Of a stretch of DNA of 64,000 nt, positions 1-64,000 are shown piece after piece. Each line of letters starts with the position of its first letter. Position 1 is the stretch's first letter. The position numbers and the translations under genes are program-made. The notes beneath the pieces were generated by a model. That model searched no databases. It saw nothing but the letters and a program-made list of their open reading frames with translations, and was not told the origin of the DNA. The stretch is from NCBI GenBank assembly GCA_965644295.1, contig CBFFRP010000280.1:62001-126000 (forward strand), in the 5' to 3' direction. This stretch comes from Paraphysomonas bandaiensis (taxonomy: Eukaryota; Protista; Chrysophyceae).

Positions 1-1580
1 ATAGCAGTCTAATTTTTCAACTACCTAAGACGCATCATCAGCAATGTATAGGAAACGATATGAAGATTTACTCATTTATCATTTACATATACATATTATT
101 ATACATGTGAATACAGAATGCAACACGACGCAATGAATAAATCGATTACCTCCTAGAGGGTAAACCAACCCAATAATAGTCTGAAAGTACGGAATCAAGA
201 TAAGTAAGTAAATTGGCACCTAGAGTAACGTATTATTGACCTTGCTCTGCCCTATAGAAATGCGAGAATGCTATGCTATGTATGTTGAATGATTAAAACG
301 CAGTAAATCGGTATTCCATGTTCGACACAAACAAACATGGGTTTCTTTCTCCAATAAAAGGTTATAATTATAATAATATATAGATCATGATAGTCAGTTC
401 TACACAATAAGGCCTCAACAAAATAATGACCGCTAGTTACTTCTCAGAAATTAATTCGTTCAAACAACATACCGTCAAGTCTCTCGATTTGTACAAAATG
501 GTCACCAGAGAGTCAACTTGAACCCACAAAACGCGGACTGGAGTGATTCGACGACCATAAAACAGTTGAGCTCTTATGATCACCAATCTTATTTTAAATG
601 ATATAAATTATATACTTATTTGATGAAAAAGGCGTCTATTAATAGAAAAATTCGTCATATTATGTATAATTATATCATTCGCATCTCCATATATTGTTCA
701 TCTTACGAGTCATTATTTGTTTTGTTGTTGTATTTAAACGCTGTGCAACAATTTCATAAAGAGTAACAATGGGTCCTTCTAGCTGTATTAGAGTCAAACA
801 GAATTAATTATTTAGTTCGTATTTAATATTATCTTAGCATAATCTTAATATATTAACACCCGCGTTAAAACATAAGTCTTTTACAAAATAAGGAATCTTA
901 ATATTTCAAAGCAACTGAAGTTTTAAAAGAAAACGAATATGGCGTATTTATAATACTTAAAAATAAATCATTGCAAAGTTTTTTAAAATTAGATAAAAGT
1001 GTAGTTCAAGGGCAAAATAAAGACAATAATATAATTATGAAAATCAGATTTATCATTATTCTTTTAAATATGAATTCCATCTGAAAAATTATAATATAAT
1101 AATTGATAAATTTGTTCTCTTACATTTATGTTTGCTGTTGATTTACCATTATTATTAAATTTCATGGGTCGGTGAAAATTGCGCTTCTTCGTATGACGGA
1201 GAAGAAACGGCTGTCTATAGGAGCTGAAATTTTAAATTACTTTATTTATTTATTTATGCTCGTAAGCTCTGAGTCCTCTAATTGAAGTCTTGTAATCGTC
1301 GATTGAGTTTATTTGACCCTGATTTTATTCTCTGTCATTAGGAAGTTCTTCGTGCCAAAAGGTGGCATGGAATTTTTTCTTTTGTCGAATGACTTGGATT
1401 TGGAGTTGTCGTAACTATTAGTTTGGAACTCATCTCTTGCCAAAATGAGATGTATGACAAGTTACAACATTCATCAATAGGTACTTCTAAAATCTCTTTT
1501 AAAGTTACATTGATTGCTTCATTGTTGTTGATGTATAACGTATAAAGTATAAATACATAAATACGGGATATATTATTCAA

Positions 1581-1686
1581 CCTAGTCAATTTGGTGGACT
1601 TTCCTAGTCACTCCAAAATTGGTATAATAACCTAGTCAAAGCAATAAATGACTCAACCTAGCCAATTATAGTATTAAACCTAGTCA
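1581..1686 (+). repeat. Array of five CCTAGTCA-type 8-mers with unique spacers
   Basis: CCTAGTCA at 1581, 1603, 1631 and 1679, CCTAGCCA at 1657; period 22-28 nt; lies at the edge of an AT-rich, gene-poor 1.6 kb block. Confidence 0.75.
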
Positions 1687-2021
1687 TGAATTGTACTCGC
1701 ATATAGCTACGAATTACAGAAGCATGAGGTCATAGAAGGTGAATTAAAATCAATACAACATAGATCAGGCGAACACAAAGCTAAAGAGCAGTAATATAGT
1801 AAGATATAACAGCATGGGCAGGACTCCATCGCTCTACACATTCTACCATACGATTGATGACAGCACTATAAAATCTCATCAAAATTGGGGTGTATCCTGC
1901 TGCTATAGTTGTCAGGCAGAAATCCACTCCACGCACATATACGACATACTTTACAAATGTGGACTACGATGCTGAAATATGATTTATCTTTCTAACTAAT
2001 ATTCAAAATTGTATCATAGTG

Positions 2022-5000
2022 TCATTCGACCCATCGGGACTGATTAGTAGATGCGGAATACAAGTAATAGTTACCAGATGCCTCATCCAGATACTTCACC
2101 CAGTCGTCCACAGTTTCCCAGCTGCCATCCTGGTACGAGATTTCCGCACCATCTACACTTTCCACTTGGTGTAGGCCAATTTCGCGCGTATGAGATTCCG
2201 ATTCAACATATAGTGCCTCTTTTTCTGTCCGCAATGCCTGTATTCTATTCACGACAGCATCGAAATCGTGAAGATTTCCTATTGTTGTTCTCTCACCCCT
2301 AGTGCCGTTGGTCACCACGTTATTCCGAATCGCTTCACCCTCACTGCGAACCATCAGTACGTCAGGGCTATCAAAGCAGCCAACTACACCGTCATGGAGA
2401 CTGGCATCAAAAGCATTTAGCAGAGCTACGGAAAGATGGGCCTTCGTGCTGCACTCTGAATTGGTCCTTTGGAAGTGCTCAAACATGCTACAAAATAGTT
2501 CCTTTTCTAGCCCAACCTGCGCCACAACCTCGGCCGCAAGCGACACTACTCGTTGTATCGTGAGGGTTTCGTCCTCCACTCCAGGAACATAGTTGCTCAC
2601 CAACAAGTCTACACGATCCCTCCCAAGCACATTCTCAGCAACTACTCCAACAATTGACACAAGGCCAGTCACACTACTCTCATCCCCGCTCTCATCGGCC
2701 TCGAACTCCGACAAATATTTCCTTGCTCGGCCCATTCCTTCTCTTAACGGCACAGAGGACGAGTATAATGCGCGCAGTACCTCAAGCCCCTCAGTGAAGT
2801 CAGAGAGACTTGATTCGAAAAGTAGCAAAGAATCCTCTGACTTCCACCGCTGTTGCAGCTGCGAAGTGTACGATGAACGGTGTCGGCGCATCGACAGACG
2901 TCCACTTGAGAGGGTAGGCAATTCCCCGCCGATTCCAGATACTATACTGTCCATCCCAAGACTAGCTCTGCTGCATCGGGCCAACCGCTCTGTAGGGGTC
3001 CACTGCTCTGCACTTTCAGCACCATCTTCACATCCCGGTCCCTCATCCTGGGATGTCACCAATGAACAACACCTTACCCGGATCATAATACTTCCGAATG
3101 AAAAGAGATCCTTTATGCGAAGGGAGTGAAGGGCCGCAATGTCTACAGTTGATCCCAGTGTTGTTTCAAAGAAAACTCCACTACTTGGACACATGGAGTG
3201 TGATATAGTGGATGCCTCTCGAACAGCTCGGAGAGCATCCACGAGACGTTCCTCAAATAGACGTCGGTGATAAGGCATCTTCCACAGATTCCACACCTGG
3301 GGACAACCAACTATTACAAAAGGAACATACTATTTAGTTCCTGCTACATACCATCGCTGCAAGTCTTTCTTTCCTCTCTTTCGTGGTCTCTACACGTCCC
3401 AAAATTACTTCTCGAACAGCTTGTTCATGAGAGGGCAACACCGGAGACGATAAATTCTCTTCACTACCAACAGGTGGTCGAGGGTCATGAAATGCAAACA
3501 CATGACTGCATACCCCGAGCACTACTCTGTCCCCAGCTCTCAACTCCACCTCCATTATCTCCGAAGAATTGATCACGTCAATGCCTTGGCTAAGTTGTCT
3601 ACCATTGACATATGTACTTGCGTGTGGAGAGTTACGGAGTACCACCGCTCCAGATGGAGTGTGGTGAATAGAGCAGTGGTTCTTTTCGATTCCAAGCCCG
3701 TCTATTTGCAAGTCAGGAGGTGTGGAATCATGTGTGTCACATCTATCTTCCCCATTGCCATTTTCCACATGTTGTCCAATTCGGAGGGTATTGCCTATTG
3801 GTATATATATCTTAATAGCCATGTTTAACATTGGGTCATTTGACAGTGACACAAGGAAGGGTGTTTTCTCAATGTCTTCTTGCGACAAATCTCCAGCACC
3901 AAAGGAGGCAAATCTTTTCTTCAGAAGCTTTGATTTAACCATTCGCATAGACTGCTGCTTCGCTTCCCACTGTTTTGCATAGTTTCTAAGTGCCTCTTCT
4001 GCTTCGAGCAGATTTCGCTTTAAATCAAGACCAACGGGTGCTGGTCTAGCGCCATCTACACATTGAGACATGGACAACTGCTCTCTCAACCTCAGAACCT
4101 CGTTACGAAGATCAGTTATGATCTTTGTGGTTGGATCTTCGTTGACCTTGTAAAAGCAACATACAAGTTAAATGTACAGGAAATAAATGCAGAAAACCTT
4201 ACCACTGCCTGAGTAAATATTTGCTTTGCAGAGTTGGCATACCTAAGTGTAGACAGACTCTCACCATAGTTTATGCTAGCGGGGCTTATCGTTGCGAGCA
4301 CTGCATACCATGAGAAAACTTTCAAAAAATAAGAAAATTGTTACTCACTCGCTGTCTTGGCATTACCACATAAACTTTCCCGTAGCAGCCAAGTGAGGAC
4401 TGACTCTCTGAATGGAATAGAAACTTTCTTTTCTTCGCCACGAGAGTTGAACGACTTCTGCTTATCGCCCGCAGCTTTGGCAAGAGCTGATATGCATCTT
4501 CCCAGCGTCGACAAGGAGCGATTGATATTTGCCCCTTCTTTGAGACGAGCCCCAGTAGCACCAGTAGAGTTAGCTCTTTCAGAGCCCGCAAGATCTACCA
4601 AGCAAAGTTTGCAGAGTCTCACAGACCTGGCGTTAGAGTTATATTACCAATACAATATCTATCTTCAAAGCTTACTTTTTACCACTTGCAAGAGTAGTTT
4701 GAAATCTTATAACAATTGTGAATACAGAATGTGAGCGGGAGCTTTCGCTGTTCATATTCGTGGATGCCGTGGTGCGTTGTTCAAGTCCCATTTCAAGCAA
4801 GTCCTCCACATCCTTATAGCTCTCTACAGCACAGGTACTCAGGTTTTCAACAAAGACTCCAGTTGTGGGATGTTCCCTCACTCTCAAGTTATGACGAGAT
4901 GGGTCTAATAAGTCGCGGATTTTCTAACACAACTGATTAGCACAGTTTAATCAGCGTCAAGCACAGAACCTCGTTGTAGATCTCAAGATAAGAGGCTTCA

Positions 5001-8000
5001 ACAGCAAAAGGCCTGTCTTCTGCAGCGACCCCATCATCCAAACAGTTCTCCTGGATGTACCGGCGAATCAAATAAAACAGAGTCCGACAAACCCTAGGGA
5101 TTATTCCTGGGTCCTTCTCCGTTCCCATCATACTATACGACTTCCTGAACAAGCAATCACTTCAGAAAAGTACACACAGCAGTCACCTACCCTGATCCAG
5201 TCTGCCCATCTGATCAAAACGCCAAAATTAGAGAATATTTTAATCGTAAACAAATCTTACATGCAAAGAGTGATGCGTTGTACCCGTTCCAGGCATTCGT
5301 GAGAACTTCTATACCCAGTTTGTCAAACGTGACTCGCTGTGACCCTGCTGAGGGATCGTTGTCGGGCGCATTTGCATCAAAACAAAAGTCAAAGTTAAAC
5401 CTATGCTCCTGTGTAGCCTCAATGTCTTCAACCACGACCTCTGTACCATTCAACATATGAACGCACTGCTGTGACTTAAGATCCTTCTCCCGTGCATTAA
5501 GTGGGCGCATTCTAATCGCTACCCTAACATTAGTTCCTCCGTCGGACCCACTTCCCCCACCACTATTGCTGCTATCCTGCAGCTGTTGCCATATAGCCTC
5601 CATCTGCTCATCATCTGTTGCCATACTGTTCAGCCTACGAGGTCCACTCACACCACTGACTGCTGGTAGTTGCTGCGTGGCATCGCGTCTCTCTCTTGCT
5701 GGCTGGGAGCTTGTGGGCTTTATTTTCGCAGTCATCGCAGCCTCTATGGCGGGATTTTCCACGATTGGAAAAAGATTAGTTCGAGACAAACTTGTTTGTG
5801 ATCCCCCACTATACTCATCCAGTGAAGCCGTAAATGACGGTAGCTCTGGAAAAATTAAAGTAGAGTCATCAGAATTATCTTTGTTCTCGTCAGAATCACT
5901 GCCAGAACTATCTTTGGTGACTCGCTTTAAACTTGAGCTAAAGACAACAGTTCGATGGCTGTCAGAGGTGTGCTTTCCCAATACAGGAGACATCACACCA
6001 CTCTTCCTACGGGCACTTTTCAGCGGTGAAACCAGAGTGCTCTGACCAGAATCGCCAGTTCCATACAGGTCAGGTCGCACAGCCAGCCCACTCACACTGT
6101 GCCTCCTCATAGGAGGGCACAACGACACCCTCGGTTCCCCACTGTCCTTGCTCTCCATTCTCCCGTTCGATTCCTTCAAAGTGTTTATCAGTTGGTCGTA
6201 AAGGACTCGCTCCGCCTGGTCGTGCTCCCGTATAGATGCAAGGCGTTGATACAATTCCTCAGACACACGCACTGCCTCTTCTCTTTTATAGACCTCCTCA
6301 GCTAACTGCTGCTGTGCTTCGGCGTATAGATTCTCCCATTGTTGCAGCGCATACTTGTCGTAGTCGAGCGTATCACTGCAAGACTGTTGTTGCTCCAATT
6401 CGCATTCCTGTGCTCTACCAGTAGATATAACCTCATAATTTTGTACACTTTCACAGAAATGATCTGACGCCCCCACTGCATCTGTGGCAACAGTGGAACT
6501 TTCAGCTTTTTCCTCCTTACCGACGTCAGTGTCGTTATCTGTCCAGTCCCGCATATCAGCGGGAAGAGTATCATAAAGAGTAAGACTATGAATTCCTGGT
6601 GACATTCCTGACCCATTCTCACATACATGTTCCTCAACGGCCTCTTTCATACATCCGACGGAAGATTCATCAGGTGTTGCAACAGACTCTCCAGGGGTTT
6701 CTGATGAAGAACTCCTAACAAGCAAATCGGTGACGATTTCGTTAGCTTCGATCATTCCATCATTATTCCGTTCGGGTTGAGTACTATCTAAAACTTCACT
6801 GGGGCGCAAAGGGATTGGGGGACGACCAAGAGAGACCGGCGCCTCGGGATTACTCACACTTCTCGTTCTGCTGTCACCTACACTGGGACGTGCTACAAAA
6901 CTCATACTATTTGGGCGACTAGAAGAGGGGGAAAACTTGTCTCCAGAACTGGATATGTGTAGCTTTAAGTCTTCAAAAGCTGCTCGTTTAGCCTCAAGCT
7001 GTGTTTTCAATCCACTGATGTTTTCTTCTAATTCGTGTTTCTCTGCTTTTAGCACAGCACATTTCTGCTTCTCGTCGGCAAGCATTGATTTGAGCTTGCC
7101 CATGTACGTTTCTGTCTTCGCCCAGTGAGCTTTTACTTGTTGTTGGTATGTACCGCTCTGCTTTTTCAATTCATTATAACGTCGCACAGCCATAGCAACG
7201 TCTTCATGAACTTTAACGAACGTCGCATATTTCACCCAAACGCCAAAAGACTTTACGAGAATGTTCTTATGTCTACTCCGTATGGTACTCCATATATGTA
7301 ATGCACCCCTCTGCAACGTGTCCTCTCCACCCTTATCACGGATCACCTCAGTCGTGTCAACACGTCCCACTCTGTTTGCCGCTGCATCAGTCTGCACTTC
7401 GACGGAAATACATTGGCACCCCTCGTTACCACTAATAGTAACAGGAGGAATACCGTCAACCGAGAGAGGCGAGGTGGACTCGGACAAATTTTTAATTGAG
7501 GAGAGTTGGAGTGAGTCTGTATACCTTCGCCAATGGGTGAAATATCCCCACAGTGCGTCGCGGTATTTTGAGCGTGCAAAACACCATAGGTGTAAGGCCC
7601 CCATATGACTATGCCCAAAACAATTTCTACCAAATTCACTACTCCTGTTTATGTTACTAGTCGCAGCGCTCTCCCCTGAGTGGGGGATTGCAGGGCGTGA
7701 ATCGGTTTGTTCACCCATATTATCATTTCTCAGTGGTGGAGGCACTGACGGAGGCGGCGGAGGTTTGTTGGATGTAGAAGTGTCTCCAGTTTTCGCCATC
7801 GGTAAATCAGGCGATTCATATAGCTCTGACGACGAGCTGCGACTATGGCTACTAGGAGACCCTTTTCGTTTGCCCATAGACATGAGGTTTGAGTTTCTGA
7901 CATCAGCAGAGCCTGTTTCTCCACTTTCATTATTCCTACTATCCCTACCCATTAGCTCCTCTTCTAGTTGTCTGATGATAGCTTCTGCTGTCTCTGCCCT

Positions 8001-9327
8001 TGATATTGCACTACTGAGTTCACTACGGACCTCTTTTTGCGCCTTAAGCGAGATCACCTCACGTTGGTACTTGTCGGAGTGAATATGAGCCAACTGAGTT
8101 TCCAGAGCGTGGATCTTGTGCTGCGCTGCTTTTGCTCTAAATTTGGCTTCCAGCATCTGTTTCTTAGAAGCTTCCTCAGACCCAGAACTGATTCCTATCA
8201 CCTCTGCCATTAACTTCCATTTGCCAAACGACTGTACCAAGAGACGTTTGTGCACCCCGCAGAGAGCCCAAAACATCTGCATGGCCCCTATCGTAGAGTC
8301 TATACTCTGATGCCGAAAAGACTTTTTCTTAGTAGTAGGTCGCAGATTCTTACCTACCGAATTTGTAGGTCGTGAAGCGGGGGAAATAAGGGAAGTAGAG
8401 GCTGCAGCCAAGGTGGCTCGTCGCTTTGGAGTCGGACTGAGAGGTGAGCCAGATGAAGGAGGGGGATGAAAAACACCTTCTACAGCGCAAGCCTCATGCC
8501 ATCCGTCACCAGTTCCAATTACACCAACTGCGAGTAAGTCAACAGCTTGTTGAGACTATAGATATCTATACCTTCAGGTAGCTCGAGACCTTGCCCCATA
8601 GCAGTAAGTTCCAGGGGGTCCAATAACGAGGTCGCCACGAATATTTGCCCCACTGTCTCTGCATGCTTGGAATCGACCACCATGCGCCCAATGTCCCTTA
8701 CTGTTCGATTTCGAGTCCTAATACTATACCTGCATAGGTATCTATCACCACAGTACAATGTCAAGCAAATATATAAACCATTTACACATGGGAGCGTGAG
8801 GTTCAGGTGGTGGGATCTGTAACTCCCCTGCATGAAGTTAGTATATATGACAACATCGCATCACACCCATACCAATGACAGTATCTCTTCCAAACTGGAC
8901 ACAGTCGTAAACATATAAGCAAGCGCTCAGGTCAGTCTGATAGGGAAATATAAAGCTTTCATTCCATATGGGCTGCAGGCTCTTAGGGACAGTGGCTGTA
9001 CGGAACCTCTGCCCCCCATACTTTATTCTCACAAACGGATTCGAAGTTACTGTATTCTCAATGAAACATAATCTCAATGAACAGTTATCGTACCTCCTGC
9101 TGTGGTTCGAGGTAACCCTGTTCATTACATCATTAATAATAACTACAACAACAACACACACACACTCTCTCTCTCTCTCTCACTATATATACATATACAT
9201 ATACATATACATATATCTGTATATCACTCACTATACAGGCGTAACACTCACCTCGAGCAGACACTATAGTGATAAAAAACACTAATGGTCTCTCCTGGAC
9301 TCTCTGATCATTTGTCGAGTCGTCCAT
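2022..9327 (-). CDS. Multi-exon kinesin-3-like motor (KIF13/KIF16/KIF14-like) with N-terminal C2 domain, long coiled-coil extension, internal motor, FHA and C-terminal WW domain
   Basis: Motor motifs [21 protein letters not shown] (across a micro-exon), [63 protein letters not shown]; FHA region ([19 protein letters not shown]); WW ([24 protein letters not shown]); C2 ([32 protein letters not shown]) joined by GT-AG introns; ATG at 9327 (MDDSTND). Confidence 0.85.
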
Positions 9328-9780
9328 TGTGGTAAAGAAGATTATAGTTAGATCTACAGCCCTCTGAACAGAGGCTTTAAACACCGTAGCACATCATTGC
9401 AATATAATCCTCTAAAAGTAGCCCCAACTCAACCCTCGAAACCGGGATTTTCAATTTTCAGTGTCTTAAAATATAATGTTTATAGGAAGATATTGTAGAA
9501 ATCTCAGTTTATGTCATCCAACTCTAGAAAAATGGTATGGTTTCTTTCACTCCATGAGTGCGATTTCGTCCACTTCTACAATAGCACAAGAATACACTAT
9601 GAGGCAGCAGGTCTCTATGTGGTGTATGTATGTATACCACTCTGTCGTATAGTTCTATAGACAAAAATAAATAAGTGGCTCCCAATAAGGTCTTAACTAA
9701 CAGTCCATTCCCACTCTACACAGTTATGGAACACTACTTGAATTAACTATAATTCTATCAAAGCAAATAGCATTGTTGCA

Positions 9781-12700
9781 ATGTTGCGGCGATTAGCAGT
9801 TCATAATCAAATCTTTCTTAGGACTCAATCGTTTAAAGTGACATCAATCTCATTATTTAATACTTCACGTTATTTTTATTCTTCTTTGGATTCCAACTCT
9901 AGTATACAGAACCATGCTATCAAAGGGGTGAAAGGGAATGATGTTGAGACAGGTGATGTAGTCAATAAGATAAGAGTGGATTTTAATAAGCCACTTACGA
10001 GTGCAGCCATAGCGAATGAACTGTATGACTTGAGACATATGCGTGACACATCAGTGATAGATATCGGATTAATAAAAGGTTTGCAGTCATCAGTAGAAGC
10101 ATGTGAAGACTCTTGGACCTGTGAGGATTTGCATAGGGCTCTCACTGGGGTGCAGTCTCTACCTCTTACACATCCTGCTAACCGCTCTCTTCTATATGCA
10201 CTCTCTCTTAAAGTCAACAATGTGACTGGACCGATCGACGTGGTTCTCATTGTTCAAGCATTAAATGCACTCCGTAATATGAAAGGTGACCATATGGAAA
10301 CTAGGGCACTTCTCCAGCCGCTAGCAAGTTTGTTGGATGCAGGATTGAACCAGTTGGATACCCGCAGGTCCATTAGTGTCCGCGATGCCTGTACTGTAAT
10401 ATCTAGTGTGCGAATGATGGACGGTTTGTGTGATGAAGTTCAGTATGCACTTTCTGTAGTTACATCCGCGGAGTGGGAGGGTAGTCTAGGTACCAATGAA
10501 TTCTTGGCAACTCTTAGGAATATGAGTCGACTGCCTTCAGAAAGTAGCTGTGTACAGCAGGTGCTAACGAAGCTTGTGAGTGCTGTGAAAATTTCTGACA
10601 CTGAAGATAAAAACGAGAAAGTTGTACCTGCGTTGAAAGTTTATGACGCTATGCGTGGTTTGAGTAGAATGTCATCTTCGCACGAACCTGTGAGAGCTGC
10701 ACTCGGCACACTTTGTCGACTATTGGACATGGCACCCGTCGTCTCCAACCGCGCCACTGTATTGAAATGCGCAGAAGCCCTATATAGTATGAGGCACATG
10801 GATTGCGATTCCGCTGAAGTGTCTCAACTACTCTGTCATATTCATGAGGTGCTAAAATCCGTATCGAGACCCCCTGAACGAAGATCGGCAGTCGCGGAGA
10901 GTGATAGCACCAGCAGTGTGGTTACTCTTCCACTCACTGCGTGCTGTCAAGCACTATCGGGGCTTAGAATGATGGACAGTAGGGGTTTTGAAGTGAGAAA
11001 CTTGTTAGTTGACTTATCATACAGTCTACGAGAGGAGGGGCGTACTGGGATAGCGAAAAGAGCTGCGTTTGGCAAAGGTTCACATCTCACCGGCAGGGAT
11101 GTAACTCTCGCTGCAGAGGGACTGCAAAACAAGTCCTGTGAGCACGTGGAAGTCCGGATGGTGTTAGGGGCTCTCGCCGGGAGGATTCAAAGTATGGGTG
11201 GTTGGTTTAATGGTCGCGACCCTACAGAGAACCCGCCTCGAGAGCCGCTGACACAATCCGGCCTTGAGAGCGTACTGCGATGTTTATATTTTATGGACGC
11301 TTCTCGTCCCGTCGTACTAAAGATGGTGGAATACGTCACAGCGCACTTGCGGAACCGAACAAGTGTACCGCCTCTGTCTGGTGAAAGAGCGAGCAGGATT
11401 TTGACGGGCCTGACATGGATGTCATCGGATTATCCTGAGGTTTTGAACCTGCTTAATGCATTTCTTTCAAACCTTTCCCATGGAAAAGGTGGAGGGTGGA
11501 CGGAGAGAGAAGTTTGCTTGGCTCTCAGTAGTTTGGGTAGTATGAGTTCTAGAAGCGGTGAAATCCAAGGTCTCCTTCGTATACTGGCACATAAGATGAA
11601 GAGTCGTGATAGGTTGAATGATGTTAACCCTCTGGAAGTGACCGATATAGCTTTGGCCATAGGTGGAATGCGCTCAATGAATTCCGAACACGATGAGGTT
11701 ACAACACTTCTAAGTATACTCACCGGACGTCTTGAATGCATTCTTTCACAAGAGGGGGCTCAATTAACTGGAGACGATCTAAGTTTGATCATGACTGGGC
11801 TGTGCAATATGAGCAGTGACCATAAAGAGGTACGAAAAGTGATTAAAATACTTTCTCTTGCAATGCGAAATACCTCCCTCGAGCTGTCCAGCACCTGTTT
11901 CATAGATATACTGTATGGCATGCGGGGTTTTGGCAGCGAGTGTTATGAAGTTAGAGCATTCATTAGGTGTGTGCTTTCATTGATGGCGCAACCTGAGAAT
12001 CAATCGGCATTAGTTGGTATAAAACCTGGGATGATAGCCAAATTGCTCACCGGCATCAGGGGGCTCGCCAATGAGGTGACTAGTGATAAACGAGAGCGTG
12101 CTGAGCCTGTAGTCGAACTTGTAAACATGCTCACGGATGTAGTACTAGCCGTCAACGGGACGTTTCGAACGAAAGATCTTTGTATTGCACTTCAGGGGCT
12201 CCAGCGACTGGAGAGCTGGCCACAAGGCCATGAGTATTTCTGCCAGGCCACGGTGGATTTAGTAGATGCTCTCGTTGCGAGGATGGCAAACGAGAAAAAA
12301 ACATCTTCTGTTCTTCCCCTTGAACTTGCACACCGTAGTCGTGCTTTGTATGGTCTAGCTGGTATTGCCGATACGGCATCTCCATGTATATTCTCTCTAA
12401 AAGTTCAGCTTTTGGATGACATTGGGGCATTATTGAAAAGAGTCCCAATTTCTCGTATTGAAGAAGTACAACATACATTGCAGGTTATGAATTTTTACAT
12501 TGCTCGTGATCGCGATCATGTGAGTGATACTGTGGGTAATCGTGCTATTGAGTGTCGGAAAGTTGCATTGAAAACGTTGAATCAATGGCAGAGAGAACTG
12601 ACGAATAATGGAAAGAAAAACGATTCCGATTCCCAGACGAGTAGCTTTATAGAGAGGCGATTTAGAAAAGAGTTCGACGACGTACTCAGCGCGATAAATG

Positions 12701-13098
12701 CCGGAGTTGAAGCTGGAAAAAAGTGGCCAGATGGAGGGGAAGATGTACCCCCTGTGATGCTGGACATGTCCGCTAATGAAATGTTAGGTGGCTTTGAGTC
12801 GGATGTCGTTATTAGAGTGCGTCGTAAGTACGACAACAAAGCTGTTTTGACTCACAATATTCAAATCGATGGCCCTCATCATATGATTCCACACAAAAGA
12901 CGATTCGCCGAACTACGAGATAAGTATCTGCTGTCACCAGAAATGAAAAAGAACGAAGGCGTAGATGTGACTGTGAGCAGGGTTTTAATGACTGATAACA
13001 AAGAGGTTCTCAACAGACAGCGCAGACAGGATATTGTGCAGCAAGAGATACAAGTACTTGCTGATGCGGTTAGAAAGACTTATACTTCGGATAGTTAG
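9781..13098 (+). CDS. Intronless alpha-helical repeat protein with C-terminal RAP domain; probably an organellar (mitochondrial) RNA-binding/processing factor
   Basis: 1105-aa ORF; Arg/Ser-rich, acid-free N-terminus (MLRRLAVHNQIFLRTQSF); about 17 repeats of the type AL.G(L/M)..MSS.H.EV..LL..L; C-terminal GFESDVVIR...NIQIDGPHH...RRFAELRDKYL is RAP-like. Confidence 0.75.
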   Translation: MLRRLAVHNQIFLRTQSFKVTSISLFNTSRYFYSSLDSNSSIQNHAIKGVKGNDVETGDVVNKIRVDFNKPLTSAAIANELYDLRHMRDTSVIDIGLIKGLQSSVEACEDSWTCEDLHRALTGVQSLPLTHPANRSLLYALSLKVNNVTGPIDVVLIVQALNALRNMKGDHMETRALLQPLASLLDAGLNQLDTRRSISVRDACTVISSVRMMDGLCDEVQYALSVVTSAEWEGSLGTNEFLATLRNMSRLPSESSCVQQVLTKLVSAVKISDTEDKNEKVVPALKVYDAMRGLSRMSSSHEPVRAALGTLCRLLDMAPVVSNRATVLKCAEALYSMRHMDCDSAEVSQLLCHIHEVLKSVSRPPERRSAVAESDSTSSVVTLPLTACCQALSGLRMMDSRGFEVRNLLVDLSYSLREEGRTGIAKRAAFGKGSHLTGRDVTLAAEGLQNKSCEHVEVRMVLGALAGRIQSMGGWFNGRDPTENPPREPLTQSGLESVLRCLYFMDASRPVVLKMVEYVTAHLRNRTSVPPLSGERASRILTGLTWMSSDYPEVLNLLNAFLSNLSHGKGGGWTEREVCLALSSLGSMSSRSGEIQGLLRILAHKMKSRDRLNDVNPLEVTDIALAIGGMRSMNSEHDEVTTLLSILTGRLECILSQEGAQLTGDDLSLIMTGLCNMSSDHKEVRKVIKILSLAMRNTSLELSSTCFIDILYGMRGFGSECYEVRAFIRCVLSLMAQPENQSALVGIKPGMIAKLLTGIRGLANEVTSDKRERAEPVVELVNMLTDVVLAVNGTFRTKDLCIALQGLQRLESWPQGHEYFCQATVDLVDALVARMANEKKTSSVLPLELAHRSRALYGLAGIADTASPCIFSLKVQLLDDIGALLKRVPISRIEEVQHTLQVMNFYIARDRDHVSDTVGNRAIECRKVALKTLNQWQRELTNNGKKNDSDSQTSSFIERRFRKEFDDVLSAINAGVEAGKKWPDGGEDVPPVMLDMSANEMLGGFESDVVIRVRRKYDNKAVLTHNIQIDGPHHMIPHKRRFAELRDKYLLSPEMKKNEGVDVTVSRVLMTDNKEVLNRQRRQDIVQQEIQVLADAVRKTYTSDS

Positions 13099-13176
13099 TA
13101 ATATCTATGCGTAGAACTTTGCCTTAGGCACGATGTATTTAGTATACCATATTTACTGATAGATGAAATTCTTATT

Positions 13177-15512
13177 AGCTGATAAGGTTTTTTTGCGGCC
13201 CGCCAGGGCCCTCGGCCCTCGCGGGCCCGCGGCCCCCCGCGGGCCCTCTAAAATTAATTTTTTTCAGTTTTTGCCTCCTGAAGATTTTGATTTGTTATAT
13301 TATTTCAGTTATTGTCTTTTAAAGATTTCGAGTTTTGAAAAAACTAATGTGATTAGTTTTTAATTTCGACTTTTTGAAAACTTAATACAAATTCATTAAT
13401 AATTTTGTCATCAAGCAGGCGATTAATAATGCATGATTCTAATTCAGAAGAATCAGGGAGAAAAGATAGTTGTAATAGCGATGATCTCCCTACAACTTTT
13501 CAGTGGGAAGGTTTCAGATACACTATCAAGCAGAGGAAGAGGCTTCAAGATGGTTCGGTATAATATATTCTCTATCAGTAAGCCACTGATCCATATATTT
13601 AGGAAATTTGAAGGGTTATTATCGGTGCTCAAAACACCGGAAAGGAAGAACATGTGGCTGTCCAGCTAAATTGACAATTCTTGTTCACGAGCAAGCAGAA
13701 GAATCTGATGAAAAACTGATAATTTCAAAGGGGAAAGAGGAGCACAAATGTGGTGCCGCCATCTTTATATTGCCTTCAGATTCACCAACATCTGATGATA
13801 ATTCCAAGGAGAGGTCGTCGTTTTGTAAAGGTGTATATGACGCAAGTGGTGAAATGAAACAACTTTGTGAAGCAATGGCGTTGAAAGATGTTTCGAAGTC
13901 CTCCATTGCGATTGCAAATGAAGTTGCGGAAACAACGCGAGCGAAATATAAGCAGCTCGGTGAGAAAATTGATATTTTTTTCTTTTTGCTGTTTTCACTT
14001 CATTTTCTTTTGCTTATTTCGGTAGGAATGCCATATAGATATCTCGAAACGTCGAAACTCAAAGCTTTGGTGTATCAGTGTAGACGTTTAGAGTTCAATG
14101 ATTGGGAAGGAATTATATCGTCGTATCCGCTTGTGAACTGTGCTGATGACGACGAGAGACTATTTTTACAGTTCAATACTTCAATCAATGTTAGCAATCA
14201 GATGCAGAAGATAATTGGCTTTGCACATCCTGATTTAATCAATATTGTAAAGGGTGGTCCGGTCCATCTGTTTATAGACTGTACTTTTAAATGTGTGCCA
14301 AAGGGATTTTCTCAGTGTCTAGTAATTATGATATATGACTACGCCTCGTCCCTATACATTCCTGTATTTTATATATTGCTGCAATCGAAGTTTGAAGAAG
14401 TGTATTCCATGGCTCTTTATTTGAGTAAGGCCTCAACAGATTTCATGATGGAGATCATCAATGGCTCAGTGGATTTCGAGAAGGGTCTGATGAATGCTAT
14501 CAAACGGAACTTTGAGGGCAAGCCTGTAACTGGATCCGATCCTAATGATTGGAATGTGCATGGCATTGTAACAGACGAGTCATCAACATCCCGCTTGATT
14601 AATAGAACCAACAATCCACTGGAAAGGTTTAACAGAAAGCTGAACGAGGCTTTTCCCACTGCGCATCCTTCCGTGGTGTTATATGTGAGTACTATTCGGA
14701 AGCTAAGTCAAGAATACGTCGAACTTCGAAACAAAATTCTCAGGGGTCATGCATCCCGGCCGAAACATCTGCCATTCCAGCAATTCACATTGCCAGAGGA
14801 CTACGCTGCATTTGAAATGGACAGGTCAGTCCAAAGGACTAAGTTTGCGCAGCTCAACCAATACAAGTTTTTGATTGGGAAGAGCCACTATGATCCTGAG
14901 GATGGGTGCATGTACGAGGTGGTGAGAGTTGGATTTTACGAGGGGTCCATCGTTGGCTATCGCGAGCAGTGCCGACTGCAGAATGGATATGTTGTCGATG
15001 TACCCACTGATGATTGTATTTCAATTGAGGAGATAGTGAAATACACTGGATGTGGCAAGGAGTCTACAGTGACAGCCGAAGACTGTGCTTTCACCGAGGA
15101 GATTGAGACATGCTGTGTTGCCGCCGGCAGGGCTCAGACCGGCGCCAAACGCCGGAATAGGGCCGGTGGGGCCGGCCCCGGCGTTGTTTAGGGGCGGGGG
15201 CCTGGGGGCAGTGGACGCCGGCTCGTAGAGTCGAAGCGTGGGGAGCCCCCAGCTCCGAAAAATGTTTTGGTATAAAGTTGCTCTTGCTTAAGATATTAAT
15301 AACTCTTGCTAAATTTGACCCTTTGCTTTGTGCGTAATACTGCCCTTTGCTTTGTGCGTTATTGTTGCTTGTGGTTGTAGTGTGTGTTGTGTGTGTTTTT
15401 AATTAAGAATTATTGTTATTATTGTTAGTTGTAGTAGAGGGCCAAATGCGGGCCGAGGGCCCTAGCGGGCCGAGGGCCAAAAAGGGCCAAAATTAAATTT
15501 TTCCTATTAGCT
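13177..15512 (+). mobile_element. Mutator-like (MULE) DNA transposon with imperfect GC-rich terminal inverted repeats, internally deleted
   Basis: Left end AGCTGATAAGG...GGCCCGCCAGGGCCCTCGGCCC...GGCCCTCTA matches the reverse complement of the right end AGCTAATAGG...GGCCCGCTAGGGCCCTCGGCCC...GGCCCTCTA; encloses a MULE transposase ORF. Confidence 0.85.
13608..15191 (+). CDS. MULE transposase, probably defective; true start is upstream in an extra exon near 13430-13557
   Basis: WRKY/FLYWCH-like finger YYRCSKHRKGRTCGCPAKL..EHKC; LFIDCTFK, YIPVFYILLQSK, VDFEKGLMNAI, WNV...RTNNPLERFNRKLN; in-frame intron at about 13960-14025; the CxFH motif is missing. Confidence 0.85.
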   Translation: MKGYYRCSKHRKGRTCGCPAKLTILVHEQAEESDEKLIISKGKEEHKCGAAIFILPSDSPTSDDNSKERSSFCKGVYDASGEMKQLCEAMALKDVSKSSIAIANEVAETTRAKYKQLGEKIDIFFFLLFSLHFLLLISVGMPYRYLETSKLKALVYQCRRLEFNDWEGIISSYPLVNCADDDERLFLQFNTSINVSNQMQKIIGFAHPDLINIVKGGPVHLFIDCTFKCVPKGFSQCLVIMIYDYASSLYIPVFYILLQSKFEEVYSMALYLSKASTDFMMEIINGSVDFEKGLMNAIKRNFEGKPVTGSDPNDWNVHGIVTDESSTSRLINRTNNPLERFNRKLNEAFPTAHPSVVLYVSTIRKLSQEYVELRNKILRGHASRPKHLPFQQFTLPEDYAAFEMDRSVQRTKFAQLNQYKFLIGKSHYDPEDGCMYEVVRVGFYEGSIVGYREQCRLQNGYVVDVPTDDCISIEEIVKYTGCGKESTVTAEDCAFTEEIETCCVAAGRAQTGAKRRNRAGGAGPGVV

Positions 15513-16698
15513 TCCTTTATGTATGTCGGTAACTATTTCACGATTTCCTATTACTATGTGAAAGTTGGAAAATTTAATATGCGTAATTCTTTAAGTTGCC
15601 GTTTCGATTAGTTAAGCACCACATTTTCCTGATTAAACAACATATTAGTTTAGCATCATCAGTACATTTTTCCCTGTAAGCTTTGGTGCGTTGCTTTGTA
15701 TGAACAGTGTTTATTACTTCTTGTTTCTAACGTCTATATAGCTAAAAATGCCATGCCATCAAGGTTGTAACGTCATTCAACATCAATGCACAAGATAAGC
15801 CTAATTCTGCACTGCGTGTTGACTTGTGCTGTACAGTTTGACATACGCTGCAGAATAGGAGAGAGTTAACGAGGTGAAAGAATTGAAGCGCGTGATCAAA
15901 TAAATGGTTAATTAAAGTAGATAGACGTCAGTTATGTTTAATTCTAACATAGAGACGCTGTCTATTACATGTCCCGTGATACAAAATAGCCTCTAGCCAC
16001 AGTTTTCGTATATAGTAATCTATTGATCAAGTTGAATACATAGTGTCATATCTGAATAAACTCCCTATTAAAATGCTTGTATTGCAGCCCATTTGACTTG
16101 TTCACGGAGAGACATGAACAGTCTCAATAAACCCTACTTACTTCGACCGACCGATACACTGGTACGGAATAAGACACAATGACTGAATACCAGGCAGTGC
16201 ATGTGGGATTAGACTTACTGTACATAATATCATTTTTATTGCTATGAAATTATGAAGAAAGAGAGGAGTCTACTGGTGACAGTTCGATAGTTAAACATAT
16301 ATGAATATATATACTGTGCATGTGATGGATAAGATATGAGCTCCTACGATCGTAGCAGAGGCAGTGAGGACAGATTGTGGACAGGACTGTATATGGATGT
16401 AGTATTATGTATTCTTGATGAATAGCAGCCGATGAGTTGAGAACTGATCTATACTAGAAACAAATGCAGATGCTGATCACAGTCGAGTCATCATGCTTAT
16501 GAGCTCATAGCAATGAGACAGCGACTATCCCTATAGGGTCAGCTCATATCTCAATGGGATATGCACAACAACAGCAAGCAACAGATCCATCACTGTCACC
16601 ATACTGTAACTACACCGTCACATCATGCTATACATTCATATACGGCGTGTATACCTCTATATATGAACATGTATGCTGTGTACATACCACGTATGTAA

Positions 16699-16825
16699 TA
16701 TTTTTCGGGAATATATTGAAGCAAATATACTCCACATTACTGCAACACAATGTACGGCTGGAATACAGATAATTGTTGTCTCAATAATAGAGGCATATTG
16801 GAAAAAAAATATACAAAGGATGATA
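16699..16825 (+). repeat. Dispersed ~125-bp repeat, copy A
   Basis: TATTTTTCGG..ATTGAAGCAAATATACTC.ACATTACTGCAA...GCTGGAATACA..TAATTGTTGTCTCAATA.TAGAGGCAT is shared with 18791-18919 (-) and 24323-24459 (+). Confidence 0.85.
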
Positions 16826-16978
16826 TACACCAGTATACCGCCGTATACATGCACAGTTTGATGAACACAGGTGTGCATCTATACGGTATACGTCTATATA
16901 ACATATGCACCGTATGCAGCTCTTCGTTCATTTATCGTTCCTCAAGCCTCAGTTTTCCATATACTGTAATTATTACCT

Positions 16979-17746
16979 ATGCTTGGGCGTTGTCTCTGCT
17001 CTGCCAGGAGGCAGCTGAGTGTGCATCATAGAAGTGTTAGCAGTAAAGTTATGTCCACCGGAGAGGTTGTTCTAGACAACAGTGCGGTGCATATAGTCCG
17101 AAAAGCAGTGGGACCATTTGCTATGAATGAATATCTCCTTGTCTGTAAAAAAACAAAACAAGCCGCCCTTATTGATAGTGGAGAATCTCCCGAAAACTAC
17201 TTTGAAGGAAACAGCGGATCTCTCCCTTTTAATATAACCCACCTCTTACAAACTCATGCTCATGTTGATCATGTCGCCGGTCTACGGTCCACTAAAAGTA
17301 AATTTTCGGATGCTCGTATCTATATACACAAGGACGAAATGCCGGTATATGATCAAGTGGGTAAGCAAGCTCGTATGTTCGGCGTACCCTGTGAGCTCCC
17401 TTTACCAAGTGTTGATGAACTTATTGACGAGGGCATGACAATCCAAGTCGGAGCCTTAAAATTTGAAATTATATTTACACCTGGACACTCACCTGGTGGT
17501 TGTGTTTTCTTCCACAACGACGTAACATATCCTTTTGCTTTTGTAGGAGATTTAATCTTTCGAAATTCCATAGGGCGCACTGATTTGCCGGGAAGTGACC
17601 CCAAACTAATGAAGTCATCAATCTGTAAAATAGTAAATATGCTCCCACCTAAGACCCTGTTGCTACCTGGCCACATGGATGTTACTTTTATGTCAAAGGA
17701 AAGAGCTTCAAATCCTTTCGTTCTCGAATGGGTAGGTCGAAAGTAG
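16979..17746 (+). CDS. Metallo-beta-lactamase-fold hydrolase (glyoxalase II/YcbL-GloC-like), likely mitochondrion-targeted
   Basis: THAHVDH, TPGHSPG, VGDLIFRNSIGRTDLPG, PGH motifs; intronless 255 aa; Arg/Ser-rich N-terminus. Confidence 0.9.
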   Translation: MLGRCLCSARRQLSVHHRSVSSKVMSTGEVVLDNSAVHIVRKAVGPFAMNEYLLVCKKTKQAALIDSGESPENYFEGNSGSLPFNITHLLQTHAHVDHVAGLRSTKSKFSDARIYIHKDEMPVYDQVGKQARMFGVPCELPLPSVDELIDEGMTIQVGALKFEIIFTPGHSPGGCVFFHNDVTYPFAFVGDLIFRNSIGRTDLPGSDPKLMKSSICKIVNMLPPKTLLLPGHMDVTFMSKERASNPFVLEWVGRK

Positions 17747-18790
17747 GAATATATAAGAATTATGCTGTATGTGATATGCTTGTTGGAGGCGTAATGTGTA
17801 ATATATCTGGGACCGTCTTATCAAAGTTATAGTAAATATAAGATATTCCCCCACAATACAACAGCATTTCTTCTAGGGATTCGTTTGTTGAATTCTATAC
17901 TCTAGTACATCCTGAGATCCTGAGTTTCAACTCTGCTTAGTGATCTAGTTGACACACACTAGCTAGTACAGCTATAAATTATAATATTTTGCATTGTATT
18001 GCCTGTTCTTCTGATGTAAATAGTGATGCATTGATTACGTAATAGTAGGCACTTAATTTCATAATTATGTTTTTGTGTTGTTCTTGTTGCGTGACTTTGA
18101 TAGTTCATAGCGTTAATTTGGTACTATTAAACACCGTTTTCATTATTATTAATACCAACACGGTGGATGTAAATATACGAGCGACACGTCGTCTTGTGTT
18201 TTTGAAAAGCTGCGCTAATACCACTATTCCACACTGACGTAGTGGCATATTAAAAAATAACGTGGGTCATTTGTATAAAATAATACTGTAGAAGTTTTTT
18301 CTTAGCTCTAAGTTAAATCTCTGAAGCCCGACGACATTACTGAGAGATTAAACTGTAGTTGATTCATTTAAACATTTTCTAGCATCAGTAGTAGTAAGTT
18401 TAAGGTTACGTCCAGTGGGAAAAACCGCAATGCTTCCCACTGGAGGCGGGTGAGAACCATTAGGATTATGCCTGCGATACATGCAACGTCAACTGTCCCA
18501 AAAATCAGGCCGGATGATAATCTACTCTGACACTACCCCATCACTAACCCCACACTGTAAATAAAGTACCCAGGAAACTTACTTCATGACTCTTGATGCT
18601 ATTCGCTAACAATTCTCGAAGTACTCTTGTAGAAGATCGCAACTGATGTGATTGCAGCTTGTAAGATACACATATCCATATATGGCTATACTGGCATACG
18701 CTATGCAGCATACCATCTTCATTGTACTGTACCTATACAGTTGGTATACTGAGCCGTAGCACTGTACTTTATATGTACACAGAAGTATGA

Positions 18791-18919
18791 CATATCGGTG
18801 TTTTTGTTCAAAGATGCCTCGAATATTGAGACAACAATTATGTGTATTCCAGCTGTAGTTGTATTGTAGTAATATAGAGTATTTTTGCTTCAATATATTT
18901 ACGAAAAAATAAGATGCTA
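18791..18919 (-). repeat. Dispersed ~125-bp repeat, copy B (inverted)
   Basis: Reverse complement AGCATCTTATTTTTTCGTAAATATATTGAAGCAAAAATACTCTATATTACTACAATACAACTACAGCTGGAATACACATAATTGTTGTCTCAATATTCGAGGCATCTTTGAACAA aligns to copies A and C. Confidence 0.85.
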
Positions 18920-19191
18920 ATTGCCGATACGGATATCAAAAAACACACTGCCAACTGCACACTTTCTGCAGATATTTTCGTGTGGTGGCCACATTTTGAC
19001 CATTTCCCATATGCAGAGTACATGTACACCATACAGCATTATGTAGAGCTGTGTCATACAGCAGTATACAGCACAGTATAGCTGTAGCAATGGCCGCAGG
19101 CAGGTCTGGTTGTTCTCTAGCTATGTATGTATCATCTCGTTGACAGTCACTTACATGGACTAACCCTGTTATTACACTCCATAAACATATA

Positions 19192-22100
19192 ATGTCCTGT
19201 AGTTTAAGGGTATTATGCCCTCATAACCTCGACAGCACACCTTGTGTTGTTTTCAGCACTGAGAATCAACGGTATGATGTCGAATCAAACCATCCGATAT
19301 GTTATTGATCATATACTCGTATAGTGTCCTCATTGATGCTGGTGAAGGGGTTCAGAGGCTCTGTGTGGAACATAGAGTAAGATTGGGTAAATTGGAGAGT
19401 GTATTACTGACATCTCTATCGCCGAGTACGCTATCAGGGCTGCCGGGTACATCATACGCCTCAATTGCAACACTTATCTGTACTTATAGTCTATGTATAG
19501 GGCTCTGTTTGACATGTGCCGATAGTGGACGATCGGCATTATCATTAGTTGGTCCGAGAGGGTTACTACCGTTTTGGCAATCGACTGGTCAGTTTACGTA
19601 TCGATCGCAATTTTCAATTGGCGTACGAGAGGTGGAAACGGACGTTGACCTCGTGGCTGAGCTCGATGCTGCTTATATACATTGTGTCGCTATTGATTCA
19701 GGGAATGAAGAGTATCCCACGCATATGTGTTATGTGATAGAGACGAAACCTCTTCCAGGAAAGTTCGACGTGGGTAGGGCGAAGGCCCTTGGCGTTCCAG
19801 TTGGTCCCATGTTTGGCTTGCTGCAGAAGGGCACAGAGATAACGCTGTCCGATGGAAGGACTATCAAGCCGCAGGATGTACTAGGGGTTGCAGAGAAAAG
19901 CAGGTGAGTATATAAATTTTGCGCACTGCACTGTATGTGGAAGGGGCTACTATAGCAACATCTGTAAATGGCATGTAGTAACGGTGTTCCTATAGATTTG
20001 CAGTGGTGGTGTGTAATGCTGCTGGCCGCACAGCTGATGATTCTACGATACTTTCTTCTCTTGTGAACCACCCCTATTGGTGCAGATTTAAAAGTGGCGG
20101 CGAGTGTGAGGGTCGCCTGGACTGTATGCTTCACTTCAGCCCCTCTCATGTTACTTCTTCATCTCTCTACACTGCATGGATAGAGCTTATAGGAAATACG
20201 ACACATATAGGATTGGGTGATGGGGATTGCTCCCCTGAGTCAGCATTTTTGGCTTCTACTCTCTACTCTTGTCGACTGAATAGTCTCTTCCCTGATGTTT
20301 TTTCTCTGGTGGCTACATCTGCTCACCAGAGAAAAAGTTTAGAGGGGATGATGAAAGCAGGATGTCCAGGAATGCGATATAATTTACTCCCCGCTAAGCA
20401 AAGAGGTCTGGAAGGATCAGATGCGACCGAATCATTTGATCTCGCGCTCTCTGGTGCAGTGGATCAGTTGTGGGAGGGACGAGAAGACGACAAGGACCGA
20501 GCGGACATACTAGTGAGAAGTACACTGGAGGCTCGATCTACGACCGATTTCAATGACCCAAGGGCTAACCTACTTAAACAGAGTTCTCATTGCGCGGTGT
20601 CCTTCTTAGGTTACATATGCCGACCATGCGTGCCCTATGTGACGTTTTTTTATTAGGAACGGGTTGTGCACAACCATCAAAGTATAGGAACGTGTCCGGT
20701 ATATTCCTTCAGGTTACTTGCTGCGCTTTTGTGGTATTGGAACTGAATTAATGGGTAACAGGTTGATGGGGGGGCTATAATGTTAGACTGCGGTACGCAC
20801 TTTCGATGTATATTTTGCAGTTATAACTGTATATTAGGGGAAGGATCATGGCAGCAACTGGTGAGGATGGTCATGCATACGCCCAAGATGATGAATAGGA
20901 AGGAGTCTTGTTCATCGACGGAAGTGGAAGAGTGGGCTGCGACAGCGCTGAAGCTGGTCTGGATCTCTCATCCCCACGCAGACCACCACCTCGGACTGGT
21001 ATTTTACGTATGTTACTCTTTTTAGTACTGAAATTTTATAGGTGAGAGTAATATCTGAGCGGCAGAGGTTCCTGAGAGCAGCTGTGGGAGGCAATCCCGA
21101 ACCACTACTTGTGATTGCACCACTTTCTGTGCTTTTATTTTTAGAGGTAATTTTTTTCTGTCTTTGTTTTCTCGTATCATGTTACTGCAGGAATTTGCTG
21201 TACTGGATCCACTGGTTAAAGATGCTTATACACCACTACTTAACAGGTATGCTCTTTCCATTGACTATATGCTCTGTAAAGTGTTGTCAGCTACTTTGAA
21301 CCAGCTGGTAGCGCAACTGAATCTCGGGGATGTACTGTTGCATCAGAAGTTGCCTGTGAAAATACTTGCGGTGGTGAGTTTTGCTGTTGTTGTCGACCTA
21401 TCCCCTCATGCATCCTCTTGTACGAGGGCCATCAGAAAATTTGCGAAATGTGAAGCCCAAGAGAGTTTATAGAAACTTTCAGACGGAAGCGAATACAGAG
21501 AAAGCTGCCGATATTTTGCGGAAGCTTTCTATAACAGCCTTCAGGAATGTCAAAGTAGTACACTGTTCGCAGGTTATTAGAGACTCTGATATACATCTAG
21601 CCTGCTTATTTAATTACAGGCGTACGCTGTCAGCCTAGAATTTTCTTCTGGCTGCAAAATCGTATACTCTGGCGACACTCGGCCGTGTCAGCAGGTGGTT
21701 GACCTTGGGAGGGATGCTACGATCTTAATTCATGAGGTTGATCTCTGAATATTTACAGTCTTTTCTGATTTAGTGGAACAGGCAACTTTTGATGACACGA
21801 AAGGTGATGAAGCAGTTAAAAAGAAACATAGTACAATATCTGAGGCTATATCAGTAGGAAAGGTTAGTTTACAAGTCCCATTCACTCCACTTTTCAAGTA
21901 CTTGCAGGAAATGAATGCTTATCGTGTAATATTGACACACTTCAGTCAAAGGTGAAGTTGGTTTAGAACTTTTAGTATTTGTACTGATGTTTCTTAGGTA
22001 TCCCTCTGCCCCACCCCTTCCTTCTGACTGTCAAACAACAACATCATCGGTTATTTTGGCGTTTGACTTTTTGCGATTGTCATTTGCGGACTGCCTATGG

Positions 22101-22301
22101 GCTCCACTAATGAACAGAGTTCTAAGTATTGCTTTTCCACCAGAGTCAGATGAGTTAGATGATATAAACAATGAGGCCGGTACTGAAGGACAGTTAATTG
22201 ATAGTAATAGAATTCCCACATCGGGGGGCGGAAAAAAAGGAAAAAATAGACCTCTGCCTAGTGGTAGCGAGTCTGTCAGTAAGGTACCAAAGTACAAGTA
22301 A
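19192..22301 (+). CDS. ELAC2: tRNase Z long form (ELAC2/Trz1), multi-exon
   Basis: DAGEGVQRLCVEHRVRLGKL; exosite GKFDVGRAKALGVPVGP; FLGTGCAQPSKYRNVSG; LDCGEGSWQQL; WISHPHADHHLG; VYSGDTRPC; IHEATFDD; KKHST; LTHFSQRYP. Confidence 0.95.
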
Positions 22302-22768
22302 TAAATAGATAAATAGGGAATTCATGTGATTACTAAAATGAGTAGTGGTTACTTGCCGACGATACAACTCCACTGTTAATTGAATTAATAATTAATAATA
22401 TACGGCGTATATTAATTTACCAGCAGTTGAACATGCGCTATTTCGGTTACCCTTTACGCATGACCATTTAACTTAGTCACCTCTTCTCTTACAACTCCAC
22501 GGTTACGACGTAACCTATGCTGCACGCATTACACTACAATGTGATATACTATATATTGAACACTACGTAAAAACAGGGGGATTTTGCGTTCCTGAAAGCC
22601 AATGCAGTCATCGAAGTCATTCAGTGGAGAAGTGCTGAAGGGAGATATAAGCGCTATCACTCATAGCATATGAAGATCTCGAGATATCCAGCAGATCATA
22701 GTGTGAGTGTGTGAGTTATATCCACAGCTGCATTGACCCATCTTCCCCATAACACTCACAGGGGACCC

Positions 22769-22911
22769 ATCACTATATACTATATAGTGATATTTAACCA
22801 CGGGAAATAAGGAGACTATATCGTCCCGCGCTCAAAATTTTGAAACGAGGGCGAAAAGCCCGAGCTTTAAAATCTAGACAAGGGATGATACTCCTTATCG
22901 CTAGGTTAAAT
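22769..22911. repeat. Compound palindrome: 23-nt perfect-arm palindrome plus ~120-nt imperfect hairpin (MITE or transposon-end-like)
   Basis: ATCACTATATA-C-TATATAGTGAT, then arms TTTAACC/GGTTAAA, ATAAGGAG/CTCCTTAT, TATCGTCCC/GGGATGATA, ATTTTGAAA/TTTAAAAT around the GGGC-GAAAA-GCCC apex. Confidence 0.8.
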
Positions 22912-24322
22912 TGTAGCTTATCCCCATGATGTTGAAAGCCTAATATTAGATTGAATAGATATTAGTAGCTTGCTTGCTGTATGAAGAAATAGTGTTTCCT
23001 GATTAAAATTAAGAAATCAAATGAGAATTCATATTGAATGTGTATACTGTGTATGATTTGGGAATTGTAATTGCACTATATATCAACTCAAACAATAAAC
23101 CCCCAAATTTCTATATGTAATGGCTACTCAAATGCACTCCTAGCACAGAACGATATTGAGGGAATGGCAACTGCGAGGTGTTGAATTTCGTACATAAGTG
23201 TGATGATGACCACGAACAGTGGTTGTCGCATGAAAAGCTTCTTATTGCCTTTTAATTAGCATCATTATCACATTTATATACAGTACGCTTAACCTCTGCT
23301 AGTGCACCTGAGTGAATGATGTGTGTATGATAAGAGGCACACAATATCCTAATAAGCACAATGCTTCCCGAACCCTGAAAGAACTGGATGCCACTGCCCT
23401 TAACCACCTATACAGCATCAGATATGGCACTTAAACTCTCCTGAAATATTATTGAAGTTGTTTCGAAGTCCTGGTTATGAAGGTAGATCACTTGTACTGA
23501 CATCATTATGATCTTCAACAGCAGTCGAAGGATGGAATATAACTTATAGTGATTGATGAGCAGCTTTGAATAGTTGGCTCATCACTGTGGTTTCTCTTTC
23601 TCTACAAATGTGTGATATAATGAATTCACAAACATACAAATGATGGCTGGTTATATCATAAATAAGATAGAAGTGAACATCTGTTGAATATTGAAGTTGA
23701 ATGTCTATATCAGCCCGGTGCTGATATGAGCGCTCTGTTGAGCCCAAATCAGGCCAAAAAAGCCTTTTTGAGACAAAATGGGGATATACTTACAAGCATA
23801 GATAGGCTGGCTACTGGATAGTCATACACTGTTGTGTTTATTAAATATTATGCAAATATAAGTTTATTTTTATGTTTGAAAGTTTGTTTTGATGCCCTGT
23901 AAGCCACTAATATATTGTGTGGTGTGAGATGGTATCTTGTATCTTAGACAGTCACAGTGTGAAATCAATGGATAGAAGGACAACTAGATTGAATACCAAA
24001 ATTGACTATAGGTTGAGTCATTGATTACTTTGACTAGTTAGGTTTCTCTAAGTTTGACAGTATATGAGAAGAATTAACTTGACAACAGAAGGTAACTGTT
24101 AACTTATATACTCAATGCTGAGAATTATAAATTATAATCAATATCTCTTACCACTCATCAATTTTATGTTGTCTCTACTACCACTCATTTCTTGTACGAC
24201 GATCTTACTTCGTCACTACAACTTGCATCGTCACTATATTCCGTTTTACCACTATATACTTATCGTCATTCATTCTCACAGTACGATTAACAAGACTACA
24301 ACTGTATACCGTATTGGAAGTC

Positions 24323-24459
24323 AGCATCTTATTTTTCGGAAATAAATTGAAGCAAATATACTCTACATTACTGCAATACAACTACGGATGGAACACACAT
24401 AATTTTTGTCTCAATATTAGAGGCATCCTTGAACAATAATATACAAATGATGCCGATAC
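24323..24459 (+). repeat. Dispersed ~125-bp repeat, copy C
   Basis: AGCATCTTATTTTTCGGAAATAAATTGAAGCAAATATACTCTACATTACTGCAATACAACTACGGATGGAACACACATAATTTTTGTCTCAATATTAGAGGCATCCTTGAACAA. Confidence 0.85.
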
Positions 24460-25208
24460 GACTACTGTAATTTAAATACCTTACAACTACAGTTTTCAAT
24501 GGCTCTCATATAGCAGCACTCAACAAGTGTGACTAGGTCGAAGGTCGAATAATATTTCCGTTTCTGACATGTTGAAGTAGATGGTGTTCAAATAGAAAAG
24601 CGCGCTGTAGTAACGTAGTAACCTAGAAGTACAACAAGTGTCCTGACGAAAATCAGAGCCCCAAGATTATGCATCACAGCATAAAACAATCACAATACTT
24701 TTATCTTAATTCTGACATGACGTGAACATCAGTAGAGCGCATCGATACTACAGGAGAACAATACTAGTATATTACTGTTTGCACAAATAGTACATGTACT
24801 CCGAAAGCGCGTCATAATTAATGCCATATAATGTAAACTGTATGGGTTGAAATATGTCGGCATGTCAGCAGAGTCACCCCTGGCATATATAATATTCATG
24901 AAAAGCGAAAACAAAGACACATTTGACTACAGTCTAAGGAAGTAACTGTGAACTTGCAGCGCTAGTGAACCGGCACATGGCAAGTACAATGACAGATACC
25001 CTCATTGAGGGCTGTCACAGTATCACAACACCAAACACACATCTTAAAACATATAAAACCAGATTCAGCGATATAACACGAACTGCGACAACGCAGAACA
25101 CTGATCATTTATTCCAGCTAGACACCACAGAATCCAGTGATCGCCAATGTCGCACAGTATATACAAGAGTGATAACTCATCTCCACAATTTCAAATCAAA
25201 GAAGCAAA

Positions 25209-26678
25209 TTATACGGCCGGCACACAAGATGAGTTCCTCCAAAGAGAGCGCACAGAGGCATACATGCCAGCGAGTTGCCGCCCAACCATTCCTCCTCCCC
25301 AACGGCTTGATAGACCCACCGTACTGGTACTACTCCTACTCGGAGTTTTCGAGGATGGAAGTTCATGTTCTGTATGTTCTGATATCTCATCACAAGCACC
25401 GCCAACACGATTACCAATCAGAGAGGTGAATTTGAAATTAGCCACATCTTCAACAGAAAGGTTGCTACTGGTGCGGCTAACGATACTGATGCCACTCTTG
25501 CGCATGGCTTTCACCTTACTCTCCGCAATGATTGCCTTAAGCTGAGATTCATACTGTGAAAACTCCATGCGAGTGACGGTCACATTGTAGTCCAACACAC
25601 CAAGTAGAGTGCTTTCAAGTGTATTGAGCCGCTTCACAGTGAGTCCTCCAAAAAGCCCCGCAAAAGCGCCGTTTGTGACACTATACTCGTCCCACACCTA
25701 TAACAGGTTAATCACACTTGTGTAAAAGTAACCTAATAGCATATTTTACAATCATACATTCAAAAAGTATTCAGCCTGCAGCTATGTCATACCTTGGAGG
25801 CGATAAGGACGCACGCCAACAATGTGGCCTTCCAGTTATAGACGCATATGCGGAACTCAGTGTCTGTAATGGCCATAACCCTTTCAAGGTATATAAGGGA
25901 GATAACTAAGCATTCCAGTTCCATGGCTGTGTGCTCAGTGACTTTCGACAGAAAATCATAGAGATCCTGAAGACATACGTCCTATGAAAAATCATTATTA
26001 GTGAAAAGGAAATATCCGTTGAGCAGACATAGTACCTCAACATCCTTCAAAGTGAGTTTTTCTCGACCTCCGGAATTAAATTCTGAGTATTTGTGACCAG
26101 AACTATTAATCACTTTGTCTGGAGGAAAGTAGTTCGTACTGTGCGATGCTTGTATGTGCATTAAAACCACTGCGGCGATGCAACGGATTAGTTCTTCTCC
26201 CCCACACTCACTCTCAGCCTCATCTTTAGTTTCATAGGATCTAACGCTCAGTACTTGATCGTAGTCGACATCACTCTGTTGCCGTAGGGCAAGAATATGT
26301 GCAGGTGTTGAGGTACTAGGAGTTATATCAGTCCGTCTACGAGGTACTACTTTCTGAGGTGAGTTCCGCTTTGTTCCCTCTGCAGGTGATATCTCTATCT
26401 TAAGGGACCCTGTGCTGTATCGCCTCCTGGATGTGAACCGGACTATATCAGACGCCCATGATGTACGTGAACTCTTAGGGGGTCTAGGACTCTTTTCCTG
26501 GAGTTGACATGGTGTATCTAATATCACCAATAGCTGCTTCAGTTCTTTCACTGTATCGTATTCACATATCAGTCTATGAGTATGTATGTATGTGTGTATG
26601 TGTATAGGTACCTTCATAGTTAGTTAGAGGACGAAAATTATCGGAACAGAGTGTCAATTCGCTGTCTTGTTTTGTCAT
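25209..26678 (-). CDS. Cyclin-Y-like / P-type cyclin, multi-exon
   Basis: Spliced cyclin box ECLVISLIYLERV...NWKATLLACVLIASK|VWDEYSVTN...LNTLESTLLGVLDYNVTV...FSQY; ATG at 26678 (MTKQDSEL). Confidence 0.8.
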
Positions 26679-27358
26679 GATAACTCTGAGGATATCTTCT
26701 GAGGATAGACAGATGGATGTCTTTGTCTTATGAGGTTGTGTTGTATATATATATGACTCATGTGTCAACTGCTATCTCTCTATGTATCTACACACGCTTG
26801 TATATAGAGAGATACGTACACATACTTCGTACTGTACAGCACACGACGTACGTACACCGTCATATCTACCGCCTCTTCCCTCATGTACAAGATACCATCA
26901 CAGATGTTGGGAAAGTCAGGGGCGTACAAAACGTCAGCTTTAGGAATTAAATTCCTAGGAGTGTTTTTTCCTATTGGGGTTTTCATGAGAAAAAGTATAT
27001 ACTCTGTAGATATTTACTATGGAGTATTGAAACCACCTAGTTTTAGCTTCATAGACCTAGAAAAAGCACATTGTGTAGGATATAAACCAGTATTTCTAGG
27101 AAATCCACTGCAAAAGTAGCATTGATCATACGCAATATAGATACACACACAGCAGTGATAGATATATTTTTGGTAGTGTATATATCCATACATTACACTG
27201 AGCAGTTCTGGTTATCTACAATAGTCACCGCTATAGCCTATAGGTTCAATCCACTCCTCTTTGGGATTGAATAGCCACAAATTATGTCAATGATACAGTC
27301 AGTGTGAACGCTAAAATGATTCCTAATTGTGTTATTCGCAGGTCCATGAATTGAAATT

Positions 27359-28279
27359 ATGTTTAGTTGTGTTTCATCTGTGACGCCTATCAACTCTCTT
27401 AATCATATCATTAACGAATTATGGTTATGGCTGTATGAACAGCCGATTATACACTGGAATATGCTGGAGGCTTACGTAGCAGGAGCGAGTTTTACTCTAT
27501 GGATAATTATCTTTCGCGTAATGGATCAATTCCCATCCCTCGCGAAGTACAAATTTCCTGGCAACACCCCAGTTAAGCTCTTCCTACCGGATCATAATGC
27601 ATCGTGGCTTCCGTTGATAGTGTATTTGATGTCTATTCATGTGTATCACTACTTTGTTCCTAAGGCGCCGTTACTGCAAGATGCCCCTACTATCCAGCGT
27701 TTGATTATAGAGGTTGCTTATGGCATTCTCGCCTACGACTTCATATTTTTCTGGGTTCATCTTGCAATGCATAAGGTGACGTTGATGGCATACTTATCTA
27801 GGCATTATGTACATCACACTCAGACCCACTTGTGCGCCTCGGAAGTCCAGCACAATTCTATTGTTGACGGCTCCTTGCAAGTGATGGTAAATATCTTTGT
27901 TCAGAACTTGACTACAGGAGTATATGGTCGGAAACACTTTCTGTCGAGAGTTATTCACAATGTGCTTATAACCTATATGCTAACTGAGATCCATGCTGGA
28001 TACGACGGCTTTTGGTCTATGCATCGTCTTTTTCCGAGACTGATTGGTGGTGCTCGACGACATGAGTTACACCACAAGAGCAGCAATGCTGGATACTATC
28101 AACAATTTTTTATGTATTTGGATGACACTATCAGTTGTATTTATAAGTTAAGTGCACACCATAATTGTCTTTCGAGTAAATACGACGTTACACTGAGTAG
28201 TATTGCTTTTTCAAAAGTATCTCTTACGCTACTAGCCTCATTTGCTACGATTACTATTTATATGTTTTGTTTGAACTAG
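27359..28279 (+). CDS. Fatty acid hydroxylase / sterol desaturase superfamily enzyme (C4-methylsterol oxidase or cholesterol 25-hydroxylase-like)
   Basis: His boxes YDFIFFWVHLAMH, HYVHH, EIHAGYD, HELHH, YQQFFMYLD; several hydrophobic segments; intronless. Confidence 0.85.
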   Translation: MFSCVSSVTPINSLNHIINELWLWLYEQPIIHWNMLEAYVAGASFTLWIIIFRVMDQFPSLAKYKFPGNTPVKLFLPDHNASWLPLIVYLMSIHVYHYFVPKAPLLQDAPTIQRLIIEVAYGILAYDFIFFWVHLAMHKVTLMAYLSRHYVHHTQTHLCASEVQHNSIVDGSLQVMVNIFVQNLTTGVYGRKHFLSRVIHNVLITYMLTEIHAGYDGFWSMHRLFPRLIGGARRHELHHKSSNAGYYQQFFMYLDDTISCIYKLSAHHNCLSSKYDVTLSSIAFSKVSLTLLASFATITIYMFCLN

Positions 28280-29372
28280 AATAAATGTTATGTATTTTGT
28301 GATCTCCTGCTGCAAGTATTTTTAGTACCGCAGTATTCATTATCAGTGTAATAAAGAAATCGTGTCTGAAAAACGTCAGTCTTTAGTGAAACGTTGACAT
28401 CATATATAATATATATTGAATACCACAGGAAAGCTAAGTACAAAGTACAGCCGATAGGATAAATTGATATCCTTGGATACGACGATAAAACTACGAAATC
28501 TTATGAGTATAAAACTATTGTTGACTACAATAATGTAAGCAGTTACATTGTATTGTATATTTTGAGGATGTTATTACACTACTCCACAACTCAACTAAAT
28601 ATCAGATTAATATAGTAATGTGCATCTTAGTCACTCTTATCTAATTCTACTTCTGTTATGAAGTTATATGTAGCTTAACATGTTCCAGAATACTACTATA
28701 CCTAAGACCAGAGTATAGTTAATAGGCATATAATACTGTTAAGTTGCAGATACAAAAGTTAATAACCCTAATTCTTGTTGCATAATATTTTGCTCGTAAA
28801 GGTTCCTTTTGAATGGATACTCTGAAGGGCGTACATAGTAAGTTGTACGAAATAGATTAGAATGACTGGTATTTCGAATTAGAAACATTCATAGCAATAT
28901 CACTTACACGACTGCATGTACGTAAGAAACACTTGCCTTGTAACGCGGTAGATTAACAAGATTGATGTCAAGATGACACACAAAGGATCATGACAAGTAT
29001 AGCTTGTGTATGTCTAACTATATGATTGTGGAGCTTCTGGCATTATCACAGCCCATAGTAGACATCGAGTGCTCTTAGTTGTGGTGCTGTGTCCTCATTG
29101 TCCTCTTGTGTATGCATAGTGATCAGCAGTATACAATGAAAGTGTGGAATACAGCAGAATACATCATATGTATGTAGATACTGTATACAACTGTAGGATA
29201 TGTATACTATGTATGGTATAGAGTGCTGTATGATTGTACCTATACAGTGTCCTGTACATGATAGTAGACGGCACGGCTCTCAGGTGGGGTTATGGATCCA
29301 GTGCCAGTGCCACTCTCAGTCATAGTGAAGTATCGGAAGCTATAAGCGAAAGCTCGAAGAGACCATCACATC

Positions 29373-31237
29373 ATGTCATATGCAGAGAGCAAGACTGCAG
29401 ATGTATGTATATGTATATGTGTATGTATGTATGGATATGTATGTATGTATGTATGAGTGCAGCTGATGATGTACTTACAGGCAAGTGATACGATGGATTA
29501 CGAAAGTGTACGAGCAGAAAATATTAAACGAAATACTGAATTCTTAAACAGTATCGGCATCGACTCCGTCAAAGAGATCATAGCAGACTCTCACAATAGA
29601 AAGAAAACAACACACAAGGGTGCAGAGAAACGAAAACGGACACCTGTAGCACCTGCTCGACGATCTGGACGGATTACTATAGACCGTTTAAAGAATGAGA
29701 TTGAAGAGGCGAAACAATCTGGTAATGCAGCTGATATTGAAGCGAAACAAGCGATGTTGAGTCAGATGGTCGCTGATAAGGCTCAAGCATCATACGAAGC
29801 AGTTATCACCGCAGAAAGTGAGGTGAAAGATCGTTTTAATGATGAACCTATTACCATGGATACTATTTTGAATGAGCCGAAAGATGGTGCCAACGGTAAT
29901 GTGCTGACGGTCAGCATGAAGGATATCACTGTCTCGGAATGCACTATGTCTACGAATGTCAACAAGTGGCACATGGAGGATAACGAAGAGTATCGGCTTG
30001 CCATGTCATGCTTGCAAATAAAAGAGGAAGATGTGGCGAAGGTGACCACGGCACGCATTACAGCTGTAGCAGTGCATCCCAGCATGTCTCGCACCATAGT
30101 GTGCGCTGGGGACAAATTGGGCTATGTAGGTATATGGGATGCCGGCGACGCAGTAGAGGTATGACAGTCGTCCTGTACATGACTTTCTTGCTGTGCATGA
30201 CGCTGATACAGGGTGTGGTTGATGCCTCAACAGGAGGAAATGAGGGCGTGTACTTGTACCAACCGCATGTGTCGAGTATATGTGGACTCCACTGCTCCTC
30301 TCAAGAGCCCTCGCGAATTTGGTCGTGCTCCTATGACGGCACGATTCGAGTCACAGATATGCAATCCTCATCCTTCATGCATGTGTATTCGTCACCTGGT
30401 GATCTCTACGATGTGTCTTTTACAGACGCTTCATTTGTGGAGGGTGCAAGTGGTGTGAATTCCATATTCACTTCGTGTCATGATGGGAGTGTAGGGGTCA
30501 TTGACCCGCGTGCTGGCACATGTGGATGGTCATATGAAGTACACGATGGTAAGCCGAGCTTATGCTAGTGTATATTATGAAAGCAATATGTCACCTTTTT
30601 GCTAGCTACCCGTTTTGAAAATTATCGTTGACTTCATGTATCATGTGTAGGGAAGGTGACCTCTATACAATGCCACCCGGTTGATGAACACATGATTGTA
30701 ACAGCTGGGAGAGCGGGTTACATAGCCATACACGATATTCGACGGGCGGGTAAAAAGTGGACACCCTTGAATACTCTTACTGGACACACAAAATCTGTAA
30801 ATGCGGCGCATGTATCTCCGGATGGTCAGCATATGGTGTCTGTATGCCAAGACGACACAATCAAGCTCTGGCATGACTTTATGACTCCAAAGAAAGGGAA
30901 TTGCCATACGTTGCGGCATAATAATCATACAGGCCGATGGCTGAGTACTTTTAAGCCGTGTTTTGACCCTAAAGTACCGAGTGCATTAGTAATGGGTTCC
31001 ATGGACAAAAACCCTCGCCGTGTTGAAGTATTCACCGTATCATATTCTGGTACGTCGTCGAATGGAAAGTCTCCGAAGAAGAATAAAAGTAATTCGCCCA
31101 TGGGATATCAACTTGATCCTCCTCTAAACATGATGAGCGAAAACCTCAATTCTATATGCTCCAGACACGCTTTCCATCCCAACAGGAATGTGTTGGCCAG
31201 TGGAAATTCCAGTGGCAGGGTACATATATTTCGATAG
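29373..31237 (+). CDS. WDR76: WD40 DNA damage-binding protein WDR76/CMR1, multi-exon
   Basis: N-terminal DYESVRAENIKRNTEFLNSIGI; VAKVTTARITAVAVHP..AGDKLGYVGIWD; SCSYDGTIR; HNNHTGRWLSTFKPCFDP; ASGNSSGRVHIFR. Confidence 0.9.
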
Positions 31238-31937
31238 AGGTTGGTATTTACCTTATATGTTATCAAGGTCATTTTATTTTTTGCAATGTGAGGTACTGGT
31301 TAGCTATGTCTCTTTGGCTGTTAGTAAGAGCATACTCACCAGATGTTAGTAATATAAACACTACTTTGATTTTGAATACATGCAAATCTCTGCTTAAAAT
31401 GATGTTTTCAAGCTACCAAATATCACGACGTGATGTTGCTGTCGGAATTAAATACTGAACCTAATCAACACGGTTGAAGTGGCTCGGGCTCGTCATTCAA
31501 AACTATGAAATTTGTAATATCGATGTATTATATCGTTCAAACTGGGCACTATGTGCTCGCATTACAGAACGTGTTCGTGGTCATAGCAAGTTGTTCGAGT
31601 AGCTAATCATTCCACTGCAGAATCACTAATTACATGATGAGAAGTGTGCACAATAAGTACGGAAAAGCAGTATTAAGAAGCCTTATTATTATATCATTTT
31701 TTTGACACACTACTAATTATATGCAGCTACTATATCATAGATGCGTACCAATTAGTAGCCATTAGCATGGGCATGTTTGCTTATGACTTAGCTCAACAAC
31801 CAAATGTTGAAATAAGATTAACAAATACAAAACCTAACATCAATAAATTCTACGAAGTGGAACTTATATAGTTTTATTCTAGCGCAATCATACAGCTCGC
31901 AGTATATTGCTGGTTGCAAAGAAGGTGCTAATAAGGG

Positions 31938-33446
31938 TTACCAGAGGCGTGTAGGCCTACCCTGTCTGTTGTGGCCAGGTATAGGTCGTCCCCGTCCGCT
32001 GGGTACAGCATACTCAGGTGGTACAGGAGGCTTGTTAACCTTCGCTTTTGAAGGCTGACGGGGCATATGCGGTGGGTTCACATGGTAAGCAGCAGCTGCA
32101 GATGGGTGAGCATGAGGATTGGCCTTCGTACCTTTGCGCTCATGTCTCTGCCGTCTGCGTTCCACAGCCTTCACCTTGGCGGGCTTCCTCGATGCCGAAT
32201 CCACTGACTCAGATTCCTTATCCACCGAAGCAGCATCACTGTTGTTTTCGTCACCGCATTCATTAGCATTTAGTTTAGCTTTGCTGTCCACATTTTCTTT
32301 CACGTTTTTGTATTGTTCTGCTACAGTCCAAGCGGTTGGTGTGTTCGGACGTACATCAGGGTAGCACGCCTTGGGTAGAGCGTGATTCAACTTCCGCAAG
32401 TTATGAGGCACCTTTATGGTTTGTAAGAGGTTTGGAAAGCTAGCTTTACCTTGTTGACTAATAACATCACTGGCGGCTTCATCGGAGGCATCCAGATGCA
32501 GCTTACTCGAGAACTCCGGAGATTTCAGCATGTCGTCTGCAGTAGGTCGAGAACGAGGATTCAATCGTAGTAAGTTAGCTACCGCACGATGCAATGCAGG
32601 ACTGTACTTCGATGGGAGAGACGAGTATCGACCACATGTTACAGCGCGCTTTAAGGAAGGGAAGCTATCACCCTGGAAAGGGGGGCGCAAGGCACAGAGC
32701 TCGTAGATCATGCATCCAAGAGACCACATGTCAGACGAAGAGTCGTAAGGACGATTCTGCCATATCTCAGGTGACATGTAATAAGGAGTGCCTATTTGTG
32801 TCTTGAGATTTCCCTTGTTCATTGTTTTGGAAACATTCATGTCTCCAACTTTGACCGAGCCATCAGCGGCGATAAAGCTGTTGGCAGTTTTCAAGTCGCG
32901 GTGACATATTCCCTTCTCGTGTAGATACTTCAAAGCCTTCAAAGATTGAATAAAGTACCGCCATATAACATCTTCGTCAATATACTGTCGGCGGCGCTTG
33001 TACCTTTCCACTTTTTGCGCAAGGTCTCCGCAACCACAGTACTAACCAACATTTTAGAAACGAACACTACAAGCTTCCATAATATCTCACCTCCATAATG
33101 ATACATAACTCGGTTTCGTTGTTTTCTATATGAGTAAGAATATTATAAACACAAAGAAGATTTATAATGCGTACCGAGGAATGCCTCTAAGAACCCGACG
33201 ACGTTCTTATGACGAATAGATGCAAGAAATCGAATCTCATTAAGAGCATCAGCAATTTCTCGCTTGCTCATTTTCCCGATTTTCACTCTCTTCAGTGCAT
33301 ACACGTTATTATCTGATTTTCTCATCACCTTCAATACGATAAATGCGTTATCCAGAAGTATATATATATATATTGCACACCTTATAAACACTGGCAAATG
33401 AGCCTTTCCCCACTGACTCCACAACTCTAAAGTCTGAGAGTGGCAT
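31938..33446 (-). CDS. NIMA-related (NEK) Ser/Thr kinase, multi-exon
   Basis: GKGSFASVYK, YALKRV, ALNEIRFLASIRHKN, HRDLKTAN, GDMNVSK, TQIGTPYYMSPEIW, DMWSLGC, TIKVP..L...LPKACY tail. Confidence 0.93.
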
Positions 33447-33846
33447 TGTTCAAATAGTTTCTACCCCAATAAGCTTAAATTAACTGTATCTTATACAGTC
33501 AAGTGTTGAATTGATTGTGTTGTATTGAAATTAACAGACAGAGTGTGCAGATAAGTTTGATAGCAACTGTCAACGGTCACAATCAACCTGCTGCTCGTGA
33601 TGTTTGTTTCTTTGACGTATTCTGTATATAGTTTATACTACGTGAGAATACGGTGAAGTGGATTCGTTGTGCTGTACACATGTATTGCGGAGTATACAGA
33701 AGTACGATCTCTATATACAGCAGCACATACATGTATGTGTATGGGTATGTATGTATGGGTATGTATGAGGAGAGCTCTCTGATATACATACACAAGAGCC
33801 TGTCATCATATTGATCTCCTCACACACATCTCAATCACACACTAAT

Positions 33847-35559
33847 ATGGCAACTCTATCAAGTGTGGCAACTTTCATTAAAACAGAGTCTGAATTAATG
33901 GGACAAAGAGAGCTCCTTAACTCCCTGTCCGTCCCTGAGAGGTGGGTATGCATACATACACAGACATACATATATATAATCATATATATATAGAAACAAA
34001 CGTAACAATGAGCTCAGAGAGAAATATCATGACATTCTCAGATCAGAAAACACATCCCCTGTAGCTGATAAGATGTTCCGCTTACGTCGCCTTGTATTAG
34101 ACTGTGGATTACCAGACAACACGGAGGAAGAAGATCAGTCATATGACGTCAAGTGTTCTCTCAGAGCATTAGTATGGAAACTCTTACTTGGTGCTCTCTC
34201 AGTAGATGCTAATAAATATGTAGATCTTGTTGAGGTGATGTGATTTGTTGTGTTCCCTGTTGATGTATTCTGATAAACATGCAGTTGGGACCGTGTAATG
34301 AAGACAAAAAGATTCGTAACGATACATTTCGTACATATAAGAATAACGACGAATTTTGGGGTCGCGTTGATGAGGGAAAGTTGGCACGAGTGCTAAATGT
34401 CTTTGCCAGGACTAATAGCGCTTGTGGGACTGAGGACCGACAGCCAAGCCCTGGATATGTACAAGGAATGAATGTGCTTGCTGCCCCATTCCTGTTTCTT
34501 ATGCCAGAAATTGACGCTTATACAGGTGCAGAATAGCCTCATATTTCGTGGTATTTGTTGTTTTTTCTGATTTGATATTGTAATATAGTAGCGTAGCTGC
34601 TTGTCTCAAATTTTTAACGCTATTTTATATCAGCATTCAGTACCTTAATTACTCGCCACTGTCCCCGATATGTACTGTCTAATCTGGATGGGGCTCATCA
34701 CGGCTGCACACTGGTAGACCGACTTTTGGAGCTCCTCGATCCTGCATTACATGCCCACATCAATGATAGAATATGTCGTGCAGAGATATTTGCATTTCAA
34801 TTTACTATCACTTTATTGGCGAATATGAGCCCTCTGCAAGAAGTTGTCAGGGTGTGGGATGCCATATTTGCTTTCGGTATACACTTTGCGGTGTTGCTTG
34901 TCACAGCTCATGTAATGCGAATGCGGGACAAGCTGCTGGTTGAGGACAAGGCTTTCAGGTACATGACTTGCAATCAATGGGGGAATGCTGTCATGATTCG
35001 TCGTGTTGGAATATAATCTGAATTACGGTCTTGTATTGTACCATAGGATTCAGCGCATGATATTTCAGGAGCCCTTAGATGCTCGCGTACTGGTAGGATG
35101 TGCATTGAGTTTGGTCAAATTCATTCCTGAGGGGCTTTTCTGTGAGTTAATGACCCACCCAGTTGAAAGACCGAGTGATGTATCGAAAGTGCTTTCTAGG
35201 TGCGTACGATGCCTGTGGTTGTATATGATGACCGTAAATCTTGTAGGGACTATGAAAGAGCTGGTGCTGGCTCTGATGTATTACATGCATCTGGAAGGCG
35301 ACCATTATCTGTGGGTAACAAGACTGGTGGAGCTACTAAACCTCAACGAGCCTCTCGGAGAGCTGTTTCTCCATCCCATGGAACCAATCTATCCACAGAC
35401 CGGTCTGATTGCTCAGGAGGGTCGCGAAGAAGGAGACCAAACAGTGCTGGAAGAGTCAGGAGCTCTGCTGCTATTGGTGCTGGCCACATGTCAGCCTCGA
35501 GCGAAAAGCCAACCAGACCACAGAGGTATTGTGACTGTTCATACATTGTTATTAGCTAG
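33847..35559 (+). CDS. BUB2: TBC-domain GAP, Bub2/Cdc16 homolog, multi-exon (3' end uncertain)
   Basis: LRRLVLDCGLPD, SLRALVWKLLLG, KIRNDTFRT, GYVQGMNVLAAPFL, HCPRYV..NLDGAHHGC.LVD.LL..LDP.L, AEIFAF, PLQEVVRVWD. Confidence 0.8.
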
Positions 35560-36790
35560 ACTTCGTTGTATCAGTTGTACACATATATATTTCGTGCAAA
35601 TATTAACTCTTTGTGTGTAGTGTAAAACATCAAACCCCGTGGAGATAGTATCTTAAAGAAGGATCAGAACCGCTGATAATCCATCGAGAGTTATATATAT
35701 TGTAAATAGGCTGAGTTTATTATGTATTTTAATCCAACCAGTATAATTGCATAATATGCGCATTAAATAATCTCTATTACTGCACGTTTGAGAAATAGCG
35801 GTGATATATAGTTAAAGAAACGAAATGGGGTGCGACTGATTTTATTAGACATGGCTGGCCGTACATAATTTCGCAATATGCGATGCGTCATAACATGTTA
35901 ACGTTATAGTGTTAAGTAAAATGGCAACTTTCAGCTAAAAACAGCAACTCCACGAAATATGAGCACACAATCAAAGTCCCAGTTCGGTCAACGTCCCATG
36001 AAGCCACACCAGTCCAGCATAAATTATATAGGATATAGGTAGCACCCTATACTGCACAGAATGCTTGTTAGATAATTTCAATTATTATTGTTAAATCCCT
36101 CTCGCCTATTTATAGCCTATCAATTGGTACACAAGCCTGGTATTCTTCATGGAAACTGTAGACTACGATAAGGGTAGTTCTCCACTCCCTCTTTGACCTA
36201 AATGAATATATTTCTGAAAGTTCAAAAATGTTCAGATTTATCTTTATCACAGAAACTTTTCTTATCATTGCCAGAATGTTGAGATCATAACAGACTAGGA
36301 CAATATCATCGTGTATGTGAAAGAGGGAGTGGAGAATTACCTTATCGTAGTCAATTGGGAGTATAAATCGTCGAAGCCAAGTATAATTGATTATCAGTAT
36401 GTGATCAGTTGAAGAGGCAATAGGTTCAGTGATCAAAGGTTTGAGATGCATCATAATAATGTTGAATTACAACATACTCGTTAATTCTAGTCTGCTCTGC
36501 AGCAGATAGCACAGAACTTTTATTAAGGAAGGCTGCAGCAAATAGAGATAAGATAATGATTAGACTACTTATTGCATGTAATTTAAATTAATTGTTCAGT
36601 TCCATTCAGTCTAGAGATAACACTTACAGCTATGCATATCTCAAAGAAATATCTACACTTTTTTCGTTTCTTCGTATATTCGTGTATATCTATGTATAAC
36701 TAGGCAAGCAGATACGAGAAAAAAGTACTCGTTGTATGAGTATTATGCTTAAAAAGTCGATAAATATGGTTGTGGTATATTGACGTCGTC

Positions 36791-37435
36791 CTAAGAGGTA
36801 AAATGACCTTCATGGTGCACGTCGATGGTTGCATCCTTGTCTGTCACCGCCATCAGCTTGTTCTTCATGCGTGTTGCTTGCACTTCCGTTGCATAGGGGC
36901 CGAATACAGTGTGCTTGTCGTTCAGAGTTACCACTGTTATCCACCCATCGAGCTTCCGAGAAAAGTCTCCATTAGCGTCCTCTATCCAGTTTTCATATGG
37001 AACAGGTGTCGATTCCCAGCCAGTATGTGTCGAAAAATCACTGTGAATCTCATCATGAAAATCATCCTTTGGTGGAGAATACACCTGATGATGACCTCTC
37101 CTCTGTCTATATTGAGAGGGTCTGCTAATATCTCGCACAGATATCTCGATCTGATTGTCATCTAAATCAGGATACGGATCCACATCCACTGAATAGAAAG
37201 GAGGTCCCTCATCATGCCATTTTTTCTTTAATATATTATCATTTGTCATAAAATAATCACTATAGTCTGTGTCTCTAATAGTGACGGCTTTATGTATAGC
37301 CTCCTCTTTCAAGGCATACGGACCGTACTCGTGGATTACAGGGATGTCTTGGTCCGGTACTCGAATAGATAGACGTACAATCCAATGATTATTAGGTGAT
37401 GTATGATGAGGGGGAATGGAAGTATTGGAATCCAT
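36791..37435 (-). CDS. Hypothetical intronless protein (214 aa) with an internal duplicated W...GPY....A motif
   Basis: ATG-initiated ORF preceded by the same low-complexity upstream texture as real genes; WIVRL...EYGPYALKEEA and WITVV...VFGPYATEVQA. Confidence 0.6.
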   Translation of the reverse strand: MDSNTSIPPHHTSPNNHWIVRLSIRVPDQDIPVIHEYGPYALKEEAIHKAVTIRDTDYSDYFMTNDNILKKKWHDEGPPFYSVDVDPYPDLDDNQIEISVRDISRPSQYRQRRGHHQVYSPPKDDFHDEIHSDFSTHTGWESTPVPYENWIEDANGDFSRKLDGWITVVTLNDKHTVFGPYATEVQATRMKNKLMAVTDKDATIDVHHEGHFTS

Positions 37436-38737
37436 GTTTATTGTGGTGTGGAGTAGAGTAGAGTAGAGTAGAGTGGGTTTGTATGTCTCGTCTAAGAGTG
37501 CGTGTGTTAACTATACAGGGATATAGAGAGAGATGCTGTACTTGTGATTCGAAGATATCATGTACGTATACTGGGGCACTGCTGCTATGTACTGCTCTAT
37601 ATGCTGTTGTACTGCTGGATACACTGCTATACTGTGTACTGCAGTACATTTGGTGTAGTACGTATATACTGTAACACTGAGTACATCGCTCGAACATAGC
37701 ATGCACAAGAGTACGTATACATACAGGCAGCAGTACATATGAGAGTATCATTCCAACGATGACGGTTGAACAGATAGACATCAATCACTCCTTGATAGTA
37801 ATTCATAGCAGAAGCATGCCTCATCCACTTATTTCTCTCACTCATAGCACTAGATAAGAGACAGAATATTAAGGTGGACCATAATATGAGCTCATCATGA
37901 CATACACGGTGACGCCCTATGAGGATCTGAAGGCCCGTATCTCCTGTGAGAATACAAGAAAATAACCTAAAGAAGCTGAAGAACTATACTAAAGCATATG
38001 AATTCCTCAGACTATTTCCGGTCTAACCCACACTCAACTGATTCACAAGAGCACTCCTAGACCAACAACTGGAGGCTAACTTCCAGGACAATACACCCCA
38101 GTTAGAATAGGCCGATACTTTCATGGACTTTGTTGGTCGGAATATTATTGCTTTCTACATGATATTCTATAAACGAACAGATAGTGTAGCGTTTCAGACC
38201 TTTGATACTGACGTGGCATTTACAGTGGTTAGTGTAACACCTAGCTTTCTGTCGTAAATGCATAGAGCACTGGAAAAGTGTTTCTTGAATCCGACATTTT
38301 TCTAGAAAAATAAACTTTGACTTGTTGTCAGTGCCTAGATATATTAGTGGCATTATTTTGCTATCTTCTCTGTCAGACAGAAGATGATATCTATCTTACT
38401 AGAACACTAATTTTTACTTAATTTTAATACTTTCTGCTACGCATTGCATTATATTACAATTAAGTTTACCGTGTCCACATGAAATAAATCGTGTGAATTA
38501 AGATAAAATTAATAATAGAATTTGTTAGAATTATATGATGACTGGTACTACTCTTAGACTAAAACAGTAGCATAACTTGAATGGTGGAAAGCGGTGAATA
38601 GCTTATCAACAATATTACACTAAGTCAAAGTAAGAATACATTATAGTATATCTGATAAAATAACACAAAACTCGTATATAACTGCAAACCACCATTTCAG
38701 TGATAAAAAACTACGTGACAACAATGAAAAGCTGCCG

Positions 38738-41700
38738 CTATAACAACGGCAGATACGAAAACGACTGCTCAGATGCCAGACCCCACGTCGCGTTCCAATA
38801 TCCTGCTGCTGTAACTGACCCAAAACCACGAAACCAGATGGAACTGCTGAATACTATATAGTCGGGGATGTAATTAGCGAAAGGTGAACGGACCTGAAGA
38901 AGTAGTGTCAGAAGATAATTTGATATTCGCTTTATGTAAGTCACTTACCATTGGAGGAACCACTGGCCATGCTAGTCTGCTTAAATGTAGATACCCATCT
39001 GGTGAATTAGCGTGCAAGCACACTGCTATGTACTCGCCATAATTAGCTGCTGCTATTGGCGCACTGTATACAACTCCGTCTCCGACACCAGCGTACACCA
39101 AATCGCCAACGTAAAACCGAGTATCACCTGCCATAGTCGTGACCCGGACAGGTACTGCACAGCTACTTTCGTCCGAACATACGAGAGCCTTGTATGCTGC
39201 GTTACCATGAACTCCGACAAACATTACACCACATTTTGGACTTCCACTCGATGAACTGTTAATTATACCCAAAAACTGATTGTCACTGTATACATGCACT
39301 GTGGTATGATGGGCCGCAAGGTGGGAGTTGGCGATAAAAGTAGATAGTTCTCGAAGACGGCTGGTGTCCGTAGAAGTTCTAGTACCATTATAGTGGGCAG
39401 CATCGTTAGATGTGGCATATACAACGCACAGCGAATGCGCGTGGATATGACGAACAGGTCCGGTTACAGAAATAGTTTTCTCTAGAAGTGGGTTAGTTTC
39501 TCCTGAACACACTGATACATAGTTGGTTTCTCTACCTCCGGTCCAACACAGTTCCACATGTCTCAACCCAAAGAGATTTATATCCTGTGTCTGAAAGTCT
39601 GATAGACGCACAGATACACTGGTTGCCTGGTGCAATAGAGTACACCGATCTAGACTGAGAGATGCCCTCCTGACATTTCCGTTGGTATACAAGATGCAAG
39701 ATTTATTTTTCCCTGGAGTTCCGCTACAACTTGCCGTGACAACAGACAGTCTCATTGAAATAAACTGTTGCATCACTCTCACACCACAAAGACCGAGCTG
39801 TGATGATGGGTTGATGACCTCTAACTGCATTGGCCGAGTCATGGAGAACGCGCCACATGAGTCACAGCTATGAAGGGTCTCTGCATCGTTTTCACCTCTC
39901 GCTGTCCCCTTCATTCTACAGCGGGAATAGAAGTCACGCATAATATGGTCATTCAACACCCCTCCGTCGTTACTGCTTCTCGTGTCCCACCACCAATGCT
40001 CTTTATCAAGCACTTCTTCATATGTTACTTCTACCCCTTTCTCGTGCAAAATTCTCAGCATTCTTCGACTAAACCACGGATGAGTTACCATATCACGGGC
40101 CCCCACCCTAATATGCACTGCCATGTGTCTCAGATTACTTACTAATCGGTCAACATGATACTCTGACATAGACGCTTCAAGTACTCCTTTAAGAGAGGGG
40201 TCAACAGAACTTGCAGAAACGTCAAGTCCGAAAAAATCGTTAGATGCGCCGTATTCTTCTTTACGAACCCATCCGGAAGTAACGGACAGACATGCCGCAA
40301 AATCTGGCATATTAACAGCAAGTAGCCACGCCCCATGCCCTCCTATGGAACTGTATTATTCTACGAACGTTGCATATGCGCACATAAATACACGCAGGTC
40401 ATATTATCGTTCATTTAATCTCATTTACGCGAACTTACCCATTGAATGTCCAGCAATGATGCCATCGACTAGCCGCAACTGAGGAAGTGCCGAATGCTCT
40501 CGAAAATACCTGGCTATCTGCTCCAGAGCTGTAATGGCAGAGCGTCCTCCTACATCCTCCCAGTTATGCGCACCTGTCCTGCTCGGGGCTAGTACCCAGT
40601 ATCCATCAACTCCAAATATGTAGTCCTGTGATCCAGCAGGAGCATACTTGTAAGCATCCGCCATGCTCAACGGGGAAATACCTGTGCCATGTAGAGAAAG
40701 AATTACAGAGTACATTCCACCACCATTCACAGCAGCGCCAGGAGGGAGTATAACTCCAGCCTCGCTCACCGATCCATCCTGATCTATATATGATAGCAAA
40801 AATGACTGGGTATAATCCCTACAAGAGAAATCCAGAGGTACCCTCACCCGTTGTGAATTTCCATCAGAGATAGATGCAGTTACAACTAAATTGAACTCAA
40901 CACCACGGCTGCAATGTATGTGAAACCCTCTCCACATATCTACGTAATTTCTATACAGAGCTAGAGGTACAGCCACGACCGCACCTTGTTCCAGTATACA
41001 TCTATTATCACGTTGTACACCTGTGTACGAAGCATTGTCAAACACTGTGACTTCATAATCTGTATCCCCAGATGAGGCAGGCAACGACAAAGTCTCAAGA
41101 GTAAACACCACCTCCACCAGCCCACTATGTGTGTTTTGAATGACAACATCAAAGAAAGGAGATAGCACTATACCACGGCTTCGTGAGCTCGGTAAGTTGA
41201 GGGCATGGGAAAGGTGACTAGCAGGTTGTACCTGTATGAGAGTCGACAGTATATCCAATTGACAGGAAAACTGAGCCACACCCGCACCTCGAAGAGGTAG
41301 AGCAATTCCTACCGGACCTGCTGTCAAGCTAACAGTTGCCCGGACTTTGCCGGACCGATACACGTCTCCAGTCAATATCGAGGTGTGACCATTATTTCGT
41401 AAGTATACAGTGTGCACACCAGGACAGTGTACGAAATAAAAGGAAGATATAGATACATACGTCCACACTCTCGCCCAGCCCTGAAACTCAACTGCAGCAA
41501 AGGAGGAGGTTCCGTGGATTAGTTCGTTCCAATTGACGTGAGAATAACGTAAATCAACCATATGGGAAGTTTTAGAGATTTTGAAAGGAGTCCATGTTAC
41601 TTCACCACCTGGAACCAACTCAGAAAACACACGAGCTGTTGGACTCATACTTAGTATATGAACAGCAGGGTCATGTCCGTACATGGCCGACTCCTCCGAG

Positions 41701-42167
41701 GAGCAAAACTGCGACCCGATATCACTGGAGGAGGTCATATTAACAAAAACAGGATCACCATCAACCTCCAGTTTTCCCACTGGTAAAGGTCCGATAACAT
41801 CCCATGTTTTTATTATCAATGGAAGAGTTTGTGGTTTGATTGTATAGAGATCTGTGCTATTAGGATGAACTCTTATAAGAGGAGACGGGCCAGATATAAG
41901 GGACCATATGAGGGCCCTTAGAAGAGATTTCCGTTTATATTTTTGATTTCTGAGTGCTTGACAGGCACATGCATATGCATTATATGTATTCTGATGCCAG
42001 TATGAATGTATAGCAGTGAGTTCATAGTGATCTGCGTGTGTTGGTGTACATACAGGGCACTCACCATATAATACATGAGATACATCGATTGGATTGTTTG
42101 ATGAGATGATTTTACTGTTGAGGGCTATGACAAGTGTCCATATGATGAGAATATGGGGGAGATGCAT
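38738..42167 (-). CDS. Secreted large alpha/beta-hydrolase (S9 peptidase/esterase-like), 3 exons
   Basis: Signal peptide; WDVIGPLPVGKLEVDGDP; SYIDQDGSVSEA, ILSLHGTG, RTGAHNWED; nucleophile elbow GHSMG|GHGAW across an intron; KEHWWWDT; ends ANYIPDY..AAGYWNATW. Confidence 0.8.
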
Positions 42168-43011
42168 GGTGGAGTGGTGTTCGGATATCTAGATATGATT
42201 CATGTATGGATATGCATGTATGTATGTATGCATGTGTGTAGCTAGAGATGAGACTAGGAATTCCATATCTCCTGTATCATATATACTGCCGTATATCCAG
42301 TATACTGTGCTGTATACTGTGTACATATGTATATAGATGTATATGAATGCCTACAATCCACCATACCACCCACAACTTCAAAGTACGCATAGTACTGCAA
42401 CGTCTAGACGTATATACTGTAGTGCATACAGTTGTGCTGAGGGGTCCAAACATGGACGATACTTAAGGGTGCTGATGTGCAAGAGTATGTGACATTAAGA
42501 GTACTAAGAAATGTCACTTTGGGTAAACTATACAGTATATACATCTTGTGTATCAGTACCTTACAGCAGAAGTTATCTCGGTGTAAGAGCGGTACTTATT
42601 ACATGCCACATACAGCAGAGTGGCTTCTATGTAAGCGTTCTGGATTGAGAGTAATGCTCTTAGGGTATAATGCGCAGGTAACCAATACTGGCCAACGGTG
42701 GTGCCCCAGTAGCTATACTTCTAGCTTCTAGCGACTCGCCAGGTAACTTGGATAAACAAGATTAGATGTAGCCTTAAAATATCGAATACGCTTGGGCTCT
42801 ACCGGACTTATGTCCGCAGATACCGACTCATACATACTAAGGACAAGCAGATTTCGTATCGTTAAATAGAAGGATAGTAGAGTTTGCACTAGTTAGTTTA
42901 TGGTAGATGCTTATCTAGCTTGACTAGGCTCCATTTAGTTAACAAGCTGGTTATTATAAATGAATAAGTAGTTATTAATAAATAAAGGCTACTCGTGATT
43001 AACAGTCATTA

Positions 43012-43791
43012 CTACAATTTATTCCAAGTAGGAGTCAAGTTATCAACTGCTCGTGAGTAAGGATAGCCTTCAACACGAACTTTCTTGCGAAGGAAGTCAT
43101 CATTTGTGGTCACATTATCCTTTACTGGATGCCGTCTTATTTTCTTAGTCGGCGGACCACTATTGATAGCCGCTTCGTACTCCTTATTCTTCAGCTCATT
43201 GCGTATATGTAATATATTAGTCACGGCCTTGTCTGCGAAATCGCGGATAGTACGTGTCCACTTATCATATTCTTCAACATTACTTTTGTTAGGTTTCTCC
43301 GGGATTACTATATCTGGTCCAATGAAATGTAGCATTGCATTTACCATTCTTCTGTACATGTTGAATATTTTCTTCTCGTTGTCAGAAAAAGTTGCAGTGT
43401 GTAAGTCCTTCAAATCTGATACATACCAATGGAAAAACACTGAAGCTGAGGATATACCGCTACAGGAATTCAACATCTGTAAACACTGCCCTGGAATAGG
43501 AGTTATTGGCACTTGTTTCATACTTGGTGGATTCCAAGGCGACACAATATGACTTCTTGCTGGAGTAGTAGTGTTTGATGTTTCATCTTGCACAGGGCGT
43601 TTGTGTAGTTCACTTAGTAATAACTCAATGCGGTCAAGTTGATTCTGCATACGATCGAGTCGAATTTCTATACGGTTGGATTGGTCGGACTGAACTTGTT
43701 TAAGTTCAGCAATATCTGAGCTTAGAGCTGTAACAGCATTTCGTGTGTCGGACATGAGTTGATCCAGAGTTGTTACATCTACGATCTCCAT
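43012..43791 (-). CDS. Hypothetical protein with N-terminal coiled coil and a helical C-terminal domain (possibly transposon-derived)
   Basis: ATG at 43791 (MEIVDV) after an apparent 5'UTR GT-AG intron; heptads LSSDIAELKQ..LDRMQNQLDRIELLL; basic PPTKKIRR (NLS-like). Confidence 0.6.
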   Translation of the reverse strand: MEIVDVTTLDQLMSDTRNAVTALSSDIAELKQVQSDQSNRIEIRLDRMQNQLDRIELLLSELHKRPVQDETSNTTTPARSHIVSPWNPPSMKQVPITPIPGQCLQMLNSCSGISSASVFFHWYVSDLKDLHTATFSDNEKKIFNMYRRMVNAMLHFIGPDIVIPEKPNKSNVEEYDKWTRTIRDFADKAVTNILHIRNELKNKEYEAAINSGPPTKKIRRHPVKDNVTTNDDFLRKKVRVEGYPYSRAVDNLTPTWNKL

Positions 43792-44231
43792 TTCACTATA
43801 TATATATTTACAGAACAAACATTAGTAAGGAATCAGACCGACAGGAGGAGGTTATGGTGTGCTATGAGATGCTTTTCTTAAGGGCGGGTTATTGTGTGCT
43901 GTGTTATCATATGTATGGTATGCTATGGGAAATCCTGTAGATAGGTACAACCCTTACAACCCTTACAACCCACTCAGAAATAGCATACCCCTAATTGCAC
44001 TTAGCATCATCATCAGCAGTTAGCAGTTAGCAGTGCTTCTACTATATAGACTATAGTATATATATACACGGAGGGAGTGTGCACAGGTACACATACACAA
44101 CAGTACAGCAGTACACCCTCTGCATATACTGTATATGCATGCATGTCTGTATCTAGTCACAGAGGTGCTAGTAATGAAACCATTTCCACCATGACATGTC
44201 GCTATAGTATCATCATTATAACGCTATCTCA

Positions 44232-44516
44232 ATGGTAAGCAGCAGTAGCATTGACGGAGAGATAGACTACAGCAGTATATTGCCAGTAGCAACAGGAGTG
44301 GCCGCTGTGTTGCTGCTGCTCATACTAACCCTCGTATTAGAATTCATCGGCGAGTCTCAGTTCACTTACCCTACCACACAACGTGATATGCAAAGTATGA
44401 TACTAGAGTGTGCATGCTGTCAGGTATGATAGTTGGGCTGCATAGCCTCGTCACATGCTGACTGCTCTGTGCAGATATGGCCAATCAAATATTTAAAGTT
44501 TTTGCGACGGCATTAA
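44232..44516 (+). CDS. Putative 77-aa single-pass membrane microprotein (2 exons: 44232-44423, 44475-44516)
   Basis: Hydrophobic ILPVATGVAAVLLLLILTLVL; phase-0 intron CAG|GTATGA...TGTGCAG|ATA gives tail ECACCQ-IWPIKYLKFLRRH*. Confidence 0.5.
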
Positions 44517-45947
44517 CGGTCCGACTCATTCTCACTGTATATATTCGTATATTGTCGTGTTTGGTTACTACACCTGATATTGTCGTTGCTATCAGGTTAT
44601 GTGGTGTCACTGCTAAGATTATGTTAAGTAAGAGATTACTGCAACTGTACTATCGAAAACACCCTTACATTACTTCAAAATAATTATATCGTAGTTAGCA
44701 TTATTTCTATTACAAATTTGCTACTATGACTCAAATGCTCAACGAAAGCTGAACTTTGAACATTATCAACTTCATCATGAATCATGAATGTCTTATTATT
44801 AGCAATAGGTGTGTAAGAGTCAACTTAACTACCTAGTGCTTAACTCTGAATTTTAGCGCTACGAAAGCTGTTTGTGCGTCACTGCAAGTACCAAACCACT
44901 TTTACTCAAAGCAAACGCAGTGAGCAAGCAAACACATTTTGACTTCAAGAACTTTGAGTTCTTAAATAAGTGTGAGAGCTGCCCACGGGCGTGTAGTCCT
45001 TCATACCAAGTGGTGCGGTTAATCAGGGGGGCGCCCTTTGAGGTAGGGGTCCGCGAAGCTTGAGGAAGGGTCAGAGAGTTATGTAGATGGGAGAATAGTG
45101 TTCCTACGGAGAGTGAGATGGTATGAGGTAGAGGCGTAGAATTTGTAACTCTGACTACTGACTGCAGTGTATTAGTTTGACGGAAATAGAGTGTATAAGT
45201 TGTCATTCCTAGGAGTCGGAGGACTGGCGATTGTCTACGTGTTCCGGGAGGAAACAGCGTAGTGTTGACTGCGATCTTTGAAGTATCAACATTCGACATA
45301 CTAGGATGGCTAAAGTTAAATAACGGAACGTTGAACTCACACAGTTCAATTATTATTAACGGATCAATTATTAGACTTATGAACAGCATTTCATATTATT
45401 CATTGATATAATGGCTATAATTATGTTCTTTTAGCTACCAATACTATTTCAGTTTCACTACTATTACTATTAATTCCTATCATCTCAATAGGTCATGTAG
45501 TGCTGTTAATCACTACTTTTTTCTCTATGTAACGCTAATAATCCAAATACAGCATTTAATCTCTCACAAACGGCACAACTCAATGTCTTGTATAATCACA
45601 GATCACACATCAGTAACTGAATCTATTTTCCTTTAACTATAATCACCCGTCACATCTATGACCTATGGGTTGATATCAAATATATTGCACACTACAATCC
45701 CTACAATTGCATAATATATATCGCATCGTACTGCAGAGCTCAATAGCCGACTTCCTCTCTAAAACAATTATAAAACTCTATAAACAATTCGGAGTGAGGA
45801 TATAGCTATTACGATTACGGGAGAGATTGTTGCCGACAACTAGAATACATTATCATTATTACACACACACAATACAACACTACAAACACTGCCTAAGTAC
45901 AAGTAAAAATGTTCCCATATAAATTGTCTATCAATGAACACAACGCA

Positions 45948-48900
45948 CTATTCGGGAGAAAGGCCATCGTATGGAGTTAAGCCATACTTGTTCTCAATAG
46001 TATCATCAGCACCATTCTCAAACATCCACTGTGACAGGTCGAAGAATTGGTAAGCTATGCAAAAGTGTGCCGCTGTTTGTCCTTGTAGGTTCTGGTGGTT
46101 CGGGTTGGCACCTTTAGCCATTAAATACTTGGTCACCTTCACATTACCATTTTGGCAGGCAAGGATGAGCATGGTATTGCCATGTTCGTCAGCTTTGTTA
46201 ATGTGGAATGGAAGCTTTTCATAGCCATCAACGTATGCAGTACCGAAGTCTTCAATGTACCCAACCTACAAAAAAAATAAGCTTACAGACACTATACATA
46301 TACGACACGTACCCTGACAAGACTTGGGTCGAAGTCCTTGTTGGGAAGGTAATCCAGCGCCTCTTTGAGCAAATTATATTTAGAGTGGCGTACCAGAGAG
46401 AAGAGCTCCTCCAACGATATCTTCGGTCCGTCAATCATACGCCTATCCTTGCCTCCCGTATCCCCACTATCACTACTTGGTTCCGCAGCTGCTGCAACAG
46501 ACTCACCAAGCTGAGACATATCGGGGAAAAATGGCTCCTCCTCGTCTGGGGCGACAGTCTGCAAATAATGAATCAATACAATTCCTAATAAAATACAACA
46601 AAGTCTACACACAGATATATATAATGCATATCTCACCTGTGGTTGATCTGTTCCCATCTCTCTGAGCATGTGACCGACCCTTGCGTCTCGCTGTGCTTCG
46701 GCTATCTTTAAGCGATGCACGCAGTTAAGAATCTTCTTTCGATGCAATCGGTGCTCCACGCCCAGAGTGTTCTTGAGATCATCATCGTTAAGATCATAGA
46801 GGAACTCTCCATCCACCGCAGCATCAATGAACGCCTCCGAGTACTGTCCAAGGGTCAGTGTCTGTAGCCACCTTGCTACATCCTCGACGCTCCACGAGGA
46901 TACATGCAAGGACTCCTGCCCAGGGAGTTGACCCTGTTTGAGAGAGGGTAAAAACTGAGACCCGCTACCGCCTGCAGGAGGTGCGGCAGAGCCAGATCCA
47001 CCAGCAGTTGCCCCACCAGCTCCTGGGATTGCATTGGCTGCTTTTTGTGCATGGGAATCCGCTAGTGCCGCCATTACCGTGTCCTGCGCCGACACAGTGC
47101 GCATCGCCTTGACCATATTGATAGAACTGAAATAGGTCATGCTCATTGACATGAAGCCGAACTTCATAAGTGTCTCTGTGCTCTGCATCAGCTGAGCAAC
47201 TTGCTGCTTTTCCTTCATAGTTGGTCCTGAAAATCCTCCTCCGCCAGGTACCATTGCTGTACTCTCTCCACCGGCAACACCAGTAGTAGATCCGTCAGTG
47301 ATCTGTAACGGGGCCGATCCAGATGATGCTTTCATCAGCTGGTCATGAGACGCTGCCAATAGGGCCCCGCGGACATCCTGTTTCCTCTTGATAGCTCGCA
47401 GTTCGTTCTGTTGCTCCTCCAGTAATACTACAAGCTTTCGCTCTAGCGTTCTCAATTCCTCTTCTTTCATCTGTCGGGCTTTATCGATGGAGCTCAGCTT
47501 TACCTCTAGGTCTGAAAGCATATCTTTTCGATTGCCTATCTTGCTGAGCATATCGCCAAACTCTCTGTCCAGGCGCATCTTCTGCTCCCTGAGCTCGTAC
47601 TTACTCTCCTCGTCCATATACGACGCCGCCTCTACCTCTACCTTTGAAAGTTGATGCATTTCCTTTTCTAGTATCCTAACTCCTTCTTCGAAACTGGTGA
47701 TCTCTTCCAGCAACGCCTCTACTTGCTCTTCTGCCCCTACTTTTTCCTGAGTCAGCAGAGTCACATCACTCTGCAGTCGGGTAGCATGAAGCTTGTGCTC
47801 GAGCAGCATCTGTCGACCAAATTCGATGCCCTGTGACTGACTCTTACTGAATATGTACTTGTCTCTCTCTGCCGTAGCCTTCCTTCTACCCAGATGGCCT
47901 CGAAACACACGCTGAATGGCTGTGGCGGCATTGCGGCGCTCTCTCCTCTTCCAAGCATCACGTCGCGCCTGATTGCGTCGGAATATCGATTGAATTCGAC
48001 ATACAGCAAGGTATCGTTGGTGGTGCATCTCCTTGACAAACTCACGAGCCACATAACCTCTCCAGTGCCGCTGGATAGTCGCGGCAGCCGCAATCTGGAG
48101 ACGCATATTGTAAAACCACCTTCTACCCAAATATCCCCTCCAAGCGCGCTGGATCATAAGAGTTCCCCATATGCGCCTCGCCTGGTTGAGAAAACTGCAT
48201 CTACCCAGCCACCCTCGGAAACATCTCTGAATAGTCATTGCCGCCTTGCGCCGCCGGATCCCACGTACAAACTGTCGTGCAATATGGGCTCTAAAAGCAC
48301 CTTGAATGACCCTGGCAGCTCCTTGTAAACGTTGTAGCCTCTTCTTGTTCCGTTTAAGCCGCCAGCCCATATACTCTTTTACTTCCGGGTAGTCGGTTAC
48401 CTTTGTCTTAAAGCTGTCCGTGTCGCCCTTGGCCTTCCGTGTCTGACTTTCTTGCTTCTCGAAGTATGAACTAGAGGCATCAAAAGTTACAAAGTTTGTT
48501 TCTGAGGAGTCCAATCCCGCCTTCTTCTTTCCAGTCTTCTTCTTTCCGAGCACTTGTCCCTCTGCAAGATTCACTGCGTAATCTTCCCAGGTCGCATGGG
48601 GATCTTCGGAGGTTGAGTTGGCTGGGAACCTTCGCAGTCTACTAGCAGTGGACGATGCGGTGCTACTCTGGTGCTCAACAGTGCTTACTGTCTTCAAATT
48701 GTCAAGCACTGTATCTATAAATTTATCTTCCACAGACATCTTGTTCAATAACTTCTCCTCCTCACCAGCCTTATTCGATATCAAAACACCACTACTTTCA
48801 CTTTTATCTACTAAAGGAGCGGGAGGGAACGAGATGTCATGCGTCTCGTGGAATCCTGTAAGAATTTGCTCCAAAAGAGTCTGGGTCTGTTTTCGGCACT

Positions 48901-51900
48901 CCTGAAACACCTCATGTCCGGCCTTCATCCATATAACACAGGTTTTCTGGGGGTCGGCAAGAGCTTTAAATATACTCCGTACCTCACCGCCACGATTAGT
49001 GACGTAAGGTTCAGTGTGAAGAGGCCGAGTGAAAGAGTTTTGTGTGCTTTGAATACATATGACAGGGCAATCGATCTCCCGAAGGACAGGACGTACATCC
49101 ACAGAGTGTAACACACCTTTACACAACCCAAGCCTGCCTGTCAGGCTAATGGGATTGTGGACAGCTGTGTAGAGGTTGAGAGCAAGAGGTACTGATACCT
49201 TGGCTAAGTAGTCCTTCGAGAATAAAAACCTCGAATAGAAATAAACCGGTAAATCAGGGCGCGATGGCGGAGCTGCTTGGAAGACATTTATGCAATCGTG
49301 CATAACTCCTGCCAAGTAAGAATCGATGAATGCCCAGCCATTAATATTGATAAGCCCGCGCATATTTGGAATAGAGTAGTGGGAAGCATAAAATGATAAA
49401 ATGCTCGTCCCATGACCAAATCCCATCATATAGAACGGTCGGGTGGTATCAAAATCCTTCGTTCCTTTCTCACCAACCTGACCAATTACCTCATTCAAAC
49501 AGGTGGCGTGATACTCATTATTCAGAAGCTGTTCCGGTCGCCACTCAGTGAATGCTTGACCAGGATAGTTCCATAACAGAATCTGCATACCCAAATACTT
49601 CTGAGCAATAGGCTTGAAAAATATTTTCATCTTCTCAGCGGTATCGAACAAGTCATGACATACAATCAGATTGAAGAAGGGTCTATTGGAGCTCACTTGA
49701 ACTTTGGCCGACTTGGAAAAATCTAAAACCATATATGGCACCCGAGTGTCGGCATCTATCTGCACTGCACCCGACACAGTAGCGTCCGAATCTCCTCCTG
49801 ACCCCCCTGCAACGACCAGTTGTCGGGCCGCAGCAGTTGCGCTATCGGTGCTACCTTCCAGAGTGCCTAGTATGCCCTGTTTATATGACTTAGGGAAGGA
49901 GTCCTTCGGAGCATGCAGCTCGGCTAGACTGGGACCTGTTATCTCCGCGAGGTGATGTGGTACGGCAGCACGAACAGTGTTAATGAGAGAAGTCTTGTTA
50001 GGTGGCATGGATACACAACCGTCCATATCCGCTTTCATATACGCTTGAAGGTCCGCAGGAGTTGTTTGGGAGGTGTAACATATTACAGGCAGTCGTCTGG
50101 TGAACGGCTGTTTGCCTTTGCCAATAGCAGCGGACCTCGCAGCCGCTGCTCTTCGGATTAGCTTTTCCTGCTCTCTCACCTTCGCAACCACCTGGAATGC
50201 GTCGCTCAGGCTAAGATCACGCTGAATGAGTACACAATCGAATTCGGAATCTTTTTTGGTATCCCCTCCGTACAGATCAGTGAGCACTTGAAGGCCATCA
50301 GGAACCCAATGGACATCAAAAAAGGCACTCTCGAGAATAAACTTAGTATCTACAGCCACTTGTCCCTCCGCACATGCCAGCAATATTTTGCCTCTATACA
50401 TATTATCTGCTGAACCTTCGCTTGCGATTAGCTTTGCAGCCTCCTCTGGGTTCTCCTGCTGAAGCTGGTTTATACGCTTCCGAACCAGTTCATCTTTTTC
50501 TTTCTTTCGACGTTCAGCAAGAACATCCGTACCGCCTCGCAAGTAGTCGTCCAGATCCGCAAACTTATCTCTATTGAAAACCTCTTTCTTGATCCCCTTA
50601 TCCCGATAAGACTTCCATGTGCTCTTACGTGCACGCTTCTTGTCCACTGGCTGGGAGGCATTGTCGTCAAATCTCACATCTCCACCATTTCGATTGTCGT
50701 CAGAGTTGGGTCCTACGCGCTCATGTGCTGCCCCTGGCCCAACTGGCACAGTCTTGGACATTTCCGCACTTTGTGCAGAGCCAGGTGCTGATGGAGTACT
50801 TCCATCTCTCCTGGCAGGCAATGCACCCTGGGATTTGCAGTGTCGCATTCCTACAGGAGGCATGCGGTCCCCAGCTGCTCCACTGGACTTCGGCTTAGTA
50901 GTACCCACTACACCCCCCGCTCCAGTGCCTTGCGCATGTGTCTGAAGCACCTCTCTGGCCCAGTCGAGAACCATATATACCTTGCTACATACAGGGCACA
51001 CGCGCACCTTCTCGTAATAAGTTGCCATGTCACGAGTGAAGGTTTCTCGGTGTTGTTTGTCAGAGGCAAGTAAGTCCTGATGATCCTATATAGCACAAAT
51101 TCAGAACAGCCAGTAACATACCCGATAAACTCGTACCTGCTCTGCCTTGAGTTCTCTGTCTACCTGAGCGGACTTTGCCGCAAGATCCCTCTCGGCTTTG
51201 CTAGTAGCACTAGTCACTTCATCAATTTCCGAACGCAGTAGAGCGGCACTGTTTTGCCTCGGAGTAATTGGATATGCACGCCAATCCTCGTTATCCTCTG
51301 TCTCCACAGTAAGTCCGCGGCGCTCTTTACGTGCAAGGATGATACTGCGATTGGCGATTGCAGCTAAAGCGGGACCATTAACGGCACCGAAGTCCATCAT
51401 TTGGCCGAATTTTTTGTTCTTCCGAAGCACATTCAATTCCTTGGATGTGAACATCTTCTCCATGGTATGTTCTTTAGAACTTGGGTCTGTTGTAAGTGAC
51501 CCCACATCTCTGAACGTAACCCTGCAGTAGTCCCCTCTGCACTTGAAGGGGTCAGGAAAACTACTCTGAAGAGGTGCAGAATTCTCAGAGGCTGAATAAA
51601 TATTCCTAGGACTATGCAAGGGAGCTGAAGAGGCGATCTTTTTGCGTTTTACTCCGGCACCAGCAGCAGCATTTTGGGCATCTATGACTGCATTGTCGAG
51701 TGTCATCGCAGCAGTTTGGATTTGAGTCGCGGCCAAGTTTATATCGGCCTTCCTTTCTGTCCCGTCTCTGGGCCAACGTGAAGCTGACCCTACTCGGGAG
51801 GCACTGTGAGACGTCATTGTACCCCCGTCATTTTCTCCACCCTTTTCCAATTCCGCCTCAAAATATTTTGGCCCAGCCCAGCTCATTCGACCTGAGCGGT

Positions 51901-52667
51901 CCCCGGATGGTAAACCCGGGATGTCCGCCACATGGCTTCCGTGAACAATGCGTGCGTCAGACGTCCACATCATCCAAAGCTGGCTCTTAGCATCGATAAC
52001 GTAGTCAACTGTCAGAGAAATTACCTTGACATTGAGCATCATCTCTATGTAACGCGTGACGGTGTTGGTTGCCAAGTCCATGATACTGCATATGTTTGAA
52101 GCCTTACATTCATACTTCTGGCAGGTATCCGAATGCAATACAGTCACTGCCTCAGGGTCAGCAGCATCAATGTCATAAGAATAAGAGTACGTATGTGTCA
52201 CTGAACGCCCCGTTTTATCCTTCAATTCGTACTTGTTTCGAAATATGGTGTGCTTTTTACTTTTGACAAAACAGTGGACAGACATAATAGAGTCATCTGC
52301 AATACTCATTCCATCAGCAAATGTCTGCCACGCATCTTCATTTAAAAATTTTAAAATATTTCCTTTCTGTCGAATGATTCCGATCACTGGAGACTCACTC
52401 TGAGCGGCTATTCGTCGCCATCTCTCAGATAATGCTCTATAGTCGAGGGTACGCTTTTTTAAGATTTCCCCTGTCTTGCCAGTGATGTACCATCTCGCAG
52501 GAGCTGAGCGTTCATATATAACCTGCAATATGACCCATCACACACATCGTTCAGACAGTAAACACACTCACCGTATCTGTGAGACCTAACCGACATTTCT
52601 CTGGAGCATTTCTACTCCATAAGCTGCTAATCACATCATTAGCAGAGAGGGTATCTATCGTCTGCAT
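45948..52667 (-). CDS. ~2,150-aa multidomain protein: ATP-grasp-like N-terminus, Cys motifs, pseudo-receiver, alpha/beta-hydrolase fold, 6 IQ motifs, coiled coil, SAM, ankyrin repeats
   Basis: ORFs 51101-52528, 46292-51028 and 45948-46172 can be joined by GT-AG introns; ATG at 52667 (MQTIDTLSANDV); SAM WSVEDVARWLQTLTLGQYSEAFIDAAVDGEFL; ANK GNTMLILACQNG, GQTAAHFC. Confidence 0.85.
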
Positions 52668-53092
52668 TATGACTATCGCAGAGGATATTTAACACCGTCT
52701 CTGTCTCATCTACACGATCTAACACAACTCTCTATAGGTATATAGTACTATGAATTCACGTACTCTTCAATTGGCCTGCTTCATCCTTTACACACTTTCA
52801 CTTCTTTCAAAAAGGGCAGTTTCAGACATATAAAATCCACACTTGTTTTTTTTTCTCAACAGGCGTTTCACTTCATATGGTAGTATATGTACAGCAGTAC
52901 TGTAGTATGAAAGGAAATGAAGATTTTCAGTCTCATATAATTTTCAGTTTGTATTTAGAAGTGACCCTTCAAGGTCGATATGTGGTGAATGGGGAGATTT
53001 TAGTGGTTTTCAGGCCGATGAATAGTCTAGTCTTAGATGTTTAACTCTGCAAAGGAGTTGTATACATATTATAACTTGGACTTGTGGCGATA

Positions 53093-53916
53093 ATGGCAAA
53101 GGCAGCACTTATTAGCAAGAAGAGGAAGTTTGTTGCGGATGGCGTGTTCTACGCCGAAATCAACGAGGTGTGATAATGTTATTGATTCTTTGTTTCAGTG
53201 CCATTAATTGTTGTTCTCAAGCTTTTCTCCCGCGAATTGGCCGAGGACGGCTATGCCGGTGTTGAAGTTCGTGTGACTCCTCTCCGCACCGAAATTATCA
53301 TCAAGGCGACCCGTACCCAGGACGTCCTTGGCGAGAAAGGCCAGAGAATCCGTGAATTGACCTCCGTTGTCCAGAAGAGGTACGCAACACAGACTGTATT
53401 ATATGCATGAAATGTAACGTGGGCATCTAGATTTAACTTCAAGGAGGGCGGCGTTGATCTCTTCGCCGAGCGTGTCGCAAACCGTGGTCTCTGCGCTCAG
53501 ACCCAGGCCGAGTCTCTCAAATACAAGCTCCTTGGCAACCTTGCCGTGCGCCGTGCATGCTATGGTGTTCTCCGTTTCATCATGGAATCCGGTGCCAAGG
53601 GTGCTGAGGTCACAGTGTCTGGTAAGCTTCGTGGACAGCGTGCTAAGTCCCAGAAGTTTGCCGATGGTTATATGATCAAGACCGGCCACGCCTTCGAGTG
53701 AGTTATATGATATGTTAGGGGTATATTATCTTATGTATTGTCAATAGGGAGTACGTTGATACTGCAGTCCGCCACGTTCTCATGAGACAGGGTGTTCTCG
53801 GTGTTAAAGTGTCAGTCATGCTTCCCCACGACCCTAAGGGTATTGTTGGCCCCAAGAGCTCTCTGGCTGATGTGATTACCATCCACGAACCCAAGGACGG
53901 CGCTCGCAGCTATTAG
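53093..53916 (+). CDS. RPS3: 40S ribosomal protein S3 (uS3), 4 exons
   Basis: [92 protein letters not shown]. Confidence 0.98.
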
Positions 53917-55448
53917 ATAGATGTGTTTTCTATTGCCTACTCGCTCTTCAATAATTAACCACAAGCCCAAATTTTATGAGGTCTTTGCTGCCTTCACCAA
54001 ATCCATAACAAGTGCTGCAGAAATGCACATGGTGAACTAGGAAATACCAGATGTTAGTATTCTAAAGGATATAATTAAAGCTAGATTGAATGACAGTACT
54101 ATGTACTTCACCAACAGTATAGTTTCATGTAGTCCTACTCAGTCTTTCCTGCGCGGTGACTCCCACTTGTAATTGTTACTTGCAGATATTAATTACTGTC
54201 AAAATACAAAGAAGTTCAGAAAAATAATTCTTTATATTTTTCTATTTAATCTACATGTATTCTATCTTTCTCTAATACTATATTTCTTTCCTTGTTAGGA
54301 AAAGAAAAGGTAGTGTCATGCGGTTCTTTTTTCCATACCTAGTGAAATCTACATTTGTTACTACCCTACGTTTAGAAGTTCAGAATATACACAAATAGTC
54401 CTGCGTAGACATATTAATGTTACATATCGCCATTTCTAAAAGCCCAACAACATCTTATCTACTTTTACCATTATACAAATAGAAAATATAATACCCACAT
54501 TATCGCACCCTGAATACTGAATACATCAACATACGCGGACTGGTTGGTAGAGATTAGATATGTATGTCAGTATGCCATGACCGTAGAATATATTCGTTGA
54601 ATAGTTTTGGAGAGGATTAATAAAGCATTAACTATTATATACCAAACATTAGCTATGAAAATATAAAGCCAGTATTTAAGTCCTTTAGAATGGTCATGGA
54701 CAGCAAGATGTTGGTTCATGACTCATCAAAGTAGAACACGCTTAGTACCATATGTCTGTAATGTAGTAAAGGATGTAATTGAGTTTCAGATTATATTAGA
54801 ACTGGGGACTTGTTTCGTGTGCTTAAATATATTATTATAAACCTAGCAAAACATTAAAAGTACAGAAATACATCGATATTAACAACTAAATACACTCCCT
54901 ACAAAGAATCGAGAAAATAATGAGAGAAGAGTACTTGATATGCATCAAGAGTCTTGACAGTGCTGCTTAACATGCTATAAGACCCTTTGGCCCATAGAGA
55001 ACTCTGATGTCAATGCCACATAGCAATGTTGTCCACTGACTGGACAACGACCGAACACAAGGTTGAGGGGCCCATTGCACCACCGTATTCCACAGTAGTT
55101 CAATACATAACTATAGCAACAGCCCTACTGGTATACGGTATACAGTGTAGTGTACAGTCCAGTGTGGTAGTACAGCGTGTAGCATATCTAGATAAGAGTA
55201 TAGCGTACAGCAGCGTATAGCGTTTAGAGTGTTGTGTATAGTGGTGTGCGTTATATTTTTTGTCCATCATAATCATATACATACATACATGTATGTATGA
55301 TATCATAGAGATGAATATCTCATACAGAATAAACACATAGAGATGAGTGCAGTCGTCATATCTCTACTGACCATCTGATATTAGAAACATTGTAGTATCT
55401 CTTTCTTCTTCCGAAAGATCCCTCAAGTTGATATATATATATATATAT

Positions 55449-56545
55449 ATGGGCTGCGGTGGAACGAAAGTATTTGTAGCGAACTCCTTGAAGGAGGGTC
55501 AAGGGGAACAAGCTGCTGCAGATTTTAAAAAACTTCAATTAACAAAGAAACAAATTAATAAATTTTATGAAGCATTTTGTAAAATTGATAAAACTTTAGA
55601 AGGGACGATAGAGATGAATGAGTTTCTATTAGCTCTGGATATAGGTGCAGTTGTGGTATGTGTGGATATCAATGATAATAACACTTTGTTTTAGAAAAGA
55701 CCCCTCTTGCTATTGAAATATTTTCTGAGATGGACAGATCGAATGATGGCCATATCACTTTTCGAGAGGTTTTGTTGAATATTTTCTTGATATTTATGAT
55801 TTAATCGATTGTGGTTAGTTTACTTTATCTATTTGGAAATACTGCTCTCGTGGGCCGGACAGTATATGGGACTTTGCGTTTGATATCTACGATACGGATG
55901 ATTCGAATGAACTAACTAGAGAGGAGATCCAAGAAATGATTGTAGAAGCTTTCGGAAAGACATCATCAAAGCACGATGTTGGAGAAATCATGAGCAAATT
56001 CGACGATGATCGTAACTCCAAAATATCACGAAAAGAATTTAAGAAGATTCTGAAAGCTCACCCGAAGCTTTTGAAGCCGGCTCTTGCTTTTCAGGTTAGT
56101 TTTAGTTCCTCTATTTTTTTATGAAGTAATCTGGAATGAACAAGAAAAAGCTGAAGGACCTAATTGGTGATGAGGAATTTTGGAAAGAAATAATGAAAGT
56201 ATCTGACAAGTATGCTAAGACGTTGTACTATTGCTATTGTCATGACTGGCTATGCGCAGTGTGTCCACTCTACCTGAGGTGCAGAAGCTATTTAAACAGA
56301 AGAGAAGGAAGCGAAACGTTCTGAAAGAGCAAATCGAGGCTGAACATCATTTTTACGAGGAGGTTAAGAATAGCGGGAAGGATAAGACTCATTTTGAGCT
56401 CCATGGGTTTCATGATAAACACCATAAAGCCTTATACTCTGATGTTAAGGGGCATGAGCATGACGTAGTTAAATCGAAATCGAAATCGCGTGACGGCGCA
56501 CAGAAGAAGACAAACATGTACTACCATGAGGATATAGAGCCCTAA
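55449..56545 (+). CDS. N-acylated four-EF-hand Ca2+ sensor (calcineurin-B/CBL/NCS-like) with basic His/Lys-rich tail, multi-exon
   Basis: MGCGGTK start; EF loops DKTLEGTIEMNE, DRSNDGHITFRE, DTDDSNELTREE (FAFDIYDTD), DDDRNSKISRKE. Confidence 0.85.
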
Positions 56546-57619
56546 GTGATAGTTTTGTATATATTTGTGCAAATTATTTCTATCGCACCTAACTGTTTGT
56601 ATATTATGGTGCAGTATTTGTAACTACGCAGTGTAGTTTGTGATTCTTATCAGTTATAGTTATCAGCATTGAGTAATACATTGAGTGATAGGGGTTGAAT
56701 ATTGAATATAACTGTTCATACTATATCTTATATCTCTTCTGTAGAGGACATCAGAATAGCAATCCCAAACTGCCAATCACAATAGATTAAGGCTTAACAA
56801 TAAGTCAGATTACTTCATGTGACTATGAGATGCTAATACAAAATACGATTACTACAAATTTCGTTAAACCCAGTCAATGAAGTTGTCAACAACCAGAAAT
56901 ACATACCTAATTTTGACATTAGGAAGGTGAACTAAGTCAGGTATCTAAACTTGGACTCGTGCAGTAATCAATTAGTGAAATTATGATCACCATGTCTCAT
57001 CATGTTCATATAATACTGAAGATTGTGAACTCTTGATATTTTAATGTGGAAATTAATCTATGTTATTATTAACAACTGCATGCACTCATTTGCACTTCAT
57101 GCCGATGTTGAACAATGTTGAATATATATTGAAGTTTGAACTATCTCTGTATCGTCTTAGATGATCAAATTACAAAACTTTGTGTTTGACATTTTGAGTA
57201 TGATAGATTGCAATTGTTACTCAATTAGTAACCAACAATAGTAAACTAGTATACGTGGAACTTATATATTATAGAAAAAAATACGTTATAGCCGTTAGAG
57301 TATTGAGTTTCACCGTAGCTATATCTGAGTAGTATTGCCGTATGTGCTACAGTTTAAGTTTACACATCTAAGACGACGACATATTTAAAAAAAGTTATCT
57401 CTCTTATATTCTGAAAAGTTATTCATACGTGTGCATAATAAAACGAAAACCAATGACACAGTAGTGTTTAGCATATCTTCGAAACAAACTCTAACAGATA
57501 TAAGACATATTATACTCTACTTTACTGTATTTATATAAAGAAAAACAATGTTTCATAGAAATTTAGGCTCGTATATAGCAAGCTCAAACCGCGTATCATC
57601 TGATGATATAAGCAATAGC

Positions 57620-60600
57620 TCAATACATCTCTCCCTCATCATGCTCACAACTCTTTTCGTGTATAATAACCATGGGGGGAGGCATATCCGTAACATTTAG
57701 ACCATCATAGACCAGGTCATCGTCATAGCACTCTTCAATACTATCATGGTGACAGGTCATATCACATGTTTGCTCTTTCAATCTATCAAACACAGGACTT
57801 CCATTGCTTCGGATAGAAGAAAATGACCCATCTATATCCAGTCCAATGGCAGATGACTGCTCTGACCAATCAGTGTTACAACATTCCGACCCACTTTCGT
57901 AGACAATGGCAGGAGGTAACGGTTCTACATTACCATGCTTCTCCATCTGTTCTCCCTTAATTCGAATATATCAAACGTATAATGATTACATTACTAAGTA
58001 CTGTAAAATACTCAGCATTGTACAAATATACCTGTGAATGCCAGTAGGCACGTAACGTCTTATCTGTAATGTCCTTGCGAGTTACCATGCCCACGACATG
58101 GTGATTATTATTGACCACAACCAAGTGACGTAGGCCCAATGTACGAAATTGACTACGACATATCTCATATACTTTACTGAAAATAATGCAGAATGATTTA
58201 CCTGTGGCATCGGGCGACAGTTGTGCTTTCATGTATCATATGTGCCGCAGTGTCCATATACGCTCTCATATCTAGGTACATATTCTGTGCAAAGAGATCA
58301 TTGATATTTACAACAGTATCGCTACGGTTACCATCTCGGACGAAGATAGTGTAATTTCATCAATCTTAGTGTACTGGGGATAGTTCTTCTCCAGTGTTTC
58401 GTAGAACACCGCAGCCGCAGGAGTGAGAAATATACCATCACAGTCATGGTCACACTCTGCGAAGTCTTGAACTGGGTCGTTGAAATTTAAAACAGCGGAG
58501 AAAGCTCTTAGCTCAAGTAATACACAAAGGTACTTACGCAGGATGAGACCTCGAAATCTCCCGTACTTATCAACGGTAGGAAAGCCGTTATGCGAGGTGT
58601 GCTTCAAGACCTCATATACGCGACTCACTCTATCGATTTCACAAAGGGTTATGACAGGTGCCGCCATTATCTCCGTTACGGGGTTATAATTCAGGAGACC
58701 TAGGGTATGTAGTGCACTCTCAAGGAATGGAAAATCCTTTACCTTCAGCGTAATGTCGTAGATTCCGTCATTGATAGCTTTTCCTGTGTATCTTGCTGCT
58801 GCAAATGTGACCATTAAAGGAAGAAGATATGTCATGTTTCCCGCGGTTTCAAGCATGATAATAGTCATGGCCAGAGTAATCCGAGTAACTCCACCATTTA
58901 TAGCGGCCGCACCCATTAGTGAATAGGTGCCGGAGTTCGCAATCCGACCGGGAAGGAGAGAATTCAGTGCATGCCCCCATATTCGCCCATAAGCAGCACC
59001 TGCTACTAGGGAAGGTACGAAAAGCCCCATCGGAATGGTGAGGCCACCGGTCAGCATCGCCATAGGAAAGTATGACAGAAAGAATAATATCAGAGGACCG
59101 GCGGTGAATGACGGAAAGGTGCTGTGCTCATATTCTCTGAAATGAAAGAGGTTCTTCATACACTGGTTGGAAGTGACAAAGTACAGTGATGCAAGCTCGT
59201 TGTAGTGATCTGAATCGCATTGGAACGACACTAAATTATCCAGCATCTCCATTTCATCGTCTGTCCAGTTAGCCGTTTCGTCAGCTGTAGGAAGACGGGA
59301 GCACTTTTGCCATACTAGTGGAAGCAAAAAACTGATACAAGCCATACCTGCAGTGAACATAAGGAGCCGTATAAACTTCAATGATGGAGTGGACATATGA
59401 GATCCATAGTAATTTGCGACCCGGGTGTGAATTACGTTAAATACAGCACCTATTACACCTCCTGTAGCACCCATAAGCATAAATATAAATATTTCATAAG
59501 AACGAAAATTCGTCTTCCCGTCGTAGAGATCGTTGAACTTGCCAAAAACAAACATGTCTGACGTCCGCTGGAAACCGAACCCATGAGAATCGAAGAGAAA
59601 GCTCACCGTCATCATTGTAACCGTGGCACATACGAATGTGCGAAAAGTTAGAGAAGTCGACCAAAAGGATGCACCCTCCTCAAGAGCAAAGAGCACACCA
59701 CCTTGGCAACTATAATATTAGACTATAGTGTAGTTGACAACATATAAACACATACAGGCTTACAAAAGACTAATGTTTGCTTGTAGTAAAGACAAATGGA
59801 TGCTCATATATTTTACTCAACGAAACTTTCATAGTACTGAATACTCGTCACACTATAAGAATCGGTACGTATTATATTACCTATTGGAGCTCTAAACCCA
59901 GCAGCCACCCCTGCAGCCGCCCCGTAGGTAACAAAATCTCTTTTCGTATAGTCATTACGAAACTCCTGAATTTGGGTCCATGAGACGTCCATACCGAATA
60001 TTTTACCCCTTCCTTGTGATATGAGAGCACCAAGAGTAGAACCTATCTGGATCAAAGGCCCTTTCTTTCCTATTGGAAGTCCGGCACCAACAGCAAAGCA
60101 CAGACCAAGAGTTTTAGCTACAAGAAGGCGAATATCTTCAAATTCATTGAGATTAATGCCATTCAAGAATGCCTTGATCTCAGGGATACCTCCGCCTAAA
60201 ATATAGTGTCACTTAGCATACTAGCAATACAGATGTTACCTGTGGCAAGAGGCTGCAAGTAACAGAACGCCCCTGCTATTGACCCGAAGAACAGACTCAT
60301 AAATTGATAGGAAAAAAAAGCCGCTGCCCATTTACCCTCCTTTATGTTTGCTATAGCTGGCAAATATATAATATACCCATCATAAAAGTATACCATATAT
60401 ATTTATTCTATCACCAGTAGAAAACTTCCACTCTAATAGCGAGCCAGTCAACGTGGAGATGAAGCATCCAACACAGCCAACAGCTATTGCAACAACAATG
60501 CAAAGTATCCACTTCCGGAGTGTTACCAAACGTGACTTGGTCCAAAAACTGCCACGATCTTGAAAGAATCTTCTTGTCTCGTGCTGTTATTAGACATTCA

Positions 60601-61050
60601 ACACATTAGATACATATCTTACCACCCCACCTTACGATACATCATACTCTCACATTCATGGAAATCTAGTGACTGTGGTGCAGTCTTCTTATTGAAATAT
60701 GGGTCACTGTTTCTTCGCTTTTTAGTCTTAAGAGTTGTTTGGGTTTGTTTTCTATCCCCATCACTTGTATGGGAGTGTGGTTTCCATTCTTTGTCTAGCA
60801 TTTGAATATTATCCAACTATATACAAGAGAGTCACAGTAACACACACAGAGGCATATAGACTCTACCTCATCATACAAGCTGTTCATTACCAACTCATGG
60901 GTATCACTTGGTAGCCTTTCGTGTCTCATTATATGATATAACAGTCTGTATCACTGATCTGTCAGTGTGATTCCTTCCTATACGACCAGCGCTCATCTTC
61001 GAACCACAATCTTGTACAGCACGTTGCTCTATGTCCTGAAAGTGTGACAT
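57620..61050 (-). CDS. CLC chloride channel/transporter (CLC-6/7, plant CLC-d-like) with two CBS domains, multi-exon
   Basis: [78 protein letters not shown], CBS HNGFP and LGLRHLVVV. Confidence 0.92.
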
Positions 61051-61437
61051 ATCTAGAACTAAAAGCTTATAAAAGACCTCAAAATGCTGGAGTTTCAGGA
61101 ATCCCAAGTGGGATATATGAAAACTTCGTTAAATCGTGAAGTCAACGTACTTATAAATCAAGGGTTTTTGACTACTTATTTATTTCACTTTCTGTGTCTT
61201 GGATAAAAGTTCAACAGCATTTTATCCAATGAAATGCATTCCTAACAAAACGATTCGATATGATATACCAGATGTTAACTATGTGGAAAGCACATGATAT
61301 GATACTCACTCTGTGTCTGCATCCCACTGTATACGTATCTGAGCCATAGTATGATACGCACGTGTGCGCGTTATTTGCAGCTACTTGCTTGATTATTGTC
61401 ATTTCTATAGCATTCACGCTATTATCAACAATTCCCA

Positions 61438-62489
61438 ATGGCAAGTGCATTATATGATCACACACCAGTAGTTTCAGAAGGTTTCCTCCAAGTTTCCCCC
61501 GTTCATCGTATATTTTACCAGGTGTATGGGCAAGATTACGACACTGCACCAGCTGCAGTCTTCTTACATGGCGGTCCTGCTGCCGGCTGTGATCCTCTAA
61601 GAGCACATCGATTTTTTGATCCATCGTTTTACAAAATCGTTGTCTTTGATCAGCGTGGAAGTGGACGATCTGAGCCCAACGCCGGAGTTGACACTGAAAA
61701 AGCCATGGAAGACAATAACACATGGACACTCGTGGAGGACATTGAAAAGCTGCGTATTCACTTGAGCATTCCCTATTGGCAGCTTGTGTTTGGTGGAAGT
61801 TTTGGTTCCTCATTATCGCTGGCATATAGCCAGACGTACCCCAGCATGGTAAAGTCCCTTGTACTGCGTGGTATTTTTCTCTTTCTACAAGAGGATATGG
61901 ATTGGCTATTTGAAGTAGGGGGAGCTTCTGAGATATATCCCGACAAGTTTGAGCGCTATGTTGGCCTCATACCTGAAGAAGAAAGGGGAAATATGATTGC
62001 AGCCTACAGGAAGCGCCTCACTTCCACGGATGATGAAGTCAGATTTGAAGCTGCAAGAAGATTTGTTGAGTGGGAACTAAATATTAGCAAGGCAACCTTC
62101 CATTTAATTAATTTGTAGGTTATATGCTTACTGAATATCTGTAGGTTCATGTGTGTGAAGAACGAATAAAGAAAACTCTCTCTAACGCACGGTCTTTTGC
62201 ACCTTTTGCTTTATTCGAATGCGTATTTTTTGAACAAAAGGGATATCTTACCTCTCCAACCCAGTTACTTGATAACTGCTCTCGCATAGCACACATTCCC
62301 TGCACCATTGTGCATGGAAGACAGGATATCGTATGCCGTCCCACCTGCGCATGGCAATTGCACAAAAGGCTTCCGCTAAGTACTGTGGAATTTATTCCGA
62401 ACGCAGGGCACAGCGACAGCGAACCTGGCACTGAAGCTGCTCTTGTTAAAGCAACCGATGCTATGAAAGCTCTTGCTCAACGACAATAG
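61438..62489 (+). CDS. pip: Proline iminopeptidase (S33), 2 exons, intron 62092-62144
   Basis: FLHGGP, FDQRGSGRS, NNTWTLVEDIEKLR, VFGGSFGS, LVLRGIF, IVHGRQDIVC, AGHSDSEPG. Confidence 0.93.
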
Positions 62490-63661
62490 AAAACTCAATT
62501 AAAACTGATGCGAATGGTATATCAACGGAATGTCATATACCAACCTTTAAAATATAGATGAATAATTGTAAAGTATAATCAAATGATTTCACAAAGTGAT
62601 TGGGGAATTAACAATCTAGTTGTAGCAATTGTTCAATTACGACATACTGAAAACCTCTTCAATGAGTTTTATAAGATTGCACTTAGTTAGAACACATTAC
62701 TCGTAGACAATTTCTGTACTACTGTTAGTAACGGGGTATATGTGCGTAGTAGCATATAATTTTAGAAGTTACGACTATGAATAGTTATACGATTGCGAAG
62801 AATGTGTTTGCGAATTTCGTTGAACTATAGCACAATTCTACAGTATCAACGATTGATTTAAGCTAATATCTCAGTGACACGGTAACTAAAGTCATTTCAG
62901 TTTGTAGGTCCTACTCACTACTTAACATTGGATTCAACACATATTCGTTTGATATTCCAAGATTATGGCATATGATAGCGATGCATGGATGTAATATAAT
63001 TTATTTTTATTTAATTACCATTCAAATCGAAAAGTAGCCTCGATCGTGCTCTTGTCATGATAAAAGGGTTAGATACAGTCACATAAAAGTGGTCGGGCAT
63101 ATGTAAACTAGTTTACACTATGCCCCAGTGTTCTTTATGACATCAACCCATACTCCAAAGAGGTTTGCTATGGTCATGATGGCATCACCAGAAAAGATTA
63201 GAGTGACTCTCTGCAAATGAGGCCCCACCATCACTGCAAAGTAGAGATTCCTGTGCACGACTAAACACTATAACGCAGTTTCCCATCCATGCTTGATGAT
63301 TAGTTACAGACTGCATGAATATCTACAGATGATATGGAAGTATTGGTTGTCCTTGTATATGATTCCTAGCTACACGATCATAGATAGATACACTAGATAC
63401 ATGGGAATTTTAGAGGCAAAAATTAGTTTTATACAAAAAAACGGAATATTCAGTATAAATTCCCTGAAAGGGTGTGTTTTTAGTGGGTGTGTATTTCATG
63501 GTCAGTATTGGTGCACACATACAGCAGCAGGTACATGTACTGTACATATCCACATATCTGCTGTACATGTATGTGTATTATACCAGTGGGCTGTGGGCAC
63601 AGAGTGGTGCACAGCATAGAGCAACATCTATTAATAAATTTCACTACAAAGCATTCGAAAT

Positions 63662-64000
63662 ATGGTGTTCTTTGTTTGTGAAGGTTGCAATGAATCTTTG
63701 AAAAAGAATCAGGTTGACAAGCATGCCCAGAGATGCTCCTCATGCTACGCAGTGACTTGTGTGGACTGCAGCAAAACCTTTCACGGAGACGACTATGCTG
63801 CACATGTAACATGCATCTCTGAAGCAGAAAAGTATGAGAAGTCTGTTTACAAACCAAAGGTATTTTATATTATTGTAATGAGTGGTATTGAACTCAATGC
63901 TGACTACAGAAGGAGAAACTAAACCCTCAAGATCTTTGGGTCCAAGCACTTCAAAATGCTGCTAATAGCGCGCATACTGCACCTGAAAATATTAGACCTT
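63662..64000 (+). CDS. LYAR: LYAR-type C2HC zinc-finger nucleolar protein (5' part, runs off the window)
   Basis: MVFFVCEGCNESLKKNQVDKHAQRC...VTCVDCSKTF..DYAAHVTCISEAEKYE. Confidence 0.9.

Follow-up and report, generated by a model that had tools for sequence, protein, structure and literature searches.

Within the window, the 64,000-nucleotide stretch of Paraphysomonas bandaiensis DNA analysed here (GenBank assembly GCA_965644295.1, contig CBFFRP010000280.1, positions 62,001 to 126,000), the minus strand carries one spliced, expressed gene whose product is a 2,164-aa non-enzymatic scaffold protein. With moderate confidence, we read this protein as a scaffold that is regulated by Ca2+/calmodulin and sits on microtubules, axonemal or otherwise. 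The family is old and widespread in stramenopiles, its members are already deposited but unstudied, and the architecture is not unique to P. bandaiensis.

The coding sequence of 6,495 nt is free of stops and runs on the minus strand from an ATG at 52667 to a TAG at 45948-45950, through five exons that are all in phase 0 (Table 1). For the transcript check, contigs from public runs were aligned to positions 46200-52199, an interval with intron 1 outside it. In run X1, a single RNA-derived contig of 6,666 nt spans the entire interval and omits 47, 78 and 51 nt precisely at predicted introns 4, 3 and 2; the ends of these skips read CT..AC on the plus strand, that is, GT..AG on the gene strand. 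Introns 2, 3 and 4 are all spliced out in run X4, which comes from a different study, and the 47- and 78-nt skips are also present in run X5, a polyA metatranscriptome. The DNA-like run X18 retains introns 2-4, with zero skips. At intron 1, BLAST alignments to homologues begin at residue 4 and cross the boundary between exons 1 and 2. Intron 3 is in frame and stop-free, so the reading frame passes through it and its retention would add 26 aa. Seven of the nine strain differences in the coding sequence are synonymous.

That the locus is a single spliced gene, as the first-pass annotation had proposed, is thus borne out by RNA contigs crossing introns 2-4 and by collinear homologues, and all of the domains listed in that annotation were recovered where it had placed them. 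It is highly improbable that two neighbouring genes were wrongly merged, namely one for a 494-aa N-terminal protein and one for a 1,650-aa protein starting from the ATG at 51028. When unspliced, the exon 2 frame does end at a stop at 51101, with this ATG 70 nt downstream, but exactly 51 nt are removed in the RNA contigs from two studies and the frames are joined in phase. The numerous short N-terminal database entries of 450-550 aa, which would fit two genes, are expected from prokaryote-style gene calling on intron-containing contigs. Moreover, five stramenopile classes have homologues of 1,900-2,460 aa that stay collinear through the junction, and the paired Cys motifs lie on either side of intron 2.

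Table 1. Features of the gene, listed in the direction of transcription; positions are those of the window.
Feature	Position	Strand	Residues (aa)	Remarks
Whole coding gene, ATG to TAG	45948..52667	-	2,164 aa	5 exons; gene model and spliced RNA contig
Exon 1	52572..52667	-	1-32	Outside read coverage
DC4-like ATP-grasp-fold domain (predicted)	51914..52634	-	~12-235	Span includes intron 1; profile, AF2 and Foldseek
Intron 1	52523..52571	-		49 nt, GT..AG; sequence, frame and homology only
Exon 2	51137..52522	-	33-494	
C-x-G-D-Y-C motif	51524..51541	-	360-365	Putative first half of split zinc ribbon
Intron 2	51086..51136	-		51 nt; joins N-terminal module to remaining protein; skipped in X1 and X4 contigs, not in DNA-like X18
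Exon 3	46637..51085	-	495-1977	
C-P-V-C motif	50987..50998	-	524-527	Putative second zinc-ribbon half, across intron 2 from the first
Degenerate receiver (REC-like) domain	49940..50404	-	~722-876	PF00072
Alpha/beta-hydrolase fold without nucleophile (G-x-G-x-G)	48833..49783	-	~929-1245	AF2, Foldseek and VIA
Six IQ motifs	47885..48307	-	1421-1561	25-27 residue spacing
Coiled-coil/helical self-association segment (predicted)	47348..47845	-	~1575-1740	No proline; E/L/K/R-rich
SAM domain	46706..46897	-	1891-1954	SAM_1 60.7 bits (1.7e-16), SAM_2 58.2 bits
Intron 3	46559..46636	-		78 nt; skipped in X1, X4 and X5
Exon 4	46313..46558	-	1978-2059	
Ankyrin repeats	45978..46426	-	~2022-2155	Span includes intron 4; Pfam
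Intron 4	46266..46312	-		47 nt; skipped in X1, X4 and X5
Exon 5	45948..46265	-	2060-2164	Followed by stop

The domain order is kept across stramenopiles: a DC4-like ATP-grasp fold with the split Cys motifs is followed by the receiver, the hydrolase, six IQ motifs, the helical segment, SAM and ankyrin. The same Pfam set was found in 248 homologues, and more than 240 collinear homologues are spread over chrysophytes, brown algae, pelagophytes, bolidophytes, labyrinthulids, bicosoecids and oomycetes. Among the matches listed, the N-domain is N-terminal in 75 of 120 homologues, including those of Ectocarpus, Triparma, Cafeteria and Achlya, and C-x-G-D-Y-C is present in 53 of 120. The two Cys motifs may together form a putative split zinc ribbon, and homologues carry the JGI label 'Zn-ribbon protein'. 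A search of the representative library with the N-domain profile matched 1,053 clusters, whose lengths are unreliable, many entries being exon-sized fragments. The first-pass annotation knew of no characterised protein with this architecture, and our literature searches likewise found none: no paper was found that names CBN77180/D8LLW6, A0A5A8CAL2, A0A2R5GAI9, A0A1V9YRD8, PITG_17963, SPRG_03104, SDRG_03054 or PPTG_17651, or that combines these domain names, and neither a characterised orthologue nor data on localisation, proteomics or stage-specific expression came to light.

The N-terminal domain, previously annotated as unknown, is instead an ATP-grasp-like domain of the DC4 family, with the trypanosomatid DC4 proteins as its closest solved relatives. 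A profile of 28 relatives matched Leishmania tarentolae dDC4 at 2.8e-10 and TbDC65 at 4.2e-8, and a Foldseek search with the AF2 model (pLDDT 85.7) ranked the same DC4 chains first to third (TMq 0.66, 0.65 and 0.55). TTL and other ATP-grasp enzymes came below them, the TTL match being weak (TMq 0.41). Pfam ATPgrasp_YheCD matched 18 of the 28 relatives, with a best E-value of 3.4e-05 at a reporting threshold of 1.0. Used alone as the query, the N-domain returned zero PDB matches. An Asp/Glu column and two Trp are kept in the family, and no conserved residue stands where E-x-N would fall, as judged from the sequence columns; the domain is probably a third pseudo-enzyme. Elsewhere in the genome, the gene C125 (1,015 aa) matches dDC4 at 4.5e-29 and is far closer to DC4, so the N-domain is a paralogue rather than an orthologue of DC4. 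The binding partners of DC4 are therefore not simply transferable to it. In trypanosomatids, DC4 is a subunit of the outer-dynein-arm (ODA) docking complex, where it rests on the DC1/2 coiled coil and contacts the ODA alpha heavy chain; cells that lose it swim more slowly (PMC7617938, PMC11971395). A candidate EndoU/NSP15 match in the N-domain reached 23.3 bits, short of the cut-off of 23.9, and was rejected as spurious, fold and profile evidence pointing to ATP-grasp/DC4.

Both of the other enzyme-like modules lack key catalytic residues, in agreement with the first-pass annotation. In the receiver domain, PF00072 scored 23.6 bits in the window copy, below the gathering cut-off of 30.2, and matched 33 of 33 aligned relatives at E <= 0.01 (best 9.6e-20). 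With positions assigned by the canonical motif pattern and not by structure, the phospho-acceptor (Asp57) column holds Gln in the window copy (10 Q, 7 A, 6 S, 5 D, 4 E and 1 G among the 33), the acidic pair after strand 1 is replaced by Cys-Ala, and the Lys109 column holds Met, being Lys in 17 and Arg in 5 of the 33 relatives. Thr87 is found in 31 of 33 and Pro110 in all 33. Judged from these columns, the receiver is degenerate.

For the hydrolase, the AF2 model (pLDDT 87.5) matched known structures in Foldseek at E ~1e-15 and superposed on esterases in VIA with a Z of 30.9 and an rmsd of 2.1 Å over 260 residues. Pfam made no alpha/beta-hydrolase call in the window copy, and Abhydrolase_1 matched 14 of 33 relatives. 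At the nucleophile position of the G-x-S-x-G elbow, Gly stands in 32 of 32 relatives, whereas the catalytic His is kept in all 32; the acid is Asn in the window copy (D in 19, N in 11 and G in 2 members of the family). The hydrolase is also the best conserved part of the protein, with a mean column identity of 56% and 48 invariant columns. Motif resemblance had suggested an NDRG pseudo-hydrolase (PF03096); no Pfam Ndr match was obtained, and NDRG chains were absent both from the profile search of the PDB and from the first 50 ranks in Foldseek and VIA.

Such conservation, together with the invariant His and an Asp in 19 of 32, suggests a constrained pocket, and it bears on a version of the ligand-sensing scaffold proposed in the first-pass annotation, in which the hydrolase pocket and/or the receiver would have kept the ability to sense a small molecule or a phosphoryl signal, in the manner of D14/KAI2 and RsbQ, and would relay it to calmodulin binding and SAM polymerisation. 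D14 and RsbQ are indeed structural neighbours (Z ~25.6), and the retained Thr87 and the Lys/Arg at 109 in 22 of 33 relatives would suit a receiver that still senses. However, D14 and RsbQ retain the nucleophile that is Gly in every relative here, and the neighbours closer than these two are ordinary esterases. In the receiver, the acceptor Asp is present in just 5 of 33 and is Gln in the window copy, where Lys109 is Met. We therefore consider sensing distinctly unlikely; it can be combined with either location discussed below.

The six IQ strings reported in the first-pass annotation are all present (Pfam IQ, PF00612, 8.4e-17), starting at aa 1421, 1446, 1472, 1498, 1525 and 1551 as six matches to [ILV]Q-x3-[RK]-x4-[RK]. 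From these motifs, the array is predicted to bind calmodulin. It is followed by the coiled-coil segment, which lies within a proline-free run of 358 residues (aa 1395-1752); a simple heptad scan was unspecific along the entire protein and was left unused. In the PDB, the best match of the IQ array plus coiled coil was residues 780-1067 of myosin-5A (4.1e-11), continuing into the myosin coiled coil, and weaker matches of the IQ region were FAP305 and SPATA17 (1.4e-4). A self-pairing model of aa 1565-1745 gave an ipSAE of 0.64, compared with 0.00 for the best control. Of 30 proteins solved as pairs of one chain, 21 reached the self-pairing mark, compared with 0 of 23 solved as single chains; among eukaryotes, 17 of 29 and 0 of 30 did so. 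One of the three runs failed, contact agreement was at least 0% and partner pLDDT at least 71, and the model resembles an antiparallel hairpin bundle.

Toward the C-terminus, the SAM scores exceed the Pfam cut-offs for PF00536 and PF07647 (23 and 20.5 bits), and the PDB relatives of this domain are liprin-beta1, SARM1/TIR-1, Shank and caskin (1.8e-15 to 1e-8). Motif content and the likeness to the oligomerising SARM1, Shank and caskin suggest that it may polymerise. The ankyrin repeats were recognised by Ank_4 (48.4 bits, 1e-12), Ank_2 (44 bits, 3.4e-11) and Ank (39.5 bits, 5e-10).

The same genome encodes a giant paralogue (C335) that combines a DC4-like domain, a hydrolase and IQ motifs with a dynein stalk/microtubule-binding domain. 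Its hydrolase matches that of the window protein at 2.1e-58 with 29% identity and shares the G-x-G-x-G with Gly at the nucleophile; C-x-G-D-Y-C is present as well. The dynein domain was matched at 1e-17, and at 8.5e-18 to axonemal heavy chains. A location at the flagellum or cytoskeleton, which the first-pass annotation had offered as a possibility, thereby gains support of an indirect kind, from the DC4-like N-domain, from the microtubule-binding domain of C335 and from the lineages concerned: every lineage named among the matches listed has flagellate stages, and one of them, Aureococcus, has kept the full flagellar dynein set (PMC4736243).

Against an axonemal location, the protein may be a cytoplasmic, non-flagellar scaffold, a motor-less myosin-V-like adaptor for cortical or cytoplasmic microtubules, vesicles or signalling complexes, with its DC4-like head serving as a generic module for binding coiled coils or tubulin. 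Myosin-5A is the nearest match to the neck and coiled coil, and the closest SAM relatives, liprin, Shank, caskin and SARM1, are cytoplasmic scaffolds. The N-domain has also diversified, being a paralogue of DC4 in a genome with at least four DC4-like genes; on the other hand, all relatives of this head that have been characterised are axonemal, and the nearest Atlas clusters to it, unnamed proteins, are most frequent in ciliates. The dynein microtubule-binding domain of C335 is likewise nearest to axonemal heavy chains, and the family, among the matches listed, is confined to lineages with flagellate stages.

Two absences enter this comparison. PITG_17963, the orthologue in Phytophthora infestans, did not appear in the accessible part of a 257-gene oomycete flagellar list, which fits a cytoplasmic protein, but this absence is uninformative because known flagellar proteins had been the starting point of the list; its absence from the accessible parts of the supplements of PMC3471859 and PMC5322657, RNA-seq included, is equally uninformative as a negative. 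Among the names in the matches listed, there was no diatom, even when the protein of Triparma, from the sister group, was the query. Centric diatoms retain outer dynein arms (PMC5100056) and yet have no homologue among these matches, which speaks against an obligatory role at the outer arm and, to that extent, for a cytoplasmic one. Overall, we regard the cytoplasmic scaffold as fairly unlikely.

For the microtubule-bound scaffold that we prefer, the following mechanism can be envisaged. On microtubules, the DC4-like head would provide the anchor, at a coiled-coil or dynein-associated site that most probably belongs to the flagellar axoneme. Up to six calmodulins or calmodulin-like light chains would sit on the proline-free IQ helix, as on the neck of myosin-V, and Ca2+ would alter how stiff or how occupied this arm is. 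Through the helical segment and SAM, the protein would become dimeric or multimeric, while the dead but very strongly conserved hydrolase, the dead receiver and the ankyrin repeats would offer a binding surface for partners and possibly a ligand. As a whole, the protein would link Ca2+ signalling to an assembly on the microtubule by which flagellar behaviour is tuned. A bolder version is tentative and, in our judgement, somewhat unlikely: a stramenopile-specific axonemal Ca2+/calmodulin hub, its head docked beside the dynein arms, in which the six-light-chain IQ arm and SAM multimerisation set waveform or steering, and which together with the C335 paralogue would represent a new class of axonemal scaffold, motor-less and 'dynein-mimicking', with a dead alpha/beta-hydrolase at its core. 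This class may have been lost in diatoms together with inner arms, spokes or the central pair.

The molecular basis of flagellar steering in stramenopiles, with their hairy anterior and smooth posterior flagella, is poorly understood, whether in brown-algal gametes, oomycete zoospores or chrysophytes. The protein described here is a testable candidate for a lineage-specific regulator, being large, kept for more than 1 billion years across stramenopiles, and predicted to join a dynein-docking-type domain to a six-IQ calmodulin arm. It would also be a case of three enzyme folds, ATP-grasp, receiver and hydrolase, maintained as non-catalytic parts of a single chain. Orthologues are found in the crop and fish pathogens Phytophthora, Saprolegnia and Aphanomyces, for which zoospore swimming matters in infection, so ordinary loss-of-function tests are feasible.

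Several parts of the protein resemble known systems. The neck and proximal tail of myosin-V (2dfs, 7yv9) likewise have six IQ motifs at ~25-residue spacing followed by a coiled-coil-type helix, but the window protein has neither a motor domain (no myosin head in Pfam) nor a globular tail, and its modelled self-association looks antiparallel, unlike the parallel two-stranded coil of myosin-V. FAP305 of the Chlamydomonas central apparatus (7n6g) and SPATA17 of sperm doublets (9ijj) also have tandem IQ motifs; both are small and without the other domains, and this weak likeness may come from the IQ motifs alone. Shank, caskin, the ANKS family, liprins and SARM1 share the same type of SAM beside ankyrin repeats, whereas here SAM precedes the ankyrin repeats at the end of a far larger protein. 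Like pseudo-response regulators and other receivers without a phospho-acceptor, the receiver domain appears to keep the fold signature, with Thr87 and Pro110, and has the acceptor Asp replaced; different from them, it lies inside a giant cytoskeletal-type protein, without the usual histidine kinase or output domain. The hydrolase has the entire canonical fold in common with esterases, haloperoxidases and enol-lactonases (5h3h, 8qzu, 4q3l, 2xua), D14 and RsbQ (Z 25-31, rmsd 2.1-2.9 Å, ~260 residues). Compared with these, the nucleophile Ser is changed to Gly in every member, His is in place and Asp usually so, though it is Asn in the window copy, and the domain is housed inside a 2,164-aa scaffold. 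Finally, DC4 (dDC4/pDC4, TbDC65; 9e78, 9y6s, 9e5c) has 490-570 aa and, unlike the window protein, no receiver, hydrolase, IQ, SAM or ankyrin part, but the N-terminal domain here has the same fold, with detectable sequence homology, and both carry the 'PDTV..' start and the 'D..D...W..W' strand.

Within the window, ORF listing of the region 45948-52667 returned three long minus-strand ORFs with short gaps between them, and junction reading combined with frame testing joined these into a five-exon gene, whose ends agree exactly with those proposed in the first-pass annotation, and whose CDS of 6,495 nt encodes a protein of 2,164 aa. The four introns (49, 51, 78 and 47 nt from exon 1 to exon 5) are each bounded by GT..AG. 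For a transcript check, contigs of public sequencing runs were aligned to 46200-52199. A 6,666-nt contig of run X1 covers this interval in full, with skips of 47, 78 and 51 nt exactly at the predicted introns, and all three skips are also present in run X4, which comes from a different study and carries a different organism label; X5, a polyA marine metatranscriptome, has two of the three, and X18, a DNA-like run, has none. The length and offsets of the X1 contig imply that it extends ~110 nt beyond both the stop codon and the ATG, compatible with one mRNA. Intron 1, which lies beyond the aligned interval, was placed by homology, since homologue alignments start at residue 4 and span the exon 1/2 junction. 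The locus is therefore one gene with one mRNA, as the first-pass annotation had claimed: exons 2-5 are joined at the predicted sites in X1, and X4 agrees.

Coordinates of the exons and of the other loci described (positions in the window unless a contig is named)
Feature	Position	Strand	Phase or locus
Exon 1	52572-52667	-	phase 0
Exon 2	51137-52522	-	phase 0
Exon 3	46637-51085	-	phase 0
Exon 4	46313-46558	-	phase 0
Exon 5	45948-46265	-	phase 0
Intron 3	46559-46636	-	
CLC-domain ORF	58308-59696	-	
Short ORFs upstream of the gene start	53198-53690	+	
ORFs downstream of the gene	38874-43818	-	
Paralogue locus, contig C335	~63509-70467 (~63.5-70.5 kb)	-	L004, L005, L007, L009
1,015-aa ORF, contig C125	L006:3606-6653	-	L006
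431-aa ORF, contig C232	L002:1444-2739	+	L002
2,294-aa ORF, contig C255	L010:2259-9143	-	L010

The 78-nt intron 3 is in frame and stop-free, so a mechanical ORF list gives a single 1,578-aa ORF across it, and its retention would add 26 residues and leave the protein unbroken. At nine coding positions of the 6 kb compared, all between 48365 and 51776, the window letter differs from that of X1, X4 and X18, which agree with each other, as does X5 at the three positions that it covers. Seven of these differences are synonymous and two (aa 312 and aa 516) fall in linkers; being common to X1, X4 and X18, they indicate that the strain or haplotype behind the window is not quite that of those runs. 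Around the gene lie an unrelated ORF in which Pfam finds a voltage-gated chloride channel (CLC) domain (5e-36), opposite-strand short ORFs that by eye resemble exons of a KH-domain gene of the ribosomal protein S3 type, and ORFs of 478, 580 and 268 aa without a Pfam match at E ≤ 0.001.

The first-pass annotation regarded both enzyme-like modules as pseudo-enzymes, and the conserved columns bear this out: catalytic residues are missing from receiver and hydrolase alike. The receiver of the window copy is under the Pfam threshold, and PF00072 is matched by all 33 relatives. With key positions assigned via the canonical motif pattern, the acceptor Asp is Gln in the window copy (Asp in 5/33 relatives), the acidic pair is Cys-Ala, and Lys109 is Met (Lys or Arg in 22/33); Thr87 is retained in 31 of the 33 relatives and Pro110 is invariant. 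The hydrolase domain, conserved better than any other portion of the protein (columns 56% identical on average, 48 of them invariant), was modelled as a canonical alpha/beta-hydrolase (pLDDT 87.5), with Foldseek matches of ~1e-15 to MGS-M2 and enol-lactonase, and VIA Z scores of 30.9 to esterases and ~25.6 to D14 and RsbQ. Its nucleophile elbow reads G-x-G-x-G in 32/32 relatives, in which the His is invariant; the acid position is Asn in the window copy and Asp in 19 of the 32.

A profile of the N-terminal domain built from 28 relatives matches DC4, an ATP-grasp-like subunit of the trypanosomatid outer-dynein-arm docking complex, at 2.8e-10 in Leishmania tarentolae ('distal DC4 / ODA dDC4'; 9e78, 9y6s) and at 4.2e-8 in T. 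brucei (TbDC65; 9e5c). The same chains occupy Foldseek ranks 1-3 for the AlphaFold model of the domain (pLDDT 85.7; TMq 0.66, 0.65 and 0.55), ahead of tubulin tyrosine ligase and other ATP-grasp enzymes, and ATPgrasp_YheCD matches 18 of the 28 members (best E-value 3.4e-05, reporting threshold 1.0). The ATP-grasp-like head is probably a third pseudo-enzyme besides the receiver and the hydrolase. Atlas neighbours of the domain are unnamed clusters rich in ciliates. The sole Pfam match in the domain, NSP15, is sub-threshold and was rejected as spurious. C-terminal to the head, a pair of Cys motifs, C-x-G-D-[YF]-C at aa 360 and C-P-V-C at aa 524, with intron 2 between them, is widely conserved among homologues. 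In the docking complex, DC4 is seated on the DC1/DC2 coiled coil and touches the alpha heavy chain of the outer arm; cells that lose it swim more slowly, and orthologues are present in other flagellates (PMC7617938, PMC11971395).

Profile search of the genome contigs uncovered at least three further DC4-like genes. The N-domain aligns to those on C125 and C232 with hhalign probabilities of 98-99%. In the C125 ORF, the DC4 orthologue part comprises the first ~250 residues, and no Pfam match was found in the long Ser/Pro/Lys-rich tail; the 431-aa C232 ORF is a short DC4-like paralogue (hhalign 99% against the N-domain profile) with no Pfam or PDB matches of its own. A second hydrolase locus was found on C335 (2.1e-58 to the hydrolase profile), where DC4-like exons are followed by paired Cys motifs of the same type, a stalk and microtubule-binding domain of dynein (MT in Pfam, 1e-17; axonemal heavy chains, 8.5e-18), a hydrolase also carrying G-x-G-x-G (29% identity to the window hydrolase, 2e-55) and IQ motifs (2e-19). 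As read from genomic sequence, this is a candidate second giant paralogue. A DC4-like head, a dead hydrolase and IQ motifs at both loci constitute a recurring module, which in the putative sister gene would be physically linked to an axonemal-type microtubule-binding device; to our knowledge, it is in itself uncommon for a dynein microtubule-binding domain to occur anywhere but in a dynein heavy chain. The C255 ORF, weakly matching the dead-hydrolase profile (4.1e-13) and without Pfam families at E ≤ 0.01, may be a third, more distant relative.

The six IQ motifs, spaced by 25-27 residues, sit in a 358-residue proline-free stretch that runs on into an E/L/K/R-rich helix. Modelled in two copies, aa 1565-1745 gave a pairing that passed the controls (ipSAE 0.64 against a top control of 0.00), with partner pLDDT of at least 71 and between-run contact agreement of at least 0%; the ipSAE mark was attained by 21/30 proteins solved as same-chain pairs and 0/23 solved as single chains (eukaryote set, 17/29 and 0/30). 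The modelled contacts resemble an antiparallel hairpin bundle, not a parallel coil, and the prediction supports self-association of this segment, its geometry aside. Pfam identifies an unambiguous SAM domain, nearest to those of liprin-beta1, SARM1/TIR-1, Shank and caskin, and C-terminal ankyrin repeats, which completes the domain map of the protein.

The receiver-hydrolase core matches 248 proteins, the best 120 at 1e-108 or better, most of which have Pfam matches to IQ, SAM, Ank and Response_reg; in 75 of these best 120, the first 520 residues align collinearly at the N-terminal end. Named proteins among the matches listed (best 120 per list) come from chrysophytes (Spumella, Ochromonas, Ochromonadaceae sp.), brown algae and allies (Ectocarpus CBN77180, 'Response receiver'; Scytosiphon, Nemacystus, Chrysoparadoxa), pelagophytes (Chrysophaeum, Aureococcus), bolidophytes (Triparma), labyrinthulids (Hondaea), bicosoecids (Cafeteria) and oomycetes (Saprolegnia, Aphanomyces, Achlya, Pythium, Globisporangium and many Phytophthora, including PITG_17963); the family is old, widespread and widely conserved. 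Among the matches listed, the nearest relatives share 83% identity and the nearest named ones, from chrysophytes, ~62-65%, so the source of the window is a chrysophyte-like organism. Some database models have additional domains, which may be true fusions or merged adjacent genes: a START domain in P0283 (Nemacystus decipiens, 3,245 aa), and domains of the importin type in P0297 (Aphanomyces astaci, 2,989 aa). With the protein of Triparma, the sister group to diatoms, as query, no diatom was named among the 120 matches listed.

We propose that the DC4-like head would anchor the protein at a coiled-coil or dynein-associated microtubule site, that the IQ arm would carry calmodulin-type light chains, and that the helix and SAM domain would drive multimerisation. 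The dead hydrolase, receiver and ankyrin parts may bind partners or a ligand; that ligand sensing is relayed to calmodulin binding and SAM polymerisation, an earlier idea, seems improbable to us. A flagellar location is our best single guess, held with as much doubt as belief. Aureococcus has no known flagellate stage, yet retains a full flagellar dynein set (PMC4736243). In centric diatoms, outer arms are retained but inner-arm and IFT dyneins are gone (PMC5100056), and the protein is seemingly absent from them among the matches listed, which speaks against an obligatory outer-arm role; for a flagellar protein, this would hint at a connection with the inner-arm/IFT dynein structures lost there. 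The main competing explanation, a scaffold for cytoplasmic microtubules or cargo, we consider rather unlikely.

In the literature searched, we found no mention of the orthologue accessions and no paper on the same domain combination; database names of homologues ('Response receiver', 'SAM domain-containing protein', 'Unconventional myosin-Va', 'Calmodulin') are automatic. Every part is of a known kind and the family is already in databases, so the protein is not categorically new. Compared with solved structures, the IQ array and helix are closest to the neck and proximal coiled coil of myosin-5A (2dfs residues 780-1067, 4.1e-11); FAP305 and SPATA17, both axonemal IQ proteins, follow with weak matches. 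As single sequences, the C125 gene matches dDC4 at 4.5e-29 and TbDC65 at 2.7e-25, whereas the window N-domain has no match in the PDB, indicating that the latter is a paralogue within the DC4-like family and that the C125 gene is the genome's close DC4 orthologue.
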